From a virus (taxonomy: Duplodnaviria > Heunggongvirae > Uroviricota > Caudoviricetes), in the IMG/VR virus record IMGVR_UViG_2706794699_000012: 48,572 nt of DNA. One strand, written 5' to 3'. This document shows, one piece after another, positions 1-48,572 of this stretch (within the stretch, counting starts at the first letter, position 1; every line of letters starts with the position of its first letter). Below the pieces are notes generated by a model. The model was not told the origin of the DNA. It did no database searches and saw only the letters and a list, made by a program, of their open reading frames with translations. The translations under genes and the position numbers were made by a program.

Positions 1-212
1 CACAACATCCGAGGACAGCATCGTCCGCTGGCCCACAGAAGTCCGGAAAGTCATGGAAGGTCGTTGTTGGGAGGAGGTACAAATTCTCTCATGCAAAAAA
101 TACGTAAAATCGATAATAGCTGGAAATAATTCAATACATGCACTCTCGAAAGTGCATCAGCCAACCGCAGAACGTTATTGCATACAACGTTTCTGCGGCA
201 TAATCCCAATGA

Positions 213-833
213 TTACTCCCTGACAGGGTTCGTAGGCCACTCAATATCAGGTGCAGTTGACGTATCAACACGGTTCAGCAATACCCGATACTTTTTCCAT
301 GCTTCCAGCAACGAGATTTCTTCCTCCGTTGCAATTTCCAGATCTGCAGCATCCTGAAGCGGCGCAATATGCTCACTGGCTACCTGCATCAGGTTGTTTT
401 TTGTTTCTTCCGCCTCCCGGATCCGGAACAGTTTTTCTGCTTCCGTATCCTTCACCCAGGCTGTGCCGTTCCACTTCTGAAACNNNNNNNNNNNNNNNNN
501 NNNNNNNNNNNNNNNNNNNNNNNNNNNNNNNNNNNNNNNNNNNNNNNNNNNNNNNNNNNNNNNNNNNNNNNNNNNNNNNNNNNNNNNNNNNNNNNNNNNN
601 NNNNNNNNNNNNNNNNNNNNNNNNNNNNNNNNNNNNNNNNNNNNNNNNNNNNNNNNNNNNNNNNNNNNNNNNNNNNNNNNNNNNNNNNNNNNNNNNNNNN
701 NNNNNNNNNNNNNNNNNNNNNNNNNNNNNNNNNNNNNNNNNNNNNNNNNNNNNNNNNNNNNNNNNNNNNNNNNNNNNNNNNNNNNNNNNNNNNNTTTTAT
801 GGTCCGTGGTTGTTCACTCATTCTGAATGCCAT
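213..833 (-). CDS. tfa: tail fibre assembly protein (Tfa); interior N-masked
   Basis: C-terminal translation (...[29 protein letters not shown]) is typical of lambda/Rac Tfa; start overlaps stf stop by 1 nt; 484-794 is N. Confidence 0.75.
484..794. other. N-masked block (311 nt) inside tfa
   Basis: Run of n characters. Confidence 1.
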
Positions 834-3793
834 TATGCAAGCCTCACAATATAGTTAAATGCGATGTTTTTGACGGTGTTTTCCGCGTTACCAGCAGCGT
901 TAACGGTGATGGTGTGTCCATGTGAACCAATCGCAACGGAGTGCGTATGAGCACCAATACCGACAGTATGCGCGTGTGCACCTGCAGATGCTGCTGTGCC
1001 GGACAGTGAATGGCTATGATTACCATCTATACTGGTATTCGCTAACCACCCCGTAGACATACCTACTGAGCCTTGTACACCCCAGGTATTTTGACCTGAG
1101 CTTGTATAACCATATTGATAAGTATCTTTAAAAACACTGGGGTTAAATCGACGGCCATCTCTATGGCTGTGATTACCAGCTGCATTCGTGCTGCCACTTA
1201 AACTATGGGTATGCGCACCAGTGTTATTCGTGGATTTAGTGCCGTAATCAAACGACGATGTGGTTTTCGTCCCCAAATCCGTACTGGATGCGCTGGCGCT
1301 GTGGGTATGCGATTTAATGCCGTCCTGTTCCTGAGACAATACGGCCCGACCACTGGCAGGTTTGCCCTTAATCGTCCAGCCACGCATATCAGGGATCACG
1401 CCTGACGGATAAGCCGCTGCAAGTTTCGGGTATGCAGATTTGTCAAAAGCCTGCCCCTGCATCAGGGCATAGCCAGACGGAACGGTATCTGATGGCCACG
1501 GGATTGGTGCGCCAGGCGGATAAAACTGCTCTGATGGCGTATAGAGTGAATAAACTGTACCGTCCGTTAACCCTTCCGGCTTATTAGCAGAATATGCTGG
1601 TGACGTATGAATCGTCACGCTGGCATTACTGGTATAATCCCATTGAATATTTACACCAGTCGCATAATTTCCGATTGCAACGTAAATATCGTAAGTATCA
1701 CCAGATGTATTAACCCAGGCAAAATTTGTAAACCCTGTCAATGTGCGCTGCCATAAAGCACCAGTAATCCCCTTCGGATTACCATTACCTGCACGTAAAA
1801 CAAGTTCAGATATACCTGCCTGTTGAGGTGACCCCACGTTAAATCCAGCGCCACCAATCAACGTAATTGAAACAACAGAACTCGCCTGTGGCATGGTTAC
1901 CGTTGCTAATTTGAACCAACCAGCACCACCGCTGAATGACATTGTTGTTGAGTTAAGCGTACCAATATCTTTCGGCGTCAGTGTTATATCCGCTGAAAGC
2001 GCCTTACCATTCACCTTACGGGCAGAAGGTACCCGACCATTCGCATTGTCATTAGCTGCTTTCACTGCTTTCGGTGTCGCAGCAAGCGTTTCAGATGTGC
2101 TGTTGGTTGCACTACTGAGCTGGACAATTCCTTTTTGTGCTGTCGTAGCGTCCTGTGCGGTGTATTTCCCGTTAGCCAGGTCATACGCGGCCTTAACGGC
2201 TTTTGGCGTTGCCGCCTGTGACTCGGAAGTGCTGTTAGTCGCACTGCTGAGCTGAACTATCCCTTTCTGTGCTGTCGTTGCATCCTGTGCGGTGTATTTC
2301 CCGTTAGCCAGGTCATACGCGGCCTTAACGGCTTTTGGCGTTGCCGCCTGTGACTCGGAAGTGCTGTTGGTCGCACTGCTGAGCTGTACTATCCCCTTTT
2401 TCGTCGTGCTCGCATCCTCAAGCGCCACGGCGGATGCAATATCCTCTGCCCGTTTTGCTGCTGTCTCGGCGCGCGTTGCCGCGGATTCCGCCGTACTTTT
2501 GCTCTGTGCTGCCGCTGCCGCACTGCCAGCAGCCTCTGTCGCCTTCGTGGATGCCGTCGTGGCGCTGCCCCTCGCTGCTGACGCCTGTCTGGTCGCCTCA
2601 TCTTTTGAAGCAGACGCAGATGATGCCGATGACGCCGCCGAACTGGCGGACGATGCGGCAGCCGTTTTTGAGGATTCTGCGCTGGTTTCCGACGCTTTCG
2701 CGTTCGTTTCGGATGTCTTCGCTGCGGAAGCAGACCTCGCTGCTGCGCTGGCCTGTTCAGTGGCTTCGCCAGCCTTCGTTGTGGCTGTTGAAGCGGATGA
2801 TGCGGCGCTTTCTGCCGATTTTCCGGCGGCGGTGGCACTGACTGCTGCCTCCTCTGCCTTAATGGACGCCTCACGGGCCGATGATGCAGCTGCTGTCTCA
2901 GAGTCTGCCGCAGCTGAGGCGCTCTGTTCCGCTGCCGTTTCAGAAGACTTAGCATTCGTCTCGGACGTTTTTGCCGCCTTCACGGAATTTCCTGCCGCCG
3001 TTGCCGAGGAGGCTGCACTGCTGGCGCTTGTGGAGGCGTTCGTTTCTGATGATTTTGCCGCCTCTTTGGAGGCCGCCGCATCTCTGGCTGAAGTGGCGGC
3101 TTCTGACGCTTTCGTTGTCGCAGTGGATGCAGAAGTGGCTGCTGATTTTTGTGACGCTGCAGCATTCGTTTCTGACGTTTTCGCCGCACCGGCACTGGTG
3201 GCCGCCGCGCTTTTTGAGGACTCTGCAGCGGCAGCACTTTTTGATGCTTCAGTGGCCTTTGTTGATGCCGTTCCTGCGCTGGAAGACGCCTCCTGAGCCG
3301 AAGTCGCGGCCTGTCCGGCTGACGTGCTGGCTGCACGCGCTGAGCCTGCAGCATCAGTCGCATGGGTTGCCGCCTCACGGGCAGATGTGCCGGCATCACT
3401 GGCTGACTTCTTCGCGGCTGCCGTGTTCTGTGCCACCGCGGACGCGTTACGCGCCACCTCTTCCACCATCAGTTCAAAACGGCGCAGAGCCTCCGGACGG
3501 GCATCATCCTCCGTCATGGCACCGAGAAAATCATTCAGCGTACCGGGTCGGGAATCTTCATACACAGTGATGGTCCCGGCATGTGACGGCGGGAATCCTT
3601 CCACCAACAGAATAACGCTGTACTGACCGTACTCAACGTCCATGCTGTAACGCCCGGCTTCATCCGGATTTTCTGAGGCCAGCGTGTTCACCACCACCGT
3701 GGTGCTGTTACGTTTTGCTTTCAGCTGGATTGTGCAGTTCTGTACCGGTTTTCCTGTGCCGTCTTTCAGTACACCTGAAATCTTTACTGCCAT
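833..3793 (-). CDS. stf: side tail fibre protein (Stf)
   Basis: N-terminus [26 protein letters not shown] and C-terminus ...[31 protein letters not shown] match lambda Stf as recalled; ATG at 3793 (track GTG at 3799); long Ala/Ser-rich central region. Confidence 0.88.
2040..2420 (-). repeat. tandem 132-bp repeat (about 2.9 copies) inside stf, encoding a 44-aa fibre repeat
   Basis: The string gtgctgtt recurs at 2097, 2229 and 2361 (period 132); the protein shows [44 protein letters not shown] three times. Confidence 0.85.
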
Positions 3794-3802
3794 ATTCACC
3801 CC

Positions 3803-3831
3803 ACAAAAAAGCCCGCCTGAACCGGCGGGCT
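3803..3831 (-). terminator. rho-independent terminator downstream of lom
   Basis: Stem agcccgcc (3810-3817) / ggcgggct (3824-3831), loop tgaacc, followed on the minus strand by a U-run (plus A-run 3804-3810). Confidence 0.7.
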
Positions 3832-3857
3832 GTCATAACACTGTGTTACCTGGCTAA

Positions 3858-4457
3858 TCAGAACTTATAACCGACACCCACGATGAAACCGTCAGTGCGC
3901 CAGTCGCCACTGCCGGAGCCTTCATAAGCAATATCAATGGCCACGGATTCGGTCGGGTTAAACTGCACGCCAGCTCCCCACGCCAGAGACGTGTTGCTGT
4001 GGCGACCGTCATCACTTCCGGTCAGCACGTCGTGCGTTTTCCCCTTGTTGTCAGTTACGCGGAGATAATCCCCGGAGAAAGTCGACACACGGCTGTAAGC
4101 CACACCCGCCATCGCATACGCGCTGAACCATTCATTCACGCGCACAGACGGCCCCGCCATTACGCTGAACCAGCGGTTACGAACGGAATCTTCATGCCAG
4201 CGGGTATCGCTGTAACGGGTCAGCTGGCGATTCTTGTCTCCTGCATAGCTGAATGACGTCACCAGCCCCAGCGTATCCGTAAACTCATAACGGTATTTCA
4301 CGTTAATCCCGTTCAGATCATCACTGCCGGGAACGTTGGTCCGGGCATGAAGATACCCCGCGCTCAGCGTGGACTGATGTTCAGACGCCCATGCAGGCGC
4401 ACCGGATACGGCCAGACAAATGGCTGCGGACAAAATGGCGGCACAAACTTTACGCAT
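3858..4457 (-). CDS. lom: Lom outer-membrane protein (Ail/Lom/PagC family)
   Basis: Signal peptide MRKVCAAILSAAICLAVSGAPAWA, beta-barrel-like alternating pattern, C-terminal ...GVGYKF; sits between J and stf as in lambda. Confidence 0.9.
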   Translation of the reverse strand: MRKVCAAILSAAICLAVSGAPAWASEHQSTLSAGYLHARTNVPGSDDLNGINVKYRYEFTDTLGLVTSFSYAGDKNRQLTRYSDTRWHEDSVRNRWFSVMAGPSVRVNEWFSAYAMAGVAYSRVSTFSGDYLRVTDNKGKTHDVLTGSDDGRHSNTSLAWGAGVQFNPTESVAIDIAYEGSGSGDWRTDGFIVGVGYKF

Positions 4458-4481
4458 AATTACCTCTCGCTTTTCTGCAAT

Positions 4482-4505
4482 AAAAAAGGCGTCATTCCTG
4501 ACGCC
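4482..4505 (-). terminator. rho-independent terminator between J and lom
   Basis: Stem ggcgtca (4488-4494) / tgacgcc (4499-4505), loop ttcc, U-run on the minus strand (plus A-run 4482-4487). Confidence 0.7.
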
Positions 4506-4527
4506 ATTTATTGGGGTTATAAATATT

Positions 4528-7500
4528 TCAACGAATACTGATGCCGGAAGCCGCTTTTTTGGTCACAATCACCGTACAGTCGGTGATATTGCCTGCCCCC
4601 TGATTGCCTTTCTGGAAAATCTTAAACTCCAGAGTGACGCTACCACCACCACTAGGCATATCAATAACTGCACTGTAACTACCGGGAATGGCACCTTTAG
4701 TTTCTCTGGATGCGATTAATACGCCGTTTTTGCGAACTTCAAAACCATAACCCGTGTATCGCGTGCCTCCCGGGTTATTTCCGCTCCCCGGATCGTCATA
4801 CGCTATACCGTTAAAAATAATGGGCGGAATAATAATCTGGCGGTCAAAGTTATGATCATCGCTGATGGTGACTGTAACCGTACCGTCTGGTGTTTCCGTG
4901 TTACCCCACGTACCGACTTTTTTCGGGAAGGCTTTTGATACAGCTTTAACGAAATCCCCTCTGACCTGGGTCGCCTCCAGCATGCCCTTAATCGTACAGT
5001 TCTGGTTAATCGTGACATTGTTGAGCGTTCCTGAGTTCGCATTCACACTACCACTGATATCCGCATTTTTAGCGGTCAGCTTTCCGTCTGATGTCAGGGA
5101 AAATACCGGAGGACTGCCACCGCTGGTAATGGCGGGGGCTGTCAGGCGCTTCAGGAACACGTCGTTCATGAATATCTGGTTGCCCTGCGCCACAAACATC
5201 GGCGTTTCATTCCCGTTTGCCGGGTCAATAAACGCGATACGATTGGCGGCAACCAGAAACTGGCTCAGCTTGCCTTCCTCCGTGTCCTCCATGCTGAGGC
5301 CAATACCCGCGACATAATGTTTGCCGTCTTTGGTCTGCTCAATTTTGACGCCCCACATCGCATTCCATTTATCGTTAGCGTCCTTCCACTCTTTCGAAAA
5401 CTCATCCAGTCTGCTGGCGTTATCCTCCGTCAGATCAACTTTTTCCAGCAGCTCTTTACCGAGATGGGATTCGGTTATCTTGCCTTTGAAAAAATCCAGG
5501 TAACCTTCCGCATCATCGCTCGCCCGACCGACGGCCTCCACGAATGCCGATTTGCCAACGGTGTTCACACTGCGGATATAAAAGTAATAATCATGGCCCG
5601 GTTTGATATTGATACTGGCGGCTATCCAGTACAGCCCCGCGCCAAGGTAGCGGGCTGTGGTTTCAACCTGCCTGATATCGGTAATCCGCGTTTCCGAGAA
5701 CCAGAACTCAAACTGTACCGTCGGATCATAAACCGCAAGATGCGGCGTGGCAGTTATCTGAAAATAGCCCGGCGTCAGCTCAATCCGCGACGGTGCTACC
5801 GGTGCGGCAATCCTGAACGATACCGACGCCGGATCGCCCTGCTGTCCCCAGGCATTTACCGCCCGGACTGTCAGCGTGTACCGTCCCAGCGCCAGTTGCG
5901 TGAAGCGGTATGTGGTTTCCGTCGTCCGGGCCGTGCTGACCAGCCGCTCACTGNNNNNNNNNNNNNNNNNNNNNNNNNNNNNNNNNNNNNNNNNNNNNNN
6001 NNNNNNNNNNNNNNNNNNNNNNNNNNNNNNNNNNNNNNNNNNNNNNNNNNNNNNNNNNNNNNNNNNNNNNNNNNNNNNNNNNNNNNNNNNNNNNNNNNNN
6101 NNNNNNNNNNNNNNNNNNNNNNNNNNNNNNNNNNNNNNNNNNNNNNNNNNNNNNNNNNNNNNNNNNNNNNNNNNNNNNNNNNNNNNNNNNNNNNNNNNNN
6201 NNNNNNNNNNNNNNNNNNNNNNNNNNNNNNNNNNNNNNNNNNNNNNNNNNNNNNNNNNNNNNNNNNNNNNNNNNNNNNNNNNNNNNNNNNNNNNNNNNNN
6301 NNNNNNNNNNNNNNNNNNNNNNNNNGCCGTCAGGAACACGGCTCACTTTCACCTTCACGCCGTCGGTGACGGACTGAACCTCCACGCTGACCGGATTGCC
6401 ACTTCCGTCAACCAGGCTTATCAGCATGGTACCGGAGGATGGCAGCGTGATTTCACGGTCGAGCGTCAGCGTCCGGGTCTGGCTGTTTACCGCCAGCACG
6501 CGCCCGCCGATGCTGATACCCGCATAGTCATCATCACAGATTTCAATGACATCGCCCGGCACATGGCGAAGCCCTTCTGCGCCCACGCTGAAGTCCACGG
6601 TCTGCGTTTCCAGCAGTTCTGTTTTAATCAGCCACAGCCCGGCGCGGTGTGCCTGCCCCCGGCTGGTACAGCCAAAAGCATCCATCTTCGTGACGTTACG
6701 ACCGTAACGGGCAATGGCCTGCGTATCCTCCACAAGCTCTGTCGCCGTCTCCCAGCCGTTATCCGGGTCAATCCAGTTCACCTCAACGGCATTATGGCGG
6801 TCTTTCAGGGCGCTGAAGCTGTAGCGGAACGGCGCGCCATCATCCGGCATCACCACATTACTGCGGTTATAGGTCCACACCTTATCCGACGGTCGGTCCT
6901 GCACGAACGTCAGCGTCTGCCCGTTCCATACCGGCATACAGCGCATCGCCGAGCAGAAATCACTGAGCACATCCCACGCCTTGCGCTGTGTGGTCAGGTA
7001 CGCATTACAGGTGATGCGCGGCTCCGTGCCGCCAAAGCCGTCCGGCACTGACTGGTCGCAGTACTGGCCGATGACATACAGCGCCCATTTGTCCACATCC
7101 GCCGCACCAAGACGTTTCCCCATGCCGTAGCGCGGGTGGGTCAGCATATCCCACAGACACCAGGCCATGTTGTTGCTGTATGCTGGTTTTAACGTTCCGT
7201 CCCAGATACCGCTGTATTGTCGCGTCTGCGGGTTATAGTTCGACGGCACCTGCAGAATGCGCCCGCGAAGATGATAATTACGACTCACCTGCTGGCTGCC
7301 GAACTGCTCCGAGTCCACCTGTACGCCGACCAGTGCAGTGTTCGGGTAGCACTGTTTCACATCGATGATTTCGGTGTATGACGACCAGAGCGTTTTGTTC
7401 TGCAGCTGGTCTGTGGTGCTGTCCGGTGTCATCCTGCGCATCCGGATACTGAACGGGCGCGGAGGCAGGTTATCCACCACCACCGAGACCAGATACTGCG

Positions 7501-7981
7501 AGGTGGTTTTGCCCTTAATGGTGATGTCTTTTTCCGTCACCCAGCCACCGTTACGCTGTATCTGAACCAGCAGGCGGACTTCCGACGGATTCCTGTCTCC
7601 CTTTGAGGTGGTTTCCACCAGTGCCTGTACACCGAAGGTAAAGCGCAGACGGTCGATGTTTGCCGACGTGATGGTCCGGGTGATCGGCGTGTCATATTTC
7701 ACTTCCGTACCCAGCACCGTCTCGGAGCCGGAGGATTCAAACCCCTCCGGCGGTGACTGCTCCTGCTCACCTGCCCGGAACACCACCGTGACGCCGGAGA
7801 TGTTGGTATTCCCCTCATTGTCCAGCACCGGCGTACTGTTCAGCAGCACGCTTTTTAATCCATCCACCGGACCTTCAACCGGCCCTTCACTGATGGCATC
7901 GATCACACTCAGCAGCTGCGTGGACTTCAGGTTGTCCTTCGCTTCGCGCGGGGTATGCCCCTTACTGCTGCCTTTACCCAT
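4528..7981 (-). CDS. J: host specificity protein J (central tail fibre); interior N-masked, frame changes across the gap
   Basis: N-terminal ORF (5948..7981) begins [24 protein letters not shown] and resembles lambda J throughout; C-terminal ORF (4528..6339) continues in a different frame on the other side of the N block 5954-6325. Confidence 0.85.
5954..6325. other. N-masked block (372 nt) inside J
   Basis: Run of n characters. Confidence 1.
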
Positions 7982-8041
7982 TCCTCACGCTCCATAAACG
8001 ACAAAACCGCCCGCAGGCGGTTTCTCATAAAACATTTTGCA

Positions 8042-8713
8042 TCAGCGACCAATCACCACAACCTGACCACCATCCCCTTCGTCTGCCGTGCTGATCTCCT
8101 GAGAAACCACACGTGACCCCACGCGCATTTCCCCGTACAGAACAGGCAGAACATTACCCTGGGCAACCATGTTATCCAGTGACGAGAAATACGTGTTCTG
8201 TTTGCCGTTATCTGTACTGGCTGCCGTGGGCGTCCTGGCTTTCGGTGCCAGCATCTGCGCCACACCACCCAGGATCATACTGGCCCCTGCTGCATACATA
8301 CCCGATACAGCCGCGGCCCCCAGCCAGCCCACAGGGTTCCACCATGCCACCGCAATCAGCGCCGCACCCAGCACCGCCTGAAACACACCGCCACTTTTGG
8401 CACCCGCCAGACGCGGAACGATGTGGATCACGGCACCATTTGCCAGCGGTTCATTAAGACGGGCAGATAATTCATTTTCGCCTGCATCACGCCCGGCAAT
8501 GCGCACCTGATACCAGCCGTCGCTCAGTTTCTGACGAAATGCCGGGAGCTGTGTGGCCAGTGCCCGGATGGCTTCGNNNNNNNNNNNNNNNNNNNNNNNN
8601 NNNNNNNNNNNNNNNNNNNNNNNNNNNNNNNNNNNNNNNNNNNNNNNNNNNNNNNNNNNNNNNNNNNNNNNNNNNNNNNNNNNNNNNNNNNNNNNNNNNN
8701 NNNNNNNNNNNNN
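8042..8713 (-). CDS. I: tail assembly protein I; 5' part lies in N block, start coordinate estimated
   Basis: Visible C-terminal part ...GVFQAVLGAALIAVAWWNPVGW...VLPVLYGEMRVGSRVV is lambda-I-like; upstream boundary inside 8577-8970 N run, estimated from lambda I length. Confidence 0.65.
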   Translation of the reverse strand, partial: XXXXXXXXXXXXXXXXXXXXXXXXXXXXXXXXXXXXXXXXXXXXXXEAIRALATQLPAFRQKLSDGWYQVRIAGRDAGENELSARLNEPLANGAVIHIVPRLAGAKSGGVFQAVLGAALIAVAWWNPVGWLGAAAVSGMYAAGASMILGGVAQMLAPKARTPTAASTDNGKQNTYFSSLDNMVAQGNVLPVLYGEMRVGSRVVSQEISTADEGDGGQVVVIGR

Positions 8714-8970
8714 NNNNNNNNNNNNNNNNNNNNNNNNNNNNNNNNNNNNNNNNNNNNNNNNNNNNNNNNNNNNNNNNNNNNNNNNNNNNNNNNNNNNNNN
8801 NNNNNNNNNNNNNNNNNNNNNNNNNNNNNNNNNNNNNNNNNNNNNNNNNNNNNNNNNNNNNNNNNNNNNNNNNNNNNNNNNNNNNNNNNNNNNNNNNNNN
8901 NNNNNNNNNNNNNNNNNNNNNNNNNNNNNNNNNNNNNNNNNNNNNNNNNNNNNNNNNNNNNNNNNNNNNN
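8577..8970. other. N-masked block (394 nt) covering the K/I junction
   Basis: Run of n characters. Confidence 1.
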
Positions 8971-9355
8971 AAGCGTCCCGGAACAGCGTGTAACAGTCCG
9001 TCACCCCGTGCTCAAAGCGCCGCCCGGTGAGATGCGGCACACAGCGGAACTTGTGAATCGCCCCGCGGCAGACCAGCCACCACGACAAATCACTCTGCAC
9101 CTGCAGCCGCCGGTCGGCCTCACTCAGCCAGGGCAGACCACCGGGGTGGCTGTGGACCAGCGCCACAATCTCACCCTGCATCTCTGCCTGCAGCCAGTCC
9201 TCCGGAGCCATCCGGAAATACTCCTCCGGCTCACCGGAAATATTCACGCAGGGAAAATATCTTTCCCCCTCCGGTGTTCTCACCACGAAGCCGCACGACT
9301 CCGCTGGCGCACATCGCCGGGCGTGCGCCAGAATCGCTGATTCTGTCTGTGTCAT
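8756..9355 (-). CDS. K: tail assembly protein K (JAB/MPN + NlpC/P60 type); 3' part lies in N block, end coordinate estimated
   Basis: N-terminus MTQTESAILAHARRCAPAESCGFVV...HSHPGG (JAB-like H-S-H motif) is lambda-K-like; stop hidden in N run, end estimated from lambda K length. Confidence 0.65.
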
Positions 9356-9360
9356 GGGAT

Positions 9361-10059
9361 TTACTGCGAAAGTTTGTTAATGGAAAGGAAGCCGCCAAAG
9401 TTGCCGACGTTATTGCGGAACTTACAACCGCTCAGGCATTTGCTGCATTTATCCTTCGTGATATCGGACGTTGGCTGGTCATATTCATCCGCGACAGCCG
9501 GACCGTGATAACCGCACTCATCACCGCGATAGGTCCAGGTGCAGGTATTAGCAAGCATGATGCGCCCCGGAAAAACAGCGCCGTCCGTTTCCGTCGGCGT
9601 GGACAGTACAAAGGAGGCACTGACCGCGCTCAGTTCGCTGCACTGCTCAATACGCCAGCGGCTGATCACCTCCTGCTCCGGATCGGCGTCACTGTTTCCG
9701 TTGACGAAGTTCACCGCATCCAGAAAACGGGCGTAAACCTTACGCCTGACCACCGTTCCGCCGACCAGACTCTGCAGGTCTTCCGCCATCCCGGTGACCA
9801 TGCCGTGCAGATTAGAGACTTTCAGCGTTGGCCTTGCACTGGCACCTTTGCCGTTCATCTCAAATCCACTCCCCTGAATGGGATAGGCCTGATACTGCCG
9901 ACTCTGCCAGGTGACAGACTCTCCTTTCTCGTTCTGCTCATTGCAGAAAAAGTAGCGATCCCCGCCTACCTCGGTCAGGTCGATTTCCCAGAGCACCACG
10001 CTGGCCGACTGCTCCGCACGAATGCATTCATTCAGCGTTTCCTGTTGTATGTCCTGCAT
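9361..10059 (-). CDS. L: minor tail protein L
   Basis: 232 aa, same length as lambda L; position between K and M; C-terminal Cys cluster (CSKCLSGC). Confidence 0.85.
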   Translation of the reverse strand: MQDIQQETLNECIRAEQSASVVLWEIDLTEVGGDRYFFCNEQNEKGESVTWQSRQYQAYPIQGSGFEMNGKGASARPTLKVSNLHGMVTGMAEDLQSLVGGTVVRRKVYARFLDAVNFVNGNSDADPEQEVISRWRIEQCSELSAVSASFVLSTPTETDGAVFPGRIMLANTCTWTYRGDECGYHGPAVADEYDQPTSDITKDKCSKCLSGCKFRNNVGNFGGFLSINKLSQ

Positions 10060-10397
10060 CAGATCACCACTTCGTCAAACTGACACGAAAAATCGGTATA
10101 GGTGATATGTTCTGTCGCTGACCACGTTCGACACACCACTCTGATTTTTCTGTTAATACCCGGCGGGCGCCAAAAAAAAGATTTATAGCCTTCATGCCGG
10201 GCTAAAAATTTTTCAAATGAATCACGTTCATTCGCCTCAACTTTGAAATCACAGGTGAAAACGCGCAGAGAATGATTAAGTCCATTTGGACTTCGTTGCT
10301 CATAACCATCACCAAATCTTACAGTTTTTATCGATGGTTTATTTTCTGTTTTCATTCCATCCTCTGGTAACCAGTGAAATTCTTCCGTATTAGCCAC
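10059..10397 (-). CDS. M: minor tail protein M
   Basis: 112 aa, position between L and tape measure, overlapping start/stop with neighbours. Confidence 0.85.
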
Positions 10398-13300
10398 TTA
10401 ACATTCCCCCATCACGTCGCATATTTAACAGATTGCCCTGCACCCGCTGATCAACCATCCCCATAAGTGCTTTTATTGCCTGAGGGCCAATCTCTCCATT
10501 CTGGCCGTCATTTTGAATAGTGATTTGGTATACAGGGGCATAGGTAATATCTCCGCCTCCATTACCACTTTTACTATTAATAGCTCTGACACCAAGAGAA
10601 CCATCGGAAGTTCGTGTTAATGGCATAATGGCTTCCGGTCCAGCCTCACCAAAAACACCAGCCCCTTTTGCAAAAGCAAAAAATTGCGGGGAATCATAAA
10701 TACCGTTCGAATACGTGCTCAATGACGGAGACTCATAAACACCGCCCTTTGCATTCGGAATAAATTTACTAATAGCACTCCCGATAGTTCCTAAAATCCC
10801 CCCAGAAGAACTGTTACTAATGCTGTCGAAAATCCCAGTAATTGAAGCCTTTAATGCTATTCGACTAAGATCCGAAATCACGGAAGTAGCGAAAGAACGA
10901 AAATTTGCCTTGCCTGTCGTGACAAAATCACCCAGCGCATCGGTCATCCCATCAAACATCTGAGTCGTGGTTGATTTTATCTGCTCACTGATATCCTTAG
11001 TGTCATCCAGCCAGTTATTGAATCCCTGGGAGGCACCACTAACCCAGTCTCCTGCCTGAATATCGAGCTGCTCGTTTTTCTGTCTGACAATTTCTTTTTC
11101 CCGTTCCAGAGCATCATTCAGAGCCTGCATTTTCTCTTGAAAAACATGATCTGACATTCCACGGGATTTATCTGCATAGTCACGTTCAAGTTGCAGACGC
11201 TGATTGTTATATCCATGTTCAATCCGCAGTAATTCCTGCTGGCGTTGCTGATTTTTATCGCCAACCCCATAACCAGCAATCTGAATATCATACCCCTGCT
11301 GACGATTATCAATCGAAGCCTGCAATGAATCACGCCATGCTGTTATTTCGGCGGATTCCTTGATTAGCCTGTTATTTTTTTCAATCGCAACATTTTTCTC
11401 CATCAACGTGGTTATTTCTTCCCGGTGTAAGAGAAGCGATTTCTGATCCTGGGTTAATTTCGATGATGGTCGTGACTCTAGGTCGGCAATCCGCTGACGC
11501 CACTTAACCAGTTCCTGTTCAGAGGAACTTAATTTAACGGTCAACTCAGCTTGTGAACTTAGTAACGCATTCTGTTGATTCAGATGATCAATCATTCGTT
11601 GGGCTGCATCATCAGAATAACCTTTCGCCTTTGGTTGCTTTGGATCTTTATAACGCTCATTTATTTGAGCGATAAGATTATTATATTCTTCCTTTGAATA
11701 CTGATTCTTTAGCTTTTCCAGTTTTGCAAGTTCACTAGCTCTCTGCTGCTCCCGGGTCTGATATTGTTTTGAAAAGGCATCTGCTCTCTGTCTGAGTTCA
11801 ATTCCTTCCTGTTGTCGCTTGTTGTAATCGTTTATTGATGAATTTAGTACGTCCTGAGCAATTTTTTCTGCTTGAAGTACGCCCAATTGCTGCTTTAATC
11901 GTGCCAGCCTTTTATTTTGAGCTCCGCCATCTCCAATGCCACCTAACCCGAAAACTCCGGGTCGGGTATTTTTTTCTATTTCATCAATTTGACGGAGAAC
12001 ATCTGAGATTTTTTGATCAAGGGAGGCCTCACGGCCAATATCCAGCATGGAATCCCATGCCCATTTTGCGGAGTCTGCGACAGCTTTCCATGCAGTCTCA
12101 AGATAACCAAGATTTTCTTTAATCTGGTTGGTGCGCTGGATCATTGAGGATGAGTATTCTTCTGTCGCAATGCGGGCGGCCTCCTGCTGGTTCCCTTCAT
12201 CCTGTAGCGCCTTAATCTGGTTATAAGTCGCAAGTGTCAGAAAATGGTACTGATCATTAAGTTTTGATATGGCACTGACAGGATCCTTTGCAATTTCATT
12301 GAAGTCATTAACCAGTTGTTCGGTTGATATTCCTGTTACTTCGCTCGTTTTTACTATCGCTGTCGTCACTTGCTCCAGCGAACTGCTCGCTACCTTTCCC
12401 GAACGCACAAGCTGATTTAATACTGCCGCCGCAGCACCAGTTGTCGAATCAGCCGCATTCCCGGCACGTTGAGCTATATCGCCCAATTGCCCGCTGGTTG
12501 TCCCCAACTGATTTCCGGTAAGAATAAGAGATTTATTAAATTCGTCCTGCTCCTGAGAGCCTTTATAGTAAGCCAGTCCTAAGACCCCAACGGCTGCTGC
12601 GGCCAGGGTAAAAGGATTAATTAATCCCAGCACATAAGAACCTACACCTTTGATCGCCGGGCCAATCCCACCGAACATATCTTTTAGCTGGCCGCCCTGC
12701 TGCATTAACACCATAAATGGCGACTGACCAGTGGACAACCCAACAACAATATCCGTCATTTGTACAGGCAACATGCGCATAGCAAAAGCCGTTTGTTTTG
12801 CCGACATTCCGGTTTTGCTTAATTGTGATTGAGTAACCTCAAGCTCACTCCGCATAGCACGAAGTTTTCCAGAAAGCTCCTCATACATTTCAGGAGAAAG
12901 CATCCCCTTAGCTTTTGCTTCATTGAGCTGTTTCTGTTGTTCTACCAGACGATTAAAAGCAGTTCCGACAGGATCAAGTTGAGCAATCAGACGTTGCAAA
13001 GCAACAACCTGTTCATCATGCGCTTTTGCTGCTTCTCGCTCTGCCTGAGCCTCTCCGGTAAGCTCTCGCCGTGTTTCCTGTATTTTTCGGCTATAATTCT
13101 CAAACTGAGAACCATTTATTTTCCCGGATGCAAACGCAGCATTAAGTTCATCATGCTGTTGTTCAAGATTTCTTAGCGCCGCAGCCAGAGGGTCGATCTT
13201 GTCCAGCATTCTTTGAAAGGCCTGAGCCTGCGCTTCCTGCTGGGCGGCAGCAAGTTTTCCGGCCTTCTCGGCTTCTCTCTGCGCTTGCGCAACCCCGCTC

Positions 13301-13623
13301 AATTCCTCTGTGGTTTCATTAAGTTTACGGACAAGAAATTCATATTCTTCTTTATCAATAAGCCCTTTATCGAAAAATTTCTTTAATTCAGAATAGCGTC
13401 GACCGACAGTATCAATTGCGGCACCAACTGGATCAATAGCTGCTTTTAATTTTGCGAGCGCGTTCTTCTCATCTTCTGTTGCCTTAGTCACTTTCCCTGC
13501 GCTATTTGCAGCAGTTTCCCCAGCCTGCGTCATTTTGACTAATGAGGAGGTCAGATTGTCAGCATTATTTTTCGCTCCAGTGCTATCAATAATTATTGCG
13601 AGACGCGAGGTTTGCTCTGCCAT
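10390..13623 (-). CDS. tail tape measure protein
   Basis: 1077 aa, coiled-coil-rich N-terminal half, Gly/hydrophobic segment in the middle, located between G/GT and M. Confidence 0.88.
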
Positions 13624-13646
13624 TTATTAAAACTCCTGACAACAAA

Positions 13647-13668
13647 AAACCCACCGCGAAGTGGGTTT
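13647..13668 (-). terminator. hairpin with U-run between GT and tape-measure genes (attenuator-like)
   Basis: Stem aaacccac (13647-13654) / gtgggttt (13661-13668), loop cgcgaa, U-run on the minus strand; lies 24 nt upstream of the tape-measure start. Confidence 0.4.
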
Positions 13669-13788
13669 CAGGCGACATAATAGTAGATATAGCGATTACG
13701 AGGCCACGCAATGCTTTTCTCCAGGAGCATCATCGATTTAATTAAAGACACCATCACATCTCTGTAACAGAGTGTACGTAATTAACAA

Positions 13789-14558
13789 CTACACACACTG
13801 CTCCTGAAAATACTGGTCATCCAGTGCAAAGATCACTGCTTCAAATTCATCGCGCTCAATCAATACCGGATGAGTGGCTAAATATTCATTTATCTCTGTC
13901 AGAGATAAAGGCAAAGGCACCCCAGCCATTCCAGCATAACGTCGGGCACGGGATATTACCGAATAGGCGTACAACAACTCCTTAAGCACCGGGTCTATTT
14001 CTGGTTCCGGTATCGGTGGCAACCTGAGTTTTTCTCGCTTCCATCTTGCCTTTTCCCCCCTTTCTCCCCCGAACTCCGATAACCACCGCTGGGCAGCTAT
14101 GGCTTTTTTATCGTATCCTGCTTCTGCTGCTCTTTACCCTGGGCGATGCTGGCTGCTTCTGCAAGGATCTGCCAGTACAACTCTGGATTCTGCTTAAGCA
14201 GCGCGATCCCTCGTTCTGCCGTATATTCCAGTGCAACCTCAACACCATTAACCAGTTCACCAACCCCTTTCCAGTCTTTCAGCAGATAACGAGCGGCATT
14301 ATCAATGAGTAAATCATCAACAGAATCCACCTCGGAAACCTTTGAAATATCAAACTCCTTCGTTCCGACGTGCAAACTGGCATCCATTTTCTCAATGTGG
14401 CGACGGATTAATGCATTACGGGAGCGATACTGATCGTTATCGCTGCTTGCCACCAACAGTTTTAACCCGTCTACAGGTTTTAAGTCCTTCATTGGCGTAA
14501 ACCAGCGTTCTCCACCAATGATAATTTTCTGATTAAGAATAAACATCCATAACCTCAT
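13789..14558 (-). CDS. tail assembly chaperone fusion (lambda GT analogue) made by programmed -1 frameshift
   Basis: The -1 frame stays open from the slippery site through the 13789..14022 ORF; my hand translation after the shift reads KKAIAAQRWLSEFGGERGEKARWKREKLRLPPIPEPEID... Confidence 0.7.
14097..14558 (-). CDS. tail assembly chaperone (lambda G analogue)
   Basis: 153-aa acidic protein immediately upstream of tape measure; ends ...DTIKKP with the slippery heptamer at its 3' end. Confidence 0.75.
   Translation of the reverse strand: MRLWMFILNQKIIIGGERWFTPMKDLKPVDGLKLLVASSDNDQYRSRNALIRRHIEKMDASLHVGTKEFDISKVSEVDSVDDLLIDNAARYLLKDWKGVGELVNGVEVALEYTAERGIALLKQNPELYWQILAEAASIAQGKEQQKQDTIKKP
14103..14109 (-). 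promoter_or_regulatory. -1 ribosomal frameshift slippery heptamer A-AAA-AAG
   Basis: Minus-strand mRNA reads AUA AAA AAG CCA UAG; plus-strand bases 14104-14109 are tttttt and 14103 is c. Confidence 0.75.
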
Positions 14559-14606
14559 TCAATGCGTCCCCCTGTAGGGCAGTACCACAGGAGGAATAAC
14601 GGAAAA

Positions 14607-15569
14607 TCAACTAATCGCCTCAGCACTGGCTTTTGCGATCACGGCAGCCGGGGAATTTTTTTTTCTGGTTATCGTAGGTGCTTCATCTGCTGCGGTAATG
14701 CTCAATTGAACCTGGATAATGTCGCTATTACCCCCATCAGGCCATTCACCTGACACCTGAACCTTCGGGAAACTGAAAGTGTATGCCCCCTCTCCATTCG
14801 AAAGCGTGAAGCTGAACGGAACTGTTTCTCCAGTCAGTGTTTTACTCCAGATTTCCCACGCGGCTTTAGACCATGAAAGCGTCACCGTACCGGACGGTGT
14901 AAAAGTAGTCGGAATATTTGCTCCTGCATAAGGCGAGCCAGTCCCGATACAACGCTGTGTCTGGAGTTTGTTATCGAACTGAATATCAAAACTGTCGATA
15001 CAAAAACCGTTACCTCCGGCAACACCATTCAGGCTTACTGCTGAAACCTCCTTAAACGAATAACGTAGCTTTCCTGCACTATCCACAGGTTCGCCTTTGA
15101 TAAAATTCGTATCATCGGCCTTTGATTCCCAGTCCAGTCCGGCAAAGGTTACGGTCGCTGTAATATCGCCGTCGTTAGGGATCTGCATTTTCCATGAGCC
15201 AACCTGCGCTCCTCTGACGACAGAGGCAATTCCGACATCGGACGCATAGGTCGCCAGAGAAAATGTTATTCGCTCATTCCCCATTGTCAGAGAATCGCCT
15301 GACCATTCCGCGCCGAAACAGGATGCAAGAAAATCATCATGTTGACCCCAGCGAAATTTGGTACCAACATCACCGCCGACATCCACAGTGCCAGGCGTCG
15401 CCCCCTGAGCCATCCGGGAGCCACCAATCTCATTATTTTCGCCTTTATTCTGGGTGGGTTTTACTCCCCAGCTTGTGCGTTTTAATAAACTCCAGTCACC
15501 ACTTGCTGGCGTAGTGCCTGCAACCGTCTCCCGGATAAATGCCGAGATAACCTTTGCACCTGAACTCAC
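14607..15569 (-). CDS. major tail (tube) protein
   Basis: 320 aa, directly upstream of the chaperone pair; GTG start preceded by AGGAGG. Confidence 0.7.
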   Translation of the reverse strand: MSSGAKVISAFIRETVAGTTPASGDWSLLKRTSWGVKPTQNKGENNEIGGSRMAQGATPGTVDVGGDVGTKFRWGQHDDFLASCFGAEWSGDSLTMGNERITFSLATYASDVGIASVVRGAQVGSWKMQIPNDGDITATVTFAGLDWESKADDTNFIKGEPVDSAGKLRYSFKEVSAVSLNGVAGGNGFCIDSFDIQFDNKLQTQRCIGTGSPYAGANIPTTFTPSGTVTLSWSKAAWEIWSKTLTGETVPFSFTLSNGEGAYTFSFPKVQVSGEWPDGGNSDIIQVQLSITAADEAPTITRKKNSPAAVIAKASAEAIS

Positions 15570-15595
15570 AGGAGCCTCCTATGTCATTAATTGCG

Positions 15596-15988
15596 CTAGA
15601 GCGCGCGATATGGAATTTGAAGATTAAGCTGGAACCAGCCATTCTTTTCGCCAACGGCTATTGAGGAAACAGCCTGGTAACTGAGACGATCGTCATCCTG
15701 AAACTCAAACAGTTCCCGCAATTTATCGGCTGTCTCAGTAATGAGTTTTGAACCAGAACCTGCGGGGACAAATAACTGAATAATGATTATCCCCGTGCGA
15801 TAAACAACCGGCCCCGCGCCAATTTCATTAACTCCAGCCTGCCCGGGAATATTACTTAACCGCGCCCAGATTAACTTACCGGAAGGATCGAACGTTGGCC
15901 CGTTCGGATACAATACGTCTTTTCCATCAATAATCGTCTGTGCCGTCATTCTGGAAATAACCGTATTTCTGATTTCAGTAAACTTCAT
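15596..15988 (-). CDS. tail terminator / tail completion protein (by position)
   Basis: 130-aa ORF between head-tail joining genes and major tail protein. Confidence 0.45.
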   Translation of the reverse strand: MKFTEIRNTVISRMTAQTIIDGKDVLYPNGPTFDPSGKLIWARLSNIPGQAGVNEIGAGPVVYRTGIIIIQLFVPAGSGSKLITETADKLRELFEFQDDDRLSYQAVSSIAVGEKNGWFQLNLQIPYRAL

Positions 15989-16365
15989 TTGTAAGCCTGT
16001 AAAACACCATGAAAAGCGTTGGCATACACGCCAGTTGGCGCTTGTTGTGAATGACCGTTTTCAAGAGCCTCTGCATAAGGAAGGTTATTCTGGATATAAA
16101 TAACCCCGTAATTTGCAGCTTTCGAAATAACCCCGATCCCACGCTGAACAGCAATCGTACCGTTCGGATCCACGTTATCAGATATACCAAAATCGGGATG
16201 CTGTAACGACACCAGGTTGTTATTTCTGAAACGTCCGGTATCAACCGGAGCAGCAATATCAATAGCAGTAAGAATCTGCATAGCGATGTAGCGAATCTTC
16301 AGCCCTACATCTTCCTCAATCATCCCGGCAAATATTGACGGTTCTATATCCCATGCCTTTGCCAT
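15985..16365 (-). CDS. head-tail joining protein (by position)
   Basis: 126-aa ORF, overlapping start/stop with neighbours in the connector block. Confidence 0.45.
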   Translation of the reverse strand: MAKAWDIEPSIFAGMIEEDVGLKIRYIAMQILTAIDIAAPVDTGRFRNNNLVSLQHPDFGISDNVDPNGTIAVQRGIGVISKAANYGVIYIQNNLPYAEALENGHSQQAPTGVYANAFHGVLQAYK

Positions 16366-16749
16366 TTACGCTCTCCTTAACTGGATAGAGTAAACTGATG
16401 CGGAAGGATCTACACTTGCTGTAATTACCTCGTATCGTTGTAACTGCCTTGATACAGGATCATAAATCTCAATAATATGGTCGACAGCTGGTTTATCCGT
16501 AACCTCGCATACCAGAGCGGTTAATTTAAGGTCACCATGCAAAATATTAATCCCATCAATTCTGCCCAGCTTATAACGTGTCAACACGCCTCGCCCGGTA
16601 TAGATTGCGGTTGATTCGCCGCCAGTTTCCGTCACAGGATCCCAGTGCCGGTGCGTAACGTAAGAACCAGAAAAATCACTCACGGCGTCCGCTAAATCCT
16701 CATCAAAAGCAGCGGCAACCTCTGACTGAATCTCTTCACGAAGCCCCAT
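16366..16749 (-). CDS. head-tail joining protein (by position)
   Basis: 127-aa ORF in the connector block. Confidence 0.45.
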   Translation of the reverse strand: MGLREEIQSEVAAAFDEDLADAVSDFSGSYVTHRHWDPVTETGGESTAIYTGRGVLTRYKLGRIDGINILHGDLKLTALVCEVTDKPAVDHIIEIYDPVSRQLQRYEVITASVDPSASVYSIQLRRA

Positions 16750-17144
16750 TATCCCCCCCTCACAACCCTGACTTGTGAGCGACTAAGTCCGTACGGTTTC
16801 AGCAGTGCTATCGCAAGCTGTAAATCGGGTTCAAGCAATGCAGTGCTGTTTGCTGGCAACTCAGAAAATGATTTCGATACACTGACCCCGTCAGCCGACA
16901 CGGCTTTACTGATAACAACGCCAGAATCATTTTTCTGCTGAAACAACTTACCGAATGAGGCAATTCTGGCTGCATATGCTCCCGCAAGTTTTACCTCTTC
17001 CGGAATACGGGATGGGTTAATTTTCAGGTTGAAGCCATTAAGCCAGGCATTAGCCATTAAAACAGCTTTATTTTTAGCGTTCTCACTCGTCCAGGCGTTC
17101 CCAAACGCATTATCAACGTCATCACAGGTCACGTAAGTGATCAT
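16749..17144 (-). CDS. head-tail connector / adaptor protein (by position)
   Basis: 131-aa ORF; upstream AGGAG; first gene after capsid region. Confidence 0.45.
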   Translation of the reverse strand: MITYVTCDDVDNAFGNAWTSENAKNKAVLMANAWLNGFNLKINPSRIPEEVKLAGAYAARIASFGKLFQQKNDSGVVISKAVSADGVSVSKSFSELPANSTALLEPDLQLAIALLKPYGLSRSQVRVVRGG

Positions 17145-17147
17145 GTG

Positions 17148-17324
17148 TTACTCCTGAGTTTTCCAGCCCATAGCCTTCCAGTTGTCAACTTCATCAGGAT
17201 GAACATTAGCGATAGTTGGTGCGCCGGGAAACATCTGATAATCGGTCACCATAACCACTAACTCAATTTGCGTTTTTTGTGCGGCTTCACGCTGTGCTCT
17301 TTGCTCTTTAGTTAATCCGGCCAT
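17148..17324 (-). CDS. small hypothetical protein (58 aa) between capsid and connector genes
   Basis: Hand-translated MAGLTKEQRAQREAAQKTQIELVVMVTDYQMFPGAPTIANVHPDEVDNWKAMGWKTQE; not in ORF track (under 60 aa); fills the 220-nt gap. Confidence 0.35.
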   Translation of the reverse strand: MAGLTKEQRAQREAAQKTQIELVVMVTDYQMFPGAPTIANVHPDEVDNWKAMGWKTQE

Positions 17325-17366
17325 ATGCCCCCCATTAAAAATGGGGCCGAAGCCCCGTTTGAATGT

Positions 17367-18506
17367 TTAACCAAGAATCAGACAACCATGTGCCGGCTTC
17401 ACTGATGAAACACCCCATGCCAGTCCAACTTCATAGCGCACCTGGCGATACTGACGATACAGTGCAATCTGGAACGTAATCCCTGAAATCGGGTCCGTAA
17501 CATTCATTACATCATCAGCATTATCGCCACCTTCCGGCATTGCCGGAGTACGGGATGCCAGCAGAAACGCGTTGCGATCAAACGCCATATTTGCAGTAAA
17601 GGCCCCAACAACTGTGATGGCAGTATCATCGGCCAGATCCTGACGCAGTCCGGGCGCTGCAAGAGTAATCAGATTGCTGGTCGCTGCTGCCACAACATAC
17701 TGATTCGGATCACCAGCGAACGTAACAATCTGACCTGCAGAAATACTCCCCGAACCAGTATCAATGGAAATAAGAACATCGCCTTCTTTTTTCTCTCCAT
17801 TCACGAGATAACCAGTTGCAGCAACCTTTGGCGCTCGTTTCACACCTGCCGAACTGTGAATATTGAATCCCTCCAGACGCCCCAACACGCCCTCACGCAG
17901 TAGCTGTTCAGTGCCGGATTCATTCACTTTAAACAATACAGACTGTTTTCCGCGCAAATTAGCAATGGCAGTGGAGCCAAGCACCATCTGCAGATCGGTT
18001 GTCGGTGCGCCGTTATCCTCCAGAACCTGACGAGCCAGAGCAGCATCAGAAAGATCATCTTTAACACCAAACGGCGTTGTCCCTGCGGTTCCCACGGCGC
18101 GGGAAGCACCGAAATACAACGCACCAAGATCAGCCTCAACCTCGTTTGCAAGGGCGCGAAAAGCCTGCTTGAACTGATCAGCCAGAATGGTGTTGTAAGT
18201 CCCTGAAGGGCCAAGAGCCAGTTGTTCTTCACCATTCCATTTAACCGGTGCCATTTTGGATTTAGTAATTTTTACATCAACAGTGCCAATATTTTGATCA
18301 CCGGTATTCGGAGCTGACGGCCCCGGTACGATATCTTCGGTTTTCGCCTCAGGCGCAACTGGCGCGGTTACCGTCTGATCTTTTGCTGCGGCGTCAGCTT
18401 TTGCGTTTTTTGCTACCGCAGGGATAAAACCTACCTGCTCACGGGATACAACATCCAGGGCGGTATAAATAGTCGGGATCAACCCGGTCAGGGTATTTCC
18501 AGCCAT
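17367..18506 (-). CDS. major capsid protein
   Basis: Internal ATG at 18506 (MAGNTLTGL...) preceded by AAGGAA; about 380 aa; follows scaffold gene. Confidence 0.75.
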   Translation of the reverse strand: MAGNTLTGLIPTIYTALDVVSREQVGFIPAVAKNAKADAAAKDQTVTAPVAPEAKTEDIVPGPSAPNTGDQNIGTVDVKITKSKMAPVKWNGEEQLALGPSGTYNTILADQFKQAFRALANEVEADLGALYFGASRAVGTAGTTPFGVKDDLSDAALARQVLEDNGAPTTDLQMVLGSTAIANLRGKQSVLFKVNESGTEQLLREGVLGRLEGFNIHSSAGVKRAPKVAATGYLVNGEKKEGDVLISIDTGSGSISAGQIVTFAGDPNQYVVAAATSNLITLAAPGLRQDLADDTAITVVGAFTANMAFDRNAFLLASRTPAMPEGGDNADDVMNVTDPISGITFQIALYRQYRQVRYEVGLAWGVSSVKPAHGCLILG

Positions 18507-18604
18507 AATTAAATATTCCTTAAAAATTTGCGTAATTGTGAATAGATGGAGTAATGAGCTATCCAGCCCTGACACCAGCTCCCATCCGGAAGCTGACAAA
18601 TGTG

Positions 18605-19369
18605 TTAATCAACGATTGTGATACCGTCTTTCAATGCGTTTTGCTTACCTGCAACATCCAGTGCATCAAAAGCAGAGCGTTTCATCGTTTTCTGACCAAT
18701 ATCATGCTGTGTCGGACGGGAGCCGCCGCCATTGTTGCCACTGGCTTTCAGGATGTAGTCTTTCTGAGGGTAATTTTCGACAAGGAACTCCAGCGCCTCA
18801 TCAAACTGCGCCAGTTCGCCAGGCTTCGCGCGGGAATAAATTTTGTTGCCGGAAGCGTCATAAGCAACGATCCTCCCTTCTTCCACTTTGAATGCCTGCC
18901 CGAAGCGGGCTTGTAATAAATCTGCCGGGATCGCAATTTTATCGGCAATATATTTTGAACCCGCAAAACTACCGCCAATCATAGAATCGTAAAGCTGCTT
19001 CTCCAGCATCTGAGAGCGTTGCTTTTCTTCATCTAATTGCTGCTGAAAATTTTTCGTAATTTCTGCCTTAACCTGGTCAACCTGTCCCGCATCGAGCAGC
19101 TTTTTCTGGTCGATTTTTGACAGCATTTCCAGTGCCTCGATCGCCTTCTTCGGGTCTTCGATAGCGGCAAACTTAGCCAGTTTTTCCTCTGCAGCTTCTT
19201 TAGCCAGGCGATGATTTTTTGCCTCGCCATTAAGCTCTGTAATTTTTTTTGTCGCCAGCGGTGCATCGAAGCCAATTTCTTTACCATCGTCGTGCACATA
19301 AACTGGCAGGCCAGCAGTATCAATTTCTGCGTATTGTTTTCCGTTAATCTCGACCGTTTTCAGTTTCAT
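18605..19369 (-). CDS. scaffolding protein
   Basis: Start at MKLKTVEINGKQYAEID (ATG 19367-19369); charged, helical, between head morphogenesis and capsid genes. Confidence 0.6.
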   Translation of the reverse strand: MKLKTVEINGKQYAEIDTAGLPVYVHDDGKEIGFDAPLATKKITELNGEAKNHRLAKEAAEEKLAKFAAIEDPKKAIEALEMLSKIDQKKLLDAGQVDQVKAEITKNFQQQLDEEKQRSQMLEKQLYDSMIGGSFAGSKYIADKIAIPADLLQARFGQAFKVEEGRIVAYDASGNKIYSRAKPGELAQFDEALEFLVENYPQKDYILKASGNNGGGSRPTQHDIGQKTMKRSAFDALDVAGKQNALKDGITIVD

Positions 19370-19473
19370 ATTAGTACCTGGTTTAAGTCTTCCGACAGTT
19401 ACGCTGCTCACCATCCGGATCGCAGCAATAAAAAAGGCCACCCGAAGGTAGCCTGTTGTAATAAATGATTTAT

Positions 19474-20589
19474 TTAAATCCCTGCTTTTCTGAATACCTG
19501 TGCATCACGCTCACGGAGCTGCTTCAGCGTCAGCCATTCGCCTTTATCGGTGTAAAATTCATCTGGCGACATACCACCATCCCGAATCAGCTTTGCTCGG
19601 CTTTCCCCCACAATCTGTTTTTGTCTGGTGTAAGGCTGACGCAAAAACCATTCCCTGTAGGTTGTATCTCCGGCCACCACGCCATCCATGCTGGCCCGCT
19701 CAGCCGGGGAAATATCGCGAACATCAATACCCAGTTCCTTCGCTGATTTCAGAATGAACGTTTCCGTTGAGCGGCAGCAGAAATGAATTTTTCCCGGCCC
19801 CTGCAAATAAGGCACGCTGTGACCTACAGGTTTATTATTCAGCGTATATTTGAGGCGATCCCTGATTCGACATTGTGGCGTAGTACGATTATCAAGCGTT
19901 GATAACCATTGCTTACCCTTAATCAAATCATTATTCGCGCTGGCAAAACTCTCACGGGCAGTAGCAGCAAGATGTCCAACCGCTGTTTTTGCAATGCTGG
20001 CCGCATTAGCCCGGCTCATCTGCAATGCACCATCCTGAAATCCCTTACTGACATGTCCCCGAATTTTTCTTGCGATCTGCTCATTGGTATCCCCCAGCAA
20101 AAAACCCTGACGCACTGTATTTGTTATGCGTCTGAGCCGATCCGCCTCAAGATCTGAGGCCCACTCACTGAGCAGTCGTCCCTGGAATGGTCGCGCCATT
20201 GCAGCGGCATAAAGTGCATCAGGAGAGATACCAACCAGAGGGTGAACATCAGCAACAAAATCAGGTAGCATAGAATCAAACAGACTTAACTGATAACCAG
20301 CCTCATAAATTGCCAGCTCGTTCAGCTCTCCGGAGAGACTGGTAAACATGCTGTTAATAGCAGTGCGGTTAACCTCTCTGACGCTCGCCAGAAGTGACTC
20401 CAGGCGCTTAACGGTAAAACTACCTGGATCGAGGCTGTCCAGTGCTATCAGCAGGCGAGCAGTAAGTTCCGCATCGCTGTCATTCAGTATTTTCACCATT
20501 CTGGCAGCCACGCCAGTGCTATAGCGGGATATCCAGACTGCATGAGCAATTGATTCATCACGCAGCCGTTCATTCACGGTTTGCATCAT
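19474..20589 (-). CDS. phage head morphogenesis protein (Mu F / SPP1 gp7-like minor head protein)
   Basis: 371 aa directly downstream of portal, overlapping it by 20 nt. Confidence 0.7.
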   Translation of the reverse strand: MMQTVNERLRDESIAHAVWISRYSTGVAARMVKILNDSDAELTARLLIALDSLDPGSFTVKRLESLLASVREVNRTAINSMFTSLSGELNELAIYEAGYQLSLFDSMLPDFVADVHPLVGISPDALYAAAMARPFQGRLLSEWASDLEADRLRRITNTVRQGFLLGDTNEQIARKIRGHVSKGFQDGALQMSRANAASIAKTAVGHLAATARESFASANNDLIKGKQWLSTLDNRTTPQCRIRDRLKYTLNNKPVGHSVPYLQGPGKIHFCCRSTETFILKSAKELGIDVRDISPAERASMDGVVAGDTTYREWFLRQPYTRQKQIVGESRAKLIRDGGMSPDEFYTDKGEWLTLKQLRERDAQVFRKAGI

Positions 20590-21976
20590 TGATTTCCATC
20601 AGCATTACACTCTGATTTTTTAATTCATCGATCACTTCCTCTGGACGGGAATCCTGATCGATAAATTTCAACGCCTGCAACACCCGAACCGCATCAATCT
20701 GACGTATATCACCGCCCTGACGCAATGACTGAACAGCCAGCGCGGAGGATGAGTCAAACACCTGGGCAGATACATCCAGTTCAGTGCGCACATCCACATT
20801 GCCACCGCAACTCTCTCCGATCCATTCCGCCATTATCTGGAGAATATTATCGAGGGCATCTTCGAGGGAGTTCGCCATTGTATAAAGCGGCGAGTTTTCC
20901 TGCATTCGCTCTTCATTAGTCTGATCAACAGATTTGGTGGATGTATTTTCAGCACGCAGAAGTTTAGCGCCGGCATGACGCATCTGATTTTCCAGCTTCT
21001 CAAGTGATGTTTCGCCAGATTCTATCGCTGCGCCACTATGTTCAACATATTCGAGGCCATTTTTTGTTCTGTCCTCAAAAATCGTAGCGGTGGATGCACC
21101 AACCGTCAGTTCTTCATTCCTGTCCAGCCCGTAGGCCACCAGCAATGGAACGCGGGCAACATGAAGAATATTGTCCTGCTCGCTCTGGCTTTGCCAGTGC
21201 TTGATATTCAGCAAGCCAAGATTAAGCAATGGCGGTGTACCACGCATAAATCCTGTTTTCTTCGTGTACAGTGTTACCAGAGGAATATCATCACGGCTGG
21301 TATTCCATGACTCATGAAGCGTCCAGACAGATTCGCCATTAGTGCCTTCGCTACGTCGATAAATTTCAACTCGACGGGGCATAATATGGCGGATCTGCTC
21401 CACCTTCTTCTGCCCGAAATCATCACCATCAATAATGATGACCTCTTTTATACGCAAATCAGTGAGAACAACTTTCCCTTTTTCAACTTTCGATTTCCAT
21501 CCAATAACCTGGCGTGGATTCAGCATCGTAACGTACGGACGACCACCGGTCGCGTTTTCATCGGCTTTTGTCCGAATCTCTTTCATATCCGTTCGTGGAT
21601 AGTCCACCAGCGCATGTGCCACACCATACTGAAATGCGAGGCTGAAAAATTGCTGCGCCCACACATCCAGTCGGCTCCCCTCCATGTCGATATTTTCTGC
21701 ATATTCCCTGATTTTTGCCGGCGTTTCCTCACTCAATACTGTCGGCTCTGCAAATATGCGCCCAATATTTTGCTTGATGCTTTCTTCATACACAGGAAGT
21801 AGCGTAGCCACAGACAGGCGTTTTTTATAAGCGTCTTCATCTTCGTTAGGCCATTTTGGGAGATAATTTTCCCCCTGCCTGCGCATTTCAAGCGTACCGC
21901 CCATCAGTGCGTCGTTAATATCCCACGCCTCCAGCATATCGTTATAGTCGAGGTTGGGTGTTGATATATCAGCCAT
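20570..21976 (-). CDS. portal protein
   Basis: 468 aa, immediately downstream of terminase large subunit. Confidence 0.8.
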   Translation of the reverse strand: MADISTPNLDYNDMLEAWDINDALMGGTLEMRRQGENYLPKWPNEDEDAYKKRLSVATLLPVYEESIKQNIGRIFAEPTVLSEETPAKIREYAENIDMEGSRLDVWAQQFFSLAFQYGVAHALVDYPRTDMKEIRTKADENATGGRPYVTMLNPRQVIGWKSKVEKGKVVLTDLRIKEVIIIDGDDFGQKKVEQIRHIMPRRVEIYRRSEGTNGESVWTLHESWNTSRDDIPLVTLYTKKTGFMRGTPPLLNLGLLNIKHWQSQSEQDNILHVARVPLLVAYGLDRNEELTVGASTATIFEDRTKNGLEYVEHSGAAIESGETSLEKLENQMRHAGAKLLRAENTSTKSVDQTNEERMQENSPLYTMANSLEDALDNILQIMAEWIGESCGGNVDVRTELDVSAQVFDSSSALAVQSLRQGGDIRQIDAVRVLQALKFIDQDSRPEEVIDELKNQSVMLMEINDANRE

Positions 21977-21978
21977 AA

Positions 21979-23289
21979 TTAAATCCGAAGTGATGTGACT
22001 CTTCCGGTCGGTTTGACAATAGGGAATTGCTTAACGATGAAATAACCTCCGGCATCATTCGGGTGATCATTGCCAGATTTTTTATCAGGCTCCCCCTTCT
22101 CATCCCAGACCTGTTGCTCCAGAGATTCGGCATATAACGGGCAACGCTTCACATTAACTTTATAGCGACGCTCACCATTGGCATTGCAGAACATTGCATT
22201 CATTGAGTTAACGCGATCTTTTACTGGCGGGTTCGAGCTGTTCACCACAACGTTAAAACCAGCCTGCTTAAGCTGGGCTATATCCGTCGTACTTGCGTTA
22301 CTTGATTTTCTGGAATCCCCGGAAGCATCTGGATAAATATAAATTTCCCTCACTTTCCGGTAATCATTCCCATCATACAGCCAGAAGCGTTCTTTAATGA
22401 TGCGGATCATATCCGGCGTATCGTAGGCATTGATGATTTCAGTTACCGCACATGGAAGCCCCAAACGCAGCACATGGACGATTCCCGCCATCTTTCCAAC
22501 GTTAAAATCCATCCCAATATAAATCGGCTCCCCTGGCTGCTCCACTTCTTCGCAATTATTCAGTTTCCGGTCAAACTGATGGTAAACAGTACCACTTGTC
22601 AGGTTAGTAAACTGTCCTCGAAGATAGGCTTTAATCAGCTCTGGAGGGTATGATTCAAGAAGCGAAGGAATGTAATCTGCTGGCAGGTTCTTTTCATTAT
22701 CGAAAGTAGATGCCTGCACCAGACCATACAGTGAGGCCAGCTCTGTTTTTTCACGCACGGCTTTAACAAACTGCTCGTAGACAAATTTGAATCCTTCCGG
22801 CGTGGTTGTAACGTCAATACCGTTGCGAAGTCCATCAATCTTATAACGCATACGTGCAATTATCTTGCGCCACGCCGTTCTGGCTTTTTCCTTCGGCAAA
22901 ATGTCCAGTTCATCCACCAACGCATTACCAATTTTGAAACCGACGATCGTTTGTGGCTTCTCCATCGATCTGCAGATAGTGGTTCCCCGATACTGGCGTC
23001 CGTAATAAAAGTGAACCTCTTTATTTCCCTCATTAATTTTTACGTTCAATCCCCAGTCAGCAGCAACTTCTTCCACTGTAGGGTAAAAAATATCGCGAAT
23101 TTGGGGATACGTTGGCGCAAAATATCCCTGATTTATACCTGGATGCTCCCAAATCCCCTTGCATATGCCGCCACACCCAACCCATGTTTTGCCCGAGCCA
23201 AAACCAGCAATATAGGCTTTAAATTTATGGGGCATTGAAAGAAATCGCGCCTGAGGCACATTAAGCGTCGGAGAGATCATCTTCATCAC
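21979..23289 (-). CDS. terminase large subunit
   Basis: Walker A-like GFGSGKT near N-terminus; 436 aa; between small terminase and portal. Confidence 0.85.
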   Translation of the reverse strand: MMKMISPTLNVPQARFLSMPHKFKAYIAGFGSGKTWVGCGGICKGIWEHPGINQGYFAPTYPQIRDIFYPTVEEVAADWGLNVKINEGNKEVHFYYGRQYRGTTICRSMEKPQTIVGFKIGNALVDELDILPKEKARTAWRKIIARMRYKIDGLRNGIDVTTTPEGFKFVYEQFVKAVREKTELASLYGLVQASTFDNEKNLPADYIPSLLESYPPELIKAYLRGQFTNLTSGTVYHQFDRKLNNCEEVEQPGEPIYIGMDFNVGKMAGIVHVLRLGLPCAVTEIINAYDTPDMIRIIKERFWLYDGNDYRKVREIYIYPDASGDSRKSSNASTTDIAQLKQAGFNVVVNSSNPPVKDRVNSMNAMFCNANGERRYKVNVKRCPLYAESLEQQVWDEKGEPDKKSGNDHPNDAGGYFIVKQFPIVKPTGRVTSLRI

Positions 23290-24355
23290 TCCTTACTCTG
23301 GCATCAACCACATTAATATTGATCGCCACAGGCTGGGGATGTTCATTATCTTCCACCGTTTCGATCTCTTTGCGCAGCTTCTGGTTTTCCATTCTGCGCC
23401 GTTCAATTTCCAGTTCCCGTAGCCGCTTATCTGCACATAAAGCCCCGCCAGCAGAAAACAAACGCAACAATTCACGCCGGGCGGCAGCCTTATCCTCCAG
23501 CAGGATCTCAACGCCGAATTTTCCGAATTTTGCCCCTGCATATAATTGCCGCGCATCCCCATCAAGCAGAGTGGTATCAGCCATATAAAGCTGTCCCGTT
23601 CCCTCACCGCAGCACTTCGGGCAGTCCGGATTGGGTATGGCGTTATCAACAAAGCCGAGGCCTCCATATTCCGGTTCGGGTTTGCCATCTCTGGAAGCCT
23701 GCGCCGCTGCCTTGTCGAATTCTGCTATATCGCGCCACTGGTAGAGATGATTCTCGCCCCAGCAATAACGGCAGTTAACACGGCGAAATTGTGCAAGCTG
23801 ATTGGGGTCGGCCAGGACAATAGCCATCAACTGACTCACTAGTAAATCCAGGTCTGCGGTATAGCGTTTCTGGTACTGATTGCGGAAGTAGCTGATAGCG
23901 CGAAAAACCCTGGCATTTCTAAGCATACGACTGGCGTTGCTGTTAGCTGTCGCACCTTGCCCCTCATAACCGGCTAGTCGGTACGCCTCTGTCGGCTTTT
24001 TACCCTGAGCAACAAGCATCGCAAACTTAGCCTGCTGGTCAGAAATGCCGAATTCATCGGGACAGAACGAAAATTCCTCCGCGTCGCCCTCATTCAGGCC
24101 CGCATCGAATACTGGCTTTTTTTCCTGAGATTTTTCGTTCCGCTTTTGTGCAGTCTGCGCAGATTTTTTCTGCGCACTTTTTTGCGCAGTTTTGCACATT
24201 TCTGTCTGCGCATTTTTCGGAGTTTTTTTGATGTAACGACGGGCTGTTGCGTAATTCAGTCCCCTTGCTTCACACCATGCCACCGGAGATATACCGGAGC
24301 GGGTGTATTCAGCAATATACTCCTGCTGCAACGCCCCCCAGTCCGGTCTGCTCAT
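23261..24355 (-). CDS. terminase small subunit (DNA-recognition), with low-complexity AQK-rich linker
   Basis: N-terminal HTH-like segment (ISPVAWCEARGLNYATARRYI), then KTAQKSAQKKSAQTAQK, C-terminal coiled coil; overlaps terminase large start. Confidence 0.6.
   Translation of the reverse strand: MSRPDWGALQQEYIAEYTRSGISPVAWCEARGLNYATARRYIKKTPKNAQTEMCKTAQKSAQKKSAQTAQKRNEKSQEKKPVFDAGLNEGDAEEFSFCPDEFGISDQQAKFAMLVAQGKKPTEAYRLAGYEGQGATANSNASRMLRNARVFRAISYFRNQYQKRYTADLDLLVSQLMAIVLADPNQLAQFRRVNCRYCWGENHLYQWRDIAEFDKAAAQASRDGKPEPEYGGLGFVDNAIPNPDCPKCCGEGTGQLYMADTTLLDGDARQLYAGAKFGKFGVEILLEDKAAARRELLRLFSAGGALCADKRLRELEIERRRMENQKLRKEIETVEDNEHPQPVAININVVDARVRSDEDDLSDA
24146..24215. repeat. four palindromic TGCGCA hexamers separated by T-tracts inside the terS 5' region (candidate pac site)
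   Basis: ctgcgca at 24155, ctgcgca at 24170, tgcgcag at 24183, ctgcgca at 24206, each followed by a run of T. Confidence 0.5.
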
Positions 24356-24358
24356 CAG

Positions 24359-24610
24359 TTAGTCCTGATTTTTATCCACCCTGAGTAGTTCGCGCAGAGC
24401 AAAGGCATCCCCTTTTCTGGCAAGCTTAAACAATGCCGCTCGTAACTCGGCTTCACCTTTCGCTCTGCCCTTACGGATGGCCGCATAAAAATCTGTCATT
24501 GCTTCCCGATTTTCTTTCAGTCGGTTCAGATCAACATCCAGAACGTCAGCGATTTGTTGTGCAGTCATCCGGCACGCTGCCAGAGACTCGACTTTCGAAT
24601 ACGGAATCAT
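24359..24610 (-). CDS. small hypothetical protein upstream of terS
   Basis: 83-aa ORF, stop overlaps terS start; start overlaps upstream gene so the true start may be internal. Confidence 0.4.
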   Translation of the reverse strand: MIPYSKVESLAACRMTAQQIADVLDVDLNRLKENREAMTDFYAAIRKGRAKGEAELRAALFKLARKGDAFALRELLRVDKNQD

Positions 24611-25478
24611 TTGTCACCCCCATTGATATGCAGGGTGTCTTCTTCCTGTATTTTTCGTGAAGGATTTTTACTGCAGCGTTGTTCCAGGTGACCTGATGGT
24701 GAATGCGTTTATGACTGGCACCCATAAGTGAGATTTTTACGCACGACGGCGCATACATGACGGAGTAAAAACTTTTAACGTAGGTTCCGGAATCCAGATA
24801 CAGCTCGGTCATTCCGCCGCTGTTTTTCTGCGTCTGTTTCTGCCCTAACTGGACAGCACCGATCGTCATAAACAATTCACCACAGCGACCGAGATTCGTG
24901 TACGTATTCACATCCTCGTTAATGCGCCCCATGAATGAGAACGGTCGATCAACCGAACAGATAAAGCTGTTCATTGCCTTGCGTTTCACCCACGAAGCAT
25001 GGCCGCCATTGTCACCAAGAAAATCCCCGCCCTGCGACATAGCGATGGAAAGAGCAGGTATTGATTCGTAGTACGCAAGCATTTCAGAAAGGATCTCATC
25101 CAGTTTCCTTATCGGGAAATAGGCCTGGTCATAGTTGCGATCCACCCGAAACTGGAACTCGTGATAATCATCATCGAGCTGAATGAAGTATTTACACCCG
25201 ACCAGTTTTGCCTGGTCGAAACAGGCATTACGGGCGTAAAAAATTGAGCGGCGGTCACTAAAATTATCGGCTTCGTCAAAACGACTAGCAATATCGGCTT
25301 TGGAAAATACCAGCACCTGTTCACCAAATTCAGCCATGTACTGATGCCGTGTCTTATCTTCATCATCAACAACGATAAAAATTTTCCCGGTATAGCCAGC
25401 ACGACGCAACGTCCGGTAAGTCAGAACTTTGTCCGGTCGCCCGTGAGTCAGAATAAAGGCGCAAAAATCATCACGCAT
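24546..25478 (-). CDS. hypothetical protein with GT-A-like acidic motifs (VVDDED, LDDDY)
   Basis: ATG at 25478 preceded by GGAGGAGGAA and overlapping the ParB-like stop; motifs ILTHGRPD...IFIVVDDEDK...QLDDDY resemble a nucleotide-sugar transferase fold. Confidence 0.5.
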   Translation of the reverse strand: MRDDFCAFILTHGRPDKVLTYRTLRRAGYTGKIFIVVDDEDKTRHQYMAEFGEQVLVFSKADIASRFDEADNFSDRRSIFYARNACFDQAKLVGCKYFIQLDDDYHEFQFRVDRNYDQAYFPIRKLDEILSEMLAYYESIPALSIAMSQGGDFLGDNGGHASWVKRKAMNSFICSVDRPFSFMGRINEDVNTYTNLGRCGELFMTIGAVQLGQKQTQKNSGGMTELYLDSGTYVKSFYSVMYAPSCVKISLMGASHKRIHHQVTWNNAAVKILHEKYRKKTPCISMGVTNDSVFESRVSGSVPDDCTTNR

Positions 25479-26259
25479 ATTCCTCCTCCCCGCCATGCAT
25501 GATCTCCACCATGCGCTGCGTCATTCGGACAAATCCATTTTCAATAGCCTGCTGATAATCAATGATCACCAGCGCCGACTCCTCGAAAAGGCACTGAATT
25601 TCAGCGGGGGCATGAGCGTAATAGTCCGCAATTCTGCTGAAATTAAACACCGTGTGACGTTCTGCTGCACACAGGAGGAATTTCTCAATATCAGGATCAA
25701 GGGACGCCGAACGTATCCGGCTGATCAGCTCCTGAGTTTTCGTATCGTCGTACAGTTCACTGATATCCGGTTTACCGCCTGACGGCTCATAAACAGGCGT
25801 ATCAATTTTCGTCGTATACGGCTCCTCCTCATTTCCTGTACCGGGCAAAACATCCGTCAACAGTTCATCAATTTCTGCCGGGATGAAGCCTGTCAGGGAG
25901 ACATCAAAATCAGCATTGATTAGGTCCGACAGCTCCATCCGCAACAGATCTTCATCCCAGCCAGCATTCATCGGCAGGCGATTATCTGCCAGGCGGTACG
26001 CCTTTTTCTGCTCATCCGTCAGGCCAGACAGAACAATGACCGGAACAGAATCCATTTTGAGCATTTCAGCCGCCATAACACGACCGTGACCCGCAATAAT
26101 TTCGCCCTTTTCGTCAATCAGCACCGGATTAGTCCAGCCGAATTGCTTAATACTTTCTACCAGTTGTGCCACCTGCTCAGTACTGTGCGTCCTGGCGTTG
26201 TGCGCATACGGTGACAATTCTTGTAATGGGCGATAGACTATCTTTAATTTCTCGCTCAT
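25471..26259 (-). CDS. ParB-like nuclease domain protein
   Basis: N-terminal ParB/Srx-like motif ...PVLIDEKGEIIAGHGRVMAA...; 262 aa. Confidence 0.75.
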   Translation of the reverse strand: MSEKLKIVYRPLQELSPYAHNARTHSTEQVAQLVESIKQFGWTNPVLIDEKGEIIAGHGRVMAAEMLKMDSVPVIVLSGLTDEQKKAYRLADNRLPMNAGWDEDLLRMELSDLINADFDVSLTGFIPAEIDELLTDVLPGTGNEEEPYTTKIDTPVYEPSGGKPDISELYDDTKTQELISRIRSASLDPDIEKFLLCAAERHTVFNFSRIADYYAHAPAEIQCLFEESALVIIDYQQAIENGFVRMTQRMVEIMHGGEEEYA

Positions 26260-26396
26260 ACAGCCTTGCTTTATGAATAAAACGCACCCCAGCAGCCAGT
26301 GCTACTGGGGGCGGAGGTGTTGCTGGTAAAGTTAGGTATTGGATCAATGAGTGAGTCAACATAATATTAAACTCACAATTATAAATCAGCCATATA

Positions 26397-27854
26397 TTAG
26401 GAGCGCCAAAAAAAACCTGAAAACAATATAATAACAGGATAAATTTCAAGGCGACCAAGAATCATAGCTATGCACATTAAATATTTTGCAATGTCATTAA
26501 GCACTCCGAATGACGATGCAGTAGCCCCAAAACCTAATCCCATATTATTAATACATGCAGCCACTGTTGCAAATGATGTAAGAAAATCATATCCCATACC
26601 ATTTAACACCAGTATAAAAAACACCGTGAAGAGAGTATAAAGAAAAAAGAAACTCCATACAGACCTCATTACACGATCTGTAACTATCTTCCCTCCTACA
26701 TTTACACTCAACAACGCTCTGGGATGAGAAAGCTGATTTATCTCGTGTTTGCTTTGTTTGAAAAGTATAAGAAATCGAAGTGACTTAATTCCACCACAGG
26801 TTGAACCTATACATCCCCCAAAGAAACTTGACAACAGCAAAAACACTATCGTGTGCGTGGGCCAGTTTGCATAATCCTGCGTAGCTAAACCATTATCAGT
26901 GAGCATGGAGCTGGCAAGAAAAAACGAATGAATAAAACTTCCATGCAAGTCATACATACCTATATGCCAGACCTGGAAAGAGGTAACAATGATCACCCCT
27001 AAGGCTATTAACAGAAAGAAACGAAGTTCAATATCTCTGATTAAAGGTTTTATCGTTTTTCTGCTAATAACAATATACCAAAGAGTGAAGTTGAAAGCCG
27101 ATAGCAGGGAAAAAGAACCAGCCACCAGCTCAACCAAATAGTTATTAAAATATCCGATACTCTCGCTATGAGTTGAGAAACCACCAAGCGAAACTGTGGA
27201 AATCCCGTGACAAATAGCATCAAACAAAGGCATTCCTGCAAGTCTATAACAGACAATACAAGCAATACCTAATAAAGAATAAGTTATCCACAGTGTCCGT
27301 GACGTATCGGCCAGGCGGGGAGTGAGTTTGTCATCCTTAAATGGCCCCGGCATTTCTGACTGATAAAGCTTTGCACCACCAATACCCAATAATGGCAATA
27401 CTGCAACCGCCAGAACAATAACTCCTAAACCACCTATAAAATTTAACTGTGACCGATAGTACAAATATGCCCGAGGTAATGAACTAACATCATCAATTAC
27501 AGTTGCTCCTGTTGTTGTTATTCCAGAAACCCCTTCAAACAGAGCATCAATGAACGTTAAATTAAGTTCTGAGTCAATCCATAAAGGGAATGCACTAATA
27601 ACAGAAAACAAAATCCAAAACATTACAATTATAATAAACCCATCACGGGTACGTAATTGAATGCCAGATTTCTTAGTTGTATACCACGCTCCGCCACCAA
27701 TGCAAAAAAATATAACGAAAGTTATAAAGAAAACGAACAGGCTTTTTTCTTTATAAAACAATGCTACAACCATTGGTGGCAACATTGAAAGACTATAGAG
27801 CCAAACCAGGAACCCACACATATGAGTAACAACTCTTACATGAGATGTATTCAT
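26397..27854 (-). CDS. trkG: Trk potassium uptake protein TrkG (prophage moron)
   Basis: Multi-pass membrane protein; start MNTSHVRVVTHMCGFLVWLYSL gives 485 aa, matching Rac TrkG as recalled; visibly AT-rich relative to flanking genes. Confidence 0.9.
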   Translation of the reverse strand: MNTSHVRVVTHMCGFLVWLYSLSMLPPMVVALFYKEKSLFVFFITFVIFFCIGGGAWYTTKKSGIQLRTRDGFIIIVMFWILFSVISAFPLWIDSELNLTFIDALFEGVSGITTTGATVIDDVSSLPRAYLYYRSQLNFIGGLGVIVLAVAVLPLLGIGGAKLYQSEMPGPFKDDKLTPRLADTSRTLWITYSLLGIACIVCYRLAGMPLFDAICHGISTVSLGGFSTHSESIGYFNNYLVELVAGSFSLLSAFNFTLWYIVISRKTIKPLIRDIELRFFLLIALGVIIVTSFQVWHIGMYDLHGSFIHSFFLASSMLTDNGLATQDYANWPTHTIVFLLLSSFFGGCIGSTCGGIKSLRFLILFKQSKHEINQLSHPRALLSVNVGGKIVTDRVMRSVWSFFFLYTLFTVFFILVLNGMGYDFLTSFATVAACINNMGLGFGATASSFGVLNDIAKYLMCIAMILGRLEIYPVIILFSGFFWRS

Positions 27855-27991
27855 ATCTAAATATTCTTTCAATTATAACCACCTTGCTGCAATATTATGA
27901 TTATACTGTATAAAATTTAACTCCTCTTAGATCTTACTTCACTGTTCCTTATGAAACAATCATCAAAATGAATCATATTGTAGTTAAGATT

Positions 27992-28456
27992 TTACTTTAA
28001 ACACTGCTCGGTTATGTATTGCTGAGCACCTTCAAGTTGGGCCTGCATCATTACCAGTCGTTCCCGGAGGGTGAAATAATCCCGTTCAGCGGTGTCTGCC
28101 AGTCGGGGGGAGGCTGCATTATCCACGCCGGAGGCGGTGGTGGCTTCACGCACTGACTGACAGACTGCTTTGATGTGCAACCGACGACGACCAGCGGCAA
28201 CATCATCACGCAGAGCATCATTTTCAGCTTTCGCATCAGCTAACTCCTTCGTGTATTTTGCATCGAGCGCAGCAACATCACGCTGACGCATCTGCATGTC
28301 AGTAATTGCCGCGTTCGCCAGCTTCAGTTCTCTGGCATTTTTGTCGCGCTGGGCTTTGTAGGTAATGGCGTTATCACGGTAATGATTAACAGCCCATGAC
28401 AGGCAGACGATGATGCAGATAACCAGAGCGGAGATAATCGCGGTTACTCTGTTCAT
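27992..28456 (-). CDS. rzpR: spanin inner-membrane subunit Rz
   Basis: N-terminal TM helix then coiled coil; start MNRVTAII; follows endolysin. Confidence 0.8.
28051..28236 (-). CDS. rzoR: spanin outer-membrane lipoprotein Rz1, embedded in Rz in another frame
   Basis: 61 aa, lipobox VVGC, proline-rich ([15 protein letters not shown]), nested within Rz. Confidence 0.75.
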
Positions 28457-28950
28457 TGCTGACCCCACAAACAGATTTCACGCTCAATCTCACGACGAGT
28501 CATGAGACCTTTCCATTGCTTACCGCCAGCATATGTCCAGCGACGTAGCTGATCACATGCGCCTTTGATATCGCCCTGGTTTATTTTGCGAAGAAGCGTC
28601 GATGTTCTGAAATTGCCAGCACCCACGTTGTAAACGAATGAGTAAAGAGCGCCGCGCGTTGTTTCCGGTATATCGACTTTGATGTACGGGTTAATTTGTC
28701 TGGCGACAGTGGCAAGGTCTTTATTCAAGAGTGTTTTGCATTCTGCTTTGGTATACGTTTTACCGAGCATGATGTCTTTTCCTGTATGCCCGTGACATAC
28801 AGTCCATACACCAACAATATCTTTGTATGGTATGTAGCTGACACCTTCCAGACCATCGTTACCACTTGGGCCAGTGATTAACACTGATGCTATAGCAATT
28901 GCTCCGCCACCAATAGCAGCAGCAACGACTTTTCGTAATGATGGAGGCAT
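28453..28950 (-). CDS. SAR endolysin (phage 21 R-type lysozyme)
   Basis: N-terminal Gly/Ala-rich signal-arrest-release helix ([18 protein letters not shown]) then lysozyme-like domain; 165 aa. Confidence 0.85.
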
Positions 28951-29165
28951 TATTCACCTCTCGCAGCCTTGCGCTTATCTTCTTTAATCTTGAAATAAAG
29001 GTTTGTCAGGTACGTCAGCAGGCCAAATACCAGACTACCCAGCACACCGATTGCAGCCCACTGTGACGGAGTTACTCTATCGAGCAACTGTAAAAACCAG
29101 TAGCCAGCACTGCCTGCGGAGGTGCCGTAGGCAATGCCTGTTGAAATTTTGTCCATGGATTTCAT
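28950..29165 (-). CDS. pinholin (phage 21 S-type) with dual-start motif
   Basis: [24 protein letters not shown]...; two Met codons three codons apart (ATG at 29165 and 29156) as in the S21 71/68 pair; preceded by GGAGGTGA. Confidence 0.85.
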
Positions 29166-29266
29166 AGCCTCACCTCCGCACGGAACGGATGGCATAGTTA
29201 TTATGTGTAGGCTTTCAGACACATCAATCAGAGCCTTAATTGATATATATGCTGGAGACGATGCAA

Positions 29267-29291
29267 TATAAAAAGCTCGCCGTAGCGAGCT
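29267..29291 (-). terminator. rho-independent terminator downstream of the lipoprotein morons
   Basis: Stem agctcgc (29274-29280) / gcgagct (29285-29291), loop cgta; minus-strand RNA is followed by UUUUAUAUU. Confidence 0.6.
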
Positions 29292-29416
29292 AATAAAATG
29301 TATTTCTCTGATATTATGTTTATTTGTATTAGCTCAGACTTGACATCACAGGTTTCGTATATAGAACATCATCAAATCTGTCAGTTTGCTATGAATGAGA
29401 TATAGTAATTGAAGAG

Positions 29417-29812
29417 CTAACCTCGCATGTCAAAGCCAGATTTCTGAAAATCTCTGTAGACTTCCGGATTGTTGAAGGCCGGAAATTTGGCTTTATGAGC
29501 TGCGGACTTTATCGCTTCGCAATAGGCTTTATCACCGTTACTGGTAGATATTTTTAACGCCGTGCCATCCTGAGAGAATTCCATATGCAACCTGCATTTT
29601 TTCCCTTTCCAGTTATGCGGCTCATCAAGTTTGGCATTAATTGCAGCTCTGATTCCCCGCGCTTGCGCCCCCCATTCATCCTGATCATCCCAGCGTCCTG
29701 AACTGCAACTACCTGTAGCAGTAGTTTTGTGGCAATCTGAAGGGTGTAAAGGTGTGCATCCCGCAACAAAACCGACCCAAAAAGTCAACATAACGATTTT
29801 CTTTAATCCCAC
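29417..29812 (-). CDS. lipoprotein with TolA domain-III-like C-terminus (paralogue 2)
   Basis: GTG start preceded by GAGGAG; signal peptide + lipobox VAGC; C-terminal ...KKCRLHMEFSQDGTALKISTSNGDKAYCEAIKSAAHKAKFPAFNNPEVYRDFQKSGFDMRG parallels paralogue 1, including the Cys pair. Confidence 0.7.
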   Translation of the reverse strand: MGLKKIVMLTFWVGFVAGCTPLHPSDCHKTTATGSCSSGRWDDQDEWGAQARGIRAAINAKLDEPHNWKGKKCRLHMEFSQDGTALKISTSNGDKAYCEAIKSAAHKAKFPAFNNPEVYRDFQKSGFDMRG

Positions 29813-29962
29813 TTCTTGCTCCTCAATCCATTAAAATCTCAGCAATAGTAGTTGTTACGTCCGCCACTGGCTCAGAGCTGACTATCCGCTAAATTTAGCT
29901 CAGTGCCGTAGCTGTGTCAGAACAAACCTAAGCCGAAACCGTTTATTACAAAACAATAAATA

Positions 29963-30391
29963 TCAGGGTTTAAAATCCAGCACCCCATTTTGAAATACTT
30001 TATATACTTCCGGCGAAGGGGGGGCAGGTATATCAGCATTCTTTATCGCATTCATCGCTTCACGACATAAATCGAGGTCTCCACTTTCTCTTTTAACCTC
30101 CAGTAGAAGGCCATTCGGGGCCATATGCATTCTCAGTGTACACTCTTTTCCTGAATACTTACTCGCATCCCCGAACTGTTTTTCGATGGCGCTCTTGATT
30201 TGATGGGCATACAGACGGATATCCTCACTAACATCAGAAGTACGTTCAGATGAACTCACATACTGTGTCTCTATTGCTTTATCGGAGTAATATGATGTAC
30301 GGTCATGATAATTTGTCGATACAGCATCAGTGCACCCGATAATAATCCCACTAATAATCAACGTAAGAATTGATGCGCTACGAAAACCCAT
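29963..30391 (-). CDS. lipoprotein with TolA domain-III-like C-terminus (paralogue 1)
   Basis: Signal peptide + lipobox IIGC; C-terminal YAHQIKSAIEKQFGDASKYSGKECTLRMHMAPNGLLLEVKRESGDLDLCREAMNAIKNADIPAPPSPEVYKVFQNGVLDFKP closely resembles the E. coli TolA C-terminus (...TCTLRIKLAPDGMLLDIKPEGGDPALCQAA...KNAPLDFKP, from memory); SD GAGG upstream. Confidence 0.75.
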   Translation of the reverse strand: MGFRSASILTLIISGIIIGCTDAVSTNYHDRTSYYSDKAIETQYVSSSERTSDVSEDIRLYAHQIKSAIEKQFGDASKYSGKECTLRMHMAPNGLLLEVKRESGDLDLCREAMNAIKNADIPAPPSPEVYKVFQNGVLDFKP

Positions 30392-30988
30392 TTTTCCTCA
30401 CATATGTCATATAGTAAAGGATTATATATACCGTTGTTTTGGACGCTCAAACAGCGAATCAGATCAAATAAAACGCACATTTGTTAACATTTACACAAAG
30501 TCTGCGTGGGATATTCTGAAAGAATATCCATAATGTGGAGAGAATCTATTGAAGTGCATGGTGCCGGGTGCCTCCCGGTGAACAAAATGTTCGTGATACC
30601 TGTCGGCGACAGAAAAGGTTAATGGTATCACCCCACCGCACAGGGGGATTCACCATGCAGGAGTTTTCTTAGCAAACTCACTGCGCGCCCGGCAACTCCC
30701 AACCACATAAAATGCGGAGTTTGTGGCATTTATGCATATAACTCGCAGGAATTATCTTAAAAAACTGATGTCGATCCGGATTAAAAAGAAGCAGGTCATC
30801 ATCAGATGACTGGAAAAAAGGAAAACAAAAAATACTCATCATACAGTTTTGATTGCAGGGATGAGCCTGCTATGCACAATATGCAGAATATAAGCAAGAT
30901 AAAAATATGCAGGCATATTATTTCGGATCTTGTTATTAACACAACCTTTTTAATAATCATTTGGCATACAATAAACCAGCCCAAAAAG

Positions 30989-31008
30989 AACCGCCTAAAC
31001 AGGCGGTT
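30989..31008 (-). terminator. hairpin + U-run in the post-Q leader
   Basis: Stem aaccgcc (30989-30995) / ggcggtt (31002-31008); minus-strand RNA is followed by CUUUUUGGG. Confidence 0.4.
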
Positions 31009-31325
31009 GGTCAATACAAAGGATGCTTCGTCTTTATTATAGTAATCTGAGGCGTCGGGTGTCTTGTATCAGACAACATATTGTCCCGCTAAACAGCGAA
31101 TTACAAACCACCCTGCAATGATCTCTCATCTCATTTTATATGAGTTGACGACATCAGGATAACGCATCATCAGCCCCTGCCAAGAAATATCAAAACTCCC
31201 GCCAGCAATGTGTTATCACAATATTGTAAAAAAAACACAGCACCGAAACTATAACTGGTCTCTGTTATAATTTGGAGCAGAAAGACCAGTTGCCCAACTA
31301 GCAGCATTCTCCCCTGCTTTCCTGA

Positions 31326-31358
31326 CGTAAAAAAACCGCATTAAGCGGTTTTTTTACG
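31326..31358. terminator. bidirectional A-tract/T-tract hairpin about 80 nt downstream of Q (tR-prime-like)
   Basis: cgtaaaaaaaccgc (31326-31339) - attaa - gcggtttttttacg (31345-31358); perfect 14-bp palindrome arms with T7 on both strands. Confidence 0.5.
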
Positions 31359-31435
31359 ATGTCCATGTCTGCAATCCGCCTCGCGATACAGCTTTGCGAA
31401 GCATAGCAAAATTGAAGCAGTTTATACGTAAGAAA

Positions 31436-31978
31436 TCAAGCCATTTTCTCAGCAAATGATTCACGCATGGGAATATATAGGGCATACTCAGCAACAGCTA
31501 ACCAATTAGCAATCCGTTTTTCGCATGTGCTAAAACACCACTCTGGGTGTGCATCATTTAGCAATTCAGCCATTTTGCGCTTAGTCATCCCCCGCCCTTC
31601 ATAGCGTTGCCGGAGAATGCAAATCAATCCTGGATGCTCTGCCAGCACCTCACTTATGACTCGATCAATACATAACGCCTCTGCATCAGTACAATGCGCC
31701 AGCCAGCTCTTTTGCTTGCCGTTGATCATCTCTCGCAAAAACGCTTCCAGCTCAGCTTTCTCTATTCCCGCTTTTTTCATTCTGCGCAGGGCTTCATTAA
31801 TGGCTGTTTTCGTCAGTTTTTTGGATGCCAACAACTGATTGAACATATTCCCTGACCTGCCACCGCCAATATACGACCAGCGCCCCCACATACGTAGTTT
31901 TCCCTGAATCCAGACACTTTCCAGCGTGGTGAGGCGAAGGTGTTCTCCGCTTTTTCCTGTATTCGTTGGGTAAATCAT
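31436..31978 (-). CDS. late-gene antiterminator Q-like protein
   Basis: Assigned mainly by position: last gene after DUF1364, immediately upstream of tR-prime-like hairpin and lysis cassette; 180 aa. Confidence 0.55.
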   Translation of the reverse strand: MIYPTNTGKSGEHLRLTTLESVWIQGKLRMWGRWSYIGGGRSGNMFNQLLASKKLTKTAINEALRRMKKAGIEKAELEAFLREMINGKQKSWLAHCTDAEALCIDRVISEVLAEHPGLICILRQRYEGRGMTKRKMAELLNDAHPEWCFSTCEKRIANWLAVAEYALYIPMRESFAEKMA

Positions 31979-32265
31979 AAATGACCTTTCTTTCTCCAGA
32001 TTTCTTGTGTGCGAAAAACCCCTTCAGCATGCATCAGGCGCAATTCTTCTTTGGTGTAATCGCTGGTTTTTACCCGCCCGTCGATTAGATCGTGGCATGA
32101 GCTACAGGCTATCGCCGCCTGCATATCATGTGGTTTTGTCGCTGTTCCGCACGTCCCCGCCAGCCTGTAATGCGCCAGCACAGAGGTTTCGGGATTGTGA
32201 TTGCAGTAGCCAGGGATTCTGATCTGGCACATCTGGCCTTTAGCCGCTTTACGTAAATTCACCAT
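31975..32265 (-). CDS. nin-region protein, DUF1364-like (YbcO-like, Cys/His-rich)
   Basis: 96 aa with CxxC...CSSCHD pattern; position upstream of Q as in DLP12-type nin regions. Confidence 0.55.
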   Translation of the reverse strand: MVNLRKAAKGQMCQIRIPGYCNHNPETSVLAHYRLAGTCGTATKPHDMQAAIACSSCHDLIDGRVKTSDYTKEELRLMHAEGVFRTQEIWRKKGHL

Positions 32266-32864
32266 TACGCAAACTCCAGTAGTTGTGCGGCCACATTTTC
32301 AACTTCCTCCTGAGAGGAGAATTTACGGAACAGAATCCAGTTCCACAGCACATTCAGTACAGATTTATAAACCTGCTGAAACTCGACTTCGTCCATATTC
32401 GCAAAAGCGATGGATTTTGCCCGACGCCCACGGCTACCGTCCGGATAAATATGCTCGGTGTAAAATCCGGCCTGAATGGTTACCCACTCGCGGAAAGCCT
32501 CAAACGACTTTAGCAACGCCGTATCCCGGGTTCTACGAGTCGCAACGGTGTTAAGGTATTGCTCTGCGGCATCACTCAGGGCTGGCGTGTGTTCCCGACC
32601 AACTGATTCGCACAGGTAATCAACGAAACCAGACAGCAGTTCTCGTTCGCGAGGCGTGATCGCCCCACCGACCGGAGTCCAGTAATCGAATCCCAGTTGC
32701 AGGAGTTTGAAAAAACGCTTGTGGAATGCGTAGTTACGCACACGCTTAAAGTCTGCGTGTATCCACTCACCTATTTTGATTTGATGCAGAAAATCGCAAC
32801 TCTCCGGCGTCGCCGGGAGAAGTAAACCAGAAGAGGTTTGTTTGACCAGTTGTATATGCGCCAT
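32265..32864 (-). CDS. nin-region protein, DUF1367-like (YbcN-like)
   Basis: 199-aa ORF, start/stop overlap with next gene; position as in DLP12-type nin regions. Confidence 0.5.
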   Translation of the reverse strand: MAHIQLVKQTSSGLLLPATPESCDFLHQIKIGEWIHADFKRVRNYAFHKRFFKLLQLGFDYWTPVGGAITPRERELLSGFVDYLCESVGREHTPALSDAAEQYLNTVATRRTRDTALLKSFEAFREWVTIQAGFYTEHIYPDGSRGRRAKSIAFANMDEVEFQQVYKSVLNVLWNWILFRKFSSQEEVENVAAQLLEFA

Positions 32865-33145
32865 TTCTCAATCTCTCGATGGCGCAGCGCAGCAGATGCC
32901 AGTTGTTCAGGCTGACGAATAAAGTATAAATAAACTGGCTATGGTGTAAAGCCCCACATAGCATGAACAAACACTACATATCAAATAGCTGGTACAAGGA
33001 TAGAAATACGACACTTATTATTAAAAACGATTAGATAAATTACATTTTAATGTTATGCAAAAGTTCTTTTTTATCATAACATTTCAATAAAAGCATTACA
33101 GATGCAATCATCCCGTCATCATCAATTATTTAAGGTGGTTAAACA

Positions 33146-33232
33146 TGGAAAATAACAAGTTCGCACATCTCGCTCCTTTTTTATCCGTAATCCTTTTCGC
33201 TTGTTGTTTTATATGGGCATTATTTTTATAAA
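33146..33232 (+). CDS. candidate small hydrophobic peptide (28 aa)
   Basis: ATG at 33146 preceded by AGGTGG at 6-nt spacing; MENNKFAHLAPFLSVILFACCFIWALFL; lies in a very AT-rich spacer. Confidence 0.3.
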
Positions 33233-33677
33233 GTAGCCACATGATAAGTTGCTGGAATCATATTTCCCACTCAAGTCATTAACATTTGATAAGATATATC
33301 TAAAAGGACGCCTTTACATTATTTATGCGTATATAATTTATTTATATACACAGTAAAGGTATCCTGGGAAAATATTTATCGTTAAAAAATACATCATAAA
33401 TAATTAAGCTGAAATTTCAGAACACAACTAATACACACAATAAGGTTCAGTAACAGTAATCTATGTGGACTACATCGAGATTTTTTGATTAAACTTTAAT
33501 AACTTATTCCTAACACACAGAATGCATAAACTAAAAGTAAAACAAATAGTTATACGAAAAACAACCATATTTATTCTATCTTCTCCTCTAATCAACATAT
33601 CAATTATGTGTTTCATAACAGCTTGACATAACCCTCCAAAAGATGCATTTTTAATGCATGTTTTGGAGGAGGTGGTT

Positions 33678-34016
33678 ATGACACACAAGAGAATTCCTAA
33701 AGATTGGGTAATCAAACGCTCAACTCCGTTCTTCACAAAAGAGAACGTACCTTCAGCGTTATTAACACATCATAATACAGCAGCAGGTGTTTTTGGGCAG
33801 TTGTGCGTAATGGAAGGCACTGTAACATATTATGGTTTTACTGATGAGAATGCTACTGAACCGGAGATAAAAGTAGTCATTAATGCTGGCGCTTTTGCAA
33901 CAAGCCCACCACAATACTGGCACCGTGTTGAACTAAGCGATGATGCTCAGTTTAATATTAACTTTTGGGTCGCTCCAGACTTTTCGGGCGAAAAAGTCTA
34001 TAGCACCAAAAAATAG
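33678..34016 (+). CDS. YeaR-like protein (DUF1971 family), plus-strand cargo gene
   Basis: ATG at 33678 preceded by GGAGGAGGTGG; ...KRSTPFFTKE...QLCVMEGTVTYYGFTDE...FNINFWVAPDF resembles E. coli YeaR as recalled; opposite strand to all neighbours. Confidence 0.7.
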   Translation: MTHKRIPKDWVIKRSTPFFTKENVPSALLTHHNTAAGVFGQLCVMEGTVTYYGFTDENATEPEIKVVINAGAFATSPPQYWHRVELSDDAQFNINFWVAPDFSGEKVYSTKK

Positions 34017-34045
34017 ATGATCATATTAAAAATGCTTTAACAGTC

Positions 34046-34082
34046 AGACCCGGCAGGGCTATCCCCGACGGGTCTCATTTTT
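34046..34082 (+). terminator. rho-independent terminator after the YeaR-like gene
   Basis: Stem agacccg (34046-34052) / cgggtct (34069-34075) followed by cattttt. Confidence 0.6.
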
Positions 34083-34636
34083 GTAAATATATTGGTTCTA
34101 CATTGACAGGAGACTTCAACCATAAGAAGTAATCTGAATACTTGAGCAATAAATTTACTTAAGATTAATGAGCGCACCTTGCCGGACAAAGATAAACCAA
34201 GGTAACACCTTTTTTCTAGCCAGTATGTAATCAATCAGAAAGCCGCTCCATAAGAACAACAGCAAGACAATAAATTGCCATTACAGCCGCAATAGCCAGC
34301 GCACATTTGAGAACCAGCACGACAACCCCCTGTATTAGACGCACACCAGTCCTGATAAATATGAGGCTGTCTCGTCAGTGATTCAATACAACTATTGGGT
34401 ATAGTTTCTGTGATTTTATTCTGTAGAAATGGAACACAACAACCAGTCACCACCAGCACTTCCTTAAATGCTCTAAGTCAGAAACAAGCCAACATTTTAG
34501 TCCGCTTTGAGCGATCTGCAGACATTGCTAGCAGCCTTCTGTGTGAATTCTCAGGGAGCAGGTCGGCATAGCATCACGTTGAGGCTCTTACCCTACTTGT
34601 TCACACCAACCCTAACTCCACAGACTGATTCATAAA

Positions 34637-35638
34637 TTAGTAATCTGCGTGTTTCGCACTTTTCAGAAATGCTTTCATATTTTCATTAGGTCGCTCAATT
34701 TCGAAGTTACTTCCATATAACTCTTGTAATTTTGGCCATAACTTACTTAATAACCCTCTCCTGCGATAAAATGGATGTATCCAAACGGTAGATAGGTACG
34801 GAGAATTTGCATTTGAATTGTTTATTGTGACCAGCCCAACTAAACATTGTCGATAACCACTATTATCCATTGATTGTATTTCTTCGACGAATGGATACGC
34901 GATTACATCAGTCCAACCATGATCGGTTGTATCCCATTGCATTCCGTCATGACATTCCTTCGACTGATAGCGGCGTAAAGCTACACACGCGAGCTTTTGC
35001 CAATCTGGAGAATTAATTGTGATCTCTTCATCGTATGACGCGCCTATTGGAGCGGGTATTGGTCTGATTAATCCAGCATGGCATTCATCATAGAACTTCA
35101 TGTTTCCCTCAGAAACGTTGTGTACGTTGGGTTGCTCCATGTGTGCGCCATTCAAAAATAGCTCTGATAGTAGTGTATCTACACTGTAATCTTTATTGAT
35201 TATTGTCGGCTTAGAGTTTTTCTTATTAAGGCCGCGAGTAACGATTTTTTGATCAATGTTAACAACATGGAATAATCCGTCGGGGAGGCTAGCGAACCAC
35301 GATGGGGCATCGGACCAGAATAGCATGCCTTTTGTACTTCTTAAGAGTTTAATTAAGTTAATACAAGCTTCTTCACTAGTCTTGCCGTTGATGCGAAGTA
35401 TGTTAGGACTAAAGTAATATTCATCCATATCAGGGAATGCAGCTTCGCAAAACTCCTGTACATAATTTAGCACCTGGATTCTACAGAGATCATCATAGCT
35501 GGTAATAACTAAGGGGGTATCTTCATTACTATTATGATTATCAATAATGCAATCTATAGCGAGACTTACTGCTTTGCGTATCACTTCAGTTGAATCTAAC
35601 GACTCTAAAAATTTTGTCTTTCGTGTGCGAATATCCAT
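34637..35638 (-). CDS. uncharacterised protein B of an AT-rich two-gene accessory operon (possible GNAT-like C-terminus)
   Basis: 333-aa ORF, 15-nt spacing after gene A; AT-rich; C-terminal ...CLVGLVTI...STVWIHPFYRRRGLLSKLWPKLQELYG loosely resembles an acetyltransferase pyrophosphate-binding loop. Confidence 0.7.
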   Translation of the reverse strand: MDIRTRKTKFLESLDSTEVIRKAVSLAIDCIIDNHNSNEDTPLVITSYDDLCRIQVLNYVQEFCEAAFPDMDEYYFSPNILRINGKTSEEACINLIKLLRSTKGMLFWSDAPSWFASLPDGLFHVVNIDQKIVTRGLNKKNSKPTIINKDYSVDTLLSELFLNGAHMEQPNVHNVSEGNMKFYDECHAGLIRPIPAPIGASYDEEITINSPDWQKLACVALRRYQSKECHDGMQWDTTDHGWTDVIAYPFVEEIQSMDNSGYRQCLVGLVTINNSNANSPYLSTVWIHPFYRRRGLLSKLWPKLQELYGSNFEIERPNENMKAFLKSAKHADY

Positions 35639-35653
35639 GTATGACCTGCGCTA

Positions 35654-36676
35654 TTAAAATTCATGAATGAACGGTTTGTCATCTGGTTGCAAAATGGTGG
35701 TTTTATTCGTTGCTACATTTAAACTGTTGTAGAGCATAATTGCCAGGTTCGATGCATTTTCAATCAGCGTTTCAAGATCCTGGTCTGTAATCACTACGAG
35801 GTTCCCTTCTTTATCCTTTCCACCACGATGCACTAAGTGATTTCGATTGAGGGTTGCCAATTCAATAGCTTCTATCGGACAGTCTTTTTGTACTTTTATA
35901 TCGAATGTAGCTTCATAGCGGTCGATTACCTTTTTAGTGCTATGCCAGCTTGCACTGATCAAGTGTTCCTTGATTGACCTGATTAGCTCTCCCCTAATTT
36001 TCTCGATGGGTTCACCCTTGAAAGGCAACGCAGCAATATCTTTGCTTACTTTAAATTCAGTCTTACCTTTTTCTATACAATTGGCTATGTAGACATCATC
36101 TTTCTCTATAGAATTAATGAATAGCTCAACATAAAGCGTTTCCAAAGCTGTAATAACATTCGTGTAGAGCAAACTAAGCAAGTGGTTTTTTTGCTGTTGT
36201 TCAGTTTTATCTTTTGCAAGTTTTTTTATTTTATCGATATTATCAATGAATTTTAAATACGGATTACCGGAAGACGTTACAGCGTCGTAGATATCATCAT
36301 CGTACCAATCATCTATATTATTTGAGTTTCCAGACCAGTCAAAACATTGTGTTTGTAATTCATCTACTAATTCCTCAATATACTCAGATTTAACATATTG
36401 ACCGAAGATGGATTGTAGTTCTTCGCTCGCATCATACGGCCCGCCATATATGTAAGCATAGCCACCTTCTCTACTTTCATACGGACAAGCATTTGCCGGA
36501 TCTTCAAAGTTTTCAAAGAACCAGTTTTTCATTACTTCGAGTTGATCTTTTTTGCTTATGTATTTTAAAGATTTTAGTGGAACTTTCTTTCCATTAACCT
36601 CGAAAACAATTTTCACGATGTAACGCTCCCTTGTATCAATTGCGCAACTATTATACCACAGCGAAATACAGGGCAT
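35654..36676 (-). CDS. uncharacterised protein A of the AT-rich two-gene accessory operon (R-x4-H, HEPN-like motif)
   Basis: ATG at 36676 preceded by AAGGAGG; alternative GTG at 36616 (AGGGAG upstream); track ORF extends to 36745; C-terminal LNRNHLVHRGG motif at residues 301-306 of the track ORF. Confidence 0.7.
   Translation of the reverse strand: MPCISLWYNSCAIDTRERYIVKIVFEVNGKKVPLKSLKYISKKDQLEVMKNWFFENFEDPANACPYESREGGYAYIYGGPYDASEELQSIFGQYVKSEYIEELVDELQTQCFDWSGNSNNIDDWYDDDIYDAVTSSGNPYLKFIDNIDKIKKLAKDKTEQQQKNHLLSLLYTNVITALETLYVELFINSIEKDDVYIANCIEKGKTEFKVSKDIAALPFKGEPIEKIRGELIRSIKEHLISASWHSTKKVIDRYEATFDIKVQKDCPIEAIELATLNRNHLVHRGGKDKEGNLVVITDQDLETLIENASNLAIMLYNSLNVATNKTTILQPDDKPFIHEF
36650..36658 (-). 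promoter_or_regulatory. extended -10 element TGgTATAAT upstream of the alternative GTG start of gene A
   Basis: Plus-strand attata at 36650-36655 and cca at 36656-58 give minus-strand TGgTATAAT; no good -35. Confidence 0.35.
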
Positions 36677-36814
36677 AACCTGCCTCCTTAAACTAACATA
36701 CCATGAGCCAGCAATGTCCGCTATTGGCACAAAGCGGACAACCACGCTAGCTCTCCCCTGTGCCAGAAAAATGTCAATTTACATATGAACTAATGCTCTT
36801 TGATCTAGTAACGT

Positions 36815-37231
36815 CTATAAATACCGAAGATTTCCTTGATAAAATGCCAGTACACGTTTCATAACTTCACTCTTCCGGCACTCGCGACAGATTATGTTCT
36901 GACGCCTGTCATAGCGGCGTATTTCTCCGTCTGGTAATGACCAGATAAGGTCAGGATCAACCACAACCGTTTTTTTCACCTTTGCCCTGGATAGTTTTTT
37001 GCGGGCGTTTTTCCAATCCTTACGAGCCTGTTCAGACGGGAATAACCCATAGCCAGAGTTGTATACATCGCCACTGGCAACCAACTCTCTGGCAAGAATG
37101 CTCATCAGATATCTTGTCGCACCTGTCTTGGCCTCCAGTTGCCTTAACGTCTCGCGCCCACTCTGGCGTACCAACTCAACAACCTGCTCCTTAATTTTTT
37201 CACGCTCTTCCTGTGTAAAAACTTTTGCCAT
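36815..37231 (-). CDS. hypothetical protein
   Basis: Start MAKVFTQEEREK... preceded by GGAGG; basic C-terminus with Cys pair (CRECRK). Confidence 0.5.
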   Translation of the reverse strand: MAKVFTQEEREKIKEQVVELVRQSGRETLRQLEAKTGATRYLMSILARELVASGDVYNSGYGLFPSEQARKDWKNARKKLSRAKVKKTVVVDPDLIWSLPDGEIRRYDRRQNIICRECRKSEVMKRVLAFYQGNLRYL

Positions 37232-37246
37232 AAGCGCCTCCGGCAA

Positions 37247-38008
37247 TCACTTTTCCGACACAATACGACTGGAGGAATCGACAATCTGTCGGACAATATC
37301 CCGGTGCTTGTTCAGCTCCCGCAGCGCGGCGCAGACTCGCTCCCACTTCTGGACATGATTTTTCGCCCGACGCAGTTCGCGGTTTGCCATATGCAGCGAT
37401 GGTAAAACTAGGTCATCCGCTTGCGTTTCAGTAAACGATGGCAGCGACTGCACAATGTCCGCCACAGTTTCTGTTTTAATATCTTCCTGTGTTGCCGCTT
37501 CCTGTACTGGTAACGCAACACCGGCTGGCTGAGGAAAGGCTTTACCATCAGTTTCCGCTACCGATGCAGCTTTCGGCTCTGCTGGTAAATTATCGCCCGG
37601 CATGCAGTAACGAAATTTACTGTTCTGGTTTACGCGAATCAGGCGTCCTTTGCTGATTGCCATTGCCAGCGTTGAAGCAACTTTGCGGGATGTTGTACCG
37701 AACAGCGTAGCCAGTTCATCCGCCGTTTGTGGTCCGCGTTGTTCAATCGTCGCGGTTAAATCGCACTCTGAGATTTTCACTACAGTTGCCGTGGTGGTTT
37801 CTTCCGGCAGTTCTGCCTGCATTGGCTGTTCCTGCTGAACGTTGTTATCAGCCACACGCCAGGTGTACGCGCTTTTATCAACGAAACCAGCTTTTTTCAG
37901 TTCCCATAGTTCGTTCAGCACTTCTTCACGACTGATATCAAGTCGCGCAGCAAGTTCTATGGATGTGGCTTTTCCCATTGCTTTCAGTGCGTCAAAAACA
38001 GTCTCCAT
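37247..38008 (-). CDS. DUF1627-like protein (YdaW-like, winged-helix N-terminus)
   Basis: Start [13 protein letters not shown] preceded by GGGAGGAAA; occupies the position downstream of the DnaC-like gene. Confidence 0.55.
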
Positions 38009-38030
38009 AAAAATTTCCTCCCGGTAAAAA

Positions 38031-38777
38031 TTACTTCTCAATTCCTGGCTGGACGACATTCGGACGCCAGCTCTCCCAGTTAAAATTCACCCATCGCCCG
38101 CCGTTCATGGTCATGCGATCCATAATCCGCTCGCCGAGCAATGTTTTCATGGCCTCATAGTTCAGGTTTGTCAGCATCCCCACGCTGCGCATCGACGCTG
38201 TCCGGCGATCAACAATCTGGTGCAGCACCACCTGCTCGTTTTTCGTCTCGCGCTGAATGCCAATTTCATCAAGAACCAGCAGATCCACTTCGCATAGTTC
38301 CCGCAAAAATTTTTCGCCTGACTGCCCATCGTCATAGCTGGCGTGCAGGGCACTCATAACATCAGCCACGGTAACCACAATCACTGTCTGACCGTCTTTC
38401 AGCAGGCGATTCCCGATAGCTGCCGCTAAGTGGTTCTTCCCGGTACCAGGTTTTCCGCTGAACGCAAAATTTGTACACCCGGTCATCAGTTCATCAGCGA
38501 TGGATTTCGCCTGACTCAACGCGTATCGCTGCGCTTCGTTCTGCACCTGGTAATTCGAAAACGAGCATTTGCGGTGCAATGGCTGGATGCCAGAGCGATT
38601 CAGAATTTTTTCCACCCGCAACTGACGATTCTGACGGTTGATCTCCTCACAACGTTTCTGGCCTTCGGAAAGTTGCCACTCGCGCCACTCCGCTACCGTC
38701 TTGAATGGCGCGGTTACATGTGACGGGGCCAGTCTGCGGATACGTTCAAGAACGTCGCCTGTCGCAATATTTTTCAT
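38031..38777 (-). CDS. ydaV: DnaC-like replicative helicase loader (IstB-like ATPase)
   Basis: Walker [10 protein letters not shown] and Walker [10 protein letters not shown]; 248 aa. Confidence 0.85.
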
Positions 38778-38783
38778 GGTCAG

Positions 38784-39641
38784 TTACCCCCTGAAGCCTG
38801 GCGGGATCGCACTATCCGGTAACGAGACGGTGTTAACCTGTCGGAGTAACGTCTCAGGTCGAACACCTTTCGGCGCGAACAAGCCCTGGTATTCATTGGC
38901 GATGCTGTGTCGAATCACCTGCTCAGGTGAAAAACCCTGCTGGCGGAATTTTTCCAGCTCCCGTATCGCCCCGTTAGCGCCCTGCTCCGTTCGAATCGGT
39001 TTTCGCAATGCCTGGCGAAATTCAACCCACTCACGCCAAAGCGAGACAGAAATCCAGTTCGGCAAAGCAATATCCAGAGGGTCAAACTTTTTGACACCTC
39101 GATTCCCCCGGGGGGGATTTAGGGGGGGATCTGTTTTTAGATCTTTATCTGTATCTTTATTAGTTGCCTTTGTGTTGACATCATGTTCAAACACCACTTC
39201 AACATCTGTTTGAACACCTGTTAAATTTCTCTCTTGTTTTGTTTGAACATCTGCTTCCTTTCTGCTTCTTCTGGCCTGAACAGATGCTTTTCCTGCGGCT
39301 GATTTTTTGGTTAATTTTTCCCTGACTGATGCCAGATCTTCCTCAATCCGAAGATGCACCCATTCCTCGCCGTTATCGCAAAAAAACTCCTGCAAGGATG
39401 GTTCAACATCAGCCCATCGCTCGTTAGTCAGACGGGCAATTTTTGCCAGCCTGTTTTTAGGTATTGGCTTTCCTGTTTGCCAGTAATTGAACATCAGCAA
39501 CAAATACGCACCATGCTCCTCTGCTGACAAATGCATGGTGTCAGCCAGGTAATCAGCTATGTACAGTTGCATGTATGGTAATGCGGCCATAATTGCCCCG
39601 TATGATGCTGCCCGGTGGCTTAGAATAAGCACAAACAGCAT
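38784..39641 (-). CDS. ydaU: replication-associated protein YdaU-like (DUF1376)
   Basis: 285 aa between ydaT-like and DnaC-like genes. Confidence 0.65.
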   Translation of the reverse strand: MLFVLILSHRAASYGAIMAALPYMQLYIADYLADTMHLSAEEHGAYLLLMFNYWQTGKPIPKNRLAKIARLTNERWADVEPSLQEFFCDNGEEWVHLRIEEDLASVREKLTKKSAAGKASVQARRSRKEADVQTKQERNLTGVQTDVEVVFEHDVNTKATNKDTDKDLKTDPPLNPPRGNRGVKKFDPLDIALPNWISVSLWREWVEFRQALRKPIRTEQGANGAIRELEKFRQQGFSPEQVIRHSIANEYQGLFAPKGVRPETLLRQVNTVSLPDSAIPPGFRG

Positions 39642-39653
39642 GGAAACTTTTGC

Positions 39654-40076
39654 TTAATGAACAATGACAGAATCGTCGGAAGACCCGCCGCCGCTGAAAT
39701 GCGCTTTCCGGTAAACGGCTTGGACTGCATCATCATGCGCATCAATTGCCGTACTTAACGCTTCCTGCGCCGCCAGTAATGCACGGCGTTCCAGGGTATC
39801 GAAGATGCAGAGTCGGTGACGCAGCTCGCGCGGAAGGATTGCCAGAATTGCTGGGATCAGCTTCTGAATTTTTTCTCTTTGCGTTTTCGTTTCACCTTTC
39901 AACCAACGGTGATAGATATTCTGCTGATTATTCCAGTCCTTGCCTGGTACCAGGGGCAATTCGCCGCCCCCCTGGCGCAGATATTCTTCAGTAATGGCAT
40001 TGGCTACCCATGCCTGCCCTTTTTCGGCTGCCAGGGCTAACAACACTGACTCGATGTGCTCATGCTTGATTTTCAT
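39654..40076 (-). CDS. ydaT: YdaT-like protein (partner of cro-like YdaS)
   Basis: 140 aa, 4-nt overlap with ydaS stop. Confidence 0.7.
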   Translation of the reverse strand: MKIKHEHIESVLLALAAEKGQAWVANAITEEYLRQGGGELPLVPGKDWNNQQNIYHRWLKGETKTQREKIQKLIPAILAILPRELRHRLCIFDTLERRALLAAQEALSTAIDAHDDAVQAVYRKAHFSGGGSSDDSVIVH

Positions 40077-40327
40077 GAATCAACTCCCATCAGCTTTTTC
40101 GTAGTAGTTTTATTTCTGCCAATAGTTAAAATTACATCAGCAGAAAATAATCCGTTTGATGCATGAGCGATTTTTTCAGCGTAATTTGTTTCGCCGGTAT
40201 ATTCTGTGCGAGGCAATTTTCCGTTATCCATCCATTTGTAGATTGCTCTTTGGCTGACACCACAAACGTCGGCCACAACAGAAACGCGAACAGTTTTGAT
40301 TACATCTTCAAGTGTTTTCTGGTTCAT
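40073..40327 (-). CDS. ydaS: Cro-like HTH protein YdaS
   Basis: Start MNQKTLEDVIK (ATG at 40327) preceded by GAGGGTG; HTH ...VCGVSQRAIYKWMDNGKLP; divergent from repressor gene. Confidence 0.7.
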   Translation of the reverse strand: MNQKTLEDVIKTVRVSVVADVCGVSQRAIYKWMDNGKLPRTEYTGETNYAEKIAHASNGLFSADVILTIGRNKTTTKKLMGVDS

Positions 40328-40406
40328 ATCACCCTCACAATGTGAACTTTGAGTACATGCTATAACAGAACTGACAGTACATTCAAGAGTGAATATCATT
40401 GAACTT
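40328..40406. promoter_or_regulatory. divergent immunity-region promoters/operators between cro-like ydaS and repressor
   Basis: AGTACAT at 40352-40358 and 40376-40382; palindrome tcacaatgtga at 40335-40345; candidate -35 TTGAAT / -10 TATAGC toward ydaS; candidate CTGACA / TATCAT toward the repressor. Confidence 0.5.
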
Positions 40407-40826
40407 ATGGTTCATGAAGATAAAGCGCGTAAAGAGTTCGCCAGTAGGCTTGCGCTAGCCTGTGAAAACGCTGGTTATGAACAACATGGAAGGCAGGCAG
40501 AAATTGCCCGTCGAATGAAATTAACACCAAAAGCGGTTAGCAAATGGTTTAATGGCGAAACAATTCCTCGCCGAGAGAAATTAAGGGAATTAGCAACACT
40601 CATTGGAACAACACCAACCTATCTTTTGGGAGAGGATACAGAAGAAAGTGGACAGGTACGTTTCTATCAGGAGTTAAATCCAAGACAAAAAATCATCATT
40701 GACCTTCTGGACGAGCTCCCTGACAGTGAGACAGATGAACTTTTAAAAACTCTTGAGGAGAAAAAACAGAAGTACAATGCAATTTACGAAGAGCTAGCAC
40801 GAAAGAAAAAACAAAAAGCCTCTTAA
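40389..40826 (+). CDS. racR: prophage repressor, cI/RacR-like (XRE-type HTH)
   Basis: HTH QAEIARRMKLTPKAVSKWFNGETIP; divergent from cro-like gene; GTG at 40389 or ATG at 40407 without SD (possibly leaderless). Confidence 0.65.
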   Translation: MNIIELMVHEDKARKEFASRLALACENAGYEQHGRQAEIARRMKLTPKAVSKWFNGETIPRREKLRELATLIGTTPTYLLGEDTEESGQVRFYQELNPRQKIIIDLLDELPDSETDELLKTLEEKKQKYNAIYEELARKKKQKAS

Positions 40827-41116
40827 ACCAGCATAAATCCGGTAGCGTCCCCCTCCGGGTTTGTGCTTCACTTTATCCCATCTCATTTTTTTACACACAA
40901 AATGTACTTATAGTACTTTACATCAATGAACACAAAGTACATTATATACCTACCAACCCACCCCGCCCCACAGAACGCAGGGCAATACTTCGAGTTACCA
41001 GGCAGTGGTCAGGGGTTAAGTAGCCAGCCCGAGGCGTATGAACATGACGGCAGGGTTCAGATTTTGCAGTGCAGCAGGTTTCAGTTCCGCCACCCGGCGT
41101 TAAGGGGAGAGATAAG

Positions 41117-41251
41117 ATGGTGCATTACGAAGTAGTTCAGTATTTGATGGATTGTTGCGGTATCACTTACAACCAGGCTGTGCAGGCTTTACGCAGCAAC
41201 GACTGGGATCTCTGGCAGGCAGAAGTCGCTATACACAGCAACAAGATGTGA
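41117..41251 (+). CDS. ydaF: small protein YdaF-like
   Basis: MVHYEVVQYLMDCCGITYNQAVQALRSNDWDLWQAEVAIHSNKM; ATG preceded by GGGGAGAG. Confidence 0.5.
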   Translation: MVHYEVVQYLMDCCGITYNQAVQALRSNDWDLWQAEVAIHSNKM

Positions 41252-41261
41252 GATTCGCAAA

Positions 41262-41417
41262 ATGCAAAAAATCGACCTCGGCAACAACGAATCCCTGGTG
41301 TGCGGCGTGTTCCCCAACCAGGATGGAACGTTCACTGCCATGACGTATACCAAAAGCAAAACATTTAAAACCGAAACTGGTGCGCGCCGATGGTTGGAGA
41401 AGCACACAGTAAGCTAA
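41262..41417 (+). CDS. ydaG: small protein YdaG-like
   Basis: Hand-translated 51-aa ORF MQKIDLGNNESLVCGVFPNQDGTFTAMTYTKSK...; not in track (under 60 aa). Confidence 0.5.
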   Translation: MQKIDLGNNESLVCGVFPNQDGTFTAMTYTKSKTFKTETGARRWLEKHTVS

Positions 41418-41902
41418 CGATTAAAACGTCTACTCCTGCTGTTCCAGAATAACTTCATAAAATGGGAGTATTTTTCGGTGACGAGATAATAAGAACAGTT
41501 TGCGCTATCACTCTGATGTTGAATGATGCCCTTCCGTTCTAATTTTTTCATAACCGGGTTACGGCAAGGAGAAGTGATAATAAGATTTCCTGTTTTAAGG
41601 AAATCTTTAAATACAGCGATTTCTTTCTCAGATAAACGAAGCAATACTCGTTGCTCTGGTAGTAATGAATAATGCTTTTGAATATGTGCTCGCAATCTTG
41701 AGAAGGAAATGGCGACCACGAAAGAAAAGGCAAAAACGATAATCTGAAAGAGCCAAGGTATTTCAGTATAAGCATTGAATGCGACAGTAAACTCTTTCGG
41801 TATCAGCCAGAGAGTGAGACCAAAAATGATAATCGTATACATAAGTATTTCGAGTGGCTCGTTAGCAAAAAGTTTCAACAATGGAGTAAATACATCCAAC
41901 AT
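41414..41902 (-). CDS. sieB: superinfection exclusion protein B
   Basis: Start MLDVFTPLLKLFANEPLE... gives 162 aa matching Rac SieB as recalled; membrane helices. Confidence 0.85.
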   Translation of the reverse strand: MLDVFTPLLKLFANEPLEILMYTIIIFGLTLWLIPKEFTVAFNAYTEIPWLFQIIVFAFSFVVAISFSRLRAHIQKHYSLLPEQRVLLRLSEKEIAVFKDFLKTGNLIITSPCRNPVMKKLERKGIIQHQSDSANCSYYLVTEKYSHFMKLFWNSRSRRFNR

Positions 41903-42343
41903 ATCAATAACTCTCAACTGTAAGGGTATTGAAATGTTAACACAAGCTCTCGCTGTAGGGGTATAGCCGAGACCACCGAAGCCCGGAGGTGGTGAAATAA
42001 AACCGGGCACAACACGAAGGCGCATTTCCGATATCCATAAAGAGTCGGTCTTGTCTGTTAAATTTAAATGGTGGGAGTGCGCCTCCGGTTGTAAATAACG
42101 ACATTGCTGTGTGTAGTCCTGGCGGCATCAGTTTTTTTCTTGAAGTTCGGCTGATGTCCGCCCTTTTTAAAGTGAATTTTGTGATGCGGTGAATGCGGCT
42201 AAGCGCACGTGGCACAGTTAAAAGTCATGTTAGTCCTTATTGGTTTGGGTGGGAAAGCCGACTGTAATTGTTAACTGGTTGCAGTCACCTGGAGGCACCA
42301 GGCACCGCATCAACAAAGTTCATTTGTAAAAATGGAGATAATT

Positions 42344-42565
42344 ATGATTGCACATCACTTCGGAACTGATGAAATACCACGTCAGTGTGTGACTCCTGGC
42401 GATTATGTTCTTCATGAAGGCCGGACATATATTGCCTCGGCAAACAATATTAAAAAGCGAAAACTATATATTCGTAACCTGACCACAAAAACATGCATTA
42501 CTGACCGCATGATTAAAGTCTTCCTCGGTCGTGATGGTTTACCTGTAAAGGCGGAGTCATGGTGA
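42344..42565 (+). CDS. kilR: cell-division (FtsZ) inhibitor KilR
   Basis: [35 protein letters not shown]..., 73 aa, ATG preceded by GGAG. Confidence 0.85.
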
Positions 42566-42735
42566 TGACTAAGAAAATAAAATGTGCTTACCACCTTTGC
42601 AAAAAAGACGTTGAAGAAAGCAAAGCTATTGAAAGAATGCTTCACTTCATGCACGGGATTTTATCAAAAGACGAACCGAGAAAATATTGCAGTGAAGCTT
42701 GTGCCGAAAAAGACCAGATGGCACATGAACTTTAA
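42565..42735 (+). CDS. ydaE: small Cys-rich protein YdaE-like
   Basis: Hand-translated 56-aa [59 protein letters not shown]; ATG overlaps kilR stop. Confidence 0.6.
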   Translation: MTKKIKCAYHLCKKDVEESKAIERMLHFMHGILSKDEPRKYCSEACAEKDQMAHEL

Positions 42736-42809
42736 TTAATTGACTATTCGAAACTGAATTTATGCCAGAAATGGCAGGTATTCGCTCAACCTTAATTAAG
42801 GAGAAAAAC

Positions 42810-43085
42810 ATGATTACCAATTATGAAGCCACTGTTGTAACTACCGATGACATTGTTCACGAGGTGAATCTGGAAGGAAAGCGCATTGGCTACGTAATTA
42901 AAACAGAAAATAAAGAAACCCCATTCACTGTGGTTGATATCGATGGTCCATCAGGCAACGTAAAAACACTTGATGAAGGTGTCAAAAAAATGTGCCTGGT
43001 GCATATCGGAAAGAATCTGCCCGCAGAAAAAAAAGCCGAATTTCTGGCAACTCTAATTGCAATGAAATTAAAAGGTGAAATCTGA
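42810..43085 (+). CDS. racC: RacC protein
   Basis: MITNYEATVVTTDDIVHEVNLEGKRIGYV..., 91 aa, preceded by AAGGAG. Confidence 0.8.
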   Translation: MITNYEATVVTTDDIVHEVNLEGKRIGYVIKTENKETPFTVVDIDGPSGNVKTLDEGVKKMCLVHIGKNLPAEKKAEFLATLIAMKLKGEI

Positions 43086-43186
43086 AAGAAATAGCCTGCG
43101 TATGGCGCAGGCTATGAACAGTGTGTATCCGGCAAGATCATTCACTGAACAAAACGAATTTTAATCTGAGTTGAGGTTAAAAAACA

Positions 43187-45787
43187 ATGAGCACAAAACC
43201 ACTCTTCCTGTTACGGAAAGCGAAAAAATCATCCGGTGAACCTGACGTCGTCCTGTGGGCAAGCAACGATTTTGAATCGACCTGTGCCACTCTGGACTAC
43301 CTGATCGTTAAGTCAGGTAAAAAACTGAGCAGCTATTTTAAAGCTGTTGCCACGAATTTTCCTGTCGTTAATGACCTGCCCGCTGAAGGTGAGATCGATT
43401 TTACCTGGAGTGAACGCTATCAACTCAGCAAAGACTCCATGACATGGGAACTAAAACCGGGAGCAGCACCAGACAACGCTCACTATCAAGGCAATACCAA
43501 CGTCAACGGCGAAGACATGACTGAGATTGAGGAGAATATGCTACTCCCAATTTCTGGCCAGGAACTGCCCATTCGTTGGCTTGCTCAACACGGCAGCGAA
43601 AAACCGGTAACGCACGTTTCACGCGACGGACTCCAGGCATTACACATTGCTCGGGCTGAAGAACTACCGGCTGTTACTGCCCTGGCTGTTTCCCACAAAA
43701 CCAGCCTGCTCGACCCGCTGGAAATTCGCGAACTCCACAAACTGGTTCGTGACACTGACAAAGTTTTCCCTAATCCTGGTAATTCAAACCTGGGACTGAT
43801 AACTGCTTTTTTCGAAGCATACCTGAACGCTGACTACACCGATCGAGGACTGCTGACAAAAGAGTGGATGAAGGGTAATCGTGTTTCACACATCACTCGC
43901 ACGGCTTCCGGTGCTAATGCTGGCGGCGGAAACCTCACCGATCGCGGCGAAGGTTTCGTACACGATCTGACGTCACTGGCGCGGGACGTAGCCACTGGCG
44001 TACTGGCCCGTTCAATGGATCTGGACATCTATAACCTTCATCCGGCACACGCTAAACGCATTGAGGAAATTATCGCTGAAAATAAACCGCCCTTTTCTGT
44101 TTTCCGCGACAAATTCATCACCATGCCTGGCGGGCTGGATTATTCCCGCGCCATCGTGGTTGCGTCCGTAAAAGAAGCACCAATTGGGATCGAGGTCATC
44201 CCCGCGCACGTCACTGAATATCTGAACAAAGTACTGACTGAAACCGATCATGCCAACCCTGATCCGGAAATCGTGGATATTGCCTGCGGTCGCTCCTCTG
44301 CCCCGATGCCGCAGCGAGTAACAGAAGAAGGAAAACAGGATGATGAAGAAAAACCGCAACCATCTGGAACAACGGCAGTTGAACAGGGAGAGGCTGAAAC
44401 AATGGAACCGGACGCAACTGAACATCATCAGGACACGCAGCCGCTGGATGCTCAGTCACAGGTAAATTCTGTTGATGCGAAATATCAGGAACTGCGGGCA
44501 GAACTCCATGAAGCCCGGAAAAACATTCCATCAAAAAATCCTGTCGATGCCGATAAATTGCTTGCTGCATCACGTGGTGAATTTGTTGACGGAATTAGCG
44601 ACCCGAACGATCCGAAATGGGTAAAGGGGATCCAGACTCGCGATTGTGTGTACCAGAACCAGCCAGAAACGGAAAAAACCAGCCCGGATATGAATCAACC
44701 TGAGCCAGTAGTGCAACAGGAACCGGAAATAGCCTGCAATGCCTGCGGCCAGACTGGCGGGGATAACTGCCCTGACTGTGGTGCGGTGATGGGCGACGCA
44801 ACATACCAGGAAACATTCGATGAAGAGAGTCAGGTTGAAGCTAAGGAAAATGATCCGGAGGAAATGGAAGGCGCTGAACATCCGCACAATGAGAATGCTG
44901 GCAGCGATCCGCATCGCGATTGCAGTGATGAAACTGGCGAAGTCGCAGATCCCGTAATCGTAGAAGACATAGAGCCAGGTATTTATTACGGAATTTCGAA
45001 TGAGAATTACCACGCGGGTCCCGGTGTCAGTAAGTCTCAGCTCGATGACATTGCTGATACTCCGGCACTGTATTTGTGGCGTAAAAATGCCCCCGTGGAC
45101 ACCACAAAGACAAAAACGCTCGATTTAGGAACCGCTTTCCACTGCCGGGTACTTGAGCCGGAAGAATTCAGTAACCGCTTTATCGTAGCACCTGAATTTA
45201 ACCGCCGGACAAACTCCGGAAAAGAAGAAGAGAAAGCGTTTCTGAGGGAATGCGCAAGCACAGGAAAAACGGTTATCACTGCCGAAGAAGGCCGGAAAAT
45301 TGAACTCATGTATCAGAGCGTTATGGCTTTGCCGCTGGGGCAATGGCTTGTTGAAAGCGCCGGACACGCTGAATCATCAATTTACTGGGAAGATCCTGAA
45401 ACAGCAATTTTGTGTCGGTGCCGTCCGGACAAAATTATCCCTGAATTTCACTGGATCATGGACGTGAAAACTACGGCGGATATTCAACGATTCAAAACCG
45501 CTTATTACGACTACCGCTATCACGTTCAGGATGCATTCTACAGTGACGGTTATGAAGCACAGTTTGGAGTGCAGCCAACTTTCGTTTTTCTGGTTGCCAG
45601 CACAACTATTGAATGCGGACGTTATCCGGTTGAAATTTTCATGATGGGCGAAGAAGCAAAACTGGCAGGTCAGCTGGAATATCACCGCAATCTGCGAACC
45701 CTGGCTGACTGCCTCAATACCGATGAATGGCCAGCTATTAAGACGTTATCACTGCCCCGCTGGGCTAAGGAATATGCAAATGACTAA
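43187..45787 (+). CDS. recE: exodeoxyribonuclease VIII (RecE)
   Basis: 866 aa; start [46 protein letters not shown] and nuclease C-terminal domain match Rac RecE as recalled. Confidence 0.95.
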
Positions 45788-46589
45788 GCAACCACCAATC
45801 GCAAAAGCCGATCTGCAAAAAACTCAGGGAAACCGTGCACCAGCAGCAATTAAAAATAACGACGTGATTAGTTTTATTAACCAGCCATCAATGAAAGAGC
45901 AACTGGCAGCAGCTCTTCCACGCCATATGACGGCTGAACGTATGATCCGTATCGCCACCACAGAAATTCGTAAAGTTCCGGCGTTAGGAAACTGTGACAC
46001 TATGAGTTTTGTCAGTGCAATCGTACAGTGTTCACAGCTCGGACTTGAGCCCGGTAGCGCCCTCGGTCATGCATATTTACTGCCTTTTGGTAATAAAAAC
46101 GAAAAGAGCGGTAAAAAAAACGTTCAGCTAATCATTGGCTATCGCGGCATGATTGATCTGGCTCGCCGTTCAGGTCAAATCGCCAGCCTGTCAGCCCGTG
46201 TTGTCCGTGAAGGTGACGAGTTTAATTTCGAATTTGGCCTTGATGAAAAGTTAATACACCGCCCAGGAGAAAACGAAGATGCCCCTGTTACCCACGTCTA
46301 TGCTGTCGCAAGACTGAAAGACGGAGGTACTCAGTTTGAAGTTATGACGCGCAAACAGATTGAGCTGGTGCGCAGCCAGAGTAAAGCTGGTAATAACGGG
46401 CCGTGGGTAACTCACTGGGAAGAAATGGCAAAGAAAACGGCTATTCGTCGCCTGTTCAAATATCTGCCCGTATCAATTGAGATCCAGCGTGCAGTATCAA
46501 TGGATGAAAAGGAACCACTGACAATCGATCCTGCAGATTCCTCTGTATTAACCGGGGAATACAGTGTAATCGATAATTCAGAGGAATAA
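45780..46589 (+). CDS. recT: recombinase RecT (single-strand annealing protein)
   Basis: Start [26 protein letters not shown]... gives 269 aa; overlaps recE stop (translational coupling). Confidence 0.95.
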
Positions 46590-46632
46590 TTCAGCCTGGC
46601 GGTGTAATGCACCGCCAACTTGAAATATTTTT

Positions 46633-46794
46633 ATGAGAAAAATTATGAGATATGACAATGTTAAACCATGTCCATTTTGTGGTTGTCCATCAGTAACGGT
46701 GAAAGCCATTTCAGGATATTACCGAGCGAAGTGTAACGGATGCGAATCCCGAACCGGTTATGGTGGAAGTGAAAAAGAAGCACTCGAACGATGA
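46633..46794 (+). CDS. ralR: restriction alleviation protein RalR/Lar-like
   Basis: Hand-translated MRKIMRYDNVKPCPFCGCPSVTVKAISGYYRAKCNGCESRTGYGGSEKEALER with CxxC...CxxC zinc-ribbon pattern; position between recT and ydaC. Confidence 0.65.
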   Translation: MRKIMRYDNVKPCPFCGCPSVTVKAISGYYRAKCNGCESRTGYGGSEKEALER

Positions 46795-46819
46795 AATAAA
46801 CGAACCACTGGAAATAATA

Positions 46820-47020
46820 ATGGAGGTGTTCATGTATAAAATTACCGCCACTATTGAAAAGGAAGGTGGCACTCCTACTAACTGGACAAGATATTCAAAA
46901 TCTAAACTAACGAAATCAGAATGCGAAAAAATGCTCTCAGGTAAAAAAGAAGCAGGCGTTTCCAGAGAGCAGAAAGTAAAACTGATAAATTTTAATTGCG
47001 AGAAACTTCAGTCCTCGTGA
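46820..47020 (+). CDS. ydaC: small protein YdaC-like
   Basis: MEVFMYKITATIEKEGGTPTNW...; GGAGGTG upstream; alternative start at 46832. Confidence 0.5.
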   Translation: MEVFMYKITATIEKEGGTPTNWTRYSKSKLTKSECEKMLSGKKEAGVSREQKVKLINFNCEKLQSS

Positions 47021-47119
47021 ATTGCATTGTATTCAAATTAAAACTTCATAGCTGATTATTAATAATCAACATCGGGCGTCAATTTAAGTCTAACATTGGC
47101 GCCTGCCAGAGGTGATGCG

Positions 47120-47335
47120 ATGGCACAAGTAATCTTTAATGAAGAGTGGATGGTTGAATACGGCCTGATGCTTCGCACTGGTCTGGGGGCCAGACAAATT
47201 GAAGCATACCGCCAGAACTGTTGGGTGGAAGGCTTCCACTTCAAACGAGTATCTCCTTTAGGGAAGCCAGACAGTAAGCGAGGGATTATCTGGTATAACT
47301 ATCCAAAGATAAATCAGTTTATCAAAGACTCATGA
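47120..47335 (+). CDS. xis: excisionase (Xis)
   Basis: [41 protein letters not shown]..., directly upstream of and co-oriented with integrase; SD GGTGA. Confidence 0.75.
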
Positions 47336-47336
47336 T

Positions 47337-48572
47337 ATGTCTAAATTACCAACAGGTGTCGAGATTCGAGGTAAATACATTCGCATCTGGTTCATGTTTC
47401 GAGGAAAACGATGTCGGGAAACATTGAAAGGCTGGGAGGTTACTAACAGTAACATTAAAAAAGCCGGGAATTTAAGAGCGTTGATAGTTCATGAAATCAA
47501 TTCCGGTGAGTTTGAGTATTTAAGACGTTTTCCCCAGTCCAGCACTGGGGCAAAAATGGTGACAACGAGGGTCATAAAAACGTTCGGGGAGCTTTGTGAT
47601 ATCTGGACAAAAATTAAAGAAACAGAGTTAACAACAAACACAATGAAGAAAACGAAATCACAATTAAAAACACTCAGGATAATAATTTGTGAGAGTACTC
47701 CGATATCGCATATTCGTTATAGCGATATCTTAAACTACCGGAATGAACTGCTGCATGGAGAAACGCTTTACCTGGATAATCCAAGATCCAACAAAAAAGG
47801 AAGAACCGTGCGCACAGTTGATAACTATATCGCCCTGCTCTGTTCGTTGTTACGTTTTGCGTATCAGTCGGGATTTATATCAACCAAACCATTTGAAGGA
47901 GTAAAGAAATTACAGAGAAACAGAATAAAGCCTGACCCGTTATCTAAAACAGAATTCAATGCATTAATGGAAAGTGAAAAAGGACAGAGCCAGAACTTGT
48001 GGAAATTTGCCGTATACTCCGGGCTTCGTCACGGGGAACTGGCTGCTCTGGCGTGGGAGGATGTGGATTTCGAGAAGGGAGTTGTGAATGTCAGAAGAAA
48101 CCTGACGATACTGGATATGTTCGGTCCCCCAAAAACAAATGCGGGGATCCGGACGGTAACACTACTGCAGCCTGCTCTTGAAGCACTGAAGGAGCAATAC
48201 AAACTGACCGGGCATCATCGCAAAAGCGAAATCACTTTTTATCATCGGGAGTACGGCAGAACCGAAAAGCAAAAACTGCATTTTGTTTTCATGCCCAGAG
48301 TGTGTAACGGAAAACAGAAACCTTATTACTCGGTAAGCAGTTTGGGTGCGAGATGGAATGCAGCAGTAAAACGTGCTGGTATTCGCCGCCGTAATCCGTA
48401 CCATACGCGGCATACTTTTGCCTGCTGGCTGTTGACGGCAGGAGCGAACCCGGCGTTTATAGCCAGCCAGATGGGGCATGAAACTGCGCAGATGGTGTAT
48501 GAAATTTACGGTATGTGGATTGATGACATGAACGACGAACAGGTAGCCATGTTGAATGCGCGGTTATCGTAG
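47337..48572 (+). CDS. intR: tyrosine site-specific integrase
   Basis: 411 aa; MSKLPTGVEIRGKYIRIWFMFRGKRCRETLKGWEV... and C-terminal catalytic region (…HTRHTFACWLL…GHETAQMVYEIYGMW) match Rac IntR as recalled; gene ends at the window edge. Confidence 0.95.
   Translation: MSKLPTGVEIRGKYIRIWFMFRGKRCRETLKGWEVTNSNIKKAGNLRALIVHEINSGEFEYLRRFPQSSTGAKMVTTRVIKTFGELCDIWTKIKETELTTNTMKKTKSQLKTLRIIICESTPISHIRYSDILNYRNELLHGETLYLDNPRSNKKGRTVRTVDNYIALLCSLLRFAYQSGFISTKPFEGVKKLQRNRIKPDPLSKTEFNALMESEKGQSQNLWKFAVYSGLRHGELAALAWEDVDFEKGVVNVRRNLTILDMFGPPKTNAGIRTVTLLQPALEALKEQYKLTGHHRKSEITFYHREYGRTEKQKLHFVFMPRVCNGKQKPYYSVSSLGARWNAAVKRAGIRRRNPYHTRHTFACWLLTAGANPAFIASQMGHETAQMVYEIYGMWIDDMNDEQVAMLNARLS

What the first reader, a model, noticed from the sequence alone, without database searches (positions are those of the whole stretch)
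34637..36745. AT-rich two-gene operon in the nin-like region with no recognisable family: candidate anti-phage defence / abortive-infection module
Two co-directional genes (A, 35654..36676; B, 34637..35638) sit 15 nt apart in a block that is visibly more AT-rich than the flanking replication and nin genes, at the position where lambdoid phages accumulate accessory genes. Neither protein resembles a phage structural, replication or lysis protein that I can name. Gene A carries a C-terminal R-x4-H motif (LNRNHLVHRGG), the signature spacing of HEPN RNase active sites. Gene B has a C-terminal segment loosely like a GNAT fold. Gene A has its own extended -10 (TGgTATAAT, 36650-36658). The combination of foreign composition, an operon, a nuclease-like motif and location inside a prophage is the profile of a defence system.
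Basis: partly seen in the sequence, partly recalled or inferred. Interest (0 to 1): 0.85.

Follow-up and report, generated by a model that had tools for sequence, protein, structure and literature searches.

The report
Published HEPN–GNAT phage defence cassette DS-33

Summary
Both genes are real, co-directional on the minus strand and 15 nt apart. They lie in a 3.9-kb low-GC island (37.6% against 47–53% in the flanks) of a full-length Rac-type E. coli prophage.

Gene A really starts at GTG 36616, giving 320 aa, not at 36676. It combines a HEPN/RES N-terminal domain 1 with a RiboL-PSP-type HEPN domain and has an invariant R258-x4-H263 motif. Gene B (333 aa) has a family-specific N-terminal domain and a C-terminal GNAT fold.

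Gene A is 100% identical to DS-33A, and gene B is 332/333 identical to DS-33B, of DefensePredictor (Science 2026, PMC13092281). Cloned in MG1655, DS-33 cut plating of T7, T3, Bas67 and Bas26 by 2–6 logs. ΔHEPN and R258A abolished protection. ΔGNAT did not, and if anything protection rose.

My comparative data agree with that result. A-family genes mostly sit alone in prophage and satellite cargo slots, and B-family genes mostly sit alone too. The pair is kept only in E. coli, Serratia and Aeromonas.

One new point: the tested B allele carries L289. The window and all 42 aligned homologues have P289, so B's role is still effectively untested.

Verdict: interpretation supported, system already known, residual interest modest.

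The parts
35654..36616 (-). Gene A = DS-33A (WP_014639476.1), 320 aa, GTG start; N-terminal NTD1 domain plus C-terminal HEPN domain
   Evidence: ORF. Start set by homologue N-termini, the PGAP call and the conserved GTG. 100% identical to DS-33A.
36341..36541 (-). HEPN/RES N-terminal domain 1 (PF18870), residues ~26-92 of A; candidate sensor or regulatory domain
   Evidence: Pfam 22.2 bits, E 1.9e-4, below the gathering score of 27.4. 45/47 family members match at E<=0.01. Invariant W32 F33 P40 P45 G58 G59 P60.
35693..36199 (-). HEPN domain of A, residues ~140-308 (helical bundle)
35828..35845 (-). R258-x4-H263 HEPN catalytic motif (RNHLVH)
   Evidence: Translation. Invariant in 47 sequences. 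R258A abolishes defence in the published data.
36650..36658 (-). Extended -10 element TGGTATAAT, 34 nt upstream of the GTG start; probable own promoter
   Evidence: TGnTAyAAT is conserved at the same distance in Serratia and Aeromonas. The published clone used the predicted native promoter region.
35639..35653 (-). 15-nt A-B spacer
   Evidence: The same 15-nt spacing occurs in the Aeromonas pair and in the published DS-33 coordinates 7884/7900.
34637..35638 (-). Gene B = WP_000354966.1, 333 aa; 332/333 identical to DS-33B; family-specific N-terminal domain plus C-terminal GNAT fold
   Evidence: NCTC10444 annotation.
34640..35071 (-). GNAT-fold domain of B, residues ~190-333
34772..34774 (-). 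Codon for P289 of B (invariant); the experimentally tested DS-33B allele has L289
   Evidence: P in 42/42 homologues. The P289 allele is on >=1000 contigs and the L289 allele on 31.
32865..36814 (.). Low-GC cargo island between nin gene DUF1367 and replication-region gene DUF977; also holds a DUF1971 gene (33654..34016, +)
   Evidence: GC 37.6%. The slot downstream of DUF977 holds different cargo in other lambdoid prophages.

Best explanation
This is the prophage-borne defence cassette published as DS-33. Gene A is a self-contained sensor-effector protein. Its C-terminal HEPN domain (R258-x4-H263) is the effector, and from what is known of HEPN proteins it is an RNase. Its N-terminal HEPN/RES NTD1 domain is the likely regulatory or sensing module that keeps the effector off until infection.

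Infection by T7-like and some other phages switches the HEPN domain on. Cleavage of cellular and/or phage RNA then blocks phage production, probably at the cost of the infected cell.

Gene B is a GNAT-fold acyltransferase-like protein with a private N-terminal domain. It is co-transcribed as an accessory. It is not needed for protection against the phages tested so far and may mildly restrain A.

The cassette has its own promoter and sits in a variable cargo slot of lambdoid prophages.

Shown: identity with DS-33; the published phenotypes; the folds and invariant residues; the distribution. Inferred: RNase activity and its target; the sensing role of NTD1; an abortive outcome; any role for B.
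For: - Identity to DS-33A/B.
- Published log10 protection, two replicates. WT: T7 3.78/2.60, T3 3.30/2.40, Bas67 4.0/1.98, Bas26 5.0/5.90. ΔHEPN about 0. R258A <=0.78. ΔGNAT: T7 4.78/4.30, T3 3.30/3.30, Bas67 4.0/3.30, Bas26 5.0/4.90.
- HEPN fold and invariant Rx4H.
- NTD1 in 45/47 members. The same PF18870 domain defines the standalone aRES NADase defence proteins, which also stop T7 with growth arrest.
- A homologues at 56-74% identity stand alone: beside P2-type portal and terminase genes (L039, L042), next to integrases (L043, L046-L048), and in a nin region (L045).
- The variable slot downstream of DUF977.
- Conserved -10 element and GTG start.
Against: - No biochemical evidence for RNase activity, RNA target or trigger exists in the paper's tables or here.
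- The window protein itself scores below Pfam's gathering thresholds for PF18870 and gives no PF18735 hit. Family membership rests on relatives and on structure.
- The A-B pair is retained with identical spacing in three genera at A 87% / B 78% identity. That argues B is more than a passenger.
- The ΔGNAT result was obtained with an allele mutated at an invariant residue.
- An abortive outcome was not measured for DS-33 in the tables I read.
Confidence: 0.85

Rival explanations
1. B is an enzymatic restraint on A, a type VII-like arrangement. The GNAT would acetylate A (or A's activator or target) to hold the HEPN RNase in check. It would play the role that MntA plays when it AMPylates HepT. 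Infection would relieve this restraint.
For: - ΔGNAT gave equal or higher protection in both replicates (T7 +1.0 and +1.7 log; Bas67 0 and +1.3; T3 0 and +0.9).
- The pair is kept at a 15-nt spacing across Escherichia, Serratia and Aeromonas.
- B's best Foldseek hits are protein-lysine acetyltransferases HAT1, ESCO1 and MYST.
Against: - Most A-family genes have no B next to them, so A must be self-restrained.
- Most B-family genes have no A.
- ΔGNAT cells were viable.
- The Foldseek TM-scores are low (0.2-0.3).
- The ΔGNAT effect is small, and it could be a polar or expression artefact.
- The tested B allele may already be defective (L289).
Confidence: 0.15
2. A and B are two independent single-gene modules that travel together. 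B has its own function, either defence against phages outside the tested panel or something unrelated to defence.
For: - B homologues occur alone in variable regions and defence islands: next to Mrr_cat and a HEPN_Toprim_N-domain protein (PF18871), with a TerB-N/TerB-C-domain protein and a BrxC/BrxD-domain protein upstream; near a HerA-like ATPase; next to toxin-antitoxin genes.
- No conserved partner was found.
- ΔGNAT is dispensable for A's phenotype.
- DefensePredictor gave B a log-odds of only 1.08, against 9.45 for A.
Against: The 15-nt spacing, with no separate promoter evident, is preserved over 13-22% protein divergence in three genera and in unrelated contexts. ΔHEPN, which leaves B in place, protected against none of the five phages tested.
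Confidence: 0.3
3. The pair is a toxin-antitoxin or addiction module that stabilises the prophage, and the anti-phage effect is incidental.
Against: Neither gene has the canonical partner (an MNT for HEPN, an RHH antitoxin for GNAT). Either single deletion was viable in the published strains. A is usually solitary.
Confidence: 0.04
4. They are ordinary core nin or replication genes of Rac-like phages.
For: Their position between the replication and nin genes.
Against: - Present in only 209 of 5426 complete E. coli genomes, whereas the neighbouring DUF977 gene matches in 3987.
- Foreign base composition.
- The same cassette occurs in Rac-like and Qin-like backbones and in non-phage islands.
- Published defence phenotype.
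Confidence: 0.01

Closest known systems
DS-33 (working name 'GNAT') of DefensePredictor, DeWeirdt et al., Science 2026, PMC13092281
   Same: Protein A is identical (320/320). Protein B is 332/333 identical. Gene order and the 15-nt spacing are the same.
   Different: The window's B has P289, the consensus and majority allele. The tested clone had L289. The published source is an ECOR draft contig; here the full Rac-type prophage context is visible.
PD-T4-2 (Vassallo et al. 2022): DUF262 protein plus RiboL-PSP-type HEPN protein
   Same: The HEPN domain falls in the same Pfam family, PF18735. The DS-33 authors report an HHblits hit of A to PD-T4-2_B, probability 96.1 over 55% of A.
   Different: The partner is DUF262, not a GNAT. 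No A-family member hits a PD-T4-2 model in PADLOC. I did not check whether PD-T4-2B has an NTD1 domain.
aRES (Osterman et al., bioRxiv 10.64898/2026.01.28.702374): standalone NTD1-RES NADase defence proteins
   Same: Same N-terminal domain family, PF18870. Single-protein architecture of N-terminal domain plus C-terminal effector. Both defend against T7, and aRES does so with growth arrest.
   Different: The effector is a RES NADase that makes ADPR-1''-phosphate, not a HEPN domain. aRES has no operon partner.
HepT/MntA type VII toxin-antitoxin systems
   Different: The neighbour here is a GNAT fold, not a MNT nucleotidyltransferase. A carries an extra N-terminal domain and tolerates loss of its neighbour.
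HepS of Salmonella Gifsy-1 prophage (PDB 9oik)
   Different: Only a distant fold match. The PDB title shows HepS bound to the lambda J tail tip; nothing is known about the trigger of DS-33A.
GNAT toxins (TacT, AtaT, ItaT) that acetylate aminoacyl-tRNA
   Same: GNAT fold encoded on mobile elements (own knowledge of those families; fold).
   Different: Those toxins are about 170 aa and are paired with RHH antitoxins. B is 333 aa with a private N-terminal domain, has no antitoxin neighbour, and shows no sequence match to them.

Membership tests
DS-33 (DefensePredictor) | Protein sequences WP_014639476.1 and WP_000354965.1 as adjacent co-directional genes | tested here: met
   A is 320/320 identical. 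B is 332/333 identical (P289 vs L289). The 15-nt spacing is the same.
DS-33 (DefensePredictor) | Protection of E. coli against phages when cloned with the predicted native promoter region | not testable with these tools
   Published for the identical A and near-identical B. Not measured for the window's allele.
HEPN superfamily | R-x4-6-H motif at the start of the last core helix | tested here: met
   R258 and H263 are invariant in 47 sequences. Translation.
HEPN superfamily | All-alpha HEPN fold | tested here: met
HEPN superfamily | Metal-independent RNase activity | not testable with these tools
   Only genetic evidence is available: R258A abolishes defence.
Pfam PF18735 HEPN_RiboL-PSP | Score at or above the Pfam gathering cut-off | tested here: inconclusive
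   The window protein gives no PF18735 hit at E<=1. 26/47 aligned relatives match, best E 7e-11.
Pfam PF18870 HEPN_RES_NTD1 | Score at or above the Pfam gathering cut-off (27.4 bits) | tested here: inconclusive
   The window protein scores 22.2 bits, E 1.9e-4. 45/47 relatives match at E<=0.01.
PD-T4-2 | Match to the PD-T4-2_B model, with a DUF262 partner gene | tested here: not met
   No PD-T4-2 hit for A, B or any of the 47 + 42 relatives in PADLOC. The partner here is a GNAT fold, not DUF262.
aRES | PF18870 domain plus a RES NADase domain in one standalone protein | tested here: not met
   NTD1 is present, but the C-terminal domain is HEPN, not RES.
GNAT superfamily (gene B) | GNAT alpha/beta fold | tested here: met
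GNAT superfamily (gene B) | Acetyl-CoA pyrophosphate-binding motif Q/R-x-x-G-x-G/A, and a Pfam score above the cut-off | tested here: inconclusive
   R292 is invariant, but G295 is not, and the last position is L, K or M. PF00583 scores 19.9 bits against a 20.7 cut-off. 16/42 relatives match.
[quoted passage not shown] | Adjacent MNT nucleotidyltransferase antitoxin | tested here: not met
   The neighbours are a GNAT-fold gene and a DUF977 gene.

The most novel reading that the evidence does not exclude
The native (P289) form of B is a working acyltransferase that either tunes the HEPN effector by covalent modification or adds a second defence specificity. The published 'GNAT dispensable' result would then reflect a crippled minority allele: L289 at a position invariant in 42/42 homologues, seen on 31 contigs against >=1000 for P289. 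If so, DS-33 would be the first HEPN defence regulated by acetylation.
Probability: 0.2. Interest if true: 0.55.

Novelty: already known. Interest (0 to 1): 0.27.

Why it matters
The system is already in the literature, so the window adds no new kind of immunity. It does place DS-33 in context. The cassette is self-promoted and sits in a variable slot after the DUF977 gene of Rac- and Qin-type prophages. It is carried by about 4% of complete E. coli genomes, including UTI89, S88, IHE3034 and the type strain.

The comparative data explain the published genetics, because the HEPN protein is normally a solitary gene. They also link it, through the shared NTD1 domain, to the aRES NADase family. 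That link suggests one input domain coupled to interchangeable effectors.

The practical point for experimenters is that the GNAT partner was tested only as a variant mutated at an invariant proline.

Tried and rejected
- PADLOC and NCBIfam gave no meaningful hit for either protein. PADLOC over all 89 relatives gave only scattered weak hits.
- A profile search of PDB sequences gave only a spurious eL20 match.
- The sigma-70 scan did not list the -10 element at 36650, because its -35 is poor. Total promoter-like and terminator-like sites were at or below shuffle expectation. No convincing terminator follows B.
- TGNTATAAT frequency is not above chance.
- A search for a conserved partner of B found only heterogeneous neighbours: YunG-like, C92 amidase, HerA-like, Mrr_cat.
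- B's N-terminal 170 aa, searched against 1.84 billion representatives, found only 21 clusters. All were B-family proteins or fragments, apart from one LRR protein that I regard as a motif-level chance match. The N-domain therefore remains unassigned.
- The afdb50 fold library was unavailable. Foldseek against PDB returned only GNATs with low TM-scores.
- I checked whether the 138-aa gene upstream of the Aeromonas pair is a DUF977 homologue, which would make a three-gene cassette. It is not.
- NTD1-only matches in viral contigs (L053-L072) have C-terminal parts with no Pfam match, so they could not be typed as RES or HEPN.
- No paper other than PMC13092281 mentions these accessions or DS-33.

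Full report
**The observation**

The region holds two minus-strand ORFs. B runs 34637..35638 (333 aa). The A ORF ends at 35654, and a 15-nt spacer separates them.

Base composition is clearly foreign. A is 36.1% GC and B is 39.1%. The whole island 32865..36814 is 37.6%. The flanking DUF1367, DUF977, DUF1627, dnaC-like and DUF1376 genes are 47-53%, and the window as a whole is 46.1%. Only 1.1% of 2-kb windows are as low.

The window is a full-length Rac-type prophage at ttcA. It carries intR, xisR, ralR/RalA, recET, kilR, sieB, ydaS-V, nin-type genes, lysis genes, trkG, terminase and a P22-type capsid gene.

**Where gene A starts**

That codon has a textbook Shine-Dalgarno (TAAGGAGG, 6 nt upstream). 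Several lines nevertheless point to GTG 36616:
- Nearly all of about 120 homologues are 310-325 aa and begin MK(I/V)VFxxNGKK at the position of GTG 36616.
- PGAP uses that start.
- In an alignment of the upstream DNA from E. coli (two prophage backbones), Serratia grimesii and Aeromonas, the GTG and its GGAG-type ribosome-binding site are conserved.
- In the same alignment the ATG/SD pair is missing in Aeromonas.

Gene A is therefore 35654..36616, 320 aa.

TGGTATAAT at 36650..36658 lies 34 nt upstream of the real start. It is conserved as TGnTAyAAT in all three genera. On frequency alone the motif would not be significant (3 matches against 1.9 expected).

**What the proteins are**

An alignment of 47 A-family sequences has invariant R258, H263 and R264 (RNHLVHR), E159, and W224-H225. 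It also has a strongly conserved N-terminal WFxxNFEDPxxxxPYxxxEGGYxYIYGGPYDA block.

Scanned one by one, 45/47 members match Pfam HEPN_RES_NTD1 and 26/47 match HEPN_RiboL-PSP. The window protein itself stays below Pfam's thresholds.

B's acetyl-CoA motif is only partly canonical. R292 is invariant; G295 is not.

B's N-terminal 170 residues occur only in this small family: 21 clusters among 1.84 billion representatives.

**It is already published**

Table S6 of the DefensePredictor paper (PMC13092281, Science 2026) lists WP_014639476.1 and WP_000354965.1 from an ECOR contig as validated system DS-33, working name 'GNAT'. The window's A is identical. B differs at one residue.

Table S7 gives log10 reduction in plating in MG1655, in two replicates:

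| Construct | T7 | T3 | Bas67 | Bas26 | T5 |
|---|---|---|---|---|---|
| WT | 3.78 / 2.60 | 3.30 / 2.40 | 4.0 / 1.98 | 5.0 / 5.90 | 0.77 / 0.08 |
| ΔHEPN | 0.08 / -0.30 | -0.48 / 0 | 0 / -0.18 | 0.52 / 0.30 | 0.54 / 0.08 |
| R258A | 0.78 / 0.46 | -0.30 / 0.30 | 0.52 / 0 | 0.74 / 0.43 | 0.37 / 0.30 |
| ΔGNAT | 4.78 / 4.30 | 3.30 / 3.30 | 4.0 / 3.30 | 5.0 / 4.90 | 1.73 / 0.55 |

The first screen gave similar numbers.

The paper's main text does not discuss DS-33 individually, and I found no follow-up paper.

**Comparative genomics**

In E. coli, A and B each occur in 209 of 5426 complete genomes. 208 of those are at >=99% identity, and 205 of them carry both genes intact side by side (>=80% of the A+B query). 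That is one near-clonal cassette, so the linkage within E. coli is not independent evidence. It sits in Rac-like and in Qin-like (dicB, ydfA-D) prophages.

Outside E. coli the pair recurs in two places:
- In a Serratia grimesii island next to McrBC-like and CbtA/CbeA-like genes, as judged from ORF sequences (L007).
- In Aeromonas, at A 87% / B 78% identity with the same 15-nt spacer. There it lies beside TIR and SIR2-STALD genes or in an integron/IS context.

Everywhere else the genes are apart:
- A homologues at 56-74% identity stand alone beside P2-type portal, terminase and ogr-like genes (L039, L042). From my knowledge of P2 gene order this is the tin/old cargo position.
- Others stand alone between integrase and excisionase-like genes (L043, L046, L047), next to a P4-type integrase (L048), or in a lambdoid nin region (L045).
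- More distant A homologues are solitary in metagenomic contigs.
- B homologues at 91% (Mangrovibacter prophage), 86% (Enterobacter, Rahnella) and 39-62% (Shewanella, Idiomarina, Colwellia and others) have no A nearby and no conserved neighbour.

Thus A is an autonomous defence gene, which matches the ΔGNAT result. B is a facultative companion.

The slot downstream of DUF977 carries QueH, a TetR regulator or an alpha/beta hydrolase in other lambdoid prophages. It is a variable cargo position.

**How it most likely works**

*Shown.* The HEPN gene and R258 are required. B is not, at least for the allele tested. The protein has the HEPN fold and motif. It carries the NTD1 domain.

*Inferred from the HEPN family.* The effector is a metal-independent RNase acting as a dimer.

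*Inferred from aRES.* That family is defined by the same PF18870 domain fused to a RES NADase. It acts as a standalone protein, defends against T7 and causes growth arrest. NTD1 is therefore probably the module that couples infection to effector activation, with HEPN and RES as interchangeable outputs.

The trigger, the RNA target and whether the cell dies are all unknown.

**The one new point**

The tested DS-33B has L289. The window and all 42 aligned homologues have P289, inside the conserved WIHPFYRRxG strand-helix junction of the GNAT core. The P289 allele was seen on at least 1000 contigs and the L289 allele on 31.

The 'GNAT dispensable' result may therefore say little about the native protein. 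The slightly higher protection in ΔGNAT (up to 1.7 log for T7) would fit a restraining role. It is weak evidence, and it could instead reflect changed expression.

**Comparison and verdict**

The system is DS-33 itself. Relative to other known systems:
- It shares the HEPN Pfam family with PD-T4-2B, but not that system's DUF262 partner or its PADLOC models.
- It shares NTD1 with aRES, but not the RES effector.
- It resembles HepT/MntA only in having a HEPN protein with an enzyme neighbour.

Novelty: already known. The reader's interpretation is supported, with a corrected start codon and family assignment. Interest is modest and rests on the untested role of B and on the NTD1 link.

Noticed in passing
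window 36676 (ATG) with TAAGGAGG at ~36683-36690, minus strand: A near-perfect Shine-Dalgarno plus ATG lies in frame 60 nt upstream of the conserved GTG start of gene A. It is upstream of the cassette's own -10 element. Read-through transcripts from the phage early operon could yield a 20-aa N-terminally extended A isoform. The ATG is kept in Serratia but not in Aeromonas.
   Followed up: partly
window 36716-36739, minus strand: Inverted repeat GTCCGCT-N10-AGCGGAC upstream of gene A, conserved in E. coli and Serratia and followed by a TTGCTGGC block conserved in all three genera. It has no T-run, so it is not a typical terminator. Possibly an operator or an RNA element.
   Followed up: no
window 32865-33653 and 33654-34016 (+): The same low-GC island contains a 790-bp stretch of 30.5% GC whose only ORFs of >=40 aa are two short minus-strand ones at its edges (67 aa overlapping 32865-32970; 88 aa from 33470). 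It also contains a DUF1971 gene on the opposite strand. Their relation to DS-33 is unknown.
   Followed up: no
window 36815-37246 and related loci L073-L076: The position just downstream of the DUF977 gene is a variable cargo slot in Rac/Qin-type lambdoid prophages. It holds QueH in an ST131 strain, a TetR regulator plus a hypothetical gene in SF10, an alpha/beta hydrolase in 2011C-4315, and DS-33 here and in a Qin-like prophage.
   Followed up: partly
proteins P0147/P0148 (E. coli, 320 aa): Chimeric ORF in some E. coli. A DnaC-like N-terminus ([13 protein letters not shown]...) is fused to the C-terminal ~200 residues of B. This implies a deletion that removed DUF1627, DUF977, gene A and the 5' part of B.
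   Followed up: no
loci L053-L072 (viral contigs): About 20 prophage or viral proteins carry the NTD1 domain followed by ~150-aa C-terminal parts with no Pfam match. They may be further effector variants of the NTD1 architecture.
   Followed up: partly
window 46838-47016 (-), 30502-30688 (-), 256-454 (-): Rfam hits above gathering score: RalA antitoxin sRNA (225 bits), STnc100 sRNA (86.6 bits) and IS009 RNA (220.9 bits).
   Followed up: no
window 1-1500, 5500-7000, 8000-9500, 26500-28000: Other low-GC patches (33-40% GC) in the same prophage that may be further cargo genes. Not examined.
   Followed up: no
L077-L080 (Aeromonas), 3420-3836: A 138-aa gene with no Pfam hit sits 165 nt upstream of the Aeromonas A-B pair in all four contexts. 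It is not a DUF977 homologue. It might belong to the Aeromonas version of the cassette.
   Followed up: partly

Follow-up and report, generated by a model that had tools for sequence, protein, structure and literature searches.

The region between the putative leftward promoter and cro in this window (the whole 48,572-nucleotide stretch of viral DNA that was analysed) is very probably the immunity switch of a Rac-like lambdoid prophage with HK022-type operators and DNA-binding proteins. The switch is of an already known kind, as in HK022 and 933W, and its short repressor, which has no domain for SOS cleavage, is a modest twist on the ordinary lambdoid arrangement. A divergent repressor/cro immunity switch had been proposed for this DNA in an earlier note, and the proposal is supported by HK022/933W-type homology, phylogenetic footprinting, cassette boundaries and a promoter scan. 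Operator sets were found on both sides of the repressor gene, as the note had also expected, with three sites on the OR side and two on the OL side (Table 1).

Table 1. Genes, operators and predicted promoters of the immunity region, in coordinates of the window.
Feature	Coordinates	Strand	Description
Immunity cassette (OL/PL, repressor, OR, cro)	40083..40950		868 bp; exact replacement of K-12 Rac racR-ydaS
ydaT	39654..40076	-	140 aa; CII-position gene; Pfam YdaT_toxin 1.8e-11
YdaT box (candidate)	40066..40083		TTGATTTTCATGAATCAA; spans ydaT start codon; found by pattern
cro (HK022-type Cro)	40073..40327	-	84 aa; best PHROG match phrog_35
OR1	40342..40358		GTGAACTTTGAGTACAT; HK022-derived PWM 17.6; over predicted PR start region
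PR (cro promoter, predicted)	40359..40386	-	-35 TTGAAT (40386-40381), 16-nt spacer, extended -10 TGtTATAGC (40367-40359); read by hand
OR2	40366..40382		CAGAACTGACAGTACAT; PWM 14.3
PRM (predicted)	40371..40399	+	CTGACA-N17-TATCAT; promoter scan 10/12 matches
OR3	40399..40415		TTGAACTTATGGTTCAT; PWM 19.2
Repressor gene	40407..40826	+	139 aa; HTH N-terminal domain, disordered linker, DicA-type two-helix C-terminal domain
OL2	40902..40918		ATGTACTTATAGTACTT; PWM 19.3; abuts/overlaps PL -35
PL (predicted)	40917..40945	+	TTTACA-N17-CATTAT; promoter scan 9/12 matches
OL1	40926..40942		ATGAACACAAAGTACAT; PWM 14.2; between PL -35 and -10

The operator unit is a 17-bp pseudo-palindrome, ATGWACT-N3-AGTWCAT, with five sites in the window. 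The heptamers AGTACAT and TGAACTT, described previously as repeated motifs, are real parts of these operators, although they are not independent motifs but two half-site variants of the same pseudo-palindrome. As the earlier note had claimed, two direct copies of AGTACAT were present between the minus-strand gene and the repressor gene (40352 and 40376, both plus), and the heptamer recurred in both orientations 3' of the repressor gene (40902, minus; 40936, plus); the remaining copy in the 48.5-kb window was at 25336. The TGAACTT repeat was also found in the intergenic region, at 40343 and 40400, where it makes up the left half of OR1 and of OR3; the whole window contains 11 copies. The suggested search for AGTACAT enrichment across the window gave a negative answer, with 5 copies compared with 4.22 expected and with 41 of 100 shuffles reaching 5. 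This non-significant count was replaced by a clustering test and a PWM test. Four of the five copies fell inside 591 bp, for which P was ~3e-5 for at least four of five random sites.

The PWM was built solely from HK022 sites, which had been located with the pattern first seen in this window, and in this test, which is thus not fully independent, the five top scores of the 48.5-kb window were those at 40342, 40366, 40399, 40902 and 40926 (14.2-19.3 bits; next 12.6). In random sequence, 0.17 matches of at least 14 bits were expected, and the maximum in 300 simulations was 2. The non-independence is mitigated because the 24B annotation and the published HK022 distances agree; in particular, the inferred HK022 sites reproduced the OL2-OL3 distance of 53 bp and the extra operator ~300 bp beyond OR (PMC8053113). 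The next-best matches, at 33526, 42725, 38149 and 32963 (10.5-12.6 bits), were inside the random range (mean maximum 12.4), and the PWM scan of the window revealed no equivalent of HK022 OL3 or OFR at 14 bits or more.

In sequence alignments, every column of OR1 and of OR2 lined up with its equivalent in HK022 and in the annotated 24B record, and the centre spacings of 24 bp and 33 bp at OR were the same as in HK022 and also matched the annotated OR1-3 of 24B (933W-type). OR3 differed from HK022 OR3 (TTGAACTTATGGTTCAA) in the last base alone, with the ATG at the equal position, and the repressor start codon straddled the OR3 spacer and right half-site. Footprinting of 8 diverged OR and 6 OL immunity regions revealed that the core half-site columns were 85-87% invariant, compared with 26% between sites, and that the central triplets were 0% invariant in the 6 OL regions. 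The OL2 half-sites were invariant in 6 relatives whereas the central N3 was variable, and OL1 was conserved in HK022, Tritos, L012, the Salmonella phage ABTNLsp11242 and the Salmonella prophage L009. Positions 4 and 5 of the half-sites were A-C in 10 of the 10 half-sites of the window.

The N-terminal domain of the repressor showed a Pfam HTH_3 match; residues 4-102 were 47.5% identical to HK022 CI (tblastn E = 1e-22), and residues 1-73 were 50.7% identical to 933W-type CI. The recognition helix, TPKAVSKWF, differed from TPKAISKWF of HK022 by one conservative change. Residues K42 and K46, shown in 933W to recognise the A and C at half-site positions 4 and 5 (PMC3317979), were both retained. 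An S24 peptidase domain was not found in the repressor, either as a PF00717 match or as a counterpart in the alignment with HK022 and 24B CI, and the protein ended at residue 139 in a helical hairpin. The NCBIfam DicA profile PRK09706 matched residues 29-137 over profile positions 20-132 of 135 (2e-15), with a score of 56.8 bits that was below the curated family cut-off of 101, and BLASTP against K-12 DicA revealed 29% identity over repressor residues 30-137, C-terminal domain included. The repressor is thus DicA-like in architecture and not a DicA orthologue. The AlphaFold2 model (mean pLDDT 81) placed helices at residues 92-103 and 106-138, and in the search of solved structures and folds the N-terminal HTH alone gave matches (P22 c2, SinR, ClgR and others), and none that was informative was obtained for the C-terminal domain. 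This C-terminal module is shared with relatives in Salmonella and E. coli, at 62-89% identity, and was present on at least 39 protein clusters. Since HK022 CI has a different C-terminal domain, any cooperativity between repressors bound at the conserved 24-bp spacing is hypothetical here.

The minus-strand gene had been labelled ydaS in the earlier note; we found instead that it encodes an HK022-type Cro, which was 59% identical to HK022 Cro, 44% to the 24B/933W-type Cro and 19% to K-12 YdaS. Its Shine-Dalgarno sequence, GAGG, lies at 40333-40336 on the minus strand. The next gene, ydaT, is translationally coupled to cro via an ATGA overlap, has 99% DNA identity to its K-12 counterpart and matched PHROG 163, a CII-like activator (3e-37). 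By analogy, the YdaT box is the predicted binding site of the CII analogue YdaT, as the sequences TTGATT-N6-AATCAA and ATGATT-N6-AATCAA bind YdaT in CP-933P and K-12 Rac (PMC9986795, PMC11879457).

The intergenic region between the repressor gene and cro is 79 bp in length and holds three 17-bp sites, with PR and PRM overlapping them. OR2 occupies the stretch that separates the two PR hexamers, -35 and -10, and also overlaps the PRM -35. The predicted PR sits where HK022 has TTGACT...CATAAT in the alignment; it was not called by the promoter scanner because its weak -10, TATAGC, has no T at position 6. On the plus strand from 40200 to 41200, PRM and PL were the sole calls. CTGACA-N17-TATCAT was present as described in the earlier note, with 7 nt between its end and the ATG at 40407, and this ATG indeed had no Shine-Dalgarno sequence upstream. 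The leaderless PRM-type transcript that the note had suggested agrees with the promoter scan, with the missing Shine-Dalgarno sequence and with precedent in relatives, and its start stays a prediction, with +1 placed at ~40406/40407 (A of the ATG). A leaderless repressor transcript is made in lambda. PRM is laid out in the same way in HK022, and in the 24B record the annotated pRM start precedes the cI ATG by 1 nt; other precedents are the PaaR2 mRNA, mapped by 5' RACE (PMC8630535), and the PracR3 transcript of K-12 racR (PMC9638921). The OR2 centre is at ~-33 from the predicted PRM start, compared with -42 in lambda, and activation of PRM is therefore proposed purely by analogy with 933W, where, on an identical operator frame, the repressor is first an activator of PRM and later its repressor (PMC5977221).

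By gene order, the genes downstream of PL are ydaG-ydaF-(kilR-ydaE-racC-recE-recT...). Where PL lies here, K-12 Rac has TTGACA-N17-TATAGT with RacR-type sites flanking it. No terminator was called 3' of the repressor gene. A structured, put-like leader RNA between PL and ydaG (40952-41116) was also considered and was rejected on a fold z-score of +1.16 and the lack of an Rfam match.

Comparison with K-12 Rac by blastn revealed 99.2% identity up to 40082 and 99.4% identity from 40951, with no similarity between. The K-12 Rac junctions are located just outside OL1/PL (-10) and just past the cro stop, within the first ydaT codons; as both lie outside the operators, the operators travel with the repressor and cro. 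RacR-type sites are present at both equivalent places in K-12 Rac (also PMC9638921). The cassette was carried by 1049 of 5426 complete E. coli genomes (~19%) and was 95-100% conserved in ~1030 of these 1049. Among the carriers are E. coli W, strains of O157:H7 and the LF82 phage Tritos, which has an identical repressor and 96%-identical DNA. Tritos is plaque-forming, and in the lysogen its repressor was reported to be expressed 24-fold over background; the phage was absent among the ciprofloxacin-induced prophages (PMC9928086).

We compared the cassette with known switches and found that it combines features of several. It shares with HK022 the 17-bp operator family, the OR spacings, an OL1-OL2 spacing of 24 bp and a cI ATG inside the OR3 spacer, and its OL2 is equal to that of HK022 in both half-sites, though not in the central spacer. 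In contrast, HK022 CI has an S24 LexA-like peptidase/cooperativity domain where the DicA-type helical module is found here, and HK022 has three OL sites, including OL3, as well as OFR, whereas the window has two OL sites and neither of these. The cII position of HK022 is taken by ydaT, nun is missing, and the backbone is a Rac-type prophage. The operator frame and count are shared with 933W/24B, with three OR sites, two OL sites and no OL3 (PMC3317979, PMC5977221), and in both systems OR3 covers the cI start as it does here. The half-site is CGWACT in 933W and TGWACT here; residue 41, which is a Ser that reads position 2 in 933W, is a Pro here, and the 933W repressor has a RecA-cleavable S24 domain that is lacking in the repressor of the window.

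In overall repressor architecture the cassette is like DicA/DicC (Qin) and the Gifsy-type short repressors, which are ~135-139 aa in length, consist of an HTH and a two-helix C-terminal module (LPxSE...), have no Ala-Gly/S24 domain and are divergent from a cro-like gene, as here. However, the N-terminal domain of DicA is of the P22-c2/DicA type while that of the present repressor is of the HK022 type, hence the HK022-type operator specificity, and DicC is unrelated to the Cro found here. DicA is relieved by the antirepressor Rem and not by RecA (PMC10448788). In CP-933P of O157:H7, PaaR2 is likewise a short CI-like repressor without a peptidase motif, and that bistable switch has a leaderless mRNA (5' RACE), ydaT downstream of cro and repeats at the intergenic and PL regions, like the operators here (PMC8630535). 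The CP-933P operators are four 18-bp palindromes with GTTTAGTAA half-sites and differ from those of the window, and CP-933P has a toxin-antitoxin operon co-transcribed with the repressor, which has no counterpart here.

From this arrangement we infer that the repressor, presumably a dimer held by its DicA-type helical C-terminus, would bind ATGWACT-N3-AGTWCAT. At OR1 and OR2 it would block PR, turning off cro-ydaT and the replication genes, and at OL1 and OL2 it would block PL, turning off ydaG, ydaF, kilR, recET, xis and int. Repressor at OR2 probably stimulates PRM, which would start at the ATG or 1 base before it and give a leaderless repressor mRNA; at high concentration, the repressor may fill OR3 over the start codon and shut off its own synthesis. 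The HK022-type Cro would lock the lytic state by acting on the same sites, and YdaT, at the box over the ydaT start, would act as the CII analogue. Without a LexA-like S24 domain, the switch cannot be induced by RecA-stimulated self-cleavage, and relief, if any, would come via an antirepressor or stochastic switching. A homologue of Rem was not found in the window, and the strict LexA-box pattern CTGT-N8-ACAG had no match there; an antirepressor of another family, or one acting in trans, may still relieve the switch.

Other readings of the region were weighed against this one. It is extremely improbable that AGTACAT is clustered here by chance, or that its copies are AT-rich promoter sequence without operator function. 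The motif was chosen post hoc by eye, and the heptamer is at background level across the window, both of which would suit such an origin; against it, the copies are confined largely to 591 bp, the 17-mers on AGTACAT are the five best HK022-PWM matches of the window, diverged relatives keep the operator cores unchanged although the flanking bases differ, and the sites coincide with annotated 933W-type operators. We gave just as little credence to a RacR/YdaS-type switch with RacR-type operators, as in K-12 Rac. The cassette has an identical position in the two prophages and the same neighbours (ydaT, ydaU, ydaG, ydaF, sieB, kilR, recE). K-12 Rac also shares the layout, with three intergenic operators, the third over the repressor ATG, and a leaderless repressor promoter (PMC9638921), together with an operator pair that covers a PL-type promoter 3' of the repressor gene, and in both prophages YdaT is the CII analogue and has an identical type of YdaT box (PMC11879457). 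However, the K-12 operators, WTAGGC-N3-GCCTAW, are entirely different and unrelated to those here (PMC9638921), RacR and YdaS are unrelated in sequence to the repressor and Cro, the repressor-RacR match extends over just 33 aa at 36%, and the DNA from 40083 to 40950 has no similarity to K-12 Rac.

The operators could also be relics of a full-length HK022-like CI, the short repressor being decayed or inactive and bistability lost in a possibly cryptic prophage. The S24 domain behind HK022 CI cooperativity is missing, the Rac prophage of K-12, which this one resembles, is cryptic, and FORC_081 has decayed replication genes beside the cassette. We nevertheless consider this unlikely: the C-terminus is a conserved DicA-type module and not a truncation, the cassette is conserved in nearly all of its carrier genomes, and an identical repressor is expressed in Tritos and maintains the lysogeny of this plaque-forming phage (PMC9928086). 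Slightly less probable still is that TCACAATGTGA (40335-40345) is an extra operator to which a different regulator, for instance YdaT or Cro, would bind. The sequence is the perfect palindrome that the earlier note had reported, a 5-1-5 inverted repeat in the cro leader that is kept in Tritos and partly (TCAC..GTGA) in L012, and K-12 YdaT binds the racR-ydaS intergenic region (PMC11879457). On the other side, the window contains 53 such palindromes compared with ~47 expected, and neither HK022, Klebsiella 2b and ABTNLsp11242 nor the Salmonella prophages L009 and L010 have TCACAATGTGA; its right arm is the OR1 left half-site, and it is unlike the YdaT box. Its operator role was rejected because the frequency of such palindromes is at chance level and it is not conserved in relatives, and the palindrome is probably due to chance.

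The immunity switch with HK022-type operators and proteins thus assigns operators, promoters and specificity to a cassette that is present in ~19% of complete E. coli genomes, and corrects the YdaS label to HK022-type Cro. On this reading, the cassette should be cross-immune with phages of the HK022 type and heteroimmune with K-12 Rac, and it illustrates cleanly how Rac-like prophages exchange immunity cassettes exactly at the operator boundaries; current understanding is not overturned by it. The chimeric repressor is a natural experiment that bears on what sets cooperativity, the spacing of the operators or the C-terminal domain, and also on non-SOS induction. It is conceivable, though rather doubtful, that the DicA-type two-helix module is a portable alternative to S24 that was grafted onto an HK022-specificity domain with the 24-bp operator pairs kept. 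If so, the module alone would supply dimerisation and pairwise or long-range cooperativity, the switch would be blind to RecA and dependent on some antirepressor, and the Rac-like prophage, which about one-fifth of complete E. coli genomes carry, would make its hosts immune to HK022-type phages.

Current records label the cassette merely "helix-turn-helix protein". We also observed that, in the Salmonella relatives of the cassette, a toxin-antitoxin pair follows the repressor gene.

The earlier note had proposed an immunity switch with operator sets on both sides of the repressor gene, and this proposal was supported, with refinements, by homology, weight-matrix scoring, footprinting, cassette boundaries and a promoter scan. 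The switch is a previously unannotated member of the HK022/933W operator family on a Rac backbone. The window comes from a non-K-12 E. coli and is a lambdoid, Rac-like prophage, and several complete genomes were 99.9% identical to positions 39600-41500. The minus-strand genes ydaV, ydaU, ydaT and a small HTH gene (cro) were followed on the plus strand by an HTH gene (the repressor gene), ydaG and ydaF, then by sieB on the minus strand and by kilR, ydaE, racC, recE, recT, ralR, xis and int on the plus strand; K-12 Rac has the same gene order around the switch. As far as 40082 the window was 99.2% identical to K-12 Rac, and from 40951 onward it was 99.4% identical; the sequence between gave no alignment. 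One end of this 868-bp replacement lay within the first few codons of ydaT, just past the cro stop, and the other just past the PL -10, and OL, repressor, OR and cro were carried together as a single unit. The cassette was found in 1049 of 5426 complete E. coli genomes. In the near-identical prophage of FORC_081 (L001 5091-6042), the ydaU, dnaC-like and DUF1627 genes beside the cassette were annotated as frameshifted or partial, which indicates that at least some cassette carriers are decaying, cryptic prophages.

Genes, operators and promoters of the switch (window positions)
Feature	Position	Strand	Description
cro gene	40073-40327	-	84 aa
OR1	40342-40358		GTGAACTTTGAGTACAT
PR (predicted)	40386-40359	-	TTGAAT-N16-TGtTATAGC, read by hand
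OR2	40366-40382		CAGAACTGACAGTACAT
PRM	40371-40399	+	CTGACA-N17-TATCAT, predicted by scanner
OR3	40399-40415		TTGAACTTATGGTTCAT
repressor gene	40407-40826	+	139 aa, HTH_3 domain
OL2	40902-40918		ATGTACTTATAGTACTT
PL	40917-40945	+	TTTACA-N17-CATTAT, predicted by scanner
OL1	40926-40942		ATGAACACAAAGTACAT

The sequence elements named in the earlier note were all located where it had placed them. Its heptamer AGTACAT was not enriched across the window (5 copies versus 4.2 expected); four of the five copies were clustered in 40352-40942 (P about 3e-5 for five random sites). Each AGTACAT supplied the right-hand half-site of a 17-bp pseudo-palindrome; its partner half-site was TGAACT(T), so the two are not separate motifs. 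The consensus of the five window sites was ATGWACT-N3-AGTWCAT. A weight matrix derived from seven HK022 sites alone gave its five best scores over 48.5 kb to these five sites (14.2-19.3 bits), with 0.17 hits at ≥14 bits expected in random sequence. The perfect palindrome TCACAATGTGA, also singled out in that note, was rejected; the window contains 53 palindromes of this kind where about 47 are expected, most relatives lacked it, and its right arm is simply the OR1 left half.

HK022 has three sites between cro and cI (GTGAACTTATGGTTCAT, CGGAACTGATAGTACAG and TTGAACTTATGGTTCAA) with centre spacings of 24 and 33 bp, equal to those of the window, the cI ATG lying inside the OR3 spacer, and two sites downstream of cI (ATGTACTATTGGTACTT and ATGAACTTTAAGTACAT). 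The HK022 sites located here reproduced two published facts, an OL2-OL3 distance of 53 bp and one operator located beyond OR at a distance of about 300 bp (PMC8053113, which cites Carlson & Little 1993). In 24B, a phage record of 933W type, the independently annotated OR1, OR2 and OR3 fell on the same alignment columns as the window sites, and the annotated pRM start is one base 5' of the cI ATG. We aligned OR of the window with that of seven other immunity regions of HK022 specificity: those of HK022 and Tritos, of Klebsiella phage 2b, of Salmonella phage ABTNLsp11242, of two Salmonella prophages and of a metagenomic relative whose repressor is 89% identical. Six of these eight regions were also aligned over OL. 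Invariant columns made up 85-87% of the core half-sites versus 26% between sites, and the OL central triplets were invariant in none of their columns across the six regions. The OL pair was intact in the Salmonella prophages although a higB-like cassette separates it from the repressor gene. In these prophages, which have the same short repressor, the HigB-toxin/HTH-antitoxin pair (L009 4553-5220; L010 4588-5255) lies between the repressor gene and the OL/PL sites, a parallel to paaA2-parE2 behind paaR2 in CP-933P.

The repressor is a chimera that joins an N-terminus of HK022 type to a C-terminus of DicA type, a mildly unusual feature. HK022 CI was 47.5% identical to residues 4-102 and a 933W-type CI 50.7% identical to residues 1-73; the repressor of Tritos, a plaque-forming phage, was 100% identical. 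Alignment of the N-termini from Met1 (MVHEDK, MVQQK, MVQNEK) established ATG 40407 as the start. The recognition helix reads TPKAVSKWF, compared with TPKAISKWF in HK022, and K42 and K46 are kept. In the 933W repressor, specific binding requires these lysines, which recognise the A and C at half-site positions 4 and 5 (PMC3317979); A-C occupied these positions in 10/10 window half-sites. An identity as RacR was rejected, K-12 RacR matching over 33 residues only. The minus-strand gene, previously called ydaS, instead encodes an HK022-family Cro: its identity to K-12 YdaS was only 19%, compared with 59% for HK022 Cro and 44% for 24B Cro. We also observed that one database protein from E. coli (P0013, 123 aa) is a Cro::repressor fusion, in which Cro ...EYTGET is joined to repressor ...NGETIPRR; it apparently arose from a deletion between short GET repeats, losing OR and both N-termini.

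No S24 peptidase domain was found in the repressor by domain search or by alignment with HK022 and 24B CI. AlphaFold2 (mean pLDDT 81) predicted an HTH domain of five helices, followed by a disordered linker (75-86) and helices 92-103 and 106-138. The NCBIfam DicA profile matched residues 29-137 (2e-15, below the family cut-off) and K-12 DicA was 29% identical over residues 30-137 by BLASTP; judged by sequence, the C-terminal module is DicA-like. Small proteins that fall into at least 39 clusters at 50% identity (P0044-P0077) carried the same tail (window 40629-40826, residues 75-139) behind differing or unrelated N-terminal HTH domains. The motif of this tail, xPRQ+xLLxLFxxLPxSExDxLLKxLEEKKxxYxxLYxEL, corresponds to the DicA C-terminal region and has no Pfam model. 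DicA and the Gifsy repressors act without RecA cleavage and are relieved by antirepressors (PMC10448788); neither a Rem homologue nor a LexA box was found within the window. Under ciprofloxacin, Gally and Cyrano, two of the four LF82 prophages besides Tritos, were strongly induced, the Perceval result was inconclusive, and Tritos was not reported among those induced (PMC9928086).

The promoter scan of 40200-41200 called exactly two plus-strand promoters, PL and the PRM described in the earlier note. PR was missed by the scanner; its predicted position is that of HK022 PR, with OR2 between its hexamers and OR1 over its start. At PL, the two hexamers flank OL1, and OL2 adjoins the -35. The PL-ydaG leader was not unusual in structure by fold test and had no Rfam match. 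With the end of the PRM -10 at 7 nt from the ATG and, as previously noted, no Shine-Dalgarno sequence upstream, a leaderless repressor mRNA is the natural prediction. The lambda cI mRNA is leaderless. So are PaaR2 mRNA, by 5' RACE (PMC8630535), and the product of the K-12 racR promoter PracR3 (PMC9638921).

Repressor at OR1 and OR2 would shut PR, and at OL1 and OL2 would shut PL; Cro would work at the same operators. By analogy with 933W, PRM would probably be activated from OR2 and repressed from OR3, as the 933W repressor activates and then represses PRM on the same operator frame, likewise with two OL sites only (PMC5977221). Relative to the predicted PRM start, OR2 is centred at about -33, versus -42 in lambda, which calls for caution on activation. 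YdaT may act as a CII analogue (PMC11879457, PMC9986795) at a perfect box, TTGATTTTCATGAATCAA, at 40066-40083 across the ydaT start codon. The K-12 mosaic junction 40082/40083 falls on the last base of this box, the sole position differing in K-12 (ATGATT...).

K-12 Rac has sites of its own at the counterparts of both window operator sets. Its racR-ydaS intergenic region contains three RacR-type sites (PMC9638921), and discussion in the RacR literature surveyed was confined to this region. Downstream of racR (L002 2631-2668, minus strand, corresponding to window 40900-40950) we found two RacR-type sites, TTAGGCATAGCCTAT and TTAGGCATTACCTAT, flanking a near-consensus TTGACA-N17-TATAGT promoter; these form an OL/PL-type set.

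Elsewhere, the window contained three stretches of N, either masked or unknown (484-794, 5954-6325 and 8577-8970), an IS009 RNA (256-454, -) and a full STnc100 hit (30502-30688, -). Upstream of kilR, a DicF-like RNA (42108-42163, +; 39.1 bits against a gathering score of 48) was followed by an STnc100-like match (42165-42351, +; 35.5 bits against 47), both sub-threshold, at the position of the sRNA kilS as annotated in K-12. The RalA antitoxin sRNA (Rfam RF02694; 46838-47016, -; 225 bits) belongs to the RalR/RalA type I toxin-antitoxin pair.
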